A DNA stretch of 64,000 nt from positions 1-64,000 of the IMG/VR virus record IMGVR_UViG_3300049893_000724; one strand, written 5' to 3'. This document shows, piece after piece, positions 1 to 64,000 of the stretch (positions are counted from its first letter, which is position 1; every line of letters begins with the position of its first letter). Position numbers and translations under genes: made by a program. The stretch comes from a virus. Under the pieces are notes generated by a model. The model ran no database searches and was not told where the DNA came from. It worked only from the letters and a program-made list of their open reading frames with translations.

Positions 1-1018
1 CGCCACCTGCGACAATGATATATCTTCCTACTGTTGAATCATAGACTCCAGTGGCTCCACCGCCACCTCCTCCACCACCAGACCAACCAGACCCACCAGC
101 TCCGCCTCCTCGTCCCCCAGATGCAACATCACTGGATCCAGGTCCACCATAAGCAGAGAAATTTCCGCTTCCACCACCATTACCACTTCTACCAATTCTA
201 AAGGTTAAAGTTCTTCCTCCAGGAGTTAATATAAAACGTCCAGCCCTACCATTAGCACCATTTCCACCTGGGCCACCGGCATCGCTACCACCATTCCCAC
301 CTCTTGCTCCAGCAAGAGTAACTTCAATATCTGTGGAGTCGGTTGGTAAATCTATTGAAGAATCACTAGTATAAGTGACATCTACTCTTGTTGCTGACGT
401 AATAGTTGTGATGACTCCATCATCAACAGCAACTCCATCTAGATACCATTGATAGGTTGAACCTTGAGTGAAATAAGTATCAGTCAGTCCACCATCAATA
501 GTAAAGGTAGTGTTTGTATTTGTTGCTACCGTTCTATTTGATGGTTGAGCAACAATTTCTAAAAGTGGATCAACAGTTAATGTTGCAATACTAGAGTTTG
601 CAGGTTCCAAAATTGCATTACCTGTTGATCTAGCACTTCCTACTGTGACTGCAACACCAGGTAATCCATAAGCAGAAGGTACATAATCTGCAGTAAGATA
701 AAACTGTCTTTGATTATCTGTTGGAGTGATAAGTCTTGATAATGTAAGTGTAGTAGTAGCAGTTCCAGTGACATAAGTGCTATCACTTAATGCGCCTACT
801 CCAACTTCATACCAACGATATGCAATGGATCCCGTATTTGTTGCTGTGTTTGCTACCGATCCAACAGTGATGAATGATGCTGTTGCAATACCAGTAAAAG
901 TAGCAATTCCACTTCCAGTTCCAGAAATAACACCAGTGGAAGCAACTCCTACTGGTTGTGTTGTAAATGATAATATAGGACCGTTAAGATCAAGTTTGGT
1001 CTGCTGACTATTATTCAT
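1..1018 (-). CDS. Virion structural/fibre protein with Ig-like segments and a glycine-rich domain (runs off the window edge)
   Basis: ATG at 1018 just after the stop of the 1954-aa gene; reads MNNSQQTKLDLNGPILSFTTQPVGVAST...YQWYLDG...GARGGNGGSDAGGPGG...GGGGGGGATG with no stop before position 1. Confidence 0.75.
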   Translation of the reverse strand, partial: MNNSQQTKLDLNGPILSFTTQPVGVASTGVISGTGSGIATFTGIATASFITVGSVANTATNTGSIAYRWYEVGVGALSDSTYVTGTATTTLTLSRLITPTDNQRQFYLTADYVPSAYGLPGVAVTVGSARSTGNAILEPANSSIATLTVDPLLEIVAQPSNRTVATNTNTTFTIDGGLTDTYFTQGSTYQWYLDGVAVDDGVITTITSATRVDVTYTSDSSIDLPTDSTDIEVTLAGARGGNGGSDAGGPGGNGANGRAGRFILTPGGRTLTFRIGRSGNGGGSGNFSAYGGPGSSDVASGGRGGGAGGSGWSGGGGGGGGATGVYDSTVGRYIIVAGG

Positions 1019-1029
1019 AGTGCTCTACC

Positions 1030-4000
1030 TTAGTTAAAGTTTTGACCGACTACGACTCCATATAATCCAGAACTTGTAATATTTGTTCCATCAAAGGTCT
1101 TGAAGGAGTAAATATCAGTTCTATTCGCAACTGTTGTAACACCAGGTAATACACCACCTGCAGGCCAGTAAACTGGAATAGATATTCCACCAGAGTTCTT
1201 AAAGGTGTCAATACCAACGCTACGATTACCTGTAGAATCCTGATCAATTCTTAATGTGAACTGAGTTGAACCTGCAGGGGGATTGAGAACGATAAATTCG
1301 TTAATATTACCAGTTGCAGTGCAAATAAATGATTGTGCCTTGGATAAGTCTACAGTTGCGATACCAGCAGATACCGTGATGAAGTCTACGTTTTCACTAT
1401 AAGTCTTCAGTCTTGTATGACCTTCAATATCAAGTTTTGCTCTTGGAACTGATGTACCAATACCGACCAGACCACCAGTAGAAACAATTGCAGTTGAACT
1501 TGCACCAACATAAAGTGAAGTTGCAGTTACAACACCAGCAGTAATTCTACCTGATGAACTATTCAGATCATATGCACCTGTTGCAGTTAGAATTCCAGTT
1601 ACAAATACATTGTTTGCGGTGATAACCCCTACAAACTTTGCTTCACCATTGACATAGAGAGTTGTTGATGCAGTTCCAATTAGTCCAACTTCAAGATTAA
1701 ATCTAGGAACTGATGTACCAACTCCAACATTATTCAGTGTAGTGTTATAAATTCCACCAGTAATATTAGTCCAACCAGTTGCGCTTGCATTTAGAGATGT
1801 TAATGCACTACCATCACCAACGAAAGCAGTAGCATAACACGTACCAATGATATTTGTGCTACCATTGACGTGCAACTTAAAGTTGTTTGCTGTAGTTCCA
1901 ATACCTACACCACCATTTCCATCAACAGAGAACTGGGTTGTTCCAGAACCAACCAGAAGTTTTGCAGTTCCTGGCGAAGTGGTTGCAATTCCAACTTGAT
2001 CAAAAAGACCAATGTTGAGTGTCTTGGAAAGGCTAATAGGACCAAAACGATACCAATCATTGTTAGTGGTGTAAATCCAACCAACATAACCACCCGCAGT
2101 TGGGTTGTCTAGGTATACAATGTCTCCTGGGTTTCCTGCAAGTGCTGGTGTTGCAATACCAACAGTATACTTTCTAGAAACTGTCGAATCACCTTGTAAG
2201 AACAGGGAGAATGCTTCAATACCTTTTGTTGAGGTTGATGTGAGTTTGTTACTGAAAATAACAGGTCCATTAAATTCAGATGTTGCTTTACCATCACTCC
2301 CACCTTCAACACGAATTGAACGTCCAAAGGATCCTTCGATTGGATTAATAACATTCAGTCCTTGTTGTGCTCCAATGTCTTCTCCAGTGATGGTTTGAAT
2401 AGGGGTATCAAAGATTTCTTCCAATCCAGTGATGGAACTCATCTTCTTATTACCGGAGTATGAAATACCCTTATCATTCATACCAGTGTAGAAGTTGATA
2501 CCTCCATTCTTTCTGGTTGATTGTGCAAGAAGTTCTTCCTGAGCAGAGATTTGACGATCCTGCTTATCTGGGAATGCAGTTGAGTAATTACCAGGACCAA
2601 ATCCAACATATTCAAAGGTATGACCTGATGCACGAATAATGGAGTGTCTTCTTAATTCAACTGGTTTGACATCAATCTTTCTAACAACCGTTCCTGCAAT
2701 ATGAGTTGTTGCTTTAGAACCAAGAACACCACGAAATACGGTGATTGGGTTCGTAGCACCAGTGATGCTGCTTGTTGATGTGGTTGTCTTGATTCTCACA
2801 ATCTCATCATCAATCATCAAGTAATCACCAATGTTCACATCCAAGTTAGCAACTGATGTGATATTGATTTGATCAGTCGTTGCATTGATAACTGGACTTG
2901 CAAGTGTGGTAGTAATACCAGCATAAATCGTGGTCATTCTACCATTCAAGTTTTCATTATCAACTGTGATAACGCCATCATTTGAAGTTACACCTTCACG
3001 ATATGCAAAGAGTGTTCCAGTTGCTGATGGAGCATTTGTAGAAACTCCAACATTTATTTTAAATGAGGTGAGACTTACATTTTCAGTAACAACGAAGTCA
3101 CCAGTGTAGATACTTTGATTTGCACCAACGACACGAACCTTACTGTCTACCTTCAGTCCGTGATTGTTTGATGTAGTGACTGTTGCAATACCAGTTGTAT
3201 TATCATAACTAAAAGCATTGATACGAAGTGCTTCGCCAGTCAGATAGACATAAGCAGTTGCAGTGTCTGTTGCGCCAATACCAGTTGTATTACCTGTTCC
3301 TACGGTAGAAGTTGATGTAACAGTGAAACTCTTTGCTGCACCAACAGAAACATTCGTAATTCTGTAAACATTATTGTAAGATACATTGGTTTCTGATGAT
3401 ACGCCAGCAATTCTAACAACATCACCGACATTATTATAGATGCCAGATACAGTTACAACTGCTTGTGAATATCCCGTTGTTGTACCAACACCAACGACTG
3501 CAAGAGTATTGCCAATACCATAAGCAGATCCACCATCCATAATCTTTACATCAGTGATGGTTCCTGACCCATTCACTGTGATTTTTGCTGTTGCGTGTTG
3601 TCCAGTGGTTGAACCAGCAAATCCTACAAGTCTTGCATTATAGATATTGCCAGCAGTGCCTGAGCCATAACCAGCACCTGCAGTTGTAAGAGTTAGTCTG
3701 GTAATTCTATTCAGTCCATGATCAATGTTTGTATTAATCGTGTGTGCAATACCACTGGTACTGGAAATAATATCAGTAACACCAACACCAATATCAGTAT
3801 CTCTTAAAAACTTGGAGATTGTTTCTTTGGTGATGCTATTACGAACATCATTAACTACAACTTCACCAATCAGAGATGATGATGCAGAACAAATTGTTTC
3901 ATCTGGATCTGATTCTGGATTATCACGGTTAATTTGTGGGTAAAGTTCTTTAACTGGTTGAGAGAACTTTTCACTTGTAAATGGATTGATTGTTGGACTA

Positions 4001-6894
4001 TTTGAAGCATTTAGGATTGTGAGGTAGTAGATACCATCTTGCTGGCCTGCGACATATTTTTGTGCTTCTTGGTTTCTATAAACATAGTAAGTATCCTTGT
4101 ACTGCTTTCTCTTAAAGTATGGAAGAGAGGTTGTTCTAGCACTGGTATCATTTGTAAAGGTTCCGGGATCAGTGTTTAGTCCAACAGTAAATTCTTTTGC
4201 GCTACTTACACCAACGACAGTATAATTTCTATTGAAACCAGTATTTGCAACACCAGTTGTATTATTGGTACTCTTGATGTTAACTAGTTCAACTTGTGAT
4301 CCAACAGATAGATTATGCGGAAGTTCTGTTGTAATCTTTGCGGTGTTTGATGACCACTGTGCGTTTGCAACAAACCTAAAGTTTCTCTGTTGGTTTACAC
4401 TACTGAGAGACCCACTTCCAAAGTAAGTTTGAATTTCTCCATCCGTTGATCCAATTGAAGTGTTGGACTCTTGCAGAATAAATGCATCAACTGGAGGTCT
4501 TGCAACTACAGATCCAGTGTTTTTTGGAATAACATATCTAATTCTGTAGAGAGTATCAGTCGATGTGCGATTATCTGGTCTACGCTTGATGTATGTTCTA
4601 GGAGTCGCTGCGCCAAGAGCAGTAGAACCAAGTCCTACAACAGTTGAATAGATGGTATTATCTGTTGCAGCAGTTGATACCTTAATATACCACTGACTGT
4701 TAGTGCTATCGTATTGAACAGGGTGGCCAATATCACCGGAGTTTTTATCAGCAACACGACTTACAACTGACAAAACTCCACCTTTATCGTTAATGGTAAT
4801 TGCATTAGTGGAAACTGTTGAGTCACTTTCAGTCTTTGCAAGTTTCAGTTGACTTGAAGTGAGTGTACCATCAACGGTGTTGGTAATTGCATAATATACT
4901 ATATTTGGAGATAATCCATCAGGTAACTGTCCATTATCACTGAGTACCCGAACAGATTCGCCGCTGAAAAATGTATGAGCACTGGTAAGGTTGAGTGTAT
5001 TGCTGTTTGATACACTATTCGCAGTTCCAACACGACCAACAATGAACTTCTTCTCAGAGCTGGACTGTGATCCAGGCATTACAATACGAGCACTGTATTC
5101 TGATACAGACCCACCAGAAGAAACAAGAACTTTCAGCGTATCATTCTCTCTTGCACCAATACGATATCCTTCCAGTACATTCTCTGGTGGAATGTCTGAG
5201 TTTGTTTGATTATAGAGATAAAGATGTCCAGTTGATGCAACACCAACGGTTTTGTTTACATCAATTGCATTAAATTCAATTGCAGTTTCAGTAAGAGGTA
5301 ATTCCTTAGGTGGAATAATGTGAGTGATATATCCTAGATCATCTTGAGGAAATGCATCTTTACGGAAACCTGTTGCAACCAGTGCTTTTGCACCAAAGTT
5401 GGAGTTGGAGTTTGTAACAGACTGATCGCCACCACTATCGGTTGAGAAATGTTCTGCATAACCGATAGCAAAAATTGAAACGTTCTGAATAAACGCTTCA
5501 TTAATTGTCTTAATATGGAAGTTACGATAAGTTGGTTTAAAAATTGCTCTAGAATTATTGCTTATTGTTTCATTTCCAGGTTTTGTGTTATCATCGTATT
5601 CGCCTGTTGCTGAGTTATAAACAACAAATGCCTTGTCATCTTTTTGAAGACCGATACCCGTAAATTGGGCAATAACCATAGACTTAAATCCACTGGCCTT
5701 ATCACCATCAGCAAGAACGCCACACATACCAAATACGGAGCGCAGTGAGATGTTGAAGATGTATGGCGATGCTGACGTAACTGTATCTGATGAGAGTGTT
5801 AATGATGCACTAGTAACGCTTGGAAGTGCAACTGTTGGGGTGTTTTGAACTTGATACTTGAAGTTTGTATCATCAACTCTTTCAGTAACAACAAACTGAC
5901 CATTGTAAGTAGACTCTGATACATTACGGATACGGAATGCAGTATCAACATCTAAACCACTGACTGTGGATGCAGTAGTAACAGTAATGGTTGTTGTTGC
6001 AGTGACACCATCGCCAGATCTGATACTGGTGATTCCTACTTCACCTCCAGTAGGACCAACAATACGATATTCATCAATCTTTGCCTGAATGTCTAAACCA
6101 GAGCTTGGATAGTCTGGTTCAATCGCACGGCCAGAAGATTGTCCATAAGCAAGACCAACCTTCTCATAATACATATCCAGATCAGTACGATCTGTTGAAT
6201 AGTTAGTGATAAATGCATCATTGATGAAGACATCATTTACTCCATCAGCATATTCAAAGCAAGTCAGTTTATGATGAGAAAAGTTAGGAACAAATAGATT
6301 TGAAGTATAATCAATATAGCACTGACCATTTGGATCAGCATCAAACATAGAAAACTGCCAGAAGTAGCACCCACCAGTTACACGGAAAATTGTAGATCTA
6401 GCGATATTATCATTTGTTGGATCTGGAACATACTTCGGACGAATCTTTGTTTTGCGAAGATCCAGACCAACGATTGAAGTACCACGAGGAACAATGACCC
6501 CACCGTGAATACTGTTTAGCTTATAGAGAGCATTATTTGAAGTCGTTAAATCAAAGTTACTTGTTAAATCAAAAGCAGGAAAATCGTTTGATGTAGTTCC
6601 ATTTCTTAATTTAAAATTACTTAAACCGTCAGGAATCCATCCAGGACGGTTATCAACTAGGTGATCCCCAGGATAAAGAAGAATGGTAGTCTTTCCAAAT
6701 CTATCATTATTCAGCCCTCTTTGATATGAAAATCTAGATGCCTCTATCAGTGCTCTCTGAATCGTTTTGAAAGGACGTGTCAGTGAGTTACCTTGGTTTT
6801 CAATAGAGTCTGTTGCATCAAGAGAGTTTGGATCAACGTAGATGATTGTACCACGAACTGATTTCAGAAAATTATCTAATCTGGAGAGACCCAT
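1030..6894 (-). CDS. Large (1954 aa) cyanomyovirus virion structural/tail-fibre-associated protein
   Basis: N-terminus MGLSRLDNFLKSVRGTIIYVDPNSLDATDSIENQGNSLTRPFKTIQRAL typical of cyanophage structural proteins; VGIGT-type repeats; C-terminal fibre module ending YGVVVGQNFN; late promoter upstream. Confidence 0.8.
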   Translation of the reverse strand: MGLSRLDNFLKSVRGTIIYVDPNSLDATDSIENQGNSLTRPFKTIQRALIEASRFSYQRGLNNDRFGKTTILLYPGDHLVDNRPGWIPDGLSNFKLRNGTTSNDFPAFDLTSNFDLTTSNNALYKLNSIHGGVIVPRGTSIVGLDLRKTKIRPKYVPDPTNDNIARSTIFRVTGGCYFWQFSMFDADPNGQCYIDYTSNLFVPNFSHHKLTCFEYADGVNDVFINDAFITNYSTDRTDLDMYYEKVGLAYGQSSGRAIEPDYPSSGLDIQAKIDEYRIVGPTGGEVGITSIRSGDGVTATTTITVTTASTVSGLDVDTAFRIRNVSESTYNGQFVVTERVDDTNFKYQVQNTPTVALPSVTSASLTLSSDTVTSASPYIFNISLRSVFGMCGVLADGDKASGFKSMVIAQFTGIGLQKDDKAFVVYNSATGEYDDNTKPGNETISNNSRAIFKPTYRNFHIKTINEAFIQNVSIFAIGYAEHFSTDSGGDQSVTNSNSNFGAKALVATGFRKDAFPQDDLGYITHIIPPKELPLTETAIEFNAIDVNKTVGVASTGHLYLYNQTNSDIPPENVLEGYRIGARENDTLKVLVSSGGSVSEYSARIVMPGSQSSSEKKFIVGRVGTANSVSNSNTLNLTSAHTFFSGESVRVLSDNGQLPDGLSPNIVYYAITNTVDGTLTSSQLKLAKTESDSTVSTNAITINDKGGVLSVVSRVADKNSGDIGHPVQYDSTNSQWYIKVSTAATDNTIYSTVVGLGSTALGAATPRTYIKRRPDNRTSTDTLYRIRYVIPKNTGSVVARPPVDAFILQESNTSIGSTDGEIQTYFGSGSLSSVNQQRNFRFVANAQWSSNTAKITTELPHNLSVGSQVELVNIKSTNNTTGVANTGFNRNYTVVGVSSAKEFTVGLNTDPGTFTNDTSARTTSLPYFKRKQYKDTYYVYRNQEAQKYVAGQQDGIYYLTILNASNSPTINPFTSEKFSQPVKELYPQINRDNPESDPDETICSASSSLIGEVVVNDVRNSITKETISKFLRDTDIGVGVTDIISSTSGIAHTINTNIDHGLNRITRLTLTTAGAGYGSGTAGNIYNARLVGFAGSTTGQHATAKITVNGSGTITDVKIMDGGSAYGIGNTLAVVGVGTTTGYSQAVVTVSGIYNNVGDVVRIAGVSSETNVSYNNVYRITNVSVGAAKSFTVTSTSTVGTGNTTGIGATDTATAYVYLTGEALRINAFSYDNTTGIATVTTSNNHGLKVDSKVRVVGANQSIYTGDFVVTENVSLTSFKINVGVSTNAPSATGTLFAYREGVTSNDGVITVDNENLNGRMTTIYAGITTTLASPVINATTDQINITSVANLDVNIGDYLMIDDEIVRIKTTTSTSSITGATNPITVFRGVLGSKATTHIAGTVVRKIDVKPVELRRHSIIRASGHTFEYVGFGPGNYSTAFPDKQDRQISAQEELLAQSTRKNGGINFYTGMNDKGISYSGNKKMSSITGLEEIFDTPIQTITGEDIGAQQGLNVINPIEGSFGRSIRVEGGSDGKATSEFNGPVIFSNKLTSTSTKGIEAFSLFLQGDSTVSRKYTVGIATPALAGNPGDIVYLDNPTAGGYVGWIYTTNNDWYRFGPISLSKTLNIGLFDQVGIATTSPGTAKLLVGSGTTQFSVDGNGGVGIGTTANNFKLHVNGSTNIIGTCYATAFVGDGSALTSLNASATGWTNITGGIYNTTLNNVGVGTSVPRFNLEVGLIGTASTTLYVNGEAKFVGVITANNVFVTGILTATGAYDLNSSSGRITAGVVTATSLYVGASSTAIVSTGGLVGIGTSVPRAKLDIEGHTRLKTYSENVDFITVSAGIATVDLSKAQSFICTATGNINEFIVLNPPAGSTQFTLRIDQDSTGNRSVGIDTFKNSGGISIPVYWPAGGVLPGVTTVANRTDIYSFKTFDGTNITSSGLYGVVVGQNFN

Positions 6895-6925
6895 CTTATT
6901 AGTGCTTATAGTTTCCGTTATGGAT

Positions 6926-6932
6926 TATTTAT
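6926..6932 (-). promoter_or_regulatory. T4-type late promoter (ATAAATA)
   Basis: ATAAATA on minus strand about 30 nt upstream of the 1954-aa gene. Confidence 0.7.
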
Positions 6933-6940
6933 CATACAAC

Positions 6941-6962
6941 AAAACCCCCCGAAGGAGGTTTT
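6941..6962 (-). terminator. Rho-independent terminator with UUCG loop
   Basis: Minus strand AAAACCUCC-UUCG-GGGGGUUUU followed by UGUUG. Confidence 0.75.
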
Positions 6963-7006
6963 GAAGCACACGGAAGGGGTTTGGTTTGAGTATCGCCTTC
7001 TTTATT

Positions 7007-7615
7007 TTACCACGATTGTTCTTCCCACGTCAACCTTTTTTTCAACTCTTTATCAAACACCATCAAATATCTATGCTTTCTACTTCGGTCCTTCCATTCA
7101 CCATCTTCACCCTTTATTTTTCCACGAGAGTGTTTAGTTCCGTCTGAATAGTAGAAATCTTTTTTTCTATCCGTGAGACCGTAATATTTAAAGTTGCAAG
7201 CACGATAGATTGTACCAGAATGGAAATCGTTATCAGCATAAGAGAGGATTGCTTTAACTTCAGTATCTCTCCGAAGTTGTCTAATCGCTTTTGAAACAAA
7301 CCAAGAAGTGATGTTATATTCACTAGATTGTGTATCAGGTCTGATGCATAATCTGGAGAGTTCGAATAGTCCTTGTTGTTCGTGTCTTTCAAGTTCAAAT
7401 GCTCCTTTCGCAATTTCAGGTACAGGTAATCCAGTAAAAATACAAACTCCTAAAACACCACCAATATTCAGTGGAGAGAAGTCATTGTGTTTGAATAATC
7501 CATAATTATAACCAGACTTAAATCCTTTTGATAAGTCTTTTAGGTAATGATATTGAAGTAGAAGGTCTTCTGCTTGTTTTTTAGAAACTTTATCAATATA
7601 AAAATCAGACTTCAC
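7007..7615 (-). CDS. Mom-like GNAT-fold DNA modification protein
   Basis: Motifs FELSRLC, SWFVSKAIRQL, ILSYAD..H.GTIYRACNFKYYG resemble the phage Mu Mom family; GTG start. Confidence 0.65.
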   Translation of the reverse strand: MKSDFYIDKVSKKQAEDLLLQYHYLKDLSKGFKSGYNYGLFKHNDFSPLNIGGVLGVCIFTGLPVPEIAKGAFELERHEQQGLFELSRLCIRPDTQSSEYNITSWFVSKAIRQLRRDTEVKAILSYADNDFHSGTIYRACNFKYYGLTDRKKDFYYSDGTKHSRGKIKGEDGEWKDRSRKHRYLMVFDKELKKRLTWEEQSW

Positions 7616-7775
7616 CTTTACTCAACATATATTCTACAGTATTTGCTACGTCATTCATAGCATCACGAAGATTTGGTTGCTGTCCTGATTCTTGCCTAAC
7701 AACAGGACGCACATCATCACACAAAGTCCATCGCCACTGCCCCATATCTTTACACCACCAAAGATTAATTTTCAT
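7605..7775 (-). CDS. Hypothetical protein (56 aa)
   Basis: Manually translated MKINLWWCKDMGQWRWTL...EYMLSKGEV; packs between neighbours. Confidence 0.6.
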   Translation of the reverse strand: MKINLWWCKDMGQWRWTLCDDVRPVVRQESGQQPNLRDAMNDVANTVEYMLSKGEV

Positions 7776-7923
7776 TTTTGAAATACTCCAATTTTACCCA
7801 ATTAAGAAGAGTGTTATAAGAATAAATTGCTGCTTCATTGCAGTTATTCTTTTTCATATCCTCAATATAAAATTCTAGTGCTTCTATCACCATTTGGCGA
7901 TCTTTTTGTGATATTAATGACAT
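7765..7923 (-). CDS. Hypothetical protein (52 aa)
   Basis: Manually translated MSLISQKDRQMVIEALEFYIEDMKK...EYFKNEN; overlaps next start. Confidence 0.6.
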   Translation of the reverse strand: MSLISQKDRQMVIEALEFYIEDMKKNNCNEAAIYSYNTLLNWVKLEYFKNEN

Positions 7924-7942
7924 TTTGGAGTATTAGAACTCA

Positions 7943-8014
7943 AGCCCCCGATCCGATTTGAACGGACGACCGACGGTTTACAAAACCGTTGCTCTACCAC
8001 TGAGCTACAAGGGC
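7943..8014 (-). tRNA. tRNA-Thr(UGU)
   Basis: GCCCTTGTAGCTCAGTGGTAGAGCAACGGTTTTGTAAACCGTCGGTCGTCCGTTCAAATCGGATCGGGGGCT folds as a cloverleaf, anticodon TGT, no encoded CCA. Confidence 0.95.
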
Positions 8015-8015
8015 A

Positions 8016-8285
8016 TTAATCTTGAGGTAGCATTTCTGGATTTTCCAGTTCAACGTCGAACATAAGAGGATGACACTGTTCATCAATCAAATAGAATGAT
8101 GTTCTGTATAAATCTTCTGGTTCGTATCTACGTTCTTTATCTGCTGCTTCAAGTAGTTCCAAATCGTACAAATGACTTTCTGGAACGTCATCAAAAGTGA
8201 ATGGAACGCCTTCTATAAAATACATTAGAACAAGTTCTGTTCCCTTATTGTACCAAACATATCTGGCATCAATGCGGTATTTCAT
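8016..8285 (-). CDS. Hypothetical cyanophage protein (89 aa)
   Basis: Acidic ORF between the two tRNAs; AGGA-type SD region upstream. Confidence 0.7.
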   Translation of the reverse strand: MKYRIDARYVWYNKGTELVLMYFIEGVPFTFDDVPESHLYDLELLEAADKERRYEPEDLYRTSFYLIDEQCHPLMFDVELENPEMLPQD

Positions 8286-8333
8286 AGGACATTTCCTACT
8301 TTTGATTATTTAGAGGTTGATTAAAACCCCTAA

Positions 8334-8417
8334 TAGGGCGAGGGGGACTTGAACCCCCACGGGATTACTCCCAACAGATTTTAAGTCTGGTGTGTCTACC
8401 ACTTCCACCACCGCCCC
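8334..8417 (-). tRNA. tRNA-Leu(UAA)
   Basis: GGGGCGGTGGTGGAAGTGGTAGACACACCAGACTTAAAATCTGTTGGGAGTAATCCCGTGGGGGTTCAAGTCCCCCTCGCCCTA; long variable arm, anticodon TAA. Confidence 0.95.
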
Positions 8418-8423
8418 AAAAAA

Positions 8424-8630
8424 TCACGCTTGATACGTGATAGGATTATACTTGAGATATTCCCAAAATGTCAATTTCATCTCTTTTTGTGACATTCCAC
8501 AATGTTTTGCTGCTTGAGGCAAATTCCACTTTGCAGAGAAAAGTGCTTCATTTGCCTCTTTTACGTTTTCTGGAGTGGTTTTGACTGGATCGTCCTTAAG
8601 GGTTTTATATGAGATTTTGTATAAATTCAT
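8424..8630 (-). CDS. Hypothetical protein, possible HTH-like DNA-binding protein
   Basis: NLPQAAKHCGMSQKEMK resembles a helix-turn-helix. Confidence 0.6.
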   Translation of the reverse strand: MNLYKISYKTLKDDPVKTTPENVKEANEALFSAKWNLPQAAKHCGMSQKEMKLTFWEYLKYNPITYQA

Positions 8631-8692
8631 ACTTTTGAAAAAGTATCGCGTGAGAAAATTTTGCCGGGATTTTTTCCCCCAGAAAATGAAAC

Positions 8693-8875
8693 TTAAAGTG
8701 GATTTGCGTATGAGAGAGTGCTTTCATCCACGGTAGCACGAACGAACTCTAGCACATTCATAAACTCTTCAACCGTATCACACGACACTTGCTTCTCTGC
8801 ACCTTCATTAGAATACAAATACACGGTTCGCTTCACAGGATCAACCACGCAGCGTGTCAGGTACTCATCTTGCAT
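8693..8875 (-). CDS. Hypothetical cyanophage protein (60 aa)
   Basis: ORF directly downstream of a sigma70-like promoter. Confidence 0.7.
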   Translation of the reverse strand: MQDEYLTRCVVDPVKRTVYLYSNEGAEKQVSCDTVEEFMNVLEFVRATVDESTLSYANPL

Positions 8876-8900
8876 TGGTTCGTTTGTTGATTACTGGTCT

Positions 8901-8929
8901 AGTATAGCAGGATCAAACACCCAAGTCAA
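8901..8929 (-). promoter_or_regulatory. Host sigma70-type promoter
   Basis: TTGACT-N17-TATACT. Confidence 0.7.
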
Positions 8930-9612
8930 GTCCCAAGTTCTTTAATACCAATAAAGTCTTGTCCCGGATAATCCTGTAATGTTTCGCCTTCATATTCAAC
9001 GATAAGTTTTTCTAAATCTTTTCTTTCTGCATACACGGTATAGTAACAATTGATTGCGCCACCTTCTCTATTTTTTACGATGATATTTTTACCCCATTCA
9101 ATTTTTTCTACAAATAGTTCTTGATATAATCCTATCGAAGTTAAATTCACTGTGATTGTTTCTGGATTAATCAATTCTTCCCAATAATCAGGCAGTTGAA
9201 TAACATTAGTATTTTCTAACTTCCCTCTAAAATATACAGCGATCTCTGGTCCTTCTAAAGAAACGTGTCTTAAACGATGATTTTCTTTAGATGGATGCTT
9301 AATATCAAATGGTTTTGCAGGCAATGCTCTTGCGGTTGCTAACTGTCCATCCAACCAAGTGCTAATTATAGTGCCATTAATTGTAATATTTTGAGTAACT
9401 GTAAAATTATCAATTTTTCCATTACTATGATAATAAGGAGTACAAGCGTCGCTAGGATAACGACTTTGATCCATATTACCATACCAAATATATTCGGGAG
9501 AAGTCATTGCCGTTCCCCATCCACCTGCTGCTACATCACAGTTCTTACCTGATGCAGATGGTACAAATTCACCTGGGAATGATGCGTTTTCTGGTTGTCC
9601 GGGTGCGGGCAT
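8926..9612 (-). CDS. Baseplate/spike-associated protein, paralogue of the upstream gene
   Basis: C-terminal domain FDIKHPSKENHRLRHVSLEGPEIAVYFRGKL shared with 9615-10409; ATG at 9612 preferred over TTG at 9618. Confidence 0.65.
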   Translation of the reverse strand: MPAPGQPENASFPGEFVPSASGKNCDVAAGGWGTAMTSPEYIWYGNMDQSRYPSDACTPYYHSNGKIDNFTVTQNITINGTIISTWLDGQLATARALPAKPFDIKHPSKENHRLRHVSLEGPEIAVYFRGKLENTNVIQLPDYWEELINPETITVNLTSIGLYQELFVEKIEWGKNIIVKNREGGAINCYYTVYAERKDLEKLIVEYEGETLQDYPGQDFIGIKELGT

Positions 9613-9614
9613 TT

Positions 9615-10409
9615 TCAATTCTCCTTTCTAACGTCATAGTGGTATCCAGAAACTGAGTATTCATTGTTGTTTCCTGGATAATCTGCTGGGCTTTCACCCT
9701 CATATTCTGGAATTAATCGTTCACCATCAGCACGAGTTCCAAAAATATGATAGAAGCAATGAATAGGAATTCCGCTTCTTGATTGTAGATAAACTTTCTC
9801 TTCATCAATTCTCTTTACAATTACATCTTGGTGAGCACCAATTGGAGTAAGAGATACTGTGATGGTTGTGAAGTCTACAAGTTTCTTCCAGTATTGTGGA
9901 AGTTCAATTTCAGTTCTGTTGAGAACCTTTCCTCTCACATAAACATCATTTGATGGACCTTCTGGACAGGTGTGGCGAAGTCTCCAACCCTCTTTAGTTG
10001 GGTGAGGAATATCAAAGTTTTTCTTTGCTGCAAGAATATGACCACCACAGTTGGAAATCACATTGCCCGATACAATCAGGTCACCACCCGCTTGGATACG
10101 ATAATTCACATCCAAGTTTCCCATCACTGCAGCATTGTTTGAGACGCACAGTGCATAAGGATTACTTACGGGTAAACATAAAGCACCTGGTACAAACGGT
10201 GGAGTAGAATCTGGATCTGGATTTGATAGTGGTCCAATATTTACAGTTGCATATGCTGTAGGAAAGTGTGTTGGACTTCCAAAAACAGCAGGACCTTCAA
10301 TAAAAGCAGATCCATTAATTTTTTGGTCGCCCTCCTTAATTGCAGGAACAACACCTGCTCCTACTTTAAGTTGCCCACCTACGTTTACATCATCCCATCC
10401 TGCAGTCAT
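9615..10409 (-). CDS. Baseplate/spike-associated protein
   Basis: beta-rich N-half; C-terminal FDIPHPTKEGWRLRHTCPEGPSNDVYVRGKV domain; follows gp5-C-like gene. Confidence 0.65.
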   Translation of the reverse strand: MTAGWDDVNVGGQLKVGAGVVPAIKEGDQKINGSAFIEGPAVFGSPTHFPTAYATVNIGPLSNPDPDSTPPFVPGALCLPVSNPYALCVSNNAAVMGNLDVNYRIQAGGDLIVSGNVISNCGGHILAAKKNFDIPHPTKEGWRLRHTCPEGPSNDVYVRGKVLNRTEIELPQYWKKLVDFTTITVSLTPIGAHQDVIVKRIDEEKVYLQSRSGIPIHCFYHIFGTRADGERLIPEYEGESPADYPGNNNEYSVSGYHYDVRKEN

Positions 10410-10421
10410 TGTTTAGCTCCT

Positions 10422-11132
10422 TTATACTCTGTTATTTTTTTGTTGATAATTACGTCCTCCATTCTTGGAGTCCTTCTTCGCACAGGCATCAGTCACCCCC
10501 TTAATAATTGATCCATACATTTTTAAGACTCCATTTGAAATAACTTCTCCTGTTCCTGGTGTTGCTAATTTGTAATTAACTTTTGCGTCTACTAAGAATT
10601 TTTTTGAATCGGTACTGATATTTTCAGTGGCAGTCATTTGGATATTTCCTTTACTGCCGCCTTCACCTGTCGCAACAAGTTCAATATCAGTTCCTTCTAA
10701 TCTAATTTTACCATTAGATGCAACAATAAGTATATTACCATTTTTTGCATTTAACATCAAGGTGTCTTGTGCTTCTTGATTAGCACGACCTGCCTCTACT
10801 TGGAAATTTCCAGGACTTGTAATGGTGGTCCATCCTTTTCTAGGACCATCTTTGTCCATAGAAAATTGATGCTTACCATCTGGTGCTTGCAGAATAACTG
10901 CGGCAGTTACGTCTGCCTGTGAGTGAATATGACCAAAGCTTATCGAACCATGATCATTACCATATCTTATAGCAGTATAATTTTGTTTTGAGGTGTCTGC
11001 TGGATTTGGATTTTCTCCACTGACAGGCAATCTATCTTCAACGCAATTTTTAAAGTTTTCAAAACTTTGAGTTATTTCCTCATTTTTAAGTGCGTTATCT
11101 AAAGATTTAAGTATTCCTGTTTCTTCTGCCAT
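10422..11132 (-). CDS. gp5 C-terminal-like (beta-helix spike) protein
   Basis: IRYGNDHGSISFGHIH...LNAKNGNILIVASNGKIRLEGTDIEL: short beta-strand repeats as in cyanophage gp5 C-termini. Confidence 0.55.
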   Translation of the reverse strand: MAEETGILKSLDNALKNEEITQSFENFKNCVEDRLPVSGENPNPADTSKQNYTAIRYGNDHGSISFGHIHSQADVTAAVILQAPDGKHQFSMDKDGPRKGWTTITSPGNFQVEAGRANQEAQDTLMLNAKNGNILIVASNGKIRLEGTDIELVATGEGGSKGNIQMTATENISTDSKKFLVDAKVNYKLATPGTGEVISNGVLKMYGSIIKGVTDACAKKDSKNGGRNYQQKNNRV

Positions 11133-11157
11133 TTATAAATCTCCTGGTATGTTATAT

Positions 11158-14100
11158 TTAAATAAGATTTTCAGGCGTCCCAGGGAGGTTAAGTCTAGGA
11201 TTATTACTATTAATGTCAGTACCCTGTCTCTGGATTGCAGATGGAGGTGTGGTGACCTTAGCATCAATACTTTCTTGAAGTGTAGCATAAACCTGAACAA
11301 GATCTCCTGGGGTCTCATAGAACCCCGCATAACTAACTCCGTCTTTATAGAAGACAGCACCATAATAAGGTCTTCCATCAATATAACCAGTTTGTTTCAG
11401 ACCAACCAAGTCAGTAACCTGAATCAACTTATCTGGTGCAACAATTGGATCTCTAATGACTTCTAGCACAGGTATCAATTCTGCACCTATGCCAGTATCA
11501 CTCTCAATTGTTATTTCTGGATAAGTTGTAAAACCATAACACCCACCATTTACAGTCACACCCGTTATCCTACCAAAAGTATCACAAGTATAACTTAAAT
11601 CACAACCAAAATCAGGGGTGATTACTATCCGATCCTTTGAGCAATCATAGTTAATTCCAGTGCTACCTGGACCATCTGGAGGAATAATCACATCTTTTAA
11701 TCTTAAAGTTACTGGATATCCAGGTAAGGGATCTCCAGGGTTATTGGGTCTTGAGCGAGGAAATCTATTTCCAGGTTCATCGACAATTACTGCAACAACA
11801 GGTCCTTTACCTTTAACTTTCTTAGGGCAAGGTGGTGGAATGAGAATTGCAGAGATACCCATTGGATTTTCTGTCCAAGGTTTGCTGATCCCTGTTGAAG
11901 AATCAACAGGGACCGTAATCTGTGCAAATCCAACTACTGGATTTTGTTCAAATCCAGTTTCAGGGATGCGAATATTTGTGAGTTCTAATTCAACTGTTTT
12001 CTTTCCACTTGTTGCATTGAAGTTTAGTTTTCTTCTACCTTCAAATACTTTTGCCCTACCAACTTCAATGCCATCAATTTTTACAATCAAATTATCATCC
12101 GCCTCTGCCTCTAGTGTGTATTGACCTGTCACAGGAAAATCAACATTCGACCAACGGAAGATCCAAGTCTTACCTTGAATTTCTTCATTTGGTTTAGCAT
12201 TAATATTTTGGAAGACAGGTGAAATAAAATCACCTTTATAGTTTGCAATAGGAGTTGGTCCTTCATAAACAACACCAGCAGCAGTGGGTGATTGTTTTAT
12301 GATGGCAGTAGAAACAGTTGTTCCAACTTCTTTTGTAACTTGTGATGAACCTTTCTTCTTCCATACTTTAAGTTTATGCAAACCATAAGACTGAATGGAC
12401 CGTGAGAATCGTCCATCTCTAGTCGGTATAGAAAAAGCAGAAGTTTCTGAAAAAGCACCTAAGGTGACTCTAGTTTGGTCATCAACTTGAATATATTCCC
12501 CTGCAGTATATGGACCTTTTGTTCCAACATCTGCAACTGTCCCATCTATTTTTCCACCACCCCAGAAAATAAATCCATTATTTGTACCAAAAGAAACACC
12601 TGGAGGTCCTAATATGTAAGTAGAAGAACCACCACGAGCCATATTTCCTAATTGAACTGCTCCATATGTAACCCAATTACTAGGAACTCTTGCATCATAC
12701 TTACTACCTGTTGCAATATTGTCACGCAATGGACCAATATATGTTTCCGATTGAAGTTCATATTCATCAACTTGTTCTTGTACTACTATTGGTTGAACAC
12801 TAGGTTGAACTAACCAATCTTTCGTACTGAATACTTTTTTGTTTATCTTTTCATAAGTTTCCGTCACTCCATTTTCAACTTCAATCTGTATCTTGTGTCT
12901 TCCTTTGCTTAGAAAAACTTTCTTCGACTTTGGATTATTTTCTCTGAAGTTATAGATAACTCCACCATCAATTGCTTCGATACCGCTTCTACGTTCAACT
13001 CCACTTCCACCTTTTGTATTTTTTAGATTTGTTGGAATATAATTTGCCTGCATTACAGGTTTATCATCAACTAAAATTCTACCTGCATTATCAACGGTAG
13101 ATTTGAAGGCATAGAAACCATCATAAGGAATATCAACTTCCCATTCGTTTCTATATACGATTCCACCACCATCAGTTCCTTTCTTTGATAATGGTGGAAT
13201 TGGGGAGATTGCATAACGATTCATAAACTGGCTCCACTGGAATCCAGGATCACCTTTATAATTCACTGGCCACCATTTTTGCTTAGCATTTGGAAATCTT
13301 GTAGTCCAAATTGGATTGTTAGGACATCTCCCCTCTTGCTGAGGAATTGGTTCCTGAGGAATGGGTGGCATAGGTGCATCAATTGTTAATGCAACTCCCA
13401 TTGGATTTTCATTCCAAGACCTGGGTGTGACCACTTCATCTTCAGCGAAAGAAGTTTCAATATTTACAGCAAGAGCCATCGGATTACCTTTTGCCAAAGG
13501 TCCAACATTAATTTGCTTCAATTCTGCGATGAGTTTATAACTTCCTTTTTTGAATGCTCTTGTTTCTAAACTCTTTCCGGTGCTTTTACCAGGAGAACTA
13601 TATCCTATTTTTGTAATGACTGTTTCTGTTCCAGCGCCAATAAACTTTAGAGTTACATCATCATCAACCATTACTTCAATATTGTAGTTTCCATCAACGG
13701 GGAAATTAATATTGTCCCAAACAATTGTGTGAGTGCCCGAAAAACTTTCAGTCTGTGCTTCTGCTGAGTTTGGATCAAAGGGAAGAATACCATATTGATT
13801 TATGAATCCTGCGTCTCTTCCTGCTCTTGGATCCAGTCTCCACAATTGTCGATTTGCTTTACCAATATAATCTACAGTATTAAAAATTTGTCTTGTTTGG
13901 GTACTATCTGTTTGAGTAGATGGTTGTGATTTTGAAGCAATAGGAGTTGGTGTTACTGCATTAGGAAGTGCATTAATTGAAGAAATTGTAAGGTCAACAG
14001 TATCATCAACACAGACAGAAATTTGATAGTCTCCGTCTTCATTAAGAGTTATATTATTCCATTCAATAGTAGTTGTTGAAAATGATTGGAGATTTTCTGG

Positions 14101-15522
14101 AAAGACGCCGTTTTTTATAAGAAAACCATCACTGAAAGCAGCGGCATTTTTTAATTGATCATATTCTGATTTTCTTAATTGTATGATGGGCAAAAGTTTT
14201 GGAGTTGCAGCTCCAATGTTTCCTAAACTATTAAAAACTGTCTTTCCGTTTGCTTTATTTTTTATTTCAATTGCAATTGCCCCAGGGTTACCTAAATTTT
14301 TAAAGACTGCGGTTATTTTGTATGTGCCTGCCTTGAAATTATTAGGAACATCTCTAACTCCCGTATAAGATGTTTGAATTTTAAAAGGTTGTTGTGTTGG
14401 AATTGTGGGTTGGGATATTATTTGCTTTGTTATTTTTTCTTTGATTGGTCTATTATACAAGTCAATTCGAATACGATGCACACCAGCATTTACACTCTTT
14501 TGTATAATATTTGGAGTATCTTTTACACTTAATGCACTATCTTGACGATTATTCTCACCAATAAATGTTACACTTTGAAGATCACCTAGTTTTAAATTAT
14601 CCAGATAGAGTGTTGCCTTATTATCAGCAAGACCTCTGAAAACATATTCACCATCATATGGAAATTCTTCTTCCCATTCAAGGGTAAATCCTTCTCCAGA
14701 AAAGTCACTTCTAGGAGCATTTGATGGTGGAACAGGAGAAATAGCGTGCGCGTTTAAGAAGTCGCTCCAAGCAGGATAAGTTACATTATGTTTAATTTTG
14801 GTTGTTCGATTCGCAGAAGTTACTCTCAGTGGGTTTTTCTTTCTTGTAGTCCACCAAGGTGTTTGTAGTTGTTGTAAAAAGTCTTGGTACTCTTTAATCT
14901 CTATGGCAATAGGATCTTTGGTAAGGTTAGCATATAAAGTAGGATCCCAGTTTCCTAAAACTTTTCCGTCAGGACCATACCTAACACCATATCCAACATC
15001 AGTTGGTTCACAAATTTCATATTCTTCAAAGTCTCCTTCTTGGTCATAATACTCTACAGTCTCTACAACTTCACCAAGAACTGCACGGGCAACCGCACCA
15101 GCACCAATCCCACAGTTATCTTTAACTTCAACAATGGGAGGATACTGATATCCAAATCCACCAGATACTAAATCTACGGCAAGTAATGCGCCATCTTCAC
15201 CAAATACGGGATTACCTTTGGCTCCTACTCCTCCACCACCATAAAAATATACTTCTGGAGATCCACAATCAGAATCTAATACAATGCCACCACAGGAACT
15301 TCCAGCGGATATAATGTCATCGGGAGTTAATTTATTAACTTCATTAATGTTTAGATACTTAATAAAGTTTCTTGTCTTAAAAACAAACTGTGTTCCTGGA
15401 TTTAATTTTGCATAATCATTTGCTTCGCATATGGTAACATTGTCAACAAACCCTCTGTCCGTTGATATGTAACCAACACGAATGGAATTTTTTGTTGCAG
15501 GACCAAAGATATTAAACGACAT
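11158..15522 (-). CDS. PA14-like repeat virion protein (1454 aa)
   Basis: Five W-x5-6-DG-x-Y-x7-D(D/N) modules; GGFGYQYPPIVEV baseplate-type repeat near N-terminus. Confidence 0.7.
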   Translation of the reverse strand: MSFNIFGPATKNSIRVGYISTDRGFVDNVTICEANDYAKLNPGTQFVFKTRNFIKYLNINEVNKLTPDDIISAGSSCGGIVLDSDCGSPEVYFYGGGGVGAKGNPVFGEDGALLAVDLVSGGFGYQYPPIVEVKDNCGIGAGAVARAVLGEVVETVEYYDQEGDFEEYEICEPTDVGYGVRYGPDGKVLGNWDPTLYANLTKDPIAIEIKEYQDFLQQLQTPWWTTRKKNPLRVTSANRTTKIKHNVTYPAWSDFLNAHAISPVPPSNAPRSDFSGEGFTLEWEEEFPYDGEYVFRGLADNKATLYLDNLKLGDLQSVTFIGENNRQDSALSVKDTPNIIQKSVNAGVHRIRIDLYNRPIKEKITKQIISQPTIPTQQPFKIQTSYTGVRDVPNNFKAGTYKITAVFKNLGNPGAIAIEIKNKANGKTVFNSLGNIGAATPKLLPIIQLRKSEYDQLKNAAAFSDGFLIKNGVFPENLQSFSTTTIEWNNITLNEDGDYQISVCVDDTVDLTISSINALPNAVTPTPIASKSQPSTQTDSTQTRQIFNTVDYIGKANRQLWRLDPRAGRDAGFINQYGILPFDPNSAEAQTESFSGTHTIVWDNINFPVDGNYNIEVMVDDDVTLKFIGAGTETVITKIGYSSPGKSTGKSLETRAFKKGSYKLIAELKQINVGPLAKGNPMALAVNIETSFAEDEVVTPRSWNENPMGVALTIDAPMPPIPQEPIPQQEGRCPNNPIWTTRFPNAKQKWWPVNYKGDPGFQWSQFMNRYAISPIPPLSKKGTDGGGIVYRNEWEVDIPYDGFYAFKSTVDNAGRILVDDKPVMQANYIPTNLKNTKGGSGVERRSGIEAIDGGVIYNFRENNPKSKKVFLSKGRHKIQIEVENGVTETYEKINKKVFSTKDWLVQPSVQPIVVQEQVDEYELQSETYIGPLRDNIATGSKYDARVPSNWVTYGAVQLGNMARGGSSTYILGPPGVSFGTNNGFIFWGGGKIDGTVADVGTKGPYTAGEYIQVDDQTRVTLGAFSETSAFSIPTRDGRFSRSIQSYGLHKLKVWKKKGSSQVTKEVGTTVSTAIIKQSPTAAGVVYEGPTPIANYKGDFISPVFQNINAKPNEEIQGKTWIFRWSNVDFPVTGQYTLEAEADDNLIVKIDGIEVGRAKVFEGRRKLNFNATSGKKTVELELTNIRIPETGFEQNPVVGFAQITVPVDSSTGISKPWTENPMGISAILIPPPCPKKVKGKGPVVAVIVDEPGNRFPRSRPNNPGDPLPGYPVTLRLKDVIIPPDGPGSTGINYDCSKDRIVITPDFGCDLSYTCDTFGRITGVTVNGGCYGFTTYPEITIESDTGIGAELIPVLEVIRDPIVAPDKLIQVTDLVGLKQTGYIDGRPYYGAVFYKDGVSYAGFYETPGDLVQVYATLQESIDAKVTTPPSAIQRQGTDINSNNPRLNLPGTPENLI

Positions 15523-15556
15523 TACTTATTAGTTCTATCTTTTTTCTTCATAGTGG

Positions 15557-15563
15557 TATTTAT
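15557..15563 (-). promoter_or_regulatory. T4-type late promoter (ATAAATA)
   Basis: ATAAATA overlapping the gp5 stop, upstream of the PA14 gene. Confidence 0.65.
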
Positions 15564-17284
15564 TGTTTAAGTTTAACGTCTGGTGTTGCTTTTGTTGGTT
15601 CTAGATATGGAGCATCTGGTATTGGTGATACTGAAACTGATTGTTGTGCTGCATTATCAACACCCTTTTCACTTGGAAGTTGGGAATCTGGTTGTGCTCC
15701 ACTACCTCTTCCAAATGTATAGAAATCAGATACTGCAACATTAGGTTTCAACTCACATCCAAATATATTCAAACTAATATTAGTAAAACTTAATGCATCA
15801 GATAAACTTCCGCTAATATTACCAATGTTGGAAGTTATATCTGATAAGGATCCACTAACACCAGCAATTTGCCCTTGAATATCATCAAGAAAAGCATTTA
15901 CATTATCAACAATTGTATTATTTGCATCATCAATTTTTTGCTTGTTATATGAAATTGCCTGTCCCGCAAGAGTTTCTGCATAACACATTGGAACACTAGG
16001 AGTTATATTCCTATTTGAAGGACTACTTCTCATTTGTTCTTCCAACTCTTTTGGTTTTAAAATACCAACTAACAAACTTTCAATAAGTCCACACAAACCT
16101 TGCGTAATTTTATTATACAAACATAAAATAAGTTCAACAAGAATTTCTTTCATATCAGCAAACATATTTCTCATGCTCGAAGGCATTGCTGATACCACCT
16201 TAGTAAGTTCTTTGTTCAACAGTTTAAGAACATACTCCATAATCTTATCAAAAATAATCTTCATATATTTTGCAATAATACAAGCCGCTTTAGAAATCAA
16301 GTTTTGTATACTCGTGATTAAACCAGAAACTGCATCTGCATAGCAAGTAATTGCATTTAAGTATTTTTTAATTTCACGCATCAAGTTATCCAAAACTGTT
16401 TGAATACACTTAAGTGCTGATGTAATTTTATTTTCCCCTGGTTTCATCAAGGGAATTTTTTCATCATAAAGATCTTTTCGTTTTAAATCTGCCGCACTTA
16501 TTTGATGAACGGCATCAGCGTTTTCTTTTGCTGCTCCTGGTTGTGGTGGGGATGTAGGTGAACTTGCTTCTTTACATCTATTTTTAATTCCCTCTGCTAC
16601 TACCTTTTGTACATATTCTTCCTTCGCAGTCCCCACTAATCCTTTTTGATCTGCTTCTGCTCTCGCACTTTGAGCATCTGCAAGTTGCGTTGATGTAAGT
16701 GGTTTATCTGGTCTTAATCCATACTTATTAAGAGTAACTCCAGGAGGGGCTGGAGCACATTCATCTGCTTGTGCTTTTGATTTGGGTTTAAGAACTACCT
16801 TTCCTTCATCAGGAACCTTTGGTTTAGCAGTTCCTTTTGGTGGATTTTTTCCAGCAGCATGTCCACTTGTAGCGGCAAAATTTTCTTTCCAATTAGTATT
16901 CAGAGCGGTCTGAGCATTATTGCCCAGAACACCCATAATAACTGGAACTTGTTGGTCTTGTCCATCAAGAAAGAAACCAAATACAAAATTTCCTTGGCGT
17001 AGATTAGGTGTTTGTGATGAATTTGCCTGCCCACCGCCAGCAGTGACAGGATACATTACCTGAGCCCAAGGCAGTTGATCCGAAGGAATCGTTGCTTCCT
17101 CTCTGTCGTGCAACCCAATAATCCTTACTTTATATCTTCTTCCCCATCCAGGAATGGTATTTGCATCTGCGAATTTTCCCGGCAGAATGTTATCTCTCCA
17201 AGTGGAATCGTCAGCAATCTGACCAATCCACCAGTTAAAACCTCCACCCAAAAACCCTGGATTGAATAAAGAACTTTCAGCCAT
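15560..17284 (-). CDS. gp5: Baseplate hub/central spike gp5, N-terminal OB-fold part
   Basis: FNWWIGQI...RYKVRIIGLH...LPWAQVMYPVTAGGG...VFGFFLDGQDQQVPVIMGVL, the gp5 OB-fold signature. Confidence 0.85.
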   Translation of the reverse strand: MAESSLFNPGFLGGGFNWWIGQIADDSTWRDNILPGKFADANTIPGWGRRYKVRIIGLHDREEATIPSDQLPWAQVMYPVTAGGGQANSSQTPNLRQGNFVFGFFLDGQDQQVPVIMGVLGNNAQTALNTNWKENFAATSGHAAGKNPPKGTAKPKVPDEGKVVLKPKSKAQADECAPAPPGVTLNKYGLRPDKPLTSTQLADAQSARAEADQKGLVGTAKEEYVQKVVAEGIKNRCKEASSPTSPPQPGAAKENADAVHQISAADLKRKDLYDEKIPLMKPGENKITSALKCIQTVLDNLMREIKKYLNAITCYADAVSGLITSIQNLISKAACIIAKYMKIIFDKIMEYVLKLLNKELTKVVSAMPSSMRNMFADMKEILVELILCLYNKITQGLCGLIESLLVGILKPKELEEQMRSSPSNRNITPSVPMCYAETLAGQAISYNKQKIDDANNTIVDNVNAFLDDIQGQIAGVSGSLSDITSNIGNISGSLSDALSFTNISLNIFGCELKPNVAVSDFYTFGRGSGAQPDSQLPSEKGVDNAAQQSVSVSPIPDAPYLEPTKATPDVKLKQ

Positions 17285-17496
17285 CAGTCTTCATAAATCC
17301 TGCATTCAGATGCATCTGGGTGATCATTACAATACAACTCTAAACCAGTTGGGTCGTGATGATCATTGGGATGATTTTCAACCCATCTTTCAAGAGCATC
17401 TAACTCTTCTTCTACATGGCGTCTTGCTTGTGCTGATGTAGTTGGATCATCTAATATTTTTTTGTCATGCTCTATGTGCTTTTCTACACTTTCCAT
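17284..17496 (-). CDS. cp12: CP12 Calvin-cycle inhibitor
   Basis: C-terminal LELYCNDHPDASECRIYED with the CP12 C-x8-C pair; RRHVEEEL core. Confidence 0.9.
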   Translation of the reverse strand: MESVEKHIEHDKKILDDPTTSAQARRHVEEELDALERWVENHPNDHHDPTGLELYCNDHPDASECRIYED

Positions 17497-17533
17497 AGTA
17501 GGAATTTATCAGTGTTATTTACTATTTAACAGT

Positions 17534-18913
17534 TTATTTTCCAAAAGGATAATATGTTGGAGATCCTTTTTTACCAACGGAGTCTCTGACCGCAGTGATT
17601 TTAGTATATCCACCCTCAGTTATACTTATATAATGACACAAATCAGCAATCACATAATAACCACCAAGATGATCATCCATTTGTTTTGTTGTGCTTGTAT
17701 CGTGAGATGGAGTATCAATATAAATTAAATCTCCAGCGTGTAAACTAAAATCTGCGTAAATTGTGATTGTCGTTTTTGAAGAGAATAATTGATTATATCT
17801 CATCACAGATTGTCCCAGGATATTTCTGGGATCAAAATTTTGTTCTTTTGATTTTTCAATTTGTTGTCTTGTAGTTCCAGAAGGTAATGTTCCAGTATCA
17901 AGGAGAATGTATTGTGTTCGAGTAAAATCTCTACCATCTTCTTTACGATTTAATTCTGGATTTAATTTTGGTAGAGTCTTTCCTGCTTTTTGTAAGTTAT
18001 TTTCAGATCCCAGCAATCCCTTATCTGCTTGAGAATTTGGAGTAATAACTTCATATACACAAGAAAAAGGATCAAAAAGAATTGTTCTTGTTGAATAAGT
18101 TCCAGCTTCATCTTTGGTTTGCATATCACCACTTGGAGTTGGTGGAACCAACTCTAATATTTTTCCATCATACCCCGCAGGCAAATCCGCAGTTTGATTA
18201 TACGCAAAACTTTTAATTTTCTTTTTCCCACCAGACGGATCAGTTTCTGATAACATTCCATCAATGGACTTGAATTTAAATCCATCCGAAGTTTCAAAAA
18301 AGAAAAATCCTGCGGTATTACCTTTAGCATTTTGTGTTTTTGGAATTGCTTTTTTTGCAAGCCAATTTAATGCATAAAATGGTCTTCTTTGATCTCCTGT
18401 AAAATTTAATTCGTTTTCAGTTTCTTCTATATCTAATTTTTTTTCCGATCCAAGAAGTTGAGGATCGGTAAGAATTTTTCTAACGTGTTCAGAAATTTTG
18501 CCATCATATCTTTTATTCAAAACTGACTTAAAATTCCATAGTCCTTCCTTTGACACAAATTCTAATCCAACCAAAGACTTCAAAGTATCTTTAGATAATG
18601 GAGTAATTTTATTCACATACAATTCAACTTTAATCTCTACTCCCTGTGGATCAACCATTGTGATTGATGTTTTTTCTTTTCCTTCTAAAGGAAGACCATC
18701 AAGAAGTGTTCTATAAATTCCATTTTTTTGAACTGTCTGTCCATTATCCGCGTATATAATTTGTGCTCTTATAGTTTCATTCAAAATACTTTCATAATAA
18801 TAAAAGTCAGTGAACATATCAGGAAGTTTATCACTCTTCGTGACTCCATCATTTGATATAATTAAAATATTTTTTAGATTAACTAATCTTTGTTCGACTG
18901 TCTTTTGAGACAT
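17534..18913 (-). CDS. Baseplate hub/tail protein (gp27-like)
   Basis: FYYYESIL..., GFFFFETSDGFKFKSID, LHAGDLIYID...GYYVIADLCH layout of hub proteins; position in baseplate module. Confidence 0.55.
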   Translation of the reverse strand: MSQKTVEQRLVNLKNILIISNDGVTKSDKLPDMFTDFYYYESILNETIRAQIIYADNGQTVQKNGIYRTLLDGLPLEGKEKTSITMVDPQGVEIKVELYVNKITPLSKDTLKSLVGLEFVSKEGLWNFKSVLNKRYDGKISEHVRKILTDPQLLGSEKKLDIEETENELNFTGDQRRPFYALNWLAKKAIPKTQNAKGNTAGFFFFETSDGFKFKSIDGMLSETDPSGGKKKIKSFAYNQTADLPAGYDGKILELVPPTPSGDMQTKDEAGTYSTRTILFDPFSCVYEVITPNSQADKGLLGSENNLQKAGKTLPKLNPELNRKEDGRDFTRTQYILLDTGTLPSGTTRQQIEKSKEQNFDPRNILGQSVMRYNQLFSSKTTITIYADFSLHAGDLIYIDTPSHDTSTTKQMDDHLGGYYVIADLCHYISITEGGYTKITAVRDSVGKKGSPTYYPFGK

Positions 18914-18937
18914 TTATATCATACCTCTTTATTATAT

Positions 18938-21754
18938 TTAACCTCTATTATAAAGGCCATCAAATGTTTCACCATCACTATAAGAAGATCCAAAGGAATC
19001 CCCACCCATAGGTATGGGCATCATTACAGGAACAACTTCTGGTTCTGGTTGTTCAACGACTACTTCTATTCCTGATCCAAACTCATAAGAAGCATAATTT
19101 CTTAAAACTTGAATTGCTCCATCATAATTTGCTTTGTTTAATGCGCCTAAAAATCCTGGGAAGTTTTGCTCTAATGCTGCTGTTGAGTCAGCATCAATAA
19201 CAAACTCCGGTCCTTTTTCACCAATGATTGCTCTTGTAAATCCTCTGACCAGACCTCCCTTTGCTAAAGCTACATGAACGTGATGATAGTGATTTGCATT
19301 TACAGATGATCCCCAATAATCTAACCCAACTTTTTTACCATTTGCAATACCAAATCCAAGAGGTGTGTATATTAGTTGAGTTAATGATGATCCATAATTT
19401 TCAACTAAGTATTTTGCAAATGCTAATTGTTGTGGGGTTCCTCTACCAACACCATCATTTGAATAATCTCTTGCTCTATTTTTCCCATGATATCCACTAT
19501 CTCCTGGACGATAATCACTAGTCAATTGAAGACCAAATTTTTGGGCGATAGAATTAAACTGATCAACTGCACCAACTTTGCCAGCACCAAGAGGTCCGAC
19601 CATTCCAGGACCAGGACCAGTGGTTGACGCTGTTGCTCCAAAATTAGGAACTGAACCTATTTTATTTGCTTGGTAATTATTATACCAACCAAAATAATTA
19701 TCACCAGACTTTCGTTGAATTCCTCCCGAAACACTATATCCTCTAAAATCAGTTCTCCCTTGAACAAACTCTCTTGCATTTTTTTGAAGTGTTGGATCTA
19801 AAAGTGCTGCTGCAACTTTCTTCATCGCATCTTCCGATTGACCAGCAGCCGCTCCAGCACTAGCAGCATCTTTAATTTGATACCACTCTGGATTTGGTTT
19901 ACCAGTTACTCCAGATTTTGGATATCTCCAAGTTGGTTCATACTGCATCTGTCCAACAATAAGATCTTTAATTGTTTTTCCAGAATAAGCACCAGATGCA
20001 AGTCTATTATAAATTGATTGCGCTACGTCAGCCCATGCTTGAGGTTCTCCATCCTCCCTCGAAGCAACAGCGACTAACGTCCAAAAATCAGCATCACCAC
20101 CTTGAATATTGATTGTATCCATTGCATCAGGAGCAGCAGGTCCTGGAACTCCTGCAGGTCTACTTGATGGTTTTAACATCATCTCTCGCATCAAATCATT
20201 AATTACATCATCAAGTTTTGTAGAAATACTCTCCTCCACAGACTTTGCAATGACCTTTGTTAAATCTTCACCTGCCATAAACATTTCAGCATTCACCTCT
20301 CCACCACCTGCAAATGCTCCACCAGTTCTTAATACTTCTCCACTGAAAGTATTATTCATCCAAGAGTTTAACCCCTTTCCAATATTATCATAGTCAAGTG
20401 AAGATGGTTTATCACCTAGGAGTATCTTAGTCGCAACACCAAAAATTGGTCCAAAGAAAGGAATATCGGTGGACTTTTCATAAAACTTTTCAGTATATCT
20501 AAGTGGACTTACAGTGTCTGGTTTATCTGACTTAGGAAATACCTTTTGAATTTCTTTATCACCACCAACAGATGAACCTGGTTTTAGTTTTGGTGGAATG
20601 ATACTAACTTCTCTCTTAGGAGCATCTTTTTTAATTTCTCTTTTTGCAGGACCACCAACAAACTTTCCACCTCTTGTTACAGAACCACCTTGAGCACGTC
20701 CTTGAACTTTTGTTTTCTGTGGTTCTTTCTGCCCAAAGAATAAATCATACAACGAACCACCAATCCAGTCACCTGCAAGTCCACCAAGTATTCCTCCAGC
20801 AATAGATGCTGGTCCACCTATAGCACCAACGGCAGCACCAATAGAACCAAGAAGACCTGCACCAACTGCTTTAAATGCTGCTCTTCCTGGGTTTTCTCCT
20901 AGTGCAACAGAAAGACCAAAATCAATCAGTGCTCCAATAATTGGAAGTCTTTTTAGAAAAGGTCTTACAAATTTTAGAACTAACTTTGATCCACCTCTAC
21001 CAAAAGTTCTTAAAGCAAGTCTAGTTCCAGCTCTTCCCAGTCCTCTTTTTCCAACATCAGCAGATATTTTTCTACCTGATTTTTTAACATCAGGTCCAAA
21101 ATCATCACTACCCAATTCACTAAAAGCAATTGCAGCAATGATACTTGCTTCTATCACCTTATCCATTGCACCTATAAATCCATCAAAAACCTTAGTGAAG
21201 TTTTCTCCACCAAGTCCTTTCAAGAACGCTTTTGTACCATCATATGCTTTATAACCCCAATCAACAAATGTGACTAAACCATTTAAAAGTTTTCCACCCC
21301 AATCAGTCACAAAGTCTAATGCTTGTCCTGCTAACTTTGCAACTCCCATTAATTTAGGAAGGTGTGGTATTAAGCGATAGACAACAAAACCTAAAAGAAC
21401 ATTGAACAAAAACTTTTTGATACGATCAAGAAAACTTAACCTTGGTGCAGCAGGAAGTTTTACCTTATCTATACCCTCATCTTTTGGTTTTTCAAGTTTC
21501 TCTTCTTTTCCTGCAAATCTTTTCTTTTCAGATTCTTTTCTTTTTCTTTCTTCTTCTTTTGCTTTTAGTAAAGTATTAGTTGCAATCAGGTCTTTAATTT
21601 TTATGACTTGTTTTTTGATGACAAGAACATCAGATTGAGGTCCATCTTTTTTTAAAGAAGACACATCAATCTTTTTTGGTTTGATTGCAAGACTTGATTT
21701 ATTAAAAAGTTTAATCGCGCTAATTTTTGCGGGTGGGAGTGCTTTAGGTTCCAT
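18938..21754 (-). CDS. Tape-measure/hub-like virion protein with SleB-like hydrolase and M15-like peptidase domains
   Basis: Helical Gly/Ala-rich N-half; LVAVASREDG..AWADVAQSIYNR...QYEP; TSDYRPGDSGYHGKNRARD...HYHHVHVA. Confidence 0.65.
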   Translation of the reverse strand: MEPKALPPAKISAIKLFNKSSLAIKPKKIDVSSLKKDGPQSDVLVIKKQVIKIKDLIATNTLLKAKEEERKRKESEKKRFAGKEEKLEKPKDEGIDKVKLPAAPRLSFLDRIKKFLFNVLLGFVVYRLIPHLPKLMGVAKLAGQALDFVTDWGGKLLNGLVTFVDWGYKAYDGTKAFLKGLGGENFTKVFDGFIGAMDKVIEASIIAAIAFSELGSDDFGPDVKKSGRKISADVGKRGLGRAGTRLALRTFGRGGSKLVLKFVRPFLKRLPIIGALIDFGLSVALGENPGRAAFKAVGAGLLGSIGAAVGAIGGPASIAGGILGGLAGDWIGGSLYDLFFGQKEPQKTKVQGRAQGGSVTRGGKFVGGPAKREIKKDAPKREVSIIPPKLKPGSSVGGDKEIQKVFPKSDKPDTVSPLRYTEKFYEKSTDIPFFGPIFGVATKILLGDKPSSLDYDNIGKGLNSWMNNTFSGEVLRTGGAFAGGGEVNAEMFMAGEDLTKVIAKSVEESISTKLDDVINDLMREMMLKPSSRPAGVPGPAAPDAMDTINIQGGDADFWTLVAVASREDGEPQAWADVAQSIYNRLASGAYSGKTIKDLIVGQMQYEPTWRYPKSGVTGKPNPEWYQIKDAASAGAAAGQSEDAMKKVAAALLDPTLQKNAREFVQGRTDFRGYSVSGGIQRKSGDNYFGWYNNYQANKIGSVPNFGATASTTGPGPGMVGPLGAGKVGAVDQFNSIAQKFGLQLTSDYRPGDSGYHGKNRARDYSNDGVGRGTPQQLAFAKYLVENYGSSLTQLIYTPLGFGIANGKKVGLDYWGSSVNANHYHHVHVALAKGGLVRGFTRAIIGEKGPEFVIDADSTAALEQNFPGFLGALNKANYDGAIQVLRNYASYEFGSGIEVVVEQPEPEVVPVMMPIPMGGDSFGSSYSDGETFDGLYNRG

Positions 21755-21757
21755 ACG

Positions 21758-23983
21758 TTAGAAGATACCCAATATCTTTTTCTTCTTAGTTCTTTCTGGA
21801 CTTGGACAGGTTGCTCCAAAAATTGGTGCCTTTGGAACTCCACCTGTTGACTTCATAGCACCTGCCTTACCAGAACCAACAGGATTAGATCTTACAATCA
21901 CTGGTGGTTTTGATGGTGGAATTGGTGTTGATAATTTTGGTCTAGTTGAAGACAGTTTTATAACATTCATTGCAGTGTTATTAGTTTGATTAAGACCTGC
22001 AAGACCTCCACTTCCAAATTTTGGGGGACTAAATCCAAAAGAACCGTCAGACATCATAGAAGGTTTCTCTAACCCTTTACTTCCACCCTCCAAATACTTT
22101 GCACGATAATCTCTGATGGTTGTATCGGCATCTCTTAACTTCATTGCGTGTTCAGATTCTGCAGGAGATGCTCCACGACTTTCATAATATCCAGGACCAT
22201 ACGTTGAAGTTAATGCAACTGCATCACGATACGCTGCAGTCTCCGCCTCAGTGGGGATGGGAGGAACATCTGGAGTTACTTGCTGACCAGACGGAGTTGC
22301 TTGCTGTCCTGATTTATTTGGTGTTGGTTCTATTTCTGGAGTAGTTACTTTTGGCTTTGCCTGCGGAGAACCTAGATAAAAACTATTCAAATTAGCAACA
22401 AGACTTCCAGTTAATCCCTTTTTAACTTTTGGTGTTTGGTTTTCTGGTGGTGAAGCATAAGGAATTCTTGGTTCAGATGATGAAGTTAATTTATCCAATG
22501 AACTCGTTAGATTATTCAGTGCAGTTTGAACAGCAACTTCCGCAGCGGTTGGTTCATATGTTGATCCATAACCAAGAGTAGCACTAGCACTTCCTTGAGT
22601 TGTTTTACTTCCACCAGTGATATCTACTCCTATCCATCGTGTTTGACCAGTTCCAGGAGCTCCACCAAACGTTGTTCCTACCTTTAACATTCCTCCGCTG
22701 ACTGGGCCATCGCCAATTAGTCCACCACCTGCAGCATAAGTAGTCCCACTAATCATTCTTGGTCTGTTTGTTCCGCCGCCAGCAGCGTTCATTGACTCAA
22801 GTGTATCAACTCCATACTTTTGTACTGCTCCACGAGACATAACAAATTCACCATCACTTAACATCGCAGGAATTTTATCAACTCCTTTCTGCCCACTTAC
22901 ATATCCAGGTCCACCACCAAAAAATCCAAATAACTTTTTAAAATTTGCTAGTCCTCCACCAAAAAATCCAGGTGTCTTTGGTTCTTTCTCTTCTCCGCCA
23001 ATACCACCAAAGTTTTCAATACCACTACTTAAAGCCATGGTGGTGCCTACAGTTGCAGCGACTTGCAACCCAGCACCCAATAATTTTCCACCTCTGCCAC
23101 CTAAAAATCTAGCGACTCCTTTTGCACCAACTAATCTTGCAGCAAGTTGCACAAGTCTTAATGTACCTGCAATTACAAGTTTAGAAAGACCACCAACAAA
23201 TTTGCCAAACTGTGTTCCAAATCTTAGATAAAGTGCTAAAAGTTTTGGCCAATTATCTCCAAAAAATCTACCAATAACTTCTAGTTTTCTTTTATTTTCT
23301 GGATTACCAAACCATTCTAAAAGTAAAAATATAGATCTACCAATAAAGATAGCAGTAAAGTAATCAATAATTTTTTTCAGTAATGATTTAACTGGTGATA
23401 AGATTTTTTCTGCTACTTTAATTGCTGCCTTAAAACCACTTTCAAGTTTTGATTCTTGTAATGCTCTCTTTGCGTCCTCTGCTTCTTTTCTGGATTTTTC
23501 GTTCGCTTTCTTTTGATTTGTATTCTGTTGAGTTAGACTTTTAATAATTTCACCTAACAATCCAATAATTTCTTGGATGTCACTTTTCCCAGTCATCTTT
23601 TCAGTCGCTGGTGGAAGTGCTAACTGTTTAATTCCTGGGAGTAAGTTTTGTTTTTTTAGGTTAATACCAACCGCAGTTCCTTTTTTAAAACTTGCTGCTG
23701 TAATCTTTTTAACTTTAAATCTACCTTTCTTACCCTTTATTCTTTTCCATTCATTAGTAATCAATTCAACTTCTTCTGTTGCAACTCTCTGCTTGGTCAT
23801 TCTAGCAGCAGCCATTCTTTCTCTCAGAAGAGAAGAATAAGTATCATAGTCAATATCAAAAACATCCTCAAGACCAATCATCCTGAGAATTCTTTCATCA
23901 ATTTTTTCATTAACTAAAGCAGTCCCATTCTTTGCCTTTGATGGCATCAGTGCTGGTAAGGTTTTAGAAGAATTGGGTGCCAT
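21758..23983 (-). CDS. Tape-measure/hub-like virion protein (gp29-like position)
   Basis: Coiled-coil and helical N-half; GQKGVDKIPAMLSDGEFVM motif of tail tape proteins; follows gp51. Confidence 0.55.
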   Translation of the reverse strand: MAPNSSKTLPALMPSKAKNGTALVNEKIDERILRMIGLEDVFDIDYDTYSSLLRERMAAARMTKQRVATEEVELITNEWKRIKGKKGRFKVKKITAASFKKGTAVGINLKKQNLLPGIKQLALPPATEKMTGKSDIQEIIGLLGEIIKSLTQQNTNQKKANEKSRKEAEDAKRALQESKLESGFKAAIKVAEKILSPVKSLLKKIIDYFTAIFIGRSIFLLLEWFGNPENKRKLEVIGRFFGDNWPKLLALYLRFGTQFGKFVGGLSKLVIAGTLRLVQLAARLVGAKGVARFLGGRGGKLLGAGLQVAATVGTTMALSSGIENFGGIGGEEKEPKTPGFFGGGLANFKKLFGFFGGGPGYVSGQKGVDKIPAMLSDGEFVMSRGAVQKYGVDTLESMNAAGGGTNRPRMISGTTYAAGGGLIGDGPVSGGMLKVGTTFGGAPGTGQTRWIGVDITGGSKTTQGSASATLGYGSTYEPTAAEVAVQTALNNLTSSLDKLTSSSEPRIPYASPPENQTPKVKKGLTGSLVANLNSFYLGSPQAKPKVTTPEIEPTPNKSGQQATPSGQQVTPDVPPIPTEAETAAYRDAVALTSTYGPGYYESRGASPAESEHAMKLRDADTTIRDYRAKYLEGGSKGLEKPSMMSDGSFGFSPPKFGSGGLAGLNQTNNTAMNVIKLSSTRPKLSTPIPPSKPPVIVRSNPVGSGKAGAMKSTGGVPKAPIFGATCPSPERTKKKKILGIF

Positions 23984-24143
23984 TTAATTGTTGTTGTTTC
24001 GTTTTCTCTTCTTCTAGATGCTGCTTTAAAAGTTCAACATAGATATCGCGTTCCCACGGTATCATATTTTCAATCTCCGTTAATGAGTATTTATGGTACT
24101 GCATCAAGGAAAAGTTAAGACGAAAATAACTTTCTAGGTCCAT
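23964..24143 (-). CDS. gp51: Baseplate hub assembly catalyst gp51 (59 aa)
   Basis: Manually translated MDLESYFRLNFSLMQYHKYSLTEIENMIPWERDIYVELLKQHLEEEK; follows gp26. Confidence 0.85.
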   Translation of the reverse strand: MDLESYFRLNFSLMQYHKYSLTEIENMIPWERDIYVELLKQHLEEEKTKQQQLNGTQFF

Positions 24144-24154
24144 ATGGACCAGTG

Positions 24155-24874
24155 CTATGCGAAAAAAGATGCTAACCCTTCTAGTACTACTTCACTTTCT
24201 ACCTGAGTTTTTGGATTAGTAACCTTAACTTTATGAGAAAGTTTAGGCATTGTTTCAAAGAACTTCTCAATTTCTTTAAACTGAGATGAATTCATTTGTT
24301 CTAAAAACTCATTCAGTTCTTTTTTAGTCACATCTGAAGTAGACCAAACTTCATCCTCAGTATAAATTTTATCGATACAAGAAGCAATCAATTCAAATGA
24401 TTGATCCATTGCATTTGCATCAGTGAAATCAAAATTGTTTTTAATAAACTGTTCAAGTGATGGATACTTCATTTCCATCATAATATTTTTATCTACTTTA
24501 ATTTTATTTGTATGGTCTTCATTCTTTTGAACTTTGATTGAATCTAAATCAATTTTTACTGTTGTTGTAGTTTGTTCATCATCTGGACAGATTACATTAA
24601 CTTCAATTTCTTCACCAACAGACTTACCACGAATATTCAAAAACAAATATTCAATATCAAAGGTAGGAAGTGTTTCTACCTTAACTCCCTTTGTCAAAAT
24701 ACAATTCTTGATAACTGTTTTGATTGCATTAGTAATTTGCTTCGTATCTTCACTCTCCAAAGCAATTACTAATACCTTTTCTTCTTTTACTAGAAACGGT
24801 CTATATTGAATTGTTTCTCCCGTTGATGGCAATTCAACTTCATAAGTTGGCGTACTAATCTTAGGTAAAGGCAT
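24155..24874 (-). CDS. gp26: Baseplate hub subunit gp26
   Basis: MPLPKISTPTYEVELPSTGETIQYRPFLVKEEKVL...FDIEYLFLNIRGKSVGE. Confidence 0.9.
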   Translation of the reverse strand: MPLPKISTPTYEVELPSTGETIQYRPFLVKEEKVLVIALESEDTKQITNAIKTVIKNCILTKGVKVETLPTFDIEYLFLNIRGKSVGEEIEVNVICPDDEQTTTTVKIDLDSIKVQKNEDHTNKIKVDKNIMMEMKYPSLEQFIKNNFDFTDANAMDQSFELIASCIDKIYTEDEVWSTSDVTKKELNEFLEQMNSSQFKEIEKFFETMPKLSHKVKVTNPKTQVESEVVLEGLASFFA

Positions 24875-24901
24875 AATGTCCTATAGAAATTTCAGTGTGA
24901 T

Positions 24902-24908
24902 TATTTAT
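24902..24908 (-). promoter_or_regulatory. T4-type late promoter (ATAAATA)
   Basis: ATAAATA about 28 nt upstream of gp26. Confidence 0.7.
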
Positions 24909-24911
24909 GGA

Positions 24912-25733
24912 TTAAAATCCAGGTCCCAAACGCCCGATAAGATTTCCACCTACTGATCCTCCACCAAGAGGATTGGTTGTTAGGTTCTGCCCCACTTGTC
25001 CACCTATTTCCCCAGTCCTATCAAAACCATATTTTGGATTTATAAAAGTATCAATTTCAGACTTTTGTTTTACATTAAACTCTCCACTAATTAGGTATCG
25101 AGTGTATGTAAATGATACTGTGCATTTTAGTAAAGATGATGAATCATAAGAAACTGGCATCGAAGATATTGATATTGGATATGCCTGCAAAAATCTATAT
25201 CTAGTATATCTTCCATCATAGTCTCTTTCAAATTTATTAATATAAATTTCTGTTCTATAAAGGTTTGGGTAATTCACTCTATATGAAAAATTATCTAACT
25301 CAAGTGCATTATTAGGTGTTCCATCATTATCGGTAAATTGTTCATTTACAATAAAACTAATCCAATTTTCAAAAAATTTAATAATATTATGATCATGGTC
25401 AACATAAAAAGTAAAGTCCGCACGATCATCATATATTCTTCTATATGCATGTCTCTCTGTTACTCCAGTAAAATCATTATTAATTTCGTGAGTTGCTAAT
25501 GAAGAACCAGGAAGAGATGCTTCAGAACAAAGTATTGAATAAAGTTCTTTACTATTATTATCATAAGGAATTCCAATACCAGCCTTACTTTTATCAATAA
25601 ACCATTTTCTTACTTTTTCATTATCATTTCCTGGAGGATTAAACCAACATTCAAAATGAGAAGTTAAGGCAGGTCGTAAAAGTGCTGCCTTAATTTTAGA
25701 AACATTTTTTCTAGATGGTGCTGGCGACGCCAT
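24912..25733 (-). CDS. Tail tube-like protein (gp19/gp54 family), probably baseplate tail-tube initiator
   Basis: LCSEASLPG...TFYVD...FFENW...AYPISISSMPVSYDSSSLLKCTVSFTY tube-protein fold motifs. Confidence 0.7.
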   Translation of the reverse strand: MASPAPSRKNVSKIKAALLRPALTSHFECWFNPPGNDNEKVRKWFIDKSKAGIGIPYDNNSKELYSILCSEASLPGSSLATHEINNDFTGVTERHAYRRIYDDRADFTFYVDHDHNIIKFFENWISFIVNEQFTDNDGTPNNALELDNFSYRVNYPNLYRTEIYINKFERDYDGRYTRYRFLQAYPISISSMPVSYDSSSLLKCTVSFTYTRYLISGEFNVKQKSEIDTFINPKYGFDRTGEIGGQVGQNLTTNPLGGGSVGGNLIGRLGPGF

Positions 25734-25734
25734 T

Positions 25735-25742
25735 TATAAATA
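25735..25742 (+). promoter_or_regulatory. T4 late promoter (TATAAATA)
   Basis: Exact TATAAATA 24 nt upstream of gp4. Confidence 0.75.
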
Positions 25743-25765
25743 TTTTTTGATCTTATATATTATGT

Positions 25766-26209
25766 ATGGCAGAAAGTATAAAAAGTAAGTACAAACCATC
25801 GTACCCCCAAAAATATAAAGGAGATCCAAATAATATTATTTGTAGGAGTAGTTGGGAAAGACGTTTCTGCCATTGGTGTGATTTAAATGAAAGTATTTTA
25901 GAGTGGGGTAGTGAAGAATTTTGGATTCCATATCGTTCTCCTATTGACAATCGTGTTCATCGGTACTTTCCAGATTTTATTATTAAAGTAAAAGAACAAT
26001 CTGGGCAGATTAAAACCTATGTGATTGAAGTGAAACCAAAGAAACAAACAGTACCCCCACAGAAAAAAAGTAGGGTTACTAAATCATATCTCTATGAATG
26101 CACGACTTATGCAGTGAACCAAGCAAAGTGGAAAGCAGCAAAAGAATTTTGTGATGATAGATTATTAGAGTTTAAAGTCATCACCGAAGAAGAACTAGGT
26201 ATTAAATAA
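25766..26209 (+). CDS. gp4: Head completion nuclease gp4
   Basis: KYKGDPNNIICRSSWERRFC..WGSEE..HRYFPDF..IEVKPKKQT..VNQAKWKAAKEFC. Confidence 0.92.
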   Translation: MAESIKSKYKPSYPQKYKGDPNNIICRSSWERRFCHWCDLNESILEWGSEEFWIPYRSPIDNRVHRYFPDFIIKVKEQSGQIKTYVIEVKPKKQTVPPQKKSRVTKSYLYECTTYAVNQAKWKAAKEFCDDRLLEFKVITEEELGIK

Positions 26210-26595
26210 TGGCACAAGGATTTGGTCAATATGTAGGAACAACGGCAAGAGTTAATAAACTTAAGCAAGAGGTCGCTAAAAGAGATTTAAAAGATCCAGA
26301 AGATATTATGCTTTTGATTATGGAACTCTTTACTGAAAAAACTTGGGTTCCTGAAGTTGGAAAGTTTTATACGTTTGTTTATAATCCTAAGACACCAGAT
26401 ATTGAATATGATCAACATCCATTGATTGCTTGCACAGAAATTCAAAGATGGGGATTTAAAGCAATCAATTTTCACTGGAGACAATCAAGAAATTATACTT
26501 GGGAAGAATTGGCAGGACAACTTCACGTCGTTAAGTATGAAGAACTTGATGAACTTCTATCTCTACAATATGCAAAATTCCGTCTAAATAAATAA
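26209..26595 (+). CDS. DNA end protector gp2-like protein
   Basis: GKFYTFVYNPKT...YDQHPLI...GFKAINFHW resembles the T4 gp2 core. Confidence 0.55.
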   Translation: MAQGFGQYVGTTARVNKLKQEVAKRDLKDPEDIMLLIMELFTEKTWVPEVGKFYTFVYNPKTPDIEYDQHPLIACTEIQRWGFKAINFHWRQSRNYTWEELAGQLHVVKYEELDELLSLQYAKFRLNK

Positions 26596-26666
26596 AAAAC
26601 CGCGTCAATGCCTAAAAGAATAAGACAACGTACCTTCATTTGTTCCTTTTATGAGGAGATTGTCTG

Positions 26667-28025
26667 ATGGCTACTGAAGGCATAGCTAGTGGTCCAATGC
26701 AAACTCCAGTTGGAACCGCTGGAACAAAATTAGAAACATATACAGAAACAAGATATAACATTGACTCTAATGGTAATATAGATCCAAAAAGTGTAAAAAC
26801 AGAAATACTGTACAATAATTCAACAATACCTGGAGTAAAAAATTGGGTTCCTGCTGCAGCATCTACTGATGGCGGAAAAACTTGGGACACAACTTCAAAA
26901 AGATATCAAAAACTTGATGGTACTCCCGTGTTTAGTCCAGAGGCACAAAAATCTTTAAAGGAAGGTGCTTTACGAACAACAACAAATCAACAAATACAAA
27001 TAGCGGCAACAAAAGCAAAACTAAAACCAGAGCAAACAAAAGTATTGTCTGATGCTGCTAAAAATAATGCATCAGATACAGAAAGAGAAGCGGCTAAAAA
27101 TAAAGCAACAATAGAAGAAGAGTTATCAGAAGAAAATGTTCGAGAAAGAAAAAAAGGGGAATATAAACAAGTAGTAAAATATCCAGAAAAACTAAACCTT
27201 GAATATCAAGATTGTATAAAATTTTCAATGTTAAAGTATCAACAATCAGGACTAAATGTAACTGTTTCTGATTTAAATAAAGTTAAAAGATCAGTTTTAG
27301 TTAATAAGGAAGGTATTCCCACTGTAGGTGGTAGAGTTCCCATTACAACGATTATTCTTCCAATACCTGGAGGAATTAGTGACTCAAACGGAGTTGACTG
27401 GCAGGGAAATGAATTAGATGAAATAACAAAAGCTTTTGCAGGTATAGCGCAAGGAACTATAACTGGAGGTGGGGAGGGACTACAAAAGAGCGCGACAGAG
27501 ACAAAAGATGCTGCACAACAAAATATCAGCGGTCTCCAACAAACCGTTGCATCAAAATTCGTACAGAGTGCAACTGGTGCTAGTGGAATAATGCAAAGAC
27601 AATATGGAGCAATCATAAATCCAAACATTGAATTGTTATTCAACGGTCCTCAACTCAGAACTTTTAGTTTTATTTTTAAATTATCACCAAGAAGTGCAAC
27701 AGAAGCAAAAGAAGTTCAAAGAATTATTCGATACTTCAAACAGGGAATGACACCTAAAAGATCTAAGGGATATTTGCTTCTACAATCTCCACACACTTTT
27801 GCCATATCATATCTCACATCTAATAAAGAACATCCATACTTAAATAGATTTAAAGAGTGTGCATTGACTCAGTGTAATGTAAATTACACTCCCGATGGAA
27901 ATTATATGTCCTTCAATGGAACTGAAAGATCAATGACTTCTTATGAATTAACTCTTCAGTTTCAAGAACTTGTTCCACTCTTTGATGATGATTATGGTAA
28001 TAAAGACGATAACATAGGTTTCTAA
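26667..28025 (+). CDS. gp48: Baseplate tail-tube cap gp48
   Basis: IINPNIELLFNGPQLRTFSFIFKLSPRSATEAKEVQRIIRYFK; ATAAATA at 26588-26594 upstream. Confidence 0.85.
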   Translation: MATEGIASGPMQTPVGTAGTKLETYTETRYNIDSNGNIDPKSVKTEILYNNSTIPGVKNWVPAAASTDGGKTWDTTSKRYQKLDGTPVFSPEAQKSLKEGALRTTTNQQIQIAATKAKLKPEQTKVLSDAAKNNASDTEREAAKNKATIEEELSEENVRERKKGEYKQVVKYPEKLNLEYQDCIKFSMLKYQQSGLNVTVSDLNKVKRSVLVNKEGIPTVGGRVPITTIILPIPGGISDSNGVDWQGNELDEITKAFAGIAQGTITGGGEGLQKSATETKDAAQQNISGLQQTVASKFVQSATGASGIMQRQYGAIINPNIELLFNGPQLRTFSFIFKLSPRSATEAKEVQRIIRYFKQGMTPKRSKGYLLLQSPHTFAISYLTSNKEHPYLNRFKECALTQCNVNYTPDGNYMSFNGTERSMTSYELTLQFQELVPLFDDDYGNKDDNIGF

Positions 28026-28026
28026 A

Positions 28027-28695
28027 ATGCCAAGTTACTTCCGCCAAGTTCCAAACTTTGATTACGTTAGCAGATTACCTGACGCTAAAATATCTGATTA
28101 TGCCCCGGTAAAAAATCTATTCAAAAAAGGAAAACTTAGAGAAGACATCTTTCAAGATTTATCATTCTTCACTAAGTATAAGATCAATGGCGATGATCGT
28201 CCAGATAATGTTGCGTTTGAAATCTATGATGATTCTTCTTTAGATTGGTTAGTTCTTATTTGTAATAATATTGTCAATATCCAAACTGAGTGGCCAATGA
28301 CTCAAGTCGCATTTGATGAATATCTGTTATCAAAATACGGAACTTATGAAACTCTTTATAGTGGCATTCATCATTACGAAACAAGTGAAGTGGTTAATAG
28401 TCAAGGTGTCGTAATTGTTCCTGCGGGTCTTGAAGTTTCTTCTCCATATTCTATAAGTTTTTATGATTACTTTACAGACGGACAAATTAATACTGGAAAT
28501 ATAGCAGTTCCTGTTACAAATTATGAGTATGAAGAAAAGAAAGAAAATGATAAGAGAAACATCTATCTTTTAAAATCACAATACTTAAATATTGTTTTAA
28601 ATGATATGAATGAAATTATGCCCTACAAAAAAGGGTCCTCACAGTATGTTAGTGAGGACCTCAAGAGGGGGGACAATATTAGACTTTATTCTTAA
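28027..28695 (+). CDS. gp53: Baseplate wedge subunit gp53
   Basis: MPSYFRQVPNFDY...DDRPDNVAFEIYDDSSLDWLVLICNNI...WP...HHYET. Confidence 0.9.
   Translation: MPSYFRQVPNFDYVSRLPDAKISDYAPVKNLFKKGKLREDIFQDLSFFTKYKINGDDRPDNVAFEIYDDSSLDWLVLICNNIVNIQTEWPMTQVAFDEYLLSKYGTYETLYSGIHHYETSEVVNSQGVVIVPAGLEVSSPYSISFYDYFTDGQINTGNIAVPVTNYEYEEKKENDKRNIYLLKSQYLNIVLNDMNEIMPYKKGSSQYVSEDLKRGDNIRLYS
28627..28660 (-). terminator. Rho-independent terminator for gp32, inside the 3' end of gp53
   Basis: 9-bp stem GGUCCUCAC/GUGAGGACC followed by CUUUUUU on minus strand. Confidence 0.65.
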
Positions 28696-29631
28696 TCACT
28701 CTTCAGCAAGACGCTGGAAGTAGGCAAGAGCATCATCTTCATCCTCATCAACTTCTTTAGTGACTACAGGAAGTGAAGGGGACTTAGAACGAGCATAGGA
28801 CTCTTCCAGTTCCTTTACAACAGCACTTTCTTTGTTTTCAGTATAGTTGTCATACTCAGTCTCTTCCTCGACAGAGGACATACGGGGAGTGCCTTTTTGT
28901 CCAAGAACATACTTCAGACGCTTTTCAAGTTCTTCATAGGACTTGAATTGGTCAGGAGCAGTAATGGCAGTCAGTGAATACTGCTTTTTCCACAGTGCTT
29001 CAAGAGCATCATCATCGTCCAGGAGAGGTTCAACCGAACCAAACTCAGACTTATCATAGTTCCAATAACCATCCTTTTTCACAATCTTCAGTTTGAAGTT
29101 AGCGCCCTGCCAGAAATCAAAAGGATTGATAGGCGTTTCATCCTCAAACTCAGGTTGCATAGCTTCCATAATTTTATCAAAGATCTTCTTGCCATACTTA
29201 AACAGGAAGACACGACCTTCATTTGCAGGATTTGCAGGATCTTTTACCACATAGATGTTAGAGTAATAAGACAGTTTACGCTTCTGCTTACGAACAGTTT
29301 CTTTGTTTGCTTCAGTTCCACTGTTCCAGAGTTCGCGGTTGTACTCGCCAAGAGGATCCTTCTGACCAACAGTGGTCAGAGAGTTTTCAATGTACCAACC
29401 ACCAGGACCTTGGAAGGCATGGGAATACATTTTTGCCCAGGGAAGTTCTTCACCCTCAGGAGCAGGAAGGAAACGAATGACTGCAAAACCATTGCCAGTC
29501 TTATCCATTTCAGGTTTCCAGAGACGCTCATCTGCGCCACCAGAAGTTGTACTCATCTTCTCTACTTCTTTAACCAGTTTCTGTGTAAGAGAACCCAGAG
29601 AAGATTGCTTTTTAAGATCTTTAAAAGACAT
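28696..29631 (-). CDS. gp32: Single-stranded DNA-binding protein gp32
   Basis: MSFKDLKKQ...DERLWKPEMDKTGNGFAVIRFLPAP...YIENSLTT...acidic C-terminus; start moved to MSF at 29631. Confidence 0.95.
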   Translation of the reverse strand: MSFKDLKKQSSLGSLTQKLVKEVEKMSTTSGGADERLWKPEMDKTGNGFAVIRFLPAPEGEELPWAKMYSHAFQGPGGWYIENSLTTVGQKDPLGEYNRELWNSGTEANKETVRKQKRKLSYYSNIYVVKDPANPANEGRVFLFKYGKKIFDKIMEAMQPEFEDETPINPFDFWQGANFKLKIVKKDGYWNYDKSEFGSVEPLLDDDDALEALWKKQYSLTAITAPDQFKSYEELEKRLKYVLGQKGTPRMSSVEEETEYDNYTENKESAVVKELEESYARSKSPSLPVVTKEVDEDEDDALAYFQRLAEE

Positions 29632-29677
29632 TAGATTACCTCGTATTTGTACGGATTTGGCTTTTGTGTACTTCGTT

Positions 29678-29706
29678 ATTCTACAGGTCGGAACCTGTCT
29701 TGTCAA
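29678..29706 (-). promoter_or_regulatory. sigma70-type promoter for gp32
   Basis: TTGACA-N17-TAGAAT; spacer contains inverted repeat ACAGGT/ACCTGT. Confidence 0.75.
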
Positions 29707-30025
29707 TCTGTGCTTTCATCACTTCCAGCATTTTAGTCATGTTAGAGAAAATAACATTCATATCAACACCAGGAGGAAGTCCCATCATTCTAGCTGAATC
29801 TGAAATACGTTCTTTCATTTCCTGCGCTTCAGGGTCATCAGACAAACTCATACGAGTATACAAAACCTGTTGCTTGCTCAATAGTTTTTCAAGAAGATTT
29901 ACATGGTGAATTTTATCCTCCTTCGTCATTGAAGGAAACTTAAAAACACTTCCATAAATTTCCTCTTGCAGTTCAGAGATTTCTGCCATCTCTGCACGAA
30001 CAAATTCGGAATCAAAAAAACTCAT
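29681..30025 (-). CDS. DUF1825-family protein
   Basis: MSFFDSEFVRAEMAEI...LYTRMSLSDDPEA matches the cyanobacterial/cyanophage DUF1825 pattern. Confidence 0.7.
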   Translation of the reverse strand: MSFFDSEFVRAEMAEISELQEEIYGSVFKFPSMTKEDKIHHVNLLEKLLSKQQVLYTRMSLSDDPEAQEMKERISDSARMMGLPPGVDMNVIFSNMTKMLEVMKAQIDKTGSDL

Positions 30026-30618
30026 GCGTCTCCTAAAATAACTTCCTTTAAAATATTTTTATAACGCTGTACATTAATATTTAGAAACGGGTTATACTTT
30101 TTAATTTTACGACTTACGGTTTCCCACACTGGGTCCTTCAGTTTCTTATCAAAAGTATTCCCGTACAGGAATATTCTATCGTAAATCACCATAGTTTCAA
30201 GACTTATCTTACCGCTCAGGAACTTTTTAAGAACAGGTGGATGTCCCATAGAGCAGTTGAATACTTCTTCAAACTTATGTTGTTCAAAGAGTTGTTGAGT
30301 TTCTTCTTTGAAGATATAAGATAAAGACTGAACTTTCTTTTGCCATTGTTGATATCTATCTTCTCCTTCTTTCATGATTTCACCAATCCACAGCGACTCT
30401 GGATTGCTACAGGAGACAAAATTAGCAACAAAAAAATCTACAACTTCTTTATCTGTTTTGTTTCTTGCAAACTTCTCAAACCAAAAGCGATCTTTACGTT
30501 TATAGAAAGATTGAACAGTTGCTCTACTTTTTCCACAATACTTGTGATAGTCATAACTATCTTTTGTAAAATGGTTCTTTAGAGCAAGATATTCACGATA
30601 TGCATCAAAAGGCATCAT
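30022..30618 (-). CDS. gp59: Helicase loader gp59
   Basis: FDAYREYLALKNHFTKDSYDY...FYKRKDRFWFEK...ISLETMVI. Confidence 0.9.
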   Translation of the reverse strand: MMPFDAYREYLALKNHFTKDSYDYHKYCGKSRATVQSFYKRKDRFWFEKFARNKTDKEVVDFFVANFVSCSNPESLWIGEIMKEGEDRYQQWQKKVQSLSYIFKEETQQLFEQHKFEEVFNCSMGHPPVLKKFLSGKISLETMVIYDRIFLYGNTFDKKLKDPVWETVSRKIKKYNPFLNINVQRYKNILKEVILGDA

Positions 30619-30876
30619 TCAAAAAATTAATTTAGCACGGGATGTTTTCTTAAGAAAATTAAGTTCCATTGCTTCGTACTTAATTTTCTCTTTTAATGGT
30701 TTTGAAATCAGTTTGGGAACAGACTCTACATCAATATTGTTCTGCTCACAGAAATGAATAATCGCATCGATATAGTTCATATCGGGATTTGTTTGAACTA
30801 ACTTTTCAATTTCTTGTGCGAATCTTGATGGGCAAAAGAATTTGCTCTCTAGAACCTTCTCTAATTCATTCTCCAT
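30619..30876 (-). CDS. gp33: Late transcription co-activator gp33
   Basis: FAQEIEKLV...YIDAIIHFCEQNNIDVESVPKLISKPLKEKIKYEAMELNFL; start moved to MENEL. Confidence 0.9.
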   Translation of the reverse strand: MENELEKVLESKFFCPSRFAQEIEKLVQTNPDMNYIDAIIHFCEQNNIDVESVPKLISKPLKEKIKYEAMELNFLKKTSRAKLIF

Positions 30877-31546
30877 CTTGCCTAGTATTGTGACGTACAA
30901 ATTCTTTGATATACCGAACTAATAACTTAATATAATCCCCTTTGTTTCTTTTGTCAAATATTTTGACTTCACCACCAGGAGTTACCATAATAGTGATAAG
31001 TTTTACTGGAACAATATCAGTTAGTTCGTAGTATGCAGCAGCATAGAATGTTTCTTGAACGAAATAGTTTTCAATCCATTCTTCTGGTTTAATTTTTTCT
31101 GAAGTCTTAAAGTCAATCACTGCAAGTTCGCCTTCATATTCAGCGATACAATCTACTCTACCTGCCAGTCCAAGATACTCTGAGTAGAGTGTGCGTTCAA
31201 TTGCGTGTATGTTATTTATCTTATCAAGATAAGGCTTTGCGTGATAGAACATAAACTTTGTCAGGGGTTGATAGTCATCCCAGTTAAGTTCTTTGTTCTC
31301 AAGATAGTCTTGACAGACTTGGTGAAAGTCTGTACCCCTTGCTGTTGCCTTCTTTGTGATACGATTTGCTTCTTCAAGTCCAACACGCTCACGCCACTTT
31401 GCAAAGATTTGGCGATTATAGAATGAAGTCACAGAGGTAATAGAAGGCACCCAAGCTCCATTTGGAAGATTGTAGAGACGGATGCCATTCTGTTCTTTCT
31501 TTTCTAATTCAAGTTCACCTAAGTAATTACAATGAATAAAACTCAT
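30866..31546 (-). CDS. PD-(D/E)XK exonuclease
   Basis: PSITSVT...ATARGTDFH...LAGRVDCIAEYEGELAVIDFKTS. Confidence 0.85.
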   Translation of the reverse strand: MSFIHCNYLGELELEKKEQNGIRLYNLPNGAWVPSITSVTSFYNRQIFAKWRERVGLEEANRITKKATARGTDFHQVCQDYLENKELNWDDYQPLTKFMFYHAKPYLDKINNIHAIERTLYSEYLGLAGRVDCIAEYEGELAVIDFKTSEKIKPEEWIENYFVQETFYAAAYYELTDIVPVKLITIMVTPGGEVKIFDKRNKGDYIKLLVRYIKEFVRHNTRQDGE

Positions 31547-32298
31547 ACACCAACTTCCATTTTCGCTAGGATATATTCTTTCACTAATCCAGAGCGAACA
31601 ATGTCTTCAACTCCAAATTCAATAATATCAACTGAAGGCATAATGCGAAGAACTTTCATAAAATCAATAATTCCATTCTTCTCATTTGTTTTAACAAGGT
31701 CAGATTGTGTTGCGTCTCCACAGAACATAATCTTACTGTTTTCACCAACACGAGTAATTATACTATCAAGTTCGTGATAGTTCAAGTTTTGAAATTCATC
31801 AACAAGAATGATTGAATTATCCAGAGTTGTACCGCGAATAAACGAAGTACTCCAAAAACTAATCGTTCCTTGTGTTTTAAGGTTACCATAGAGCATTTCA
31901 AAATCTGCGTCTGTTGGCAACTCAAACATAAACTTTACCATGTTCTTATATGGAATTTGGTAAAGTGATGACTTATCTTCATGGTCTCCAGGGAGAAAAC
32001 CAATTTCACGGGTAGCAACAAGAGACCTAACAATATAGATTTTTTCGTAAGGAGATCTTTCGTCAAGAACATCTCTCAGTGCATTGTAGAGTGCAATGAA
32101 CGTTTTACCCGTTCCAGCACATCCATATGCAACAATATTTTGATCCAATTTATAGGACTTAAAAAACTCTTCTTGATTATCAGTAAGAGGATCAATAGTC
32201 CTCATCAAATCAGAGTTAATAGGTTTTTTACGTTTCATTTGTTTATTACTCATACCAAATGGAACTGGTGTTTTTGGAGTGTTTCTTTTTGCTGGCAT
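31543..32298 (-). CDS. phoH: PhoH-family ATPase
   Basis: GCAGTGKT Walker A; REIGFLPG; IRGTTL; DEFQNL; GDATQSDL; IVRSGLV. Confidence 0.95.
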   Translation of the reverse strand: MPAKRNTPKTPVPFGMSNKQMKRKKPINSDLMRTIDPLTDNQEEFFKSYKLDQNIVAYGCAGTGKTFIALYNALRDVLDERSPYEKIYIVRSLVATREIGFLPGDHEDKSSLYQIPYKNMVKFMFELPTDADFEMLYGNLKTQGTISFWSTSFIRGTTLDNSIILVDEFQNLNYHELDSIITRVGENSKIMFCGDATQSDLVKTNEKNGIIDFMKVLRIMPSVDIIEFGVEDIVRSGLVKEYILAKMEVGV

Positions 32299-32305
32299 AG
32301 GAGTA

Positions 32306-32554
32306 TCAAATTGGTTTTACTTTAGATCCAGGTGCTTTCGATGCTTTATGTAAAACATCATTCCATCCTGGATGGGACTTTTTCAGTCTGTCATAAATTT
32401 CACCAACTTCTCCTGCAGAAGGACATGTTGATGGATCTGACCAATCTCTATCCCAATCTGGATTATCTTTCTTCCACTGATCCCAGTCATGAACACTCAT
32501 GCTCACTTCTTTCTGTTCACCAGTAGTTTTGTTAATAACAGGATATGTTGCCAT
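32306..32554 (-). CDS. Conserved cyanophage hypothetical protein
   Basis: 82-aa ORF; ATAAATA at 32577-32583 upstream. Confidence 0.75.
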   Translation of the reverse strand: MATYPVINKTTGEQKEVSMSVHDWDQWKKDNPDWDRDWSDPSTCPSAGEVGEIYDRLKKSHPGWNDVLHKASKAPGSKVKPI

Positions 32555-32579
32555 AAATTACATAAAAATATAGGAATAT

Positions 32580-33269
32580 TTATTCAATGGTAATTGAAGG
32601 TGCGTCTACACATTCAGAACACCCATCACGTTTCCATCCAAGTGCTTCTGATACTGCAGGAAATTGGCAAGTAAAAATACAACGAATCAACTCTGCGATT
32701 TCCATATGTTCTTTTTGAGTTCCGTGTGCAGAACGAAGATCAATATAATGGATCCACGAACGCACAGAGCCGGTCATATAGAGGCGTGTGGGCGTCGCTA
32801 AGGGCAGTACGAACCTTGCACACTCTTTTGCCACTCCCTTGTCTAGAAGACGATTATAGATGCGTAGAGACTGCTCAAAATGCATTCTAATGTCTTCACA
32901 CAAAGTCAGTTTCAAATAATCAGGAATATCATCAATACTGTTCTGACGATTTTTAGTATCCTGACGACGCAACTCAGGAAGAGGAATAGATTTACCTAAA
33001 AGACTTGCATCAGCATAGCGTTGTGAAAATTCTTGATATGTGAAAGAACGATGGCGAAGGATTTGAGCCGCGATGCCACGAGTCGTGTTAATCTCCACTG
33101 TCATCGTCGCTTGTTCGAAGATGCTCCAGTGTTGATGCTGAATACAATACTTAAGAAGACCGGAGAACTTTTCGTTTTCTTGATTAGCAGGATTACTCAC
33201 ACGGGCACAGTATGCCATATGCTTTTCTGCATCTGGAGTAACACTAATGAGTTTTACTTCTGGTTTCAT
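32580..33269 (-). CDS. thyX: FAD-dependent thymidylate synthase ThyX
   Basis: HWSIFEQA; RHRSFTYQEFSQRY; KECARFVLP; LRSAHGTQKEH; start moved to MKPEVKL. Confidence 0.95.
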   Translation of the reverse strand: MKPEVKLISVTPDAEKHMAYCARVSNPANQENEKFSGLLKYCIQHQHWSIFEQATMTVEINTTRGIAAQILRHRSFTYQEFSQRYADASLLGKSIPLPELRRQDTKNRQNSIDDIPDYLKLTLCEDIRMHFEQSLRIYNRLLDKGVAKECARFVLPLATPTRLYMTGSVRSWIHYIDLRSAHGTQKEHMEIAELIRCIFTCQFPAVSEALGWKRDGCSECVDAPSITIE

Positions 33270-33279
33270 AAACTCAAAC

Positions 33280-33459
33280 TCAGTCGGGATATCCATCATC
33301 ATCTCCATCATAAAATACTTCGTCGTAATCAGAAATGTAAGGTGCTACTTCTTCGTAGGATGCTTTATATGCGTCCACGTCTGAGTAAACTTCAGACTTT
33401 AAAGAGTCAACTAGTAACTCCAAATTATGGACGATCAGTTTAAGTTTTTCTTTGTCCAT
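33280..33459 (-). CDS. Acidic hypothetical protein (59 aa)
   Basis: Manually translated MDKEKLKLIVHNLELLVDSLKSEVYSD...DGDDDGYPD, 22 nt after a consensus promoter. Confidence 0.7.
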   Translation of the reverse strand: MDKEKLKLIVHNLELLVDSLKSEVYSDVDAYKASYEEVAPYISDYDEVFYDGDDDGYPD

Positions 33460-33480
33460 TTTTATAACACTGACGTAACA

Positions 33481-33509
33481 ATTATAGTTAAAAAAAAGGG
33501 AGGTGTCAA
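33481..33509 (-). promoter_or_regulatory. Perfect sigma70 consensus promoter
   Basis: TTGACA-N17-TATAAT, overlapping the upstream terminator. Confidence 0.85.
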
Positions 33510-33515
33510 CCTCCC
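33490..33515 (-). terminator. Rho-independent terminator of the riboswitch operon
   Basis: GGGAGGU-UGAC-ACCUCCC followed by U8. Confidence 0.85.
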
Positions 33516-33522
33516 AGAGTTA

Positions 33523-33621
33523 TTATTTTGCTGCTACTAGCGTAGCAAGAGATGCCTTTTGGCGTCTCTCTTCTTTTTGTTTTTGTTCTTTAATGATTTG
33601 TAGGAAGTTAAGTTTCTTCAT
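33523..33621 (-). CDS. Small basic peptide (32 aa)
   Basis: MKKLNFLQIIKEQKQKEERRQKASLATLVAAK; ATGA overlap with upstream stop. Confidence 0.65.
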   Translation of the reverse strand: MKKLNFLQIIKEQKQKEERRQKASLATLVAAK

Positions 33622-33770
33622 TTTACCCTCTCCATGGAAGACTTGTTTCCATTTTCATCAACATAAAACATTGTTCCACGGTAGATTTCTACGTGTGGTT
33701 CACGCTTAAATGTTTGATTGGGGCGTTCGATGGTGTTATATTCTACACCACGGTATACTACTTTTGACAT
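33618..33770 (-). CDS. DUF4278-like small protein (50 aa)
   Basis: MSKVVYRGVEYNT...EIYRGTMFY with two YRG motifs; AAGGAG SD; directly downstream of glnA aptamers. Confidence 0.8.
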   Translation of the reverse strand: MSKVVYRGVEYNTIERPNQTFKREPHVEIYRGTMFYVDENGNKSSMERVK

Positions 33771-33801
33771 TAGGTTTCTCCTTAATGGTTTAGGTTAAAG
33801 A

Positions 33802-33855
33802 GCGTTCCTTCAGTCGGCGTTTGCGTTCGCTATTTGAGAATAGCGAATGAACGAT
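33802..33855 (-). ncRNA. Glutamine riboswitch aptamer (glnA motif), compact copy
   Basis: AUCGUUCA-UUCGCUAUU-CUCA-AAUAGCGAA-CGCAAACGCCGACUGAAG-GAACG: P1 CGUUC/GAACG, 9-bp P2, conserved 3' GCCGACUGAAGGAACG. Confidence 0.85.
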
Positions 33856-34105
33856 CCGTTCCGCGTCGGCTTACTTCCGTCCTATTCAGTTCAGCACCTA
33901 GTCACAACATCCTTTCGGAGTTCTAATAGCAGTCGGTCTTCCATCTTTTGGTAAACTACATCGTCGTTTTTAACAATGTCCATTAGTTCCCACGCCGCAT
34001 TGCAACTTATTCTAACTGGATATTCAGTTTTAAGTTGCGGTGAGGCAAAAGAAAGAAGTGGAACCCATGCTAAAAGCAAAAGTGCTTTAGTCATAGGATG
34101 AACGG
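33856..34105 (-). ncRNA. Split glnA-type glutamine aptamer with an ORF in the P2 loop
   Basis: 5' half CCGUUCA-UCCUAU (34105-34093); 3' half AUAGGA-CGGAAGUAAGCCGACGCG-GAACGG (33885-33856); P1 and P2 each give 6 perfect pairs. Confidence 0.7.
33891..34094 (-). CDS. 67-aa protein with signal-peptide-like N-terminus, embedded in the first aptamer
   Basis: MTKALLLLAWVPLLSFAS then ...SC...TRC; AUG lies in the P2 5' strand, stop 5 nt before the P2 3' strand. Confidence 0.65.
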   Translation of the reverse strand: MTKALLLLAWVPLLSFASPQLKTEYPVRISCNAAWELMDIVKNDDVVYQKMEDRLLLELRKDVVTRC

Positions 34106-34114
34106 TAGGGGATT

Positions 34115-34143
34115 ATTATACCCCTATTCAACCTATATAGCAA
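34115..34143 (-). promoter_or_regulatory. sigma70-type promoter of the riboswitch operon
   Basis: TTGCTA-N17-TATAAT; predicted start about 34108-34106, immediately before aptamer P1. Confidence 0.7.
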
Positions 34144-34152
34144 GTTTTGTGT

Positions 34153-34166
34153 GTATTTCCTGATAC
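34153..34166. promoter_or_regulatory. NtcA binding site
   Basis: tGTA-TCAGGAAA-TACa (GTA-N8-TAC with T/A flanks), 32 nt upstream of the -10 element. Confidence 0.65.
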
Positions 34167-34173
34167 AATTTTC

Positions 34174-34500
34174 CTATCGCTCAATATAACTTAACGTATG
34201 ATTGGTTGCGTAAAGTTGTTGAATGATAATATCACATCCAATCTTAGGATTACAATCTCCACAGGTATATACATCAACTGCTGCTTTACCTTCTTCGGGC
34301 CAAGTATGAATACTAATATGACTTTCAGACAATAAACAAATCACAGTAACTCCTTGTGGTTCAAACTTTTTTGAAATTGTTTGAACCACTGTAGCACCAC
34401 TTGCTACCGCTGCATTTTCTAATAGGTCTATAAGGCAACGTTCATCGTCCAAAAGAACAAACGAACAACCATATAAATTAAGTAGATAATGTTTCCCCAT
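34174..34500 (-). CDS. speD: S-adenosylmethionine decarboxylase proenzyme
   Basis: GKHYLLNLYGC...FEPQGVTVICLLSESHISIHTWPE...DVYTCG. Confidence 0.92.
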   Translation of the reverse strand: MGKHYLLNLYGCSFVLLDDERCLIDLLENAAVASGATVVQTISKKFEPQGVTVICLLSESHISIHTWPEEGKAAVDVYTCGDCNPKIGCDIIIQQLYATNHTLSYIER

Positions 34501-34714
34501 TCTCTTCTGCTTCTTTAATCAATTGACTCACATACGTTTCAGTTCCATCCATAGTCTTAACTTCAAAAATTGAAGATCTTTGGTACTTTTTTATCTTCTT
34601 ATATCTTTTAAGAAGTTTTTTTACCTCTTCTTTGTAAATTGCAACTTCAATTTTTTCTTCACTAAAACCTTCACTCATTTTCTTTTTTTCTTTTCTGGTT
34701 GTTTGTATCCCCAA
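34478..34714 (-). CDS. Hypothetical protein
   Basis: ORF track; true start may be MSEGF. Confidence 0.6.
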   Translation of the reverse strand: MGIQTTRKEKKKMSEGFSEEKIEVAIYKEEVKKLLKRYKKIKKYQRSSIFEVKTMDGTETYVSQLIKEAEENGETLST

Positions 34715-35025
34715 AGTTTAGGGTTAGTTCTACCGTATCCAAAATCAATTTTTTGGACTGCACCTGGACCATACTTATCATAGTACATATCAAAGATACG
34801 TACTCTAGTACCTCTTACGAGATCGATATAATCTTTTCCATCAAGATTGTACCAAATCAAATAGGCATCATTTGGAAAAGAAGAATCTTTTGCAGTTTCA
34901 ACCGTTGTTTTTTCTAGAAGAATTTCGCATCCATAGTTGCTGGGCAGAACACTTCTGTCTTCTCTTCCATTATCTGCCATACGCTTCTCCGTACTTACTG
35001 CAACTGTCATGAACGCCCACCCCAT
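34675..35025 (-). CDS. Conserved cyanophage hypothetical protein
   Basis: PNDAYLIWY...DLVRG...FDMYYDKYG...GYGRTNPKLWG. Confidence 0.7.
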   Translation of the reverse strand: MGWAFMTVAVSTEKRMADNGREDRSVLPSNYGCEILLEKTTVETAKDSSFPNDAYLIWYNLDGKDYIDLVRGTRVRIFDMYYDKYGPGAVQKIDFGYGRTNPKLWGYKQPEKKKRK

Positions 35026-35585
35026 TGAATATCGGGGTATGCCTCTTTTACATTTTCATGAGTGATTTTGTATTTAGTTTGTAACTTCTTATCCTTTACA
35101 AGGCACAGTAGTTCTGCTTCTCTGGGATGCAAACCTTCAAGAAGGTTAATGAACATCATTTCTCTACGAATAGTTGTCAGAGAATTGTTACCACCACGAA
35201 CATAGTGATAAAGATTTTGATACTCTCTTCGAAGAGAAGTTTTTCCAAGACCCTGAAGGTCTTGAGTAGTTGCAGATTCTCCACCTGCAGCTTCTCTAGA
35301 AAGATTATCAGAAAGATTTCCAGAATAAACGTTTTGATCTTTTACATCACCATAAGGAACAGGTCCCTCTGGGAGAAGAGAGATTACAGTCTCATCAAAA
35401 TTCCAAATCAAAACAGATTTAATAGAGGGATGCTCGTAAGTTTTTAAAACCTCTACTTTCTTTTCATTACTTCTTTGTTTTGATGCAAGTTCTAGAACTT
35501 CAAAAACAAATGGATTTGTGGGAAGAGATGGGATTGGTTCTTCAGTCTTCTTCCTCGTCTTCGTAGTCGTCATAGTCATTTTCAA
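35007..35585 (-). CDS. Conserved T4-like cyanophage hypothetical protein
   Basis: SVLIWNFDETVISLLPEGPVPY...RREMMFINLLEGLHPREAELL. Confidence 0.75.
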   Translation of the reverse strand: MKMTMTTTKTRKKTEEPIPSLPTNPFVFEVLELASKQRSNEKKVEVLKTYEHPSIKSVLIWNFDETVISLLPEGPVPYGDVKDQNVYSGNLSDNLSREAAGGESATTQDLQGLGKTSLRREYQNLYHYVRGGNNSLTTIRREMMFINLLEGLHPREAELLCLVKDKKLQTKYKITHENVKEAYPDIQWGGRS

Positions 35586-35763
35586 ATCGTACTGCTAAAA
35601 TTTCGTCTGGTATTACATTCCCATTTGAGTCAAACATCTCTGGGTGTGTATAGACTGGCGAAGTTTGATAAAAATGCTCCTTTGCCATCCATCCTATTAC
35701 TCCACCAACAAAAAAGAACATTATAGAAACTAGAGTGCCGATGGTGAGTGTTACTGCTAACAT
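35542..35763 (-). CDS. Small membrane protein
   Basis: One N-terminal TM helix, HPEMFDSNG motif, acidic tail. Confidence 0.7.
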   Translation of the reverse strand: MLAVTLTIGTLVSIMFFFVGGVIGWMAKEHFYQTSPVYTHPEMFDSNGNVIPDEILAVRFENDYDDYEDEEED

Positions 35764-35781
35764 TTTCCTTCTCCAGAGAGT

Positions 35782-36006
35782 TTATTTTTTCCTAATATCA
35801 AAATGAAATTCTATAAAGAAGTGAAACTCTCTGCGGAATAGAGAGATCATCTTACCAAACTTCACTTGAAAAGTCTTTGGTTTTTCTGATCTTCTCCTCC
35901 TATTGCGTAATAATAATTCAACACCCCGATTAATCTGGGGTTCTGACTTATTTAGTTTGCTTCTTGCGTCTTCCTGGTCGTCTATCATGACTGTATTTCC
36001 AGGCAT
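35782..36006 (-). CDS. Hypothetical protein
   Basis: INRGVELLLRNRRRR...FRREFHFFIEFHFDIR. Confidence 0.6.
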   Translation of the reverse strand: MPGNTVMIDDQEDARSKLNKSEPQINRGVELLLRNRRRRSEKPKTFQVKFGKMISLFRREFHFFIEFHFDIRKK

Positions 36007-36307
36007 CTTCTAGGATGCTATACAAATAGTTTCTAATTTTTCTTGCTTCGGGTTTTGGTAGATAACCATATCCCTCACGAAGTTGTTTATGTATTTCATC
36101 AGCGCCACCTTCAAGATAGTCATCAAGATCCATTACAAGGCTATTAATTTCATTTGCAGTGGCACTTTCAATAAACTCTTCAACTTCGTGGCGTTTTGTT
36201 CCACGAATTTTTAAGTAATCATAGAACTTTAAAACAAATTGTCCTTTGAAAGCATAGTCGATTGCTTTCTCAACATCACCATAAACTTCGTGAAAATTGC
36301 TGTCCAT
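35948..36307 (-). CDS. Conserved cyanophage hypothetical protein
   Basis: 119-aa ORF abutting glutaredoxin. Confidence 0.7.
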   Translation of the reverse strand: MDSNFHEVYGDVEKAIDYAFKGQFVLKFYDYLKIRGTKRHEVEEFIESATANEINSLVMDLDDYLEGGADEIHKQLREGYGYLPKPEARKIRNYLYSILEDAWKYSHDRRPGRRKKQTK

Positions 36308-36543
36308 TAAACTAGATTTTGCTCCTTCAGGTATTGAACAGTATCAGTGCATCCACCAATATGTTTATCGTCAACAATGACTTGAGGGAAAGTGGAACCC
36401 TCTCCAAATTCTGCGTAAAACTCTTCACGAGTAAAATCTGTATTCAATTTGTAGACAACATGCTGCAACTCTGCTAATTGTAGCACCTGTTCCACTTTTG
36501 TGCAATATGGACAACCATCTTTTGAATAAATTGTGAACTTCAT
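36307..36543 (-). CDS. nrdC: Glutaredoxin (NrdC-like)
   Basis: CPYC active site; TFPQV; IGGC. Confidence 0.9.
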   Translation of the reverse strand: MKFTIYSKDGCPYCTKVEQVLQLAELQHVVYKLNTDFTREEFYAEFGEGSTFPQVIVDDKHIGGCTDTVQYLKEQNLV

Positions 36544-36563
36544 ATCTTTTATAAAACTGAAAT

Positions 36564-36875
36564 TTATTTAGCGTTAACTGGAATCCCTTGTCCTTCAGGG
36601 AGTTTAATTTGTGGGAGTTTTTCTGGTTCACGGACTTCCCAAGAACCACCAACTCCACCGTCCATATTTACAATAATCTCATTGGTTGGTAATGCCTTGG
36701 GTATCTCAACATCAATCACTGGACTCATGAGTGTTTTGTTTTTTACAATCTCACGATTTGGTGTGTCCAGACTCATCACCATTTTTGCATCTTCAAGGTT
36801 ACCACAATCACAAATTTTTTTATGAGTTCTTCTTTCTCTTACTGTGAAATAGTCTTCACTGTTGTACTTGTTCAT
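36564..36875 (-). CDS. Hypothetical protein
   Basis: ORF track, 103 aa. Confidence 0.6.
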   Translation of the reverse strand: MNKYNSEDYFTVRERRTHKKICDCGNLEDAKMVMSLDTPNREIVKNKTLMSPVIDVEIPKALPTNEIIVNMDGGVGGSWEVREPEKLPQIKLPEGQGIPVNAK

Positions 36876-36984
36876 CTTCTAAATTATTTTCCTTATTATA
36901 GGTCTCTTGTGGTTTTCTGTAAAGATTAGGCCAAGTATCTCTAATTATTTCTGCCAACTTGTAAGGTGTTTCTGTTGTTATCAT
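36856..36984 (-). CDS. Hypothetical protein (42 aa)
   Basis: Manually translated MITTETPYKLAEIIRDTWPNLYRKPQ... Confidence 0.55.
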   Translation of the reverse strand: MITTETPYKLAEIIRDTWPNLYRKPQETYNKENNLEDEQVQQ

Positions 36985-37055
36985 AAATCTTGTGATACTG
37001 CTACTATAAACATAAAAATTCCAAAAAGAATAAAAGTAATTAGAATACCAAGCAT

Positions 37056-37080
37056 AAAAAAAGGAGTTCAGAGAACTCCC
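37056..37080 (-). terminator. Rho-independent terminator after psbD
   Basis: GGAGUUC-UCU-GAACUCC followed by U7. Confidence 0.75.
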
Positions 37081-37089
37081 TTATTTAGA

Positions 37090-38151
37090 TCAGAGTGCGT
37101 TGCCTCGTGGCAAGACTTCCTCTGGGAACACAAAGTTCTCGTGAGGTTGGTCTACTGGTGCCATCCACGCACGGAGACCTTCATTGAGAAGGATATTCTT
37201 GGTATAGAAAGTTTCAAACTCGGGGTCTTCTGCTGCTCGAATCTCCTGACTTACAAAGTCGTAAGCACGAAGATTGAGAGCGAGACCAATGATACCAATA
37301 GAAGAAGTCCAGAGACCCATGACGGGAACGAAAAGCATAAAGAAATGAAGCCAACGCTTATTGGAAAAAGCAATCCCAAAAATCTGCGACCAGAAACGGT
37401 TCGCAGTAACCATCGAGTAAGTCTCTTCTTCTTGGGTTGGTTCAAATGCTTTAAAAGTGTTTGCTTTGTCGCCATCTTCAAATAGTGTGTTTTCTACAGT
37501 TGCTCCATGAATCGCACAGAGCAGTGCTCCACCTAGTATACCAGCAACTCCCATCATATGGAAGGGGTTGAGGGTCCAGTTGTGGAAACCCTGAAGGAAC
37601 AATAGGAACCTGAAGATTGCTGCGACACCAAAGGAAGGTGCGAAGAACCAACTGGATTGACCTAGTGGATACATCAGGAAGACGCTGACGAACACAGCGA
37701 TAGGTCCAGAGAATGCGATTGCGTTATAAGGACGAATGCCCACAAGTCGGGCAATCTCAAACTGGCGAAGCATGAATCCGATTAAGCTGAAAGCCCCGTG
37801 GAGCGCCACAAAAGGCCAGAGTCCCCCAAGTTGGACCCAGCGGACGAAATCTCCCTGAGCCTCAGGACCCCATAGGAGTAGGAGAGAATGTCCGAGAGCG
37901 TCAGCAGGAGTAGAAACAGCAGCAGTAAGAAAGTTGCACCCCTCAAGATATGAACTCGCAATGCCGTGGGTGTACCAACTGGTAGCAAAGGTGGTTCCTG
38001 TAAGCCACCCGCCAAGAGCAAGATAAGCTGTAGGGAAAAGGAGAAGGCCAGACCAACCGACAAACACAAACCGATCACGCTTAAGCCAATCATCGAGAAC
38101 ATCGAACCACCCCCGTTGTTGAATAGGTTGTGAAAGTGTAGATGAAACCAT
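37090..38151 (-). CDS. psbD: Photosystem II D2 protein
   Basis: [23 protein letters not shown]...[12 protein letters not shown]. Confidence 0.99.
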
Positions 38152-38165
38152 TTATTCCTCCATAG

Positions 38166-38192
38166 AAAAGAAAAGGGGATCCGAAGATCCCC
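38166..38192 (-). terminator. Rho-independent terminator between psbA and psbD
   Basis: GGGGAUC-UUCG-GAUCCCC followed by UUUUCUUUU. Confidence 0.8.
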
Positions 38193-38212
38193 AGTGAATA
38201 TTGGTTGTTAAG

Positions 38213-39292
38213 TCAACCGATTGCAGGTGCAGTGAGAGCAACAGGAGTTGACTCAGCAGCAGCAAGATCCAGAGGGAAGTTGTGTGCGTTCCTCTCGTGC
38301 ATCACCTCCATGCCCAGACCAGCGCGGTTCAGTACATCAGCCCAGGTGTTAAGAACACGACCTTGTGAGTCAATGATCGACTGGTTGAAGTTGAATCCGT
38401 TGAGGTTGAAGGCCATCGTGGAAACACCAAGAGCGGTGAACCAGATACCTACAACAGGCCATGCAGCGAGGAAGAAGTGAAGTGAACGAGAGTTGTTGAA
38501 CGAAGCGTACTGGAAGATCAGACGACCAAAGTAGCCGTGTGCAGCAACGATGTTATAGGTCTCTTCTTCTTGACCGAACTTGTAACCGTAGTTCTGTGAC
38601 TCGTTCTCGGTGGTTTCACGAACCAGCGAGGAAGTAACCAGAGAACCGTGCATAGCACTGAACAAAGAACCACCGAACACACCAGCAACTCCAAGCATAT
38701 GGAAGGGGTGCATCAGGATGTTGTGCTCTGCCTGGAACACAAGCATATAGTTGAACGTACCAGAGATACCCAGAGGCATCGCGTCAGAGAAAGAACCCTG
38801 ACCAAAAGGATACACAAGGAACACTGCGCTTGCAGCAGCAACAGGTGCAGAGTAAGCAACGCAGATCCAAGGACGCATACCCAAACGGTAGGAAAGTTCC
38901 CACTCACGACCCATATAAGCATAGATGCCGATGAGGAAGTGGAAGACTACCAGTTGGAAAGGTCCACCGTTGTAAAGCCACTCATCTAGGGAAGCAGCTT
39001 CCCAGATGGGGTAAAAGTGAAGTCCAATAGCATTGGACGACGGAATCACAGCACCAGAGATGATGTTGTTTCCGTACATGAGTGAACCAGCAACGGGTTC
39101 ACGGATACCATCGATGTCCACAGGAGGAGCAGCGATGAATGCAACGATGAAGCAGATTGTTGCAGCAAGCAGGCAAGGAATCATCAGAACGCCGAACCAA
39201 CCCACATAGAGGCGGTTGTCGGTGCTGGTGATCCACTCGCAGAATTGTTCCCAAGTATTCGATTGTCGTTGTTGAGCGATTGAAGCAGTCAT
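38213..39292 (-). CDS. psbA: Photosystem II D1 protein (no intron)
   Basis: [19 protein letters not shown]...[13 protein letters not shown]. Confidence 0.99.
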
Positions 39293-39304
39293 TTTTTTAA
39301 ACAG

Positions 39305-39375
39305 TTAGTAAGACCATCAGGGGAATGGTGGAGTTACTATGCTCCCCGCACCCTCAGCGGGGATATGAGAGACGT
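39305..39375 (-). ncRNA. Structured psbA leader, likely PhotoRC-II motif
   Basis: Hairpins CCCCGC-UGAGGGU-GCGGGG and ACCAU-UCCCUG-AUGGU with complementary loops (AGGG/CCCU); coordinates approximate. Confidence 0.55.
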
Positions 39376-39455
39376 GATTTATACACCCATAGGTCTCGGT
39401 TAACGGGTGTTTAACAATGTTAAGATTTATGAGAAATCCGTAACATTTGTTTACC

Positions 39456-39489
39456 TATTTATCATACTACGGTTTGTTGCCAGTGTCAA
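39456..39489 (-). promoter_or_regulatory. psbA dual promoter: sigma70-type plus late promoter
   Basis: TTGACA-N17-TATGAT (39489-39461) overlapped by ATAAATA (39462-39456). Confidence 0.75.
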
Positions 39490-39543
39490 CCCTCAAAATG
39501 GGGACATTCTGCTAAATACTTGCAGTGTTTATCACAGAGAAAA

Positions 39544-40005
39544 ATGAAAAGACTTCTACTAGCCTTTTCGTTATTCTTTATCACTCCTGTAAGTGCTGCT
39601 GAAATTACATCAAAAATCACTGACTCTATCCAATTAGGCGTTCAGGGCGCAGCGATTCAAACAGAAAGAGTAGGCGGACAATATGCCGTCTCAGGTACAA
39701 ATATTAATGTCACAACTCTTGGTGGAGTTGGTGGAGCAGGCTCTTATGCTATCAACACAAACGGTCAAGCATTTAGTTTCACTGAATCAACTCGCACTGC
39801 AGATACGGCAGTCACCACTGAAACTGTCTCTGCTGGAGCAATTGCTTCTCCCCACACTTATGGGAGTTCTACTACTCAGTTAGCAGGAGACAAAGGTTCT
39901 CTTGCTGGTACATTGTCACCAACTGGTGTTCCTACTGTAACTGCTGGTGGTCCTGGAACCACTGCTACAGCACAACGTAGTATTGAATTGAGCGTATTCA
40001 AATGA
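39544..40005 (+). CDS. Exported beta-rich hypothetical protein
   Basis: Signal peptide MKRLLLAFSLFFITPVSA; Thr/Gly/Ser-rich; ends ELSVFK. Confidence 0.75.
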   Translation: MKRLLLAFSLFFITPVSAAEITSKITDSIQLGVQGAAIQTERVGGQYAVSGTNINVTTLGGVGGAGSYAINTNGQAFSFTESTRTADTAVTTETVSAGAIASPHTYGSSTTQLAGDKGSLAGTLSPTGVPTVTAGGPGTTATAQRSIELSVFK

Positions 40006-40361
40006 GAAGGACCCTAGTGGCATTGATGCTGCTAGGGTTTTCCTCCCCCGCCATAGCGAATACGGTTGTGCCTAATTTTACAAGGGGGACGATTACAGCA
40101 GAGACCAAATCTCATACTGAAATCATAGAAACCATTAAACAAATAGAGTATACCACTGGAACTTCTTATACTGTCACTGGCACCAATATCAATATCCCCG
40201 GAACTCCTGCTCCAGGAGCGAATTATACGATTGTAAATCAAGGTGCTCCATTCCAGTTTAGTGAAACAACACTTGGACCTGGTGTGGCAAAAGAAACATG
40301 GATCGAAAGAACTACTACAACCGATTCTACAACAAACTCTATATCTGTCTTTACGCAATAG
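40002..40361 (+). CDS. Exported beta-rich hypothetical protein
   Basis: Signal peptide MRRTLVALMLLGFSSPAIA; YTVTGTNINI similar to YAVSGTNINV of the previous gene; ends ISVFTQ. Confidence 0.75.
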   Translation: MRRTLVALMLLGFSSPAIANTVVPNFTRGTITAETKSHTEIIETIKQIEYTTGTSYTVTGTNINIPGTPAPGANYTIVNQGAPFQFSETTLGPGVAKETWIERTTTTDSTTNSISVFTQ

Positions 40362-40879
40362 GACTTTATGTATCGCCAGTGCTGGCTCAAACAGCTCCTA
40401 GTAATACTAATATCGCTGGGCCTTCTGCTAGTGCTACTGGAAACGTTACAAACCAAGCGGTCCAAGTCCTCCAGGGTCCATACGCAATCAACACGTATGG
40501 TTCTGGAGTTAGTTGTCAAGGGCCGACAATGAGTTTGTCTCCATTTGTAATGGGAAGTTTGAATGGAAGTCAAGACCCAACAACATACCAAACTCAAAAC
40601 GGAAATGCCGGATTCTCAATGGGTTTTAACTTTCCTCTTGATGGAAGTCTTACAGAGATATGTAAATCAAGAGCACGAGTAGAAATCTCAAGGCAACAAG
40701 CAGAAGCAGATAAAGCAAGATTAGATTTTGAACTGGTTAGATTATTAAAGTGCGGTGAAGCATTAAAAGCAGGAATCAGTTTTCACCCAGACAGTCCATA
40801 CGCAAAAATATGTGCTGATGTTGTTGTGAGATATCCAAAAATTGCGGATGTTGTCAATGGAAATAAGACCAATAAGTAA
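40298..40879 (+). CDS. Exported hypothetical protein with Cys pairs
   Basis: ..LYAIGLYVSPVLA cleavage-like site; VSCQGPTMSLSPF; C-terminal helical region. Confidence 0.7.
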   Translation: MDRKNYYNRFYNKLYICLYAIGLYVSPVLAQTAPSNTNIAGPSASATGNVTNQAVQVLQGPYAINTYGSGVSCQGPTMSLSPFVMGSLNGSQDPTTYQTQNGNAGFSMGFNFPLDGSLTEICKSRARVEISRQQAEADKARLDFELVRLLKCGEALKAGISFHPDSPYAKICADVVVRYPKIADVVNGNKTNK

Positions 40880-41543
40880 CATCGGTTCTCCAAACATTAA
40901 TATTGCTGGACCTAGTGTTATACCAACAATCAATCCACCAGTCAGCAAGAGTGTAGAAGTTCCCGTTGTACGTGGAATGGATCTTCCTGTGATTCTGATG
41001 CCTGATACCAGAATCAAATATCCAACTGTTGATGTTCCAACTCAAGAAGAGTTTGATGCTGCGGTAAGAGCAGAAAGAGAAAAACAAGCACAGGAACAAC
41101 AAGAGAAGTCAAGAGGACTTCCAGACACAAAACCAGTTGTTCCTCAAGTTCAAGTTCCTGTTATTGATAAACAAGAAAATAAAAATATCGCTGAAGAAAC
41201 TAGTACAAATAATAATCTAGGAGTACCTGTCATTGAAGTACCGATCGTCGGGCAAGTTCCAATACCACCTAAAGAACAAGTTATTCTTGCTGGCACCACT
41301 GCTACTGCTTCTGTTGCTGCGGCTCTTGTTGGCAAATCTTTGGTGGAATGGATGGTAAAGAAGTTTAAACCAGTTGTTGAAAGAATATTCGCACAAATCA
41401 AAAAGGCATTGAATAGGGATGTAACTGACTATGAGTTACAACTATTCTTTGCCTATGAACATCAAAAGAAAGTCAATAAGATTTTAAAGAAAGAGTTTAA
41501 GAAACAAAAGTTAGAGCAATACAAGAAAGCTCATAACAAATGA
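40842..41543 (+). CDS. Pro/Val-rich protein with one hydrophobic helix and basic tail
   Basis: LAGTTATASVAAALVGKSLV helix; last gene of the plus-strand cassette. Confidence 0.7.
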   Translation: MRMLSMEIRPISNIGSPNINIAGPSVIPTINPPVSKSVEVPVVRGMDLPVILMPDTRIKYPTVDVPTQEEFDAAVRAEREKQAQEQQEKSRGLPDTKPVVPQVQVPVIDKQENKNIAEETSTNNNLGVPVIEVPIVGQVPIPPKEQVILAGTTATASVAAALVGKSLVEWMVKKFKPVVERIFAQIKKALNRDVTDYELQLFFAYEHQKKVNKILKKEFKKQKLEQYKKAHNK

Positions 41544-41957
41544 TTATTTCTTACGCTTTGCATCAAGTTCAGCAAAGTTCTTAACTTTTGTTCCACCATC
41601 ATAATTCCAAGCATATCCTTCAGTAATCATTTGATTATTGAGAGATACTGCTTCTCCATTGATAAACAAGTGTCCAATGATTCTACCATACTTTTCAGTA
41701 GAATCTGGAAGTTCTGTCTTAATGATAATATCTTTGGCACCTTCTACTCTGTGCTTGAGCCATTCTTTTGATTCAAGCCCATATTTTTTCTCATTCGCAT
41801 CAGCTGTGCGGCTCTCTGGGGTATCGACACCAGCAAGACGAATTCGCTTAGTAAGGGAGATATCAAAACCCAAATCAATATCAGCGTCAATAGTGTCGCC
41901 ATCTACCACCTTATGAATTTCACGTATTCTATAAATGTAAGGATCCTTGTCTGGCAT
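41544..41957 (-). CDS. Staphylococcal nuclease-like (SNase) protein
   Basis: KVVDGDTID...RIRLAGVDTPES...KYGRIIG...LNNQMITEGYA. Confidence 0.88.
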   Translation of the reverse strand: MPDKDPYIYRIREIHKVVDGDTIDADIDLGFDISLTKRIRLAGVDTPESRTADANEKKYGLESKEWLKHRVEGAKDIIIKTELPDSTEKYGRIIGHLFINGEAVSLNNQMITEGYAWNYDGGTKVKNFAELDAKRKK

Positions 41958-41960
41958 TTG

Positions 41961-42170
41961 TTAGAATAGTTTAAACTTCTCAGTATTTAGTTTAGGAATA
42001 GGCAACTTTTCAAATGCTTTACTTACTTGGTTCTCTACAACCTTACCAACAAACTCTTCTGGGTTGTTAAGAATTGCTTCTGCTCTCTTATAAGTCATAT
42101 AAGCACCATAACAAAGTGCTCCACTAATTGCCAGACTCGTCGCTGACAGAATGATTGCTAGGTTCTTCAT
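41961..42170 (-). CDS. Small membrane-anchored hypothetical protein
   Basis: N-terminal hydrophobic helix. Confidence 0.65.
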   Translation of the reverse strand: MKNLAIILSATSLAISGALCYGAYMTYKRAEAILNNPEEFVGKVVENQVSKAFEKLPIPKLNTEKFKLF

Positions 42171-42280
42171 TTTTCATTTCCTCATTTGCTAATCGTAGTA
42201 TGTAATAGATTATGTACAGAACAAATACTAAACCAACTCCCAAGATTGTAATAACACCATATGGGAAGTCTTGTGGCATC
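42125..42280 (-). CDS. Small membrane protein (51 aa)
   Basis: Manually translated MPQDFPYGVITILGVGLVFVLYIIYYILRLANEEM... Confidence 0.55.
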
Positions 42281-43025
42281 AGTATTTACCCTCTACACAA
42301 TAATCTGCTTTTTTATTTGGAGTATATTCCTTATAACCTTCTTGTGGTTTCATCCATCCACAACCAATCAACCATTCCATCGTAAGTGGTGTCGGTCTGA
42401 TCTGTTCCCACAAAGGACCTTTGGCACACATTTCTAGGTGCTTTGCTGTAGTATTTGATTGTTCCTCTGCCCAGTTTGCATCAGCCTCCCAAGGCACAGC
42501 ACGGGACATTCCCATACTCTCATAAGCAAGTTTTGTATTTTTCATCACCCAAGCAGGAATCTCTGCATCCTGATGAACCTGTGCCATAAAAGATGTTTTG
42601 AGACCGCCACCCATACAGTCCTGAACGACGTGCCATCCTTCGTGACGCATTGTTCCTAGAAATTCTCTAGGGTCTTGAAGGAGAGATTCGTTTACATAGA
42701 AGCGATTGTATTCTGGTTTGTAGAGGCCAACAGTTCTTGGAGTAAAATATCTTGATGGTCCAACATAAACAGGAACACCAAGTTTATCGAGTCCGGCAAG
42801 AATACGTTTGATTTCCTCTCTGAAATTATCAAACTCCTTTCCTTTGATAAGAGCAGAGTCTGGTGTAAGTTGTTCTACACCTTCAGTACATTCTCTTAAA
42901 ATCATACAACCCATCGCTGCCAGACTGTATGCTGGAACGGTGGGTTGTTTTTTGATTATTGTGTTTGCGGTTGATGGAGCAATCAGAGTTAATGATAAAC
43001 CAATTGCTGTGAGGAATTTTTTCAT
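42279..43025 (-). CDS. Exported protein with HExxH zinc-binding motif
   Basis: Signal peptide MKKFLTAIGLSLTLIAPSTA; MRHEGWHVVQD...WEADA; start moved to 43025. Confidence 0.7.
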   Translation of the reverse strand: MKKFLTAIGLSLTLIAPSTANTIIKKQPTVPAYSLAAMGCMILRECTEGVEQLTPDSALIKGKEFDNFREEIKRILAGLDKLGVPVYVGPSRYFTPRTVGLYKPEYNRFYVNESLLQDPREFLGTMRHEGWHVVQDCMGGGLKTSFMAQVHQDAEIPAWVMKNTKLAYESMGMSRAVPWEADANWAEEQSNTTAKHLEMCAKGPLWEQIRPTPLTMEWLIGCGWMKPQEGYKEYTPNKKADYCVEGKY

Positions 43026-43216
43026 TATCGCCCCTCTTGTTGATGTATCCAAACTTTCAAATCTTTTACATACTTTCTTAAGGTTTCTGCTTGAGAAAAG
43101 TGCCACTCATCACCTGTCTTTAGATGCTGTCGCATATGTTCATCAACAGCATCAAGACACTTTTTAATTACAGGGTTCCAAGGTTCCCGTATAGGAGTAT
43201 TCCATTCTCTTGGCAT
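43025..43216 (-). CDS. Hypothetical protein
   Basis: ORF track, 63 aa. Confidence 0.65.
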   Translation of the reverse strand: MPREWNTPIREPWNPVIKKCLDAVDEHMRQHLKTGDEWHFSQAETLRKYVKDLKVWIHQQEGR

Positions 43217-43222
43217 AATACC

Positions 43223-43339
43223 TCATTTTTTCTTTCCACCATTTTTTGCTTTATTTGCATTAGCATTGCCAGAGTTCTGCTTCTTGTTATTAGCAGAGCC
43301 TGCTCCACCTTTTTTTGCTTTGTTTGCGGACTTTGCCAT
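43223..43339 (-). CDS. Small Lys/Asn/Gly-rich basic peptide (38 aa)
   Basis: MAKSANKAKKGGAGSANNKKQNSGNANANKAKNGGKKK; start overlaps upstream TAA. Confidence 0.6.
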   Translation of the reverse strand: MAKSANKAKKGGAGSANNKKQNSGNANANKAKNGGKKK

Positions 43340-43680
43340 TAGGCTCCTGTGCGAGGTTGAACGAATCCTTCCTCAAGTGCTTCAACTCTTTCTTCAAGAC
43401 TTGCAGCAGGTGCTTCAGCGGTAGGTGCTGGTGGTTCTGGTGGGGTTTCTACAACTTCTTCTCTACGTGGTTCTTCTTTCTTTTCGTCTTCATCACCACC
43501 TTTCTTCATCGTATTAATACCGAAAGTCGCAGCGGAGGCAGTAAAGACAGTCGCAATAAAGGTAGGATCCATTTTGGATAACATACCTGCATAACTAGCG
43601 GTAAGAAGAGCAGCAGACCAACTCAAGATAGCAATACGAATAACTTGTCCCATAGCTTTCTCTCTTTTGTTGTTTTCCAT
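43339..43680 (-). CDS. Two-TM membrane protein with acidic tail (holin-like topology)
   Basis: Two hydrophobic helices then charged C-terminus. Confidence 0.65.
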   Translation of the reverse strand: MENNKREKAMGQVIRIAILSWSAALLTASYAGMLSKMDPTFIATVFTASAATFGINTMKKGGDEDEKKEEPRREEVVETPPEPPAPTAEAPAASLEERVEALEEGFVQPRTGA

Positions 43681-43714
43681 CAGTCTGTGCGATGATGTCC
43701 TTTTTATTTAGGAT

Positions 43715-46060
43715 TTAGAACCTAAATTTAACCTTTCCTGCAATAGAGTTAGTTGTAATACCATCACTTACACCGTGAGAACCCTCAACAAATAACATCT
43801 CTTTATAATCAACAGAAACAGTTACGCCATAAGAGTTATCAGTTCCATAGGCACCTTCTACACTCATACCAAATAAGTCCCTCTTCTTACCACCAAATCT
43901 GGTTTCAAGTTTGAGTCCTGCTTCACCAACGTGTGTGGTTTGGTTGTGTGTTTCAACAGTTCTTGCAGACTGAATAGAACCAGTTTCAGTGTATCCATTT
44001 CTCTTTACATTCTGAACGGAGTATCCAACAAATGGATGTAACCATTTTGTAAGATGCAGGTAAAGTCTATTAGATACCCACCACTCATTACCTGTCGTTT
44101 CACCTGCATTATTAAAGACACCCTCTACTGTTCTTGAATAGTTATACTTACTGTTTGCAATCGCAGCATTTGTATTCAGAGTCAGTGTGTTGCCGTGGAA
44201 GGTATTAAAGATACCGTGAATGTCTTTCTTCTGTTTTGCAGTTGAATCAACACCACGAAGATTGATATTTACATTATTATATTGATAACCAACAGTCCAA
44301 CCTTTGGATAAGTCTAACTCAAATCCACCACCGAAGATTTTACTATCAGCGGAATATCCATCAGCATTATATGACTGAATGAATCTGTTGTTCTCAAATA
44401 CTCTGAACTTTTGTTTGGTTCTTGATGGTTCGTGATTGAGAAGTCCATTAATCGCACCACTCATATTATCAAGAACTTCAAGTTGGTCTACACGTCCATA
44501 AAGAGAATCATATGTATGAGTGATTCCTACATCATTCCAGAGTTCGTAGGTAGTAACAGGAGTTCCATTTGTTATTGTATCATTTCCAGATGAATCAGTT
44601 GTCGTTGTAACTGGTGTGGTTACAATCGTTCTCACCATTGGAGTGGTGGTTGTTTTAGTATGATGTCTTGCAATCCTTTGAACTCCACTATTCTCTGATG
44701 GAGTATGCTCCGTAATAGTTACGTTTAGAACTGGAAGAGTCGTAGATACCGCATTAGATATTGCAGCAGAAGGACGGGTGATTGCTGTGGTTTGTAGTGT
44801 GCTCGCAGTTACAGCAGAAGTTCCAGAACCATCAGAAGATGAAGATGTAACTACTGGTGTTCCTGATGAAGTCGTTGTAGTTCCGTCAGACCAGGTGGTG
44901 GTTGTGACTGGTGTGGTGGTTGTGGTGGTGGTTGTAACAGGAATGGTTGTTACAACTGTATCAACATAAGTTCTTACACCTGGATGTCCATCAGAAGAAG
45001 TGAATGTTTCAGTTCTGGTTACATAAGAAGTTTCAGTTCTTGTGGATGATGATGTTGAGGTAGTTACAGAACTTGAAGTTGAAGTTCCTGTTGATGTTGG
45101 TGCTGGGGGTGGAGTTGGTGTTGCTGGTGGTGTTGAACCATCGGCAGAACCAGTATCAGTAACTGTAAATGATGTTGGAGAAGCACCACCTGCTCCACCA
45201 GCAACGGCAGTAGAACCAGCAGCAAATGCAGATGGTCCAAAAATATATGCGTATTGGATATTAATAATGTCTCCAATATTAATACCAGAGAACATAAATG
45301 CAACGCCAATCGTATAATCACCATTACCACTATTCACACCATTATAATAATCAACTGGATTAGTAGTCCAAGCATTACTTACACCAGTATTGGAGTTTGT
45401 TGCTGCTGTGAAAAGTCCAAGTGCATATTTGGATGCAAGTGCTTCTGATAAAACTACATTCGTTGCTGGAATACCACCAGAATATCCCCTGGTATTATTC
45501 GTTGCCGAACTATCGCCCGCTGCTGCTCTTGCATCTGGGTCAGTGAAACGACCAAAGTAAAGAGTTGGAACGGCAACAGAAAACTCTAAACGAGTATTAA
45601 TATCAACAAAGTGCTGACTATCGTTAAATCTTACATCGTGTTCGATATTAAAGTTTGATGTAGAACCAGACCATACAGCACGATTATCATAGGTTACTCC
45701 ACGATATGATACACCAGAATAATCTACGTTTGTTCCTGTGACTGGATTACTTGGTCCGTATGAAGCATTATTGTTAGAGTGATTAAAAATAATCGCACCA
45801 GACGCATCTAAACCCTTAATCGTCCATCCTTCAAATGGAGTTCCTGGTGTGAGGTAATCGTATGCTGGATTAAAAGTGGAAGTACAGGTGGAATCATAGA
45901 GAATACCTGGTGCGGTGTTACCTTGCGAACCAATCGTCCCTCTATCTGATGTACCTATCTTTACACAGTTACCCTGTAAAGTAACATTTCCTGCTAATGC
46001 TGTTGGTGCCCCAAGCAAAAGGGCTGACGCTGCTGCGAGCGCCCTTGTGGTGTAAGACAT
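43715..46060 (-). CDS. Autotransporter-like outer-membrane protein
   Basis: Signal peptide; Thr/Ser/Pro-rich stalk; amphipathic beta-strand C-domain ending GKVKFRF. Confidence 0.75.
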   Translation of the reverse strand: MSYTTRALAAASALLLGAPTALAGNVTLQGNCVKIGTSDRGTIGSQGNTAPGILYDSTCTSTFNPAYDYLTPGTPFEGWTIKGLDASGAIIFNHSNNNASYGPSNPVTGTNVDYSGVSYRGVTYDNRAVWSGSTSNFNIEHDVRFNDSQHFVDINTRLEFSVAVPTLYFGRFTDPDARAAAGDSSATNNTRGYSGGIPATNVVLSEALASKYALGLFTAATNSNTGVSNAWTTNPVDYYNGVNSGNGDYTIGVAFMFSGINIGDIINIQYAYIFGPSAFAAGSTAVAGGAGGASPTSFTVTDTGSADGSTPPATPTPPPAPTSTGTSTSSSVTTSTSSSTRTETSYVTRTETFTSSDGHPGVRTYVDTVVTTIPVTTTTTTTTPVTTTTWSDGTTTTSSGTPVVTSSSSDGSGTSAVTASTLQTTAITRPSAAISNAVSTTLPVLNVTITEHTPSENSGVQRIARHHTKTTTTPMVRTIVTTPVTTTTDSSGNDTITNGTPVTTYELWNDVGITHTYDSLYGRVDQLEVLDNMSGAINGLLNHEPSRTKQKFRVFENNRFIQSYNADGYSADSKIFGGGFELDLSKGWTVGYQYNNVNINLRGVDSTAKQKKDIHGIFNTFHGNTLTLNTNAAIANSKYNYSRTVEGVFNNAGETTGNEWWVSNRLYLHLTKWLHPFVGYSVQNVKRNGYTETGSIQSARTVETHNQTTHVGEAGLKLETRFGGKKRDLFGMSVEGAYGTDNSYGVTVSVDYKEMLFVEGSHGVSDGITTNSIAGKVKFRF

Positions 46061-46198
46061 AAAAAGTCCTCTATTACTTAGTGTGTACTAAACAAAACAG
46101 ACCGAAGTTTGTTTAAAAGTAAAGTATTCACCAAGTCTTAGAGGACTTGGAGTATGTAGATTCAGATCAGAAGATCAAGAATCAGTATTGATTGCAAC

Positions 46199-46205
46199 TA
46201 TTTAT
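46199..46205 (-). promoter_or_regulatory. T4-type late promoter (ATAAATA)
   Basis: Overlaps lysozyme stop, about 140 nt upstream of autotransporter. Confidence 0.6.
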
Positions 46206-46870
46206 CCCTTTTTCCACGCTTCTCCTTCTGCTTTTCTTCTACGTGCTAAACCTGCTTCAACATTAGAACCAGGATTGCGGTAGAGATAAAGAGCATCGGG
46301 AACTAAGTCCCACTCTTTATTCTTCAGGCGTTTAGTAATAGTATTAAAGTTATCGCCACCGTAAAAACCGGCACCAAGATTATAAGCAAAGCTGAGCAGA
46401 GCGCCTCTTTTTCCATCTGACATTTCATTCCAATGTGGGATTTTACGAAGTGCAGGTAGAAACTCTTTCTTACACTGCTCGATGAGAAGTGCGTCTGCTT
46501 CTGCCTGTGTTAATGTATCACCAAGTTTAAATGCTGAACCATCCTTCTTACGAGTGGAACCCCAACCGATTGTGATTGGAAGGCCTCCAGTCAGAGGGTC
46601 AGGATATGCTTTGAGATGACATCCCTCAAACTCTTTAATTAATTTGATGCCCATCATAGGAACATCATCACCACCTGTTACAGGAGCTGCAGCAGCTGGG
46701 GTTGCTGGTGCAGCACTAGTCTTTTTTCCTCTAAAAATCTCCGCCCACTCTACGTTATCACCAAGATATTCAACGGGGAGATTGTCTTCTAACCACTGGA
46801 CTGCCTTGACGTGGTTAGGATTTCTTTCATCATAGAATTGAAAGAAATTATGCAAATCGATACGTGCCAT
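46202..46870 (-). CDS. GH24 lysozyme (endolysin) with N-terminal accessory module
   Basis: IKEFEGCHLKAYPDPLTGGLPITIGWGST; LLSFAYNLG; GLARRRKAE; start moved to MARIDL. Confidence 0.9.
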   Translation of the reverse strand: MARIDLHNFFQFYDERNPNHVKAVQWLEDNLPVEYLGDNVEWAEIFRGKKTSAAPATPAAAAPVTGGDDVPMMGIKLIKEFEGCHLKAYPDPLTGGLPITIGWGSTRKKDGSAFKLGDTLTQAEADALLIEQCKKEFLPALRKIPHWNEMSDGKRGALLSFAYNLGAGFYGGDNFNTITKRLKNKEWDLVPDALYLYRNPGSNVEAGLARRRKAEGEAWKKG

Positions 46871-46884
46871 TGTTGTGTCTCCTA

Positions 46885-47556
46885 TCAGTCGAAAATTCTG
46901 CCCCAACCATCGTTGCCACCTGGGCACCAACGATGCTTAAGAACTGCTTTGGTGTAAACGGTTTTCTTACCGTTAGTCACAGGTCCAGTATAGTTATCAT
47001 TGAGTGAACCATATGGATCGTTTACAAAATATCCCTTACCATCTGGAGTCTTACCGATTACAACACACATGTGCCCACCAGTAGGTGCAGATAAAGGACC
47101 GCGATGCAGGATACCAATAACGACAGGTTTCCCAGCATCAAGACTTTTATCAATATCAGCAAAAGAAAGATTGTAACTAAAGTGTGACTTAACTCCATAA
47201 CCTGCAAGTACTTTTGTTTGTACCGCATGGTCCGTAGTATCACCAATCGCAAATACTTTCTTAACATATTCATCGTCGCCCTTGATACTTCCTGGCTTGA
47301 GGAATGCAAGGCACATAGCACACGATGAACTGTTACAAGTTCTATGTGCATCTCTATAGTTGTCTACTTGGTTGAAGTATGGAACTGCGAGTACTTCTGG
47401 AGTTGGTGGCTTAGTTCTGAAGATACCAATCCAATCAGTCTCTGCATCGTCTAGGAATTTTTCTGGAAGTTTGTCTTCCAACCACTGAACGGCAGCAACG
47501 TGGTTTGCGTTCTTCTCATCATAAAACTTAAAAAAGTTATGAAGATCTAGGGTCAT
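46885..47556 (-). CDS. Peptidase C39-like protein with N-terminal accessory module
   Basis: PYFNQ...TCNSSSCAM...GGHMCVVIG...VNDPYG (Cys-His-Asp). Confidence 0.85.
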   Translation of the reverse strand: MTLDLHNFFKFYDEKNANHVAAVQWLEDKLPEKFLDDAETDWIGIFRTKPPTPEVLAVPYFNQVDNYRDAHRTCNSSSCAMCLAFLKPGSIKGDDEYVKKVFAIGDTTDHAVQTKVLAGYGVKSHFSYNLSFADIDKSLDAGKPVVIGILHRGPLSAPTGGHMCVVIGKTPDGKGYFVNDPYGSLNDNYTGPVTNGKKTVYTKAVLKHRWCPGGNDGWGRIFD

Positions 47557-47588
47557 TGGATATTACTCTAAACACTCAGGTATTTATT

Positions 47589-47612
47589 AAAAAAGCGCCC
47601 TTTTGGGGCGCT
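47589..47612 (-). terminator. Rho-independent terminator after peroxiredoxin
   Basis: AGCGCCC stem followed by U6, then ATAAATA at 47581-47587. Confidence 0.75.
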
Positions 47613-47621
47613 CATTTATCT

Positions 47622-48149
47622 TCAAACTGTAGCACCAACTTTTACATCGGCAGCGACATAACTCAAAACATTTTCAGGTGTCGATACCTCATATGGGTCG
47701 GTGTCCGCATTGTCACGCAGACCGTCTTCCACGAATAGTTTCTCGATGATTCCATTATCCACGACCGCAGCATAACGCCAAGAGCGATCACCGAAACCAA
47801 GGTTAGACTTGTTGACGAGATATCCCATTGAGCGAGTAAAGTATGCATTGCCATCTGGAATGAGTTTTACTTTTTCGATGTTCTGGTCTTGTGCCCAGGC
47901 ATTCATCACAAAGCCATCATTAACAGAAATGCAGTAAATAGCATCGATACCAAGAGCAGCAAACTCTTCGTACTTCTCTTCAAATCCAGGCAACTGGTAA
48001 GCAGAGCAAGTAGGAGTGAATGCACCAGGCAGACTGAAAATAACTACACGCTTACCATTAAAAAGTTCAGTAGAAGTACGAGTTACAAATTCACCAGATT
48101 CACGAAACTGAAACTGAACTTCGGGAATAGTATAACCTTCTTTACGCAT
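47622..48149 (-). CDS. Peroxiredoxin (Prx5/redoxin type)
   Basis: LPGAFTPTCSAYQLPG; SVNDGFVMNAW; RSWRYA; GGAGG SD before MRKEG. Confidence 0.92.
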   Translation of the reverse strand: MRKEGYTIPEVQFQFRESGEFVTRTSTELFNGKRVVIFSLPGAFTPTCSAYQLPGFEEKYEEFAALGIDAIYCISVNDGFVMNAWAQDQNIEKVKLIPDGNAYFTRSMGYLVNKSNLGFGDRSWRYAAVVDNGIIEKLFVEDGLRDNADTDPYEVSTPENVLSYVAADVKVGATV

Positions 48150-48160
48150 TTTGACCTCCA

Positions 48161-48264
48161 TCACCATACGCCAGGAATGATTTGACCAGTGGCAGCATAA
48201 CTACCCATAGCAGCAATAATACCAATCATAGCTGCCCAACCGTTAATACGTTCTGCTCTTTCGT

Positions 48265-48268
<4 letters not shown>
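48161..48268 (-). CDS. hli: High-light-inducible protein (35 aa)
   Basis: MNERAERINGWAAMIGIIAAMGSYAATGQIIPGVW, ExxNGxxAMxG motif. Confidence 0.92.
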
Positions 48269-48830
<562 letters not shown>

Positions 48831-48897
48831 TTAATAAGTCTCTGATAGTTGATTTACGGAATGTGCCAGTAAAACGAAAAAGGCAACACTCGTAATT

Positions 48898-48926
48898 GTA
48901 AAGATAATTGAAGTCATTGTCAACCC
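48898..48926 (-). promoter_or_regulatory. sigma70-type promoter for petF operon
   Basis: TTGACA-N17-TACAAT; coordinates approximate. Confidence 0.65.
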
Positions 48927-49121
48927 TCAGAAGAGTCCGAAGTAGAGGTTGCCAGTGAAAGCGTAAGAAATAAACCCAGCAATAATGCCGACCATAGCCC
49001 AGCGTCCATTAGTCCTCTCCTTTACTTCATTAGGTGTAAGCATACCATAGTTCTCGTAGTACATAGTAGGCTCTTTGGCAAACATATTTTGTTGCCCATA
49101 TTCATTAGTTGTTACAGTCAT
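48927..49121 (-). CDS. hli: High-light-inducible protein (64 aa)
   Basis: MTVTTNEYGQQNMFAKEP...KERTNGRWAMVGII; start moved to 49121. Confidence 0.92.
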   Translation of the reverse strand: MTVTTNEYGQQNMFAKEPTMYYENYGMLTPNEVKERTNGRWAMVGIIAGFISYAFTGNLYFGLF

Positions 49122-49148
49122 TGTACATTCGTTAAGAATTGTTACACA

Positions 49149-49177
49149 ATTATATAGGAAAAATAAAGGGGTGTCAA
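49149..49177 (-). promoter_or_regulatory. Perfect sigma70 consensus promoter for hli
   Basis: TTGACA-N17-TATAAT overlapping the pstS terminator. Confidence 0.85.
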
Positions 49178-49185
49178 GCACCCCT
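49159..49185 (-). terminator. Rho-independent terminator after pstS
   Basis: AGGGGUG-CUUGA-CACCCCU followed by UUAUUUUU. Confidence 0.75.
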
Positions 49186-49215
49186 GGTAGTAATTTATAC
49201 TTATTTTGTTAAGAT

Positions 49216-50184
49216 TTACTGACCAATCTGTTTTACCTTGTTGCGAGCCTTGTTCAAAACAGAACCTGCAAGAGGGACATAACCCAGATCATCAGCAAGC
49301 AGTTGTGCCTTACCACTCAACATATAATTAAGAGCAGAACGAACATCATCTGCCTTTGCACCATTACCTTCCTTATAAGCAAGGACCCAAGTTAGCGTCG
49401 TAATAGGATAAGCATTAGGAGCAGAAGGATTAGGATCTTCGCCAGCAAGAGAAACGGGATCAAGTTTGATACCATTAACAGCAGCAAATCCACTTTTGAG
49501 AGTGGGAAGAATATAGTTTCCTGCCTTGTTTTGAAGAGAGGCGGACTGAAGTTGTTTGTTATTCTTCACAAATGCGTGTGAGAGATAACCGATAGAACCA
49601 GGAGTATTCACCAGGGTTCCAGCAACACCTTCATTACCTTTGGCACCAACACCAACTGGCCAGTTGATGGACTTGGCAGCACCTGCAGTCCAACCACCAA
49701 ATGCCTTCAGAGAGTTGGTAAAGGCAAATGTGGTGCCAGAACCATCAGAACGATAAACGACTTTGATGGCACCAGCAGCACAACCAAGTGCTTTCCAATC
49801 CTTGATATCACCTTGGAATACATCAACAACCTGCTTCTGGGTCAGACGCAGTTTGCATCCAGGTTTGTTGTAGGCAACGTCAATCGTACCAGCAGTCATA
49901 GGCAGTTGGACATAACCACGCTTGACTTTGGCACCATCCTTGGCGCTGATAGGTTCATCAGATGCAGCAAAGTCAACAGTTTCTTTGATAAACTGTTTGA
50001 TACCAGCGCCAGAACCAACTGACTGGTAGTTTACACGATTACCAGTGGCAGCAGAGTAATCGGCAAGCCAACGCTGGTAGAGAGGCGCAGGGAAGGTAGC
50101 ACCAGCACCATTCAGAGCGGGTCCTGCAAGTGCAACGGTAGGCATCAGAGCAAGACCAATTGTAGCAATGTGTTTGAGTTTCAT
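49216..50184 (-). CDS. pstS: Phosphate-binding protein PstS
   Basis: LNGAGATFPAPLY; YQSVGSGAG; VDFAASD; RSDGSGTT; GAKGNEGV; AYPITTLTW. Confidence 0.96.
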   Translation of the reverse strand: MKLKHIATIGLALMPTVALAGPALNGAGATFPAPLYQRWLADYSAATGNRVNYQSVGSGAGIKQFIKETVDFAASDEPISAKDGAKVKRGYVQLPMTAGTIDVAYNKPGCKLRLTQKQVVDVFQGDIKDWKALGCAAGAIKVVYRSDGSGTTFAFTNSLKAFGGWTAGAAKSINWPVGVGAKGNEGVAGTLVNTPGSIGYLSHAFVKNNKQLQSASLQNKAGNYILPTLKSGFAAVNGIKLDPVSLAGEDPNPSAPNAYPITTLTWVLAYKEGNGAKADDVRSALNYMLSGKAQLLADDLGYVPLAGSVLNKARNKVKQIGQ

Positions 50185-50207
50185 TGGAATTAAAAAACTT
50201 CTTAGTA

Positions 50208-50240
50208 ATTGTACTTGATTAAGTTTAAAAGAAAGTTAAA
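50208..50240 (-). promoter_or_regulatory. Pho box plus -10 element upstream of pstS
   Basis: TTTAACTT-N3-TTTAAACT (cyanobacterial YTTAAYYW repeats, 11-bp period) then TACAAT. Confidence 0.6.
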
Positions 50241-50254
50241 TGTCACCAAACACC

Positions 50255-50280
50255 AAAAAAACCTCCCTGAAAGGAGGTTT
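50255..50280 (-). terminator. Rho-independent terminator after the porin gene
   Basis: AAACCUCCU-UUCA-GGGAGGUUU followed by U-run. Confidence 0.75.
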
Positions 50281-50298
50281 AAAGGTATCAGGATATTA

Positions 50299-51804
50299 TC
50301 AGAAACGGAAAGTCGTCTGAATAACACCACCATAGTTGTCCGAAGCATTCTTCAGACCTTGGTTGTTAGACACATAGAACACAGCAGGAGTTACACTGAT
50401 GTTGTCACTGACCTTGTAACGATAGAATGCTTCCCACATGAGAGCCTTCTTATCATCTGCAAGAGAAGCAGCATTACCAGGAGCGCCGATGGCAAAACCA
50501 GCAGCATTACCCTTGGCAAATACATCACTCCACTGAAGACCTGCCATCCAAGTCTGAGAGTTAGTAGCACCAGTAGGAGTTTGCTTACCAGCAGCATTCA
50601 GACTTACATCAGTCCAACCGTAGGAACCACTCACAGAAGGAATGATACCCGACTTCTTAGGTTGCCAGTATGCATTGATAGCATAGCTACTAGAAGTTTG
50701 TCCAGAAGCAAGAGCAGCAGAACCACCACCAATAGCATTGAAGTTACGAACACGGGTTCCTTCAGTGCCATAGCGGTAACCGAAAGCAATACCATACTGA
50801 GGAGCACGATAACCAACTTGAGCAAGAGTGTTCAGAGCACCAGTCTCATCAAACTGTCCCTTAGAAGAGTTGTCACCACTTTGAGCAACATAGTTCAGAG
50901 CAGCAGTAAGAGCAGGTTTGCCCTTCTTGACTTGTTGAGTCCACTCTACGCCGAAACCAGAACCAGTTGCCTTGTTATAGACACCAGGAGCACCAGCAAC
51001 AGCAAAGAAGTCCAGAATATCAGACTTATATGCGGTGGGCATCCATGCCATTTCAGTGTTACGAACGATAGCACCAGCAGTCAGATTCACACCTTTAGCA
51101 AGTGCTGGAAAACGGTAGTAGAGACGATCCAGTTGCAGTGCATTAGCATAGGTTTCTGCCTTGTCCAGTTTGAACAGGGAAGAAGAGGAACCGAAGGGTT
51201 GACTGGAGAAGTTACCAGTACGCAAACGGGTCTTGAGCAAATCCTTACCAGTAAAGGAAGTATCAAAACTCAGACGGAGATCATAATTGAAGGCAGTATT
51301 GCCAACGTTAGTGTTGTTAGCAAGACGAGCACCTTCTACACCACCCAGAACGAAGGTTGCTTCGCCCTTGAGTTTGGTAGTAGTAGAGAACTGTTGCGCT
51401 TCAAGAGAACCAATCTTCTTATCCAGTTTAGCGATTTGACCACGAAGAACAGTAAGTTCCTTAGCAAAATCGTTAGCAAGACGATTAAGTTCATCAGTGT
51501 TTTCGGTTACACGCTCAAGACAGGAGTTCAGCAGTGCTGCTGCCTCAAAACGAGTCAGAGTTTGACCACCAGCAAACTTGCTGTCAGTCATACCAGCGAT
51601 GCAACCATACTTTTCGATAAGATTGCCCAGGGCTTGATATGCCCAATCACCAGGCTTAACATCTGTAAATTGTGTGACGCTTGTAGCCTGTTCCGAAGAA
51701 GTGTATTGGTTGACTGCTGCCATATTAAGGTCTGCCGCATTCGCAGCAACAGGAGCAACCATTCCCAGAGCAACAGGTGCAAGCATCAGTTGTTTGAGTT
51801 TCAT
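50299..51804 (-). CDS. som: Cyanobacterial Som-type porin (SLH domain plus OprB-like barrel)
   Basis: Signal peptide; FTDVKPGDWAYQAL..LTRFEAAALL SLH; QQFSTTTKLKGE; C-terminal QTTFRF. Confidence 0.93.
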   Translation of the reverse strand: MKLKQLMLAPVALGMVAPVAANAADLNMAAVNQYTSSEQATSVTQFTDVKPGDWAYQALGNLIEKYGCIAGMTDSKFAGGQTLTRFEAAALLNSCLERVTENTDELNRLANDFAKELTVLRGQIAKLDKKIGSLEAQQFSTTTKLKGEATFVLGGVEGARLANNTNVGNTAFNYDLRLSFDTSFTGKDLLKTRLRTGNFSSQPFGSSSSLFKLDKAETYANALQLDRLYYRFPALAKGVNLTAGAIVRNTEMAWMPTAYKSDILDFFAVAGAPGVYNKATGSGFGVEWTQQVKKGKPALTAALNYVAQSGDNSSKGQFDETGALNTLAQVGYRAPQYGIAFGYRYGTEGTRVRNFNAIGGGSAALASGQTSSSYAINAYWQPKKSGIIPSVSGSYGWTDVSLNAAGKQTPTGATNSQTWMAGLQWSDVFAKGNAAGFAIGAPGNAASLADDKKALMWEAFYRYKVSDNISVTPAVFYVSNNQGLKNASDNYGGVIQTTFRF

Positions 51805-51961
51805 AAAAGTTTGTTTTTAGTACTAAACGACATTGTACTTCAGGGTTAAATAAACCCCTTGTATTATGGGTCACATATAGACGCGAGTAGTTGGGGCGTC
51901 TTCTATGCGGGAGTATTTAGAGGTACTTAATCAAATCTTAAAAGACTATTAAGTTAACGGT

Positions 51962-51991
51962 ATCATAGCATAACCATATAAGATGTGTCAA
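51962..51991 (-). promoter_or_regulatory. sigma70-type promoter for the porin gene
   Basis: TTGACA-N18-TATGAT. Confidence 0.6.
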
Positions 51992-52002
51992 TTAAGAGAC
52001 GG

Positions 52003-52818
52003 TTAAGAATTTTCTTGTTGTTGGTGCATTGAATTTTCAGTTACCCGACCAAGATATGGATCATAATTCATATAATCTTTGATATCAATGGTTGCTCCAT
52101 TCTGTTCCCAAAACTGAGACTGTGCCTGATAATTTCCCTTATGAAAAGCATCTACGTGCTCTGGGTGAATACTAGATCCAAGCTCTGTTCTATAGAGAAG
52201 AAGAGGAATAGAATAAGTATTACCAGAATTATAAATCAGATCATCAGCGACTGGACGTGGTTTTACACCATTATCAAGTTTATATTTTTCTCCTCTTACG
52301 TGATGCTTTAGAAGTTTTTCGGCATGATGACGATTAATTAGATAGCAAGCCGTTGAGAAATCATTTACAAATCTTTTGTGAAGTTTAACGTGAATATCTC
52401 CGGTACAAATAATAGCAATCTGTACGATATCCCAGTCATAAGGAATGTTTGCATAAAAATCTTGCCAAGAAAAATTCCAATACCTGACTAAATCTAAACT
52501 GCAATCATCCTCCATCATAATCGCATATTGACTATCAGAAGTTTCATACCAATGTTTGATTGCTTTAAGATGAGAAGTAATACATCCAATCTCACCAGAA
52601 GTCATCATCTCAGGATAACGTCCAGTAAGAATATCACTTAGGTCATCTTCACGACCATCATATGCAGAAATGCGTGTGTAATTTTCTATCTCCCAGTATT
52701 TGAACTGGGATTCCATATACTCTTTTCTATCAGGTTGACCATCAAGATTCAAATAATAAATTGGACCGATACCTTTTAGTTTATATGCTGACTTATTTTT
52801 ATCATTAAGATCAAACAT
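52003..52818 (-). CDS. Glycosyltransferase family 25
   Basis: YYLNLD..PDRKEYM; GEIGCITSHL; MIMEDD. Confidence 0.85.
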   Translation of the reverse strand: MFDLNDKNKSAYKLKGIGPIYYLNLDGQPDRKEYMESQFKYWEIENYTRISAYDGREDDLSDILTGRYPEMMTSGEIGCITSHLKAIKHWYETSDSQYAIMMEDDCSLDLVRYWNFSWQDFYANIPYDWDIVQIAIICTGDIHVKLHKRFVNDFSTACYLINRHHAEKLLKHHVRGEKYKLDNGVKPRPVADDLIYNSGNTYSIPLLLYRTELGSSIHPEHVDAFHKGNYQAQSQFWEQNGATIDIKDYMNYDPYLGRVTENSMHQQQENS

Positions 52819-53530
52819 GATATTTTGAATTGTTTTTCGCTAAGTGTACTATCTTTGGTTCAAAATTGCAATACGTTTCAAAAATTTCTGGATATGCAAA
52901 AGATGGTCCTAATAAATGAACGTTATCTTTGTTTTGAATAAAAAATTTATTTAAGTGGCTTTCATCGTGCCAAACTGCAATTACATTATCATCCAAATCT
53001 TTTTTAACTCTATCTTGCAACTCATTAATCATATCAAGAACTGCAGGAACCTTTCCTCCCCATAAGCATCCTTGATAATAAACAGAAGTGTCATCAGTAT
53101 CAGTTACACAAGCTCTTGAAAGTGGGTTGATTTCAAATGCACCTGGTAGTTGATCGTGAGGTGGCATTTGGAGATAATGGCAAGGATGATGCACTCCAAA
53201 GAGAGACTTTGTGCTATCAAAGAAGTCTTCTTCCGTAATCGTATTAACTACTAAAGCATCAGCATCAATAAAAACAAACCAGTCGTTTTGTGAGATGATG
53301 TCTTTTGCTTTTTGAATGATTTCAAAACGAGTTAGAGTAATATAAGGCCACTCCAAATGTTCTTGATAATATGGAATTAAATTATCTGGAGTCTCATTTA
53401 ACTCTCCGTCAGTAAAAACTAAAATAGTTTTTTCTGCATTTGGCAAAAAATACTTTTCAAGGTTCTCATAATAGTTTGGAAGAAAGTTTAAATATTCTCC
53501 CGTGCCTATAAAACAAATAGCAACTTTCAT
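52811..53530 (-). CDS. Glycosyltransferase family 6
   Basis: IAFIGTG-like start, WPYITLTRF, FIDAD, YYQGCLWGG, WHDESHLNK; start moved to MKVAI. Confidence 0.9.
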   Translation of the reverse strand: MKVAICFIGTGEYLNFLPNYYENLEKYFLPNAEKTILVFTDGELNETPDNLIPYYQEHLEWPYITLTRFEIIQKAKDIISQNDWFVFIDADALVVNTITEEDFFDSTKSLFGVHHPCHYLQMPPHDQLPGAFEINPLSRACVTDTDDTSVYYQGCLWGGKVPAVLDMINELQDRVKKDLDDNVIAVWHDESHLNKFFIQNKDNVHLLGPSFAYPEIFETYCNFEPKIVHLAKNNSKYHV

Positions 53531-54321
53531 CAAATAACCATCCAATCTTCAGGAATTATGTCTTTAGTATCTAGGTGTTCATTATTTGAACCTTTAAACC
53601 AGTCTTTGGGAGAAACTACTTTTTCTTGTTCGGATAACCATGCTCCCCACCAACTAAAAGAACTGTTAGCAATAATATGTTTAGAACAGAGAGTCATTAA
53701 ACAAAGGTCAACATAATTTGAATTTCCTTCAGCAATCAAAAATCGATCTTCAGAAAAAATTTCTTGCTGATTACACCACTCTGGATCATCAGAAAAAACT
53801 AGAACTGTTGAGGTCTCATCAAACTCTTTCAATGCTTTTTTGTAATAATCAAGTTCAAGAGCAGTGTGATTTGGATTAGTGACATAATCTGTCCTACGAA
53901 TGTGTAATGAAATGGGTGAGTCTAGTTCAGATAACATTTCATTACAAGGTTCAAAAATTTCATCTTTGAAAGAAAAATCTCCTTTGATTTCATCTTTGAT
54001 ATGTTTGAAGTACTTTTCTGTTTGAAAATACCCTTGAATAGAAACCCAGTCTGGACATCCATTAAACAGTTTTTCGTCAAAAGAAAAACCACCTTCTACC
54101 ACTGTAGGGCGATCAACATCAATAAACTGAACGTTTAACTGAGTTGTATTAGAAAGTTTAAACGGATTGAATAATTGATGATCAGTCCATTCATTTTGAT
54201 TTTTTGTTGGTGGAATACAATACTCATATCCATTATTCCTAGCAATTCCTTTAAGAGAGGCAAATTGAAACATTTGGTTTCCAAGTCTACCAAATTGACC
54301 TAATGCATTAAAACCAATCAT
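53530..54321 (-). CDS. Glycosyltransferase family 11 (alpha-1,2-fucosyltransferase-like)
   Basis: GRLGNQMFQ; SLHIRRTDY; IIANSSFSWWGAWL. Confidence 0.92.
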   Translation of the reverse strand: MIGFNALGQFGRLGNQMFQFASLKGIARNNGYEYCIPPTKNQNEWTDHQLFNPFKLSNTTQLNVQFIDVDRPTVVEGGFSFDEKLFNGCPDWVSIQGYFQTEKYFKHIKDEIKGDFSFKDEIFEPCNEMLSELDSPISLHIRRTDYVTNPNHTALELDYYKKALKEFDETSTVLVFSDDPEWCNQQEIFSEDRFLIAEGNSNYVDLCLMTLCSKHIIANSSFSWWGAWLSEQEKVVSPKDWFKGSNNEHLDTKDIIPEDWMVI

Positions 54322-55262
54322 AACGCAATCACCTTTTCAACATTTGGTAGATAATAATTTTGAATGATATTTACCCAATCAAACTCTTTAGAATACTCTA
54401 AAATTTCTTTTCTGTTTTGTACAGAATAATTTCTATTCTCTATAATTTTTTCTTCAACGTATGAAATGTCCTCTACCTTGTCTTCAGGAATGATTGTAAT
54501 AAATTCCTTCGACTGATCTAAGTTTGCCTTTCCCCATTCAGTAACAACAACGCCAAGTCCTGCAGATAGAGCCTCCATACACACCAGAGGATGTGCTTCA
54601 CCATCGCTTAGTAGAACAAGATTTCCATATTCAGTTAACTGGTCGTGCAAAGTTGGTTTATCCCATTCACCAAGATAATTTTTAGAAGTATTAAACCTAC
54701 TGTCTGCATTATTACCAGCAAACCAAAGACTATCAATACTTTGGAACATATGCTGCCGTTTTCTATAATCTATCTTTGCAAGATAAATTGATCGATCAGG
54801 ATAAGCGGGAGTTTCAGAGTATCTAAATGCTTCGCAGTTAACTCCATTAGGAGTAACAAAAAGTTTTTCCTCTGGAATGTTCATCAAAATTTTATAGATG
54901 TTCTTAATCCCATCAGATAAACAAAAAATATTTGGTTTGATCTGAGCAAATGCATTGGCAATATTTGCATATCCACCGAACATTTCTGGTCTTTCCAAAT
55001 ACCCGAAGTGACTTGTAATTACTTTTGGATATTGAATGTATGGATAGACACCTATAAATTCGTCATAATGTACGTGTACAAAGTCAGGTCTAAATGCATT
55101 TATCTCATTAATGATTTGATTAGGATCTCTGGTGTTTACAATTTGAACTTCGTGTCCCAATTTTTTCAGAGCATTTCTAGTATCCCAAATTAGAATTTCA
55201 ACTGCCCCCCAGCCCGTAGGAGGAATTGGCATAATTCCAGGACCAACTAAAGTAATTTTCAT
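54318..55262 (-). CDS. GT-B fold glycosyltransferase (GT4-like)
   Basis: PIPPTGWGAVE; PNGVN; EAHPLVCMEALSAGLGVV. Confidence 0.8.
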   Translation of the reverse strand: MKITLVGPGIMPIPPTGWGAVEILIWDTRNALKKLGHEVQIVNTRDPNQIINEINAFRPDFVHVHYDEFIGVYPYIQYPKVITSHFGYLERPEMFGGYANIANAFAQIKPNIFCLSDGIKNIYKILMNIPEEKLFVTPNGVNCEAFRYSETPAYPDRSIYLAKIDYRKRQHMFQSIDSLWFAGNNADSRFNTSKNYLGEWDKPTLHDQLTEYGNLVLLSDGEAHPLVCMEALSAGLGVVVTEWGKANLDQSKEFITIIPEDKVEDISYVEEKIIENRNYSVQNRKEILEYSKEFDWVNIIQNYYLPNVEKVIAL

Positions 55263-56068
55263 CGCTTACCCAACTCCTCAAACAAAGCAGCGTGTTTACC
55301 ATTATAACGCTCATAGACCTCATAATCATTGGAATATAATTTTACAAGATAACCTAGAGCAATTTGTTCATTATTTACAAAGTTCTCTGCAATCATTTTA
55401 TTCAAGAAAATATCTTCAATGTCTGTTGCAACTTTTTTAAGAGACTCTACACCTCCACCAAACATCGATCCAAGAACATAAGATCTATTATCAAGAAGAT
55501 AACTCTTTGGAAGAATAGATGCATTCGCAAGATCTTTGTAATATTCCATATTCATTTGAACAAGGAATTTATCTCCCATCTGGTTCAGAGCTTCTATTGC
55601 GTTTGGACTTGGATAAGGAAGGTCCAAATCATAGTCATCAAAAAATCTAGATCCGCCAGCATCAACCCAAAAGAAGAATTTACTATCAAATGGATTTTTT
55701 TCTGCAGCAGTTGTTAACCACTTGAATTTGGAGTATTGAATTATGGAATACATTGAGTGCTGGCACTCAATTCTATTTGGATCGGAAATTTTGGTTTTAT
55801 ACTCATCCGAAGAAATAATTCCATCAATCTGTTCCTTGAGGTGATAATAAGGAATGTCATCGATAGTTTGTACAATCACTTCTGTTGGAAGATCCCCTCT
55901 CTTCTCTAAAATAAATGATTCAAGATCCTCAGTAACGAAGAAGATCATAGGGCATTTTAATTTAAGGGTGATTTCAAACCAATCAAGATATTCTTGCCAG
56001 GTTCTTCCATCCATCCCTTCTCTTTTAATATTAAAAAGAGCGGATACAATGGTAAAATCTTTATTCAT
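55259..56068 (-). CDS. HtrL/YibB (WlaTC)-like protein
   Basis: TIVSALFNI; SKFKWL; FFWVDAG; NNEQI. Confidence 0.7.
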   Translation of the reverse strand: MNKDFTIVSALFNIKREGMDGRTWQEYLDWFEITLKLKCPMIFFVTEDLESFILEKRGDLPTEVIVQTIDDIPYYHLKEQIDGIISSDEYKTKISDPNRIECQHSMYSIIQYSKFKWLTTAAEKNPFDSKFFFWVDAGGSRFFDDYDLDLPYPSPNAIEALNQMGDKFLVQMNMEYYKDLANASILPKSYLLDNRSYVLGSMFGGGVESLKKVATDIEDIFLNKMIAENFVNNEQIALGYLVKLYSNDYEVYERYNGKHAALFEELGKR

Positions 56069-56795
56069 AATATTCTCTAAATTGATGAACTAATGGATTT
56101 GGTTTTGATTTCCAATCCGAATCTCTTGAACACTCTATAATTTCTGGATTAAAAACTTCTTCTTCTCCAACTAAAGCAAATAAAGTTGGGAGAAGTAAAT
56201 CGTGAGCGTACATAGCATAATATTCCATTGATAATCTATCAATGATATCTGGATTAGATTTTAGCACAGATAAACCTTTTAGGAAAGTTTTCACTTCAAA
56301 AATTCCAGGAGTTGCTCCCCAACAATCAATAACCTTCGCTCCCTCTATAGAAGATAAAACTTCTTTAAATCCAGGAAAAAGACCTTGATTAATTCTAGAT
56401 CCTAAAAGTTTTGCTGTCTTTGGTATTGTCAATTTTCCTCTTACTAAGGCATCAGGATCCAACATTAAAATATAATCAGTTTTGCAATAATCAATTGCCT
56501 TTTCCAATCTATTCAACGTAGCCCATGCACCACTTATAATTGCTTTTTGATTTTCTTCTTCTCTAAAGTTTCCGGTGATTAAATCTCCAGTAATGTGTTT
56601 TGTCGCTGAGATAGTATCTTCTTCCAAAGAAGTAGTAAGATTTTCATATTCTTTTTGAAGATATGAAAAATCCATTCCACCATCAGAAACCAAATATATT
56701 GGATTATCTGGATATATTTCTCTCAATTTTTTAATAGAATATTCTACTGCTCTTTTTTCATTATAGCAGGTATAAAAAAATCCAAGACTAGACAT
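56061..56795 (-). CDS. Putative GT-A fold glycosyltransferase
   Basis: LREIYPDNPIYLVSDGG; YILMLDPD. Confidence 0.55.
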   Translation of the reverse strand: MSSLGFFYTCYNEKRAVEYSIKKLREIYPDNPIYLVSDGGMDFSYLQKEYENLTTSLEEDTISATKHITGDLITGNFREEENQKAIISGAWATLNRLEKAIDYCKTDYILMLDPDALVRGKLTIPKTAKLLGSRINQGLFPGFKEVLSSIEGAKVIDCWGATPGIFEVKTFLKGLSVLKSNPDIIDRLSMEYYAMYAHDLLLPTLFALVGEEEVFNPEIIECSRDSDWKSKPNPLVHQFREYYE

Positions 56796-56796
56796 A

Positions 56797-57768
56797 TTAT
56801 AAGATCGAAATCAAACTATGTATTCTGTTTATATACGTATGATTTTCTTTTACAAATTTCATACCACTCTTTATTAAGGTATAATTACTTCTATTTTCCA
56901 TACCATCATAGAAGAGTTGTTCAGTGTTATCATTAAAAATACAATTTCCATCCAGTTCTTCATAGACTGATGGAGAATTTGTTAGTCCCAAATGACCGTA
57001 ACTTATGTTTTTAAAAACTCTACACGTTAACAATCCCTGTTTTAAATGTTGGGGACCTCTAATGTCTATACCAAGTATTGATTTTTTTGTTCTGGCAATT
57101 ACTTCATCAGTTGATAATGGATTAGACCAGGGATCATTATGTTTAAAATCAATATTGTTTTTTCGACAAGCATCTATAAAGGGAACAAAGTTTGAATAAT
57201 TTTCACAAACTCCACTTGGAGATATTGTACCAGAATAATAAATTAAATTCTCTCTTTCCAAATAGATATCATTCTCATCAAATTCTTCTGGAAGAAGATT
57301 GGTTGCCCAACTAATATAAACCTTATCATAATCATCCATTTCATAGTCAACATAATCGTTAACTACTCTGACTTTTTGATTTGTCTTTGGTACAAAATAA
57401 CACGCTGGGCCCAACTTGGTTGAGTTTTGTTTATCTACAGAATACTCTTGAATATGATCTTTAAAATTAACAGCAGTCATTCTAACATCAACATATCTTT
57501 CAGCATTCTGATATTTGATGGGAGAAGGGCAATACATTATATAATAACAACTTGTATCATTGATTGGTATATTCTTATCGGCAAATCCCTCCCCAATAAA
57601 CAAACAATTAGTATAATCAAAATCTAATGGATAATCATCATCGTGAAACCAATATACATCATATCCAAGATGCTTAAACGTTTTATAGTAAGATTCGTGA
57701 ACATATGAATGCGTATGGGAATATAGAGGATGTCCCCAAATTATTACTTTTGAATATTTCATTTGCAA
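56797..57768 (-). CDS. Putative glycosyltransferase-associated protein
   Basis: HTHSYVH; CRVFKNISYG; HTYINR C-terminal motif seen in GT-B/CgeB-like proteins. Confidence 0.5.
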   Translation of the reverse strand: MQMKYSKVIIWGHPLYSHTHSYVHESYYKTFKHLGYDVYWFHDDDYPLDFDYTNCLFIGEGFADKNIPINDTSCYYIMYCPSPIKYQNAERYVDVRMTAVNFKDHIQEYSVDKQNSTKLGPACYFVPKTNQKVRVVNDYVDYEMDDYDKVYISWATNLLPEEFDENDIYLERENLIYYSGTISPSGVCENYSNFVPFIDACRKNNIDFKHNDPWSNPLSTDEVIARTKKSILGIDIRGPQHLKQGLLTCRVFKNISYGHLGLTNSPSVYEELDGNCIFNDNTEQLFYDGMENRSNYTLIKSGMKFVKENHTYINRIHSLISIL

Positions 57769-58694
57769 GAGTCGTAATAAGTATGTTCAGTAAACCACTG
57801 ATAAGTTTTAGCAAGACCAGATGCAAGACTGTGATTGGGTTTCCATCCCAAACTAATCATTTTTGAATAATCTAAAGGTCTATTGGGAGTTCCGTTCGGT
57901 CTAGATGTATCCCATTCAATTTCCCCAGTATATCCTACAACAGATGCAACAGTTTCTGCAAGTTCCTTAATACTCACATTATACCCAGATCCAACGTTAA
58001 TTAGCTCTGCATTTTCAAATTTGTCCATAGCAAAAAGACAAGCATCTGCCAAATCATCAGAATATAAAAATTCTCTCATTGGGGTTCCATCACCCCAGAA
58101 AGTTACAGTCTTTCCATTTGAATTATTAAACTTAGTCATCATAGCAGGAATGACGTGTCCGTTTTCGGGGTGAAAATTATCACCAGGACCATATAGATTA
58201 GAGGGCATTAAAGAGACACTTTTGAACCCATATTGTTTACGATATGCCTGAAGCATTTTGATTCCAGAAATCTTTGCAATAGCATATGCATCATTTGTTG
58301 GTTCAAGAAAACCCGTCAATAAAGATTCTTCCTTTACAGGAACCTCAGCAAACTTTGGATAGATGCAAACTGATCCTAGAAACAAAAACTTTTTAACTCC
58401 GTGCTTCCAAGAATTATGAATTAGATTTGTTTGAATTAAAATGTTTTCATAAATGAAATCTGCAGAATAAGTGTCATTTGCATAGATTCCACCAACGCGA
58501 GCAGCTGCATCAAAAACATATTCAGGTCTTTCAGTATTAAAAAAATCTTCTACATCATTTTGATTTAAAAGGTTTAATTCCTGACGAGTCTTTGTAATTA
58601 TATTTGTATATCCTCTTTCAATCAATGTTCTCACAATAGCAGAACCAACTAGACCTCGGTGTCCTGCGACAAATATTTTAGAGTCTTGTTTCAT
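57759..58694 (-). CDS. fcl: GDP-L-fucose synthase
   Basis: GHRGLVGSA; AAARVGGIYAN; LGSVCIYP; YAIAK; MPSNLYGPGDNF; WGDGTPMREFLY. Confidence 0.95.
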   Translation of the reverse strand: MKQDSKIFVAGHRGLVGSAIVRTLIERGYTNIITKTRQELNLLNQNDVEDFFNTERPEYVFDAAARVGGIYANDTYSADFIYENILIQTNLIHNSWKHGVKKFLFLGSVCIYPKFAEVPVKEESLLTGFLEPTNDAYAIAKISGIKMLQAYRKQYGFKSVSLMPSNLYGPGDNFHPENGHVIPAMMTKFNNSNGKTVTFWGDGTPMREFLYSDDLADACLFAMDKFENAELINVGSGYNVSIKELAETVASVVGYTGEIEWDTSRPNGTPNRPLDYSKMISLGWKPNHSLASGLAKTYQWFTEHTYYDSCK

Positions 58695-58701
58695 AATAAA
58701 A

Positions 58702-59940
58702 TTAAGGAATTACAACTTCTGGATTTGGTAGGGGAAATACTAGCGTTTTTCCTTTGAACTTAGGACTATTAACAAAGAAATTTTTAAAGTGCCACGGTAG
58801 AATTACGAACACGTCACAGGCATCGATTACAGAATCTTCTGCTTGAATAGGAATCCAAGTGCCTGGAGTAAAGGAACCATCTTTATCTGGATTAACGTCA
58901 CCCACGACTTGAATATCATTTGGAGTAACGTTCCAAGTTTGTAGGGTAACATTTCCTTTCGTGCTTGCTCCAAGAGCTGCTACCTTTAGTCCTTGATCTT
59001 TAAACTGACTGATCAACTTCCAAAATTCTAACTTACATTGTTCAATACGGAAAGAAAAATCTTTCCAAGGTTCAAGAGTATCTAACTTAAGATCTAGTTC
59101 TTCTTGTATAAGATCGTTAACTCTTTCTGTTGCTTCTTGATACTTACTTTCTTTATTTGCAACGACTAGAGAAATACTACCACCATTCACCTCATTGAAT
59201 TCAAAGTCAATAATTTTAAAGTTAGAACGATCCATAATATACTTCAACTGCCTCATTCCATAATAAGACAGGTGTTCGTGACATACAGTATCAAAAGAAT
59301 TTACCCGAAGCATCTCAGGCATATAACTTTGTTCTAGAACCCAAATTCCATCTTCAGGATCCAATACAGAGTTTACTTCGCGTGCAAACTGACAAGGATC
59401 TTCAAGATCATAAAACATTGAGAATGATGTAATTAGTTTTGCTTTTTCATTCCCAAAACAAGACTTATATGTCTGCTCACTAAAAAAGTCTGGAATATAA
59501 TCTACGTGCTCTTTATAATATTTGGAAAACTTTTTGGAGGTTGGATCAATGCTCACCAACTTTAGATGTGGGGGAAAGAATCCAAGAAAAGTACCGTCAT
59601 TACCTGCAATATCAATTACAAGATCCTTTTCTTTCAAGTCAAGAAAACTTGCAATCTTTTCATACTTTCCTTGGAGATGTTTAACCATACTGGCATTCAG
59701 TCCAGATCGATACCCATACTCCTGACCATACATTGTAGGGAGATCAAAAGTATGCTCTAACTGAACGTGGCCACACCCACCAGTCTCTTCATTACACTTC
59801 ACAAGTGTAAGCGGACCTCTATACATTCCAGTATCGACAGTTTTAGGAAAAATTCCTGACAGATATTGATTTCCTAAATCTAAAACTGTAACGAGATGAT
59901 CATTGCCACAGATTCTACATTTTTCAATTTTATGAAACAT
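58702..59940 (-). CDS. NDP-hexose C-methyltransferase-like SAM-dependent methyltransferase
   Basis: N-terminal zinc-binding CRIC; YGYRSG; IDIAGNDG; FDTVCHEHLSYY; LGASTKGNV; ILPWHF; start moved to MFHKI. Confidence 0.85.
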   Translation of the reverse strand: MFHKIEKCRICGNDHLVTVLDLGNQYLSGIFPKTVDTGMYRGPLTLVKCNEETGGCGHVQLEHTFDLPTMYGQEYGYRSGLNASMVKHLQGKYEKIASFLDLKEKDLVIDIAGNDGTFLGFFPPHLKLVSIDPTSKKFSKYYKEHVDYIPDFFSEQTYKSCFGNEKAKLITSFSMFYDLEDPCQFAREVNSVLDPEDGIWVLEQSYMPEMLRVNSFDTVCHEHLSYYGMRQLKYIMDRSNFKIIDFEFNEVNGGSISLVVANKESKYQEATERVNDLIQEELDLKLDTLEPWKDFSFRIEQCKLEFWKLISQFKDQGLKVAALGASTKGNVTLQTWNVTPNDIQVVGDVNPDKDGSFTPGTWIPIQAEDSVIDACDVFVILPWHFKNFFVNSPKFKGKTLVFPLPNPEVVIP

Positions 59941-59941
59941 A

Positions 59942-60943
59942 TCAGTGCTCATTAATACACATATCCTCAACTAATTGTTTAAATGAAGTCTTTGGTTCCC
60001 AACCAAGTTCCTTCTTTGCCTTAGAGGCATCACCCAATAAAGTTTCCACTTCAGCAGGTCGAAAATATTTAGGATCAATTATAACACAAACCAATCCAGT
60101 ATTGCTATCAATACCAACCTCGTCCAGACCTTTACCTTGCCATACAATATTCATACCAAAGTAAGGTGCTGCTTGCTCTACAAACTCACGAACAGAATAC
60201 TGAACACCAGTTGCGACCACATAATCATCAGGTTTATCTTGCTGAAGCATTAACCACATTGCTTCTACAAAGTCTCTAGCGTGTCCCCAATCACGTTTTG
60301 CATTCAGATTACCTAGAGTAAGAACTTCTTGCTTACCTTCGGATATTGCTTTTAGAGCCCTAGTAATCTTACGAGTTACAAATGTTTCACCACGTCTTGG
60401 AGATTCGTGGTTAAAAAGAATACCAGTGCAAGCATACATTCCATATGCTTCACGATAATTCTTTGTAATCCAATATCCATAAATCTTTGCTACACCATAA
60501 GGAGAGCGGGGATAAAAAGGAGTAGTTTCGCGCTGAGGAGTTTCTTGAACAAGACCGTAGAGTTCGCTTGTAGATGCTTGATAGATGCGTACACGGTCTT
60601 CCATACCCAGGAGACGCACTGCTTCAAGAACACGAAGAGTTCCCATAGCATCGACATCAGCAGTATATTCAGGCATCTCAAAGGATACCTTAACGTGACT
60701 CTGAGCACCAAGATTATAAATCTCATCTGGTTGAACTTTTTGTATGACTCTTACTATATTTGTAGAATCTGTTAAATCTCCGTAATGTAACTTAATATTT
60801 TGATACAAATGGTCAATACGATGAGTATTGATTAGGGAAGAGCGCCTGATGATACCGTGAACTTCATAACCTTTTTCTAGAAGAAGTTCAGCAAGGTATG
60901 ATCCATCTTGTCCCGTAATACCTGTGATTAATGCAACTTTCAT
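59942..60943 (-). CDS. gmd: GDP-mannose 4,6-dehydratase
   Basis: [12 protein letters not shown]; [11 protein letters not shown]; QASTSELYG; PRSPYGVAK; [17 protein letters not shown]. Confidence 0.97.
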
Positions 60944-60946
60944 AAG

Positions 60947-61696
60947 TTATCCTTTATGTCCAAATACCAAAAGATTTGCGTGAATTATTTTTATATTATT
61001 ATTATTCAAATGATGTTTGACGTGAAGTTCATTACACCACCACCCATCCATTTGAATTGATTGTTTGATAATGCCATCAATATGGTGGTAGATTCCACAA
61101 TAAGCATTCATCGATTCTGTTCGTCCTACAGCAAACCAATCGTGTGGCATACCATAAGGTAAACCTGTTGAATGACATAGGATTTCATCTTCTTTTAAAT
61201 TAAGAGCATTGAAATTAATAATTCCGTGTGGAGCAAAATCAAATCTGCACCTAACAACAAAATCATATTCAATGTTATTATCAACCGCGTATTTTTCTTT
61301 TATAAGATTAGACATCATTATACTATAGAACATACTATTTGTCATATTACACAAATACTGCTTACCAACTTCAAGACCACCCTCAACATCTCGAGCCCAT
61401 CCAGGTCCTTCATCAAGTTGTTTTTCTGTTATTTCATAACTTCTTTTCCAAATCTTTGGTTTTTCAACCATCATTCCTTTTGGTTGATAAAGGTTCTTAA
61501 TTTTATCAATCGCGTCTGCAGAGAAAGTCTTATGAGTTCTGTCTGGAATGACGGAATTATGACTTAAGTTATTAGGATCCCACCAAGTATGAACGAAAAC
61601 ATCAACATCATTACCATCAAGAATAGTTTGTTTTATGATAGGATGAATGATATCAATATCTCTGGGTTGCCCAGAAAAACAAAGTGCAATTTTCAT
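60947..61696 (-). CDS. Hypothetical glycan-biosynthesis protein
   Basis: MKIALCFSGQPR...DVFVHTW...YDFVVRCRFD, pattern common in polysaccharide loci. Confidence 0.6.
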   Translation of the reverse strand: MKIALCFSGQPRDIDIIHPIIKQTILDGNDVDVFVHTWWDPNNLSHNSVIPDRTHKTFSADAIDKIKNLYQPKGMMVEKPKIWKRSYEITEKQLDEGPGWARDVEGGLEVGKQYLCNMTNSMFYSIMMSNLIKEKYAVDNNIEYDFVVRCRFDFAPHGIINFNALNLKEDEILCHSTGLPYGMPHDWFAVGRTESMNAYCGIYHHIDGIIKQSIQMDGWWCNELHVKHHLNNNNIKIIHANLLVFGHKG

Positions 61697-62469
61697 TAGA
61701 ATCCCTCCTCATCCCAACCTTCATTTGCCGAATCAAATGGCAGACAGTATATATTTCTTTTTGGCCAAATCATATGAACATCTCTTCTAGGAAATGATTT
61801 GAAATATTTTGGAGTAACTTCATCACTCACTTTTTTTGCCTCGTTCCAATTTGGTGATTGATCATAAAGATATTGATTCTCATTATCAACCATTTTTTTC
61901 ACTCTCTCATCAAATCTACTGCAATAATGAGCGCCAATATAAGTCTCTGGGCGAGTAAATAAATTCATCGCTCCGCTATAGTTGCTACTATTGATTCCCA
62001 TTCTTTCACAAACTTCATTAACTTCGTGAGGGGGATCAAAGAGGTTTATCATATCATTTCGATATCCCCAATAGACCCAATCCTTTGGATGAAAAAGATG
62101 ATGAAAATGATTTCCAACTACAAAGATTCTTCTGTCTTTTAAGTTGCTCATAAAAAAATCATACATCTGCTCAATCCCCTCCAGATTAAACAATTGATCA
62201 CTACGAAATTTTGCAACTAAATTTGAACTTGTTCTTTTAACACCAGCAAGTGATGTAGTCAGTTGCAAGTTTACATTTGCTGGACCAGGATATTTTTGAT
62301 ACGAGGGACTTCTAACAAACTCTACTTTATCAGAAAATACGGATTGATCTTTATCAATTTCCCAACAAGAAACAATAATCTTATCTACAAAAGATAATTT
62401 TATATAAGAAGAAATTACCTCATCAGTAAAGTCGGTATATGGACCCTGTACAATAAGATCTATTGTCAT
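61696..62469 (-). CDS. WavE-like lipopolysaccharide synthesis protein
   Basis: IVQGP; IIVSCW; NVNLQLTTSLAG; KFRSDQ; FHPKDWVYWG; start moved to MTIDL. Confidence 0.7.
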   Translation of the reverse strand: MTIDLIVQGPYTDFTDEVISSYIKLSFVDKIIVSCWEIDKDQSVFSDKVEFVRSPSYQKYPGPANVNLQLTTSLAGVKRTSSNLVAKFRSDQLFNLEGIEQMYDFFMSNLKDRRIFVVGNHFHHLFHPKDWVYWGYRNDMINLFDPPHEVNEVCERMGINSSNYSGAMNLFTRPETYIGAHYCSRFDERVKKMVDNENQYLYDQSPNWNEAKKVSDEVTPKYFKSFPRRDVHMIWPKRNIYCLPFDSANEGWDEEGF

Positions 62470-62912
62470 ACAAATCCAGGATAATCTGTACAAACGCCAT
62501 AGGCATTATCAAAGAAAGTCGTATTTGTCAGTCCAAGAATATCTTCTTTAGATAAAAGTGGGATAATTGTATTATCATCAATTTTTTGTGTGAGATCGTG
62601 CAACCATATCTTTCCAGTTGAAGTATATGTAAAAGGATCTCCAGTATGGCAAAACGAATGATATGCCCAACATTCGACTGCTGCTTCAAGATTTTTACAA
62701 TGAATCCAGAGATAGTGCCGACGTTTGTCTAACCAATTATGATCAACTTTGTATTGGGGTTCATCGTGCCCTAACCACAACTCACCATTGATTGATCGGA
62801 TATCAATTTCAACATCATATCCACAACCAATAGCACAATCAATGTAACTGGGTCTGTTCTCTTTATCTAGAACAGGACCCTTAATGTTTCCGCGATGAGA
62901 TATAAGTTTCAT
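62466..62912 (-). CDS. PLC-like/GDPD-fold phosphodiesterase-like protein
   Basis: ISHRGN; ENRP; VEIDIR; LGHD; WIHCKN; GVCTDY. Confidence 0.75.
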   Translation of the reverse strand: MKLISHRGNIKGPVLDKENRPSYIDCAIGCGYDVEIDIRSINGELWLGHDEPQYKVDHNWLDKRRHYLWIHCKNLEAAVECWAYHSFCHTGDPFTYTSTGKIWLHDLTQKIDDNTIIPLLSKEDILGLTNTTFFDNAYGVCTDYPGFV

Positions 62913-63220
62913 AGTTCTTCAATTCTCAATGATTTATCTTCAATAAACAAATCATAAAAAGGTTTATCTGCTCTTAGCTCATGGTACTTTGCGCCCCAAG
63001 CATTAAGTTGATCTCTAGTAAGTTCAGTCCAGTCGTTTTGCCTTCTACTTCCACGAGCAGTCCAATAAACAATAGTATGACCCTCATCATAAAGTTTATT
63101 GATCTTATCTATGTTTTCTGGAATTGGTTTTGCTTTAGTATAGTCGTGCTTTGTTCCAAAATCTACAGAGGTTTCTCGATGACAAATAGTTTCATCAATA
63201 TCAACATAAATGACTTTCAT
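62909..63220 (-). CDS. HAD-family phosphatase (capsule biosynthesis type)
   Basis: YVDIDETI; WTARG; KP...IEDK. Confidence 0.8.
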   Translation of the reverse strand: MKVIYVDIDETICHRETSVDFGTKHDYTKAKPIPENIDKINKLYDEGHTIVYWTARGSRRQNDWTELTRDQLNAWGAKYHELRADKPFYDLFIEDKSLRIEEL

Positions 63221-63897
63221 TGATACAGTGTTCTCCTATAGTTTTCATTTGGGCAGGTATCGACATCAGCAACTTCTTGTTTGGTCAGAAACTTAACTCC
63301 ACCTAGAAGTTTTGCTCCAACAAAAATATCAGCAGATTTTTCACACATTAAAGTTGCAGCAGCGCAATCTTTCTTAGATGCAGATGCTGTAATTATACCA
63401 TGATTTTGTAGTAAGATCAACTTAGGAAAAAATCCTTCGTGATTCACGAATGCAGAGACGTGTTTTTCAACTAACTTCAAAATTGCTTGTCCAGGAGGAG
63501 CATAAGGAACCACACAGGACTTTGTACCATTTCTAACAATTTGATCAGGGAACCAACGATGATTTGCAAACTGATATAACTGACTTGAACAAAGAATTTT
63601 TGTGGTGTGTGGTGGATGAGTATGTGCAATAAAATTAACTTCTGGAAAAGTCTTCATAATCCAAGCGTGAAAAGAAGTTTCAATACTTGGTTTCTTATGA
63701 AGAAGTTCTATCTGTGCTCCATTAGTATTGCATAAGGTCAAATCTTCTTCAGAGAGTGTGTGGAGACTTGTTCCACTTGCCTTAATCAAAAAAGTATTTT
63801 CATCTTGGCGCATAGAAACATTTCCTTCACCACAAATGGTGTATTCACATATTTCATGAGCTAAATCTAAAAGTTCGTTAGTTTGTAAAATAGTCAT
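63217..63897 (-). CDS. Class II aldolase/adducin-family protein
   Basis: EGNVS; IKASG; PSIETSFH; AHTHP; LQNHG. Confidence 0.85.
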   Translation of the reverse strand: MTILQTNELLDLAHEICEYTICGEGNVSMRQDENTFLIKASGTSLHTLSEEDLTLCNTNGAQIELLHKKPSIETSFHAWIMKTFPEVNFIAHTHPPHTTKILCSSQLYQFANHRWFPDQIVRNGTKSCVVPYAPPGQAILKLVEKHVSAFVNHEGFFPKLILLQNHGIITASASKKDCAAATLMCEKSADIFVGAKLLGGVKFLTKQEVADVDTCPNENYRRTLYQ

Positions 63898-64000
63898 TTT
63901 CGTAAGAGTAAGGATGCCAGTCTACTTTATTAAAAAATGTTTGCCAATACTGATATGTTTTTAAATCGTTTGGTGTTCCCCAACAAATATATTCATCGAT
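63878..64000 (-). CDS. C-terminus of a putative sugar-phosphate nucleotidyltransferase (start outside window)
   Basis: ...IDEYICWGTPNDLKTYQYWQTFF..., GTPxDL motif. Confidence 0.55.
   Translation of the reverse strand: MDEYICWGTPNDLKTYQYWQTFFNKVDWHPYSYENDYFTN

Follow-up and report, generated by a model that had tools for sequence, protein, structure and literature searches.

A probable glutamine-type riboswitch aptamer with a whole protein gene as its P2 loop, a layout recurring among related phages

Textbook riboswitch aptamers are compact non-coding domains in 5' UTRs. The closest described system to the locus reported here is the glutamine-I class (RF01739), or glnA motif, as in the gifB/IF17 leader of Synechocystis (Klahn et al. 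2018, PMC6212724; Weinberg et al. 2010, PMC2864571). Glutamine aptamers have been linked with DUF4278/IF17 genes, which they control as ON switches (PMC6212724), and an element in S-CREM1 was annotated as glnA by its authors (PMC9964418). Our study revealed a leader of this kind in a 64 000-nt stretch of viral DNA (IMG/VR record IMGVR_UViG_3300049893_000724, positions 1 to 64 000; hereafter the window). It shares with glutamine-I the P1 helix CGUUC/GAACG, a P2 starting with U-A and C-G pairs, the CGGAAGUA junction, a small P3, the frequent tandem arrangement, a downstream DUF4278 gene and a cyanobacterial and marine setting. Unlike glutamine-I, P2 of the first aptamer (aptamer A) closes a loop of 207 nt, compared to about 4 nt in the RF01739 model, and this loop is a protein gene whose start codon lies inside P2; in addition, the core of aptamer A has CG in place of GAAG and the RNA appears to start at P1. 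The explanation that accounts best for the locus overall, and that we consider probable, is a glnA-class aptamer A with a whole gene as its P2 loop, in which folding and translation would compete.

The aptamer was read directly from the minus strand of the window, where P1 and P2 each form a perfect 6-bp duplex. The 5' strand of P1 (CCGUUC, 34105-34100) is followed by one unpaired A (34099) and by the 5' strand of P2 (UCCUAU, 34098-34093), ending in the A and U with which the ORF67 start codon begins (AUG, 34094-34092). ORF67, as given in the list of open reading frames, consists of 67 codons and UGA (34094-33891, stop at 33893-33891) and fills the P2 loop. After a 5-nt spacer, ACUGA, come the 3' strand of P2 (AUAGGA, 33885-33880), the junction and P3 mini-hairpin CGGAAGUAAGCCGACGCG (33879-33862), which is an A-type core without the GAAG of RF01739, and the 3' strand of P1 (GAACGG, 33861-33856). 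A second, compact aptamer of the glnA type, with GAAG (aptamer B, 33855-33799), begins at the very next base. No purine-rich Shine–Dalgarno (SD) sequence was seen upstream of the ORF67 AUG when the sequence was read. The original prediction had described P1 and P2 as arranged around a 67-codon ORF, the AU of the start codon as paired in P2 with no SD before it, the stop as lying 5 nt from P2 and the second aptamer as following without a gap, and the minus strand agreed with this description base for base. The motif CGTTCAYYC occurs twice in the 64 kb, both times within the leader; chance was excluded by comparison with related loci rather than by this count. The minimum free energy (MFE) fold of the 357-nt leader includes the long-range P1 and P2 of aptamer A (z = -3.4), and the centroid fold is without them; two 6-bp helices closing a 207-nt loop are weak.

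Membership of the glutamine-I class was assessed for both aptamers. Aptamer B was the sole Rfam glutamine match in the window in a permissive scan, covering RF01739 model positions 1-53 of 53 at 33.6 bits (E 2.5e-5) against a gathering score of 35, with P1, P2 and GAAG all present and a junction 2 nt shorter than in the model. A scan of the window at gathering thresholds found no glutamine aptamer. Split aptamer A gave no Rfam match, which is a limit of the tool, as the covariance model cannot span the 207-nt insert; in both respects the window departs from known members of the class. Compared to RF01739, aptamer A has the same P1 (CGUUC/GAACG), a P2 directly after CGUUCA that is closed by U-A and C-G pairs, and the CGGAAGUA junction with a small P3, where ACGGAAGUAAGCCGAC fits the RF01739 consensus according to alignments of compact A-type aptamers. 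It does not carry GAAG, the E-loop strand, and reads CGCG-GAACGG at that position. The missing GAAG before the 3' strand of P1 had been pointed out in the original prediction and was found to be a property of all A-type aptamers, including the compact ones, which have NCG where RF01739 has GAAG. This A-type core is common to the compact aptamers of S-CREM1, S-PM2 and S-SSM7. The compact A-type aptamers score 20.4-25.4 bits on RF01739, below the gathering score of 35, and on RF01704 those of S-PM2 (24.6 bits) and S-SSM7 (22.7 bits) stay under the gathering score of 33. Glutamine binding by the aptamer A fold is predicted and appears reasonably likely.

The nested layout had been treated as a single odd case, and our comparison corrects this. 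Across 125 loci (118 viral contigs from metagenomes, 6 records from isolates or genome collections, and the window), an ORF was found within P2 of aptamer A, aptamer B or both at 79, giving 96 nested ORFs in total. Aptamer A was compact and B held an ORF at 33 loci, the reverse was seen at 18, and both held an ORF at 17, the remainder being incomplete. The AUG lies 3-6 nt past CGUUCA, with the frame open, in 96/96 nested ORFs, and every one of them has its stop codon within or beside the 3' half of its aptamer. The end of the protein is read out of the conserved core in 72 of the 96, with the ending ...DAKAD-UGA/UAA in 52/53 B-type ORFs and GRK-UAA in 20/43 A-type ORFs. Among isolates, for example, P-SSM4 has an ORF in both aptamers and S-SSM7 in aptamer B. 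A scan of 185 579 species genomes for the A core returned five matches, two in Prochlorococcus single-cell/MAG assemblies and three on contigs in MAGs of heterotrophic bacteria. One of the two Prochlorococcus matches is on a contig of 189 106 bases, equal in length to a viral contig that matched the same pattern. Judged from these loci, the nested-gene layout is a widespread module common to many related phages. No published description of a glutamine aptamer with a gene in P2 was found in the literature, in line with the original prediction, which knew of none; at least one ORF-holding aptamer was left in the unaligned flank of the alignment of Weinberg et al. 2010 (PMC2864571).

The constant pairing of the two aptamers also bears upon their topology. 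Aptamers A and B always co-occur in the relatives, with a spacer of 2-3 nt, and this would suit an interlaced double aptamer in which the 5' half of A and the 3' half of B form an outer helix and the 3' half of A and the 5' half of B an inner one, with ORF67 still enclosed by P2 of A. Identical P1 strands permit either pairing; A is without GAAG, B is without the GU of AAGUA, and the canonical GAAG is carried by the 3' half of B. However, C34105, which precedes the 5' half of A in the window, pairs with G33856, which follows the 3' half of A, and not with the C after the 3' half of B, and the MFE fold is the tandem form. Flanking positions over 62 distinct loci favour neither arrangement (26 tandem A versus 21 nested). 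We regard interlacing as unlikely and retain two aptamers in tandem, the first with a gene in its P2 loop.

The nested protein was further examined for signs of coding and of function. ORF67 has a signal-peptide-like N-terminus and two conserved cysteines (C31 and C67), and its homologues form 251 clusters at 75-96 % identity, all metagenomic; 35 residues are invariant in an alignment of 33 sequences. ORF67 is free of in-frame stops, whereas its other two frames contain 4-7, and none occurs in the 96 nested ORFs, compared to 5-6 in the alternative frames. Protein motifs of the nested ORFs are conserved, and their substitutions show an excess at the third codon position. This excess was estimated from protein-guided codon alignments, as an earlier gap-free codon comparison was misleading owing to indels and was set aside. 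Taken together, these comparative patterns show the nested ORFs to be genuine coding sequences. ORF67 matched no family in Pfam or PHROG, had no tblastn match among 50 697 phage records and returned only its own viral cluster in Atlas. Its AlphaFold2 model consists of helices only, with a pLDDT of 64, which is too weak for a fold search.

The lack of a Pfam, PHROG or Atlas assignment would be expected if ORF67 were passive cargo in a tolerant loop, neither regulated nor regulating, with P2 kept for regulation of the DUF4278 gene. The P2 loops of riboswitches are generally variable, and compact and ORF-holding versions coexist among close relatives, as such cargo would allow. The position of the ORFs argues otherwise: in 96/96 the AUG lies inside the 5' strand of P2, 3-6 nt from the junction and without an SD, the stops always fall within or beside the 3' half, often with the core itself translated, and by this geometry a ribosome at either end of the ORF must melt the aptamer. 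Furthermore, the nested families of slots A and B are related (hhalign; F2-F4 91 %, F3-F4 98 %), which points to a long shared history and not to repeated random insertion. A purely passive ORF67 thus seems improbable, and a gene integrated with the P2 helix that surrounds it remains the preferred reading.

This reading depends upon the two distant halves of the aptamer pairing with each other. P2 pairs were counted with a junction-anchored script using slid and shuffled controls; MAFFT alignments were not used for these counts, as they shifted the register of the P2 5' strands between families. P2 positions 1-6 held canonical pairs in 89.6 % of cells for A and 92.8 % for B, compared to 31-58 % in slid registers. 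In aptamer B, position 3 is C-G in 24, U-A in 20 and U-G in 2 cases and position 4 is A-U in 19, C-G in 14, U-A in 7 and U-G in 6, with no mismatch at either. The duplex energy of cognate P2 strands was -9.0 (A) and -11.4 (B) kcal/mol, compared to -6.2 and -6.1 kcal/mol for non-cognate strands, and none of 300 permutations reached the cognate value. This covariation spans ORFs of 50-69 codons. It comes from the other nested families, P2 being invariant within the ORF67 family; there, AUAGGA is invariant beside a spacer from the stop codon that varies in length and sequence. Covariation of the distant halves, together with conservation of the ORF, had been put forward as the mark of a real fold; it was borne out for P2 and for the ORF, and P1 (CGUUC/GAACG), invariant across all loci, leaves no covariation to test. 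We are highly confident that P1 and P2 do form over this long range and that selection maintains them. With the compact versions and the conserved ORFs, the covariation of P2 also upholds the architecture as originally described, a glnA-type aptamer with P2 around a gene and then a second aptamer.

The same data weigh upon the idea that insertion of the gene destroyed aptamer A, leaving its halves as decaying relics and only B at work. Such a history would fit with Rfam finding only B and with the non-canonical core of A, yet divergent phages keep both halves unchanged to the base, AUAGGA persists next to the variable spacer, P2 covaries, and the 17 loci with ORFs in both aptamers keep both cores intact, which makes a dead aptamer A very improbable. 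Lastly, a circularly permuted hairpin, in which a 3' half and the next 5' half fold in the space between genes and nothing pairs across the ORF, can form locally at every A/B junction (GAACG-GAU-CGUUC), but it can be dismissed with near certainty, as the 3' half of A is followed in the window by a complete aptamer B and the hairpin reaches only 3.0 bp and -4.9 kcal/mol, compared to 7.3 bp and -11.4 kcal/mol for cognate pairing over 50 distinct junctions, equalling or beating cognate P2 in just 2/50.

The gene-holding aptamer lies within a leader with further regulatory signals, all on the minus strand. Just past the stop codon of speD is an NtcA-type box, GTA-N8-TAC (GTATCAGGAAATAC, 34153-34166), to which NtcA may bind. 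A GTA-N8-TAC box was found within 90 nt upstream of CGUUCA in 102/117 distinct upstream sequences, mostly 58-62 nt upstream, the background density being 0.00046 per nt. A predicted sigma-70-type promoter (34115-34143) consists of TTGCTA (34143-34138), a 17-nt spacer and TATAAT (34120-34115), with a small hairpin, AGGGG...CCCCU, holding the latter in its loop. Among the 117 related upstream sequences, a -10 box with ≤1 mismatch was present in 88, ending 7-10 nt before CGUUCA in 63, and a -35 box with ≤2 mismatches in 52. The predicted start is at about 34106-34108, so that the RNA would begin at P1. Contigs from RNA runs, which are assembled and derive for the most part from relatives (85-99 % identity), give ORF67 and the aptamers a summed depth 10-100 times that of speD, and from them no start site, strand or translation can be read. 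One RNA contig stops at 34118 beside an adapter, inside the predicted -10 box, a position that agrees with no clear model.

Downstream of the aptamers, the MFE fold contains a hairpin (33778-33802) between CUCUUUAA, directly 3' of P1 of aptamer B, and the SD region of the gene that follows, UUAAGGAG. This hairpin is also predicted in relatives in which the leader continues as GGAACG-CUCUUUAA, and the SD of the downstream gene is paired in the local MFE fold of 47/82 related leaders. The gene itself (33618-33770) encodes a 50-aa DUF4278-like protein with YRG repeats, resembling IF17, a glutamine synthetase inactivating factor. It scores 17.9 bits on Pfam PF14105 (E 0.004), under the gathering score of 25.3, and matches phrog_5049 (E 5e-8); YRG is present in 81/82 of the genes downstream of aptamer B in relatives. 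The DUF4278-like label is based upon the phrog_5049 match, the YRG repeats and the location of the gene behind glutamine aptamers. A 32-aa basic ORF (33523-33621), with no family match, overlaps this gene by ATGA. As read from sequence, the region forms the leader of a small nitrogen operon in a cyanophage, with a putative NtcA box, an early-type promoter, aptamer A, aptamer B and an IF17-like DUF4278 gene, in that order.

These features suggest how the leader might work. P1 and P2 would form by long-range pairing across the 207 nt, and an RNA starting at P1 would place the ORF67 AUG only ~12 nt from its 5' end. Folding and translation would be mutually exclusive on the leader RNA: an initiating ribosome would cover the whole 5' half of the aptamer and a terminating one the 3' half, stopping inside the core in many relatives. 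A folded, glutamine-stabilized aptamer would sequester the ORF67 AUG, so high glutamine would silence the nested gene and, in the manner of the Synechocystis gifB switch, expose the ribosome-binding site of the DUF4278 gene. The aptamer would remain open when glutamine is low or when ORF67 is heavily translated. As proposed originally, and as seems sensible, ribosomes moving along ORF67 may also unzip P2 and in this way couple its translation to aptamer B. For the aptamer controlling ORF67 translation, or being gated by it, we see an even chance. The fuller model is tentative: a ribosome-gated riboswitch, in which the sensor could fold only without initiation or termination on the nested gene and the bound fold would hide the start codon. 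Such a reciprocal switch might yield small two-cysteine proteins at low glutamine versus an IF17-like glutamine synthetase inhibitor at high glutamine. If true, it would represent a new class of expression platform, in which the aptamer's own stem is the platform for an internal gene.

The departure from the compact non-coding aptamer is that a helix of the sensor encloses a protein gene and that the conserved core of relatives also encodes part of a protein. As core and helix double as coding sequence, selection would act on one sequence at three levels, those of RNA fold, start-codon context and peptide. The locus offers a natural system for competition between the ribosome and ligand-dependent folding on one mRNA. 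With its NtcA box, glutamine aptamers and IF17-like gene, it also gives a view of how phages may read host nitrogen status. It exposes a blind spot in annotation, as covariance-model scans miss ORF-holding aptamers. Cultured phages with the layout exist (P-SSM4 and S-SSM7), which makes experiments feasible.

Elements of this architecture have parallels outside the glutamine riboswitches. SgrS/SgrT and RNAIII/hld are single RNAs that encode a small protein and also act through their structure, and in MS2-type phage RNA long-range pairing gates translation and hides a start codon. However, these systems are without a ligand-binding aptamer and do not nest coding and structural parts as this leader does. 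Group I introns of T4-type phages carry ORFs in peripheral loops, so that distant RNA halves must pair, and translation and RNA folding can interfere. They are self-splicing ribozymes with homing endonuclease genes, whereas the window holds a probable metabolite-sensor fold without splicing or an endonuclease. Glutamine-II (the Downstream-peptide motif, RF01704) has CGUUCA, a short hairpin and CGCA..GU...GGAACG, no GAAG, as in the A-type core, and an association with DUF4278, as in the window. It differs in that a pseudoknot formed by its 3' strand lies over the ribosome-binding site of a peptide gene downstream, and the fold encloses no gene. The compact tandems of S-CREM1 and S-PM2 share with the window A and B cores that are nearly base for base the same, the promoter position and a downstream YRG/DUF4278 gene, S-PM2 also having speD upstream. 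BLAST homology between the window and S-CREM1 begins at the 3' half of aptamer A. The P2 loop of aptamer A is 4 nt in S-CREM1 and S-PM2 (GAAA or AUAU), whereas in the window it is UAUG-ORF67-AUA.

The genes surrounding the nested leader all lie on the minus strand of the window, so the leader must also be read on this strand (−). Reading it in this direction placed the speD stop codon at 34176-34174, followed by an NtcA-type box, GTA-N8-TAC (GTATCAGGAAATAC, 34166-34153), and by TTGCTA and TATAAT separated by a 17-nt spacer (34143-34115). Aptamer A, the first of two glutamine-type aptamers, begins with CCGUUC-A-UCCUAU-G (34105-34092), the 3′ end of which is the AUG of a 67-codon ORF (ORF67) that ends, in the ORF listing, with UGA at 33893-33891. 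An ACUGA spacer separates this stop from AUAGGA (33885-33880), the core of aptamer A (CGGAAGUAAGCCGACGCG, 33879-33862) and GAACGG (33861-33856). A compact glutamine aptamer, B (33855-33799), starts at the base directly after A and scores 33.6 bits on RF01739, the glutamine-I (glnA) model (gathering score 35, E 2.5e-5, full model covered). The original prediction, of P1 and P2 helices split around a 67-codon ORF and a second aptamer following without a gap, was correct in every detail, as were its statements that GAAG is missing from aptamer A and that no SD precedes the ORF67 AUG. The source of the window is a T4-like cyanomyovirus (184-kb virus record), and the window also carries a ThyX-like ORF and speD (AdoMet decarboxylase, PF02675, E 5e-35); a PhotoRC-II RNA (39329-39422, −, 83.8 bits) and two tRNA genes (7943-8014 and 8334-8417, both −) are ordinary for cyanomyoviruses.

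The nested architecture is real and conserved. IMG/VR was scanned with the A-type 3′ core alone, the 5′ halves, P2 and ORFs playing no part in selection, which returned at least 120 stretches of DNA from at least 118 different contigs. Together with the window and the records from isolates and genome collections, the contigs among the matches listed gave 125 loci. Among these matches listed and added records, 18 loci shared the window's state of an ORF in A and a compact B, 33 had a compact A and an ORF in B, 17 had ORFs in both and 27 had two compact aptamers, the A/B state of the remaining loci being cut by contig ends. Nested ORFs in the same matches and records numbered at least 96, of which the 43 in A encode 61-69 aa and the 53 in B 50-65 aa; in 96 of 96 the AUG lies 3-6 nt past CGUUCA, within the 5′ strand of P2. 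Within this set, 52 of the 53 B-type ORFs take their stop codon, UGA or UAA, from the core GCCGAC-UGA-AGG, which supplies GAC GCA AAA GCC GAC UGA/UAA as their C-terminus (DAKAD-stop), and 20 A-type ORFs stop at the UAA of GGA CGC AAG UAA (GRK-stop). Aptamer cores are dual-coded in these relatives, for example at L003:796-817 (P-SSM4) and in the related loci L004 (783-804) and L023; in the ORF67 family, the stop codon lies 4-16 nt ahead of the core. At a further related locus, L049 (minus orientation, 591-1210), compact A and B are ~570 nt apart compared to the usual 2-3 nt, and the insertion seems to lie between the aptamers, not inside one. The architecture is apparently new to the literature: it had been put forward as one without a known description, and full-text literature searches and key papers likewise gave no account of an aptamer, glutamine-type or other, that has a gene inside it. 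In the glnA alignment of Weinberg 2010, one metagenomic sequence combines a compact A with a B that holds an ORF; just A was aligned, and B lies in the unaligned flank.

Pairing of the distant halves was quantified by counting P2 pairs from the junction outward, with relatives collapsed to distinct sequences (A n=37, B n=46). Standard pairs filled 89.6 % of cells at positions 1-6 in A and 92.8 % in B, dropping to 31-58 % when the 3′ partner was slid by 1-3 nt, a control in which kinship among loci is uncorrected. Position 3 of P2 in B was C-G 24, U-A 20 and U-G 2 times, position 4 A-U 19, C-G 14, U-A 7 and U-G 6 times, and position 5 U-A 24, A-U 16, U-G 5 and U-U once. The 5′ partners at these positions are partly upstream of the AUG and non-coding, and the 3′ partners are the codons right before DAKAD. 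Protein constraint cannot account for the match. Covariation of the halves, proposed as a check by the original prediction, was thus found in P2, as pair swaps across the nested ORFs, whereas P1 is invariant and has none to measure. Cognate P2 duplexes reached −9.0 (A) and −11.4 (B) kcal/mol, compared to −6.2 and −6.1 for non-cognate duplexes, and the observed mean energy was attained by 0 of 300 partner shuffles, which ignore kinship. The helix extends to 14-20 bp in some relatives, joining N-terminal with C-terminal codons; in the ORF67 family P2 is invariant, AUAGGA being fixed beside a spacer variable in length and sequence. The ViennaRNA MFE fold of the 357-nt leader contained the long-range P1 and P2 (−97.5 kcal/mol, z = −3.4), and the centroid fold lacked them. 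Beyond P2, ORF67 codons 6-8, AGCACUU (34071-34077, −), pair in the MFE fold with the last codons, AGGUGCU (33893-33899, −), a possible second long-range helix within the coding sequence.

An alternative is an interlaced fold, in which the 5′ half of A pairs with the 3′ half of B and the 3′ half of A with the 5′ half of B. The invariance of P1 allows the same strands to fit both topologies, and bases flanking P1 in related loci favour neither, but in the window C34105-G33856 lengthens the tandem P1. A local circularly permuted hairpin uniting the A 3′ half with the B 5′ half, which could form because all P1 strands are alike, was rejected, as its P2 pairing at 50 distinct junctions (mean 3.0 bp, −4.9 kcal/mol) was weaker than cognate pairing across the ORF (mean 7.3 bp, −11.4 kcal/mol) and equal or better in just two.

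By sequence comparison, the ORFs nested in the tandem aptamers are genes. Their frame, the conservation of which had been a second proposed check, is open in all 96 nested ORFs among the matches listed and added records, with no in-frame stops compared to an average of 5-6 in other frames, and in protein-guided codon alignments of four nested families, changes are over-represented at third positions and motifs are strongly conserved. Homologues of ORF67 form 251 clusters (75-96 % identity), all metagenomic and unnamed, and in an alignment of 33 sequences 35 of the 67 residues never vary. Searches of Pfam and PHROG gave no family for ORF67 and those of cultured phage records no match; in the Atlas it occurs in a viral cluster alone. 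Its N-terminus, MTKALLLLAWVPLLSFA-SPQ, is probably a Sec signal peptide, and in a low-confidence AF2 model (pLDDT 64), C31 and C67 flank a pair of helices. The pattern shared by the other nested families (phrog_6471, phrog_504) is a short hydrophobic start, a Cys, ~35-40 residues and a Cys. By hhalign, F3 and F4 matched at 98 % and F2 (slot A) and F4 (slot B) at 91 %, with F1, the ORF67 family, weakly similar to the others; given this likeness across slots, aptamer and nested gene apparently share a long history.

Among the matches listed and added records, 88 of the 117 upstream sequences from related loci had a −10 box (≤1 mismatch), which in 63 of those 88 ends 7-10 nt ahead of CGUUCA, usually with TTGACT 17-18 nt upstream; from this position the RNA should begin at P1. 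The NtcA consensus, GTA-N8-TAC, was found in 102 of 117 related leaders of the same set, mostly 58-62 nt upstream of CGUUCA. The window's NtcA-type box (34153-34166, −) is just upstream of the −35 box, ~10 nt farther from the −10 box than at classical NtcA-activated promoters. A short GC hairpin of the window, AGGGG...CCCCU (34107-34125, −), carries TATAAT in its loop, and relatives have other hairpins round the −10 box (e.g. GGTC-TATAAT-GACC); these recall the promoter-early stem-loops of T4-type phages, and the one in the window may also serve to end the speD transcript. Assembled metatranscriptome contigs from four runs, mostly of relatives, cover ORF67 and the aptamers at a summed depth 10-100 times that of speD on the same DNA, a step consistent with a strong promoter lying between speD and P1. 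In RNA run X5, a relative's contig ends at 34118 directly against the Illumina adapter, inside the predicted −10 box and so at odds with the predicted start site.

Of the 82 genes following B among the matches listed and added records, 81 were YRG-repeat, DUF4278-like; that of the window scored 17.9 bits on PF14105, under the cut-off, and its stop codon is overlapped by ATGA by a 32-aa Lys/Glu-rich ORF (33523-33621, −), for which a family match was sought and none found. In cyanobacteria, glutamine aptamers located ahead of DUF4278/IF17 genes work as ON switches, with ligand binding proposed to melt a duplex hiding the ribosome-binding site (PMC6212724). In the predicted fold of the window, CUCUUUAA, which immediately follows P1 of B, is paired with the SD bases UUAAGGAG. 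From this layout we infer a competition between translation and folding, with a glutamine logic for the leader. A ribosome initiating at the AUG ~12 nt from the 5′ end would cover the entire 5′ half, and one at the stop codon would cover the 3′ strand of P2 and, in relatives, the core too; with a footprint at both ends of the nested ORF, translation and aptamer folding would be mutually exclusive by geometry. A folded, glutamine-stabilized aptamer would hide the ORF67 AUG in P2; high glutamine would be expected to silence ORF67 and turn the IF17-like gene on, and low glutamine or active translation to turn ORF67 on and the IF17-like gene off.

Against RF01739, A-type aptamers of the compact form reach 20-25 bits, and against RF01704 (glutamine-II), in which GAAG is also absent, 23-25 bits; the A-type core falls below the threshold of both, and these scores would make it intermediate between two validated glutamine aptamer classes. 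Using BLAST against phage records, homology to other cyanophages was seen to start exactly at the 3′ half of aptamer A. Both aptamers hold ORFs in P-SSM4 (PSSM4_169.2, 169.3), and the second does in S-SSM7 (SSSM7_289). P-SSM4 also has a full manA RNA (L003:119-304, RF01745, 184 bits) ~90 nt upstream of its doubly nested leader, which puts two phage RNAs of riboswitch-like type, orphan or known, side by side. S-CREM1 (90 % identity) and S-PM2, in which speD is also the upstream gene, have two compact aptamers between promoter and YRG protein gene, and the S-CREM1 element was annotated as a glnA riboswitch by the phage's authors (PMC9964418). The first compact aptamer is CGUUCAUCC-GAAA-GGACGGAAGUAAGCCGACGCGGAACGG, in which a tetraloop connects the two halves seen in the window. 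As compact aptamers fill the same space in these phages, the window differs from known phage glutamine riboswitches in that UAUG-ORF67-AUA replaces their P2 loop.
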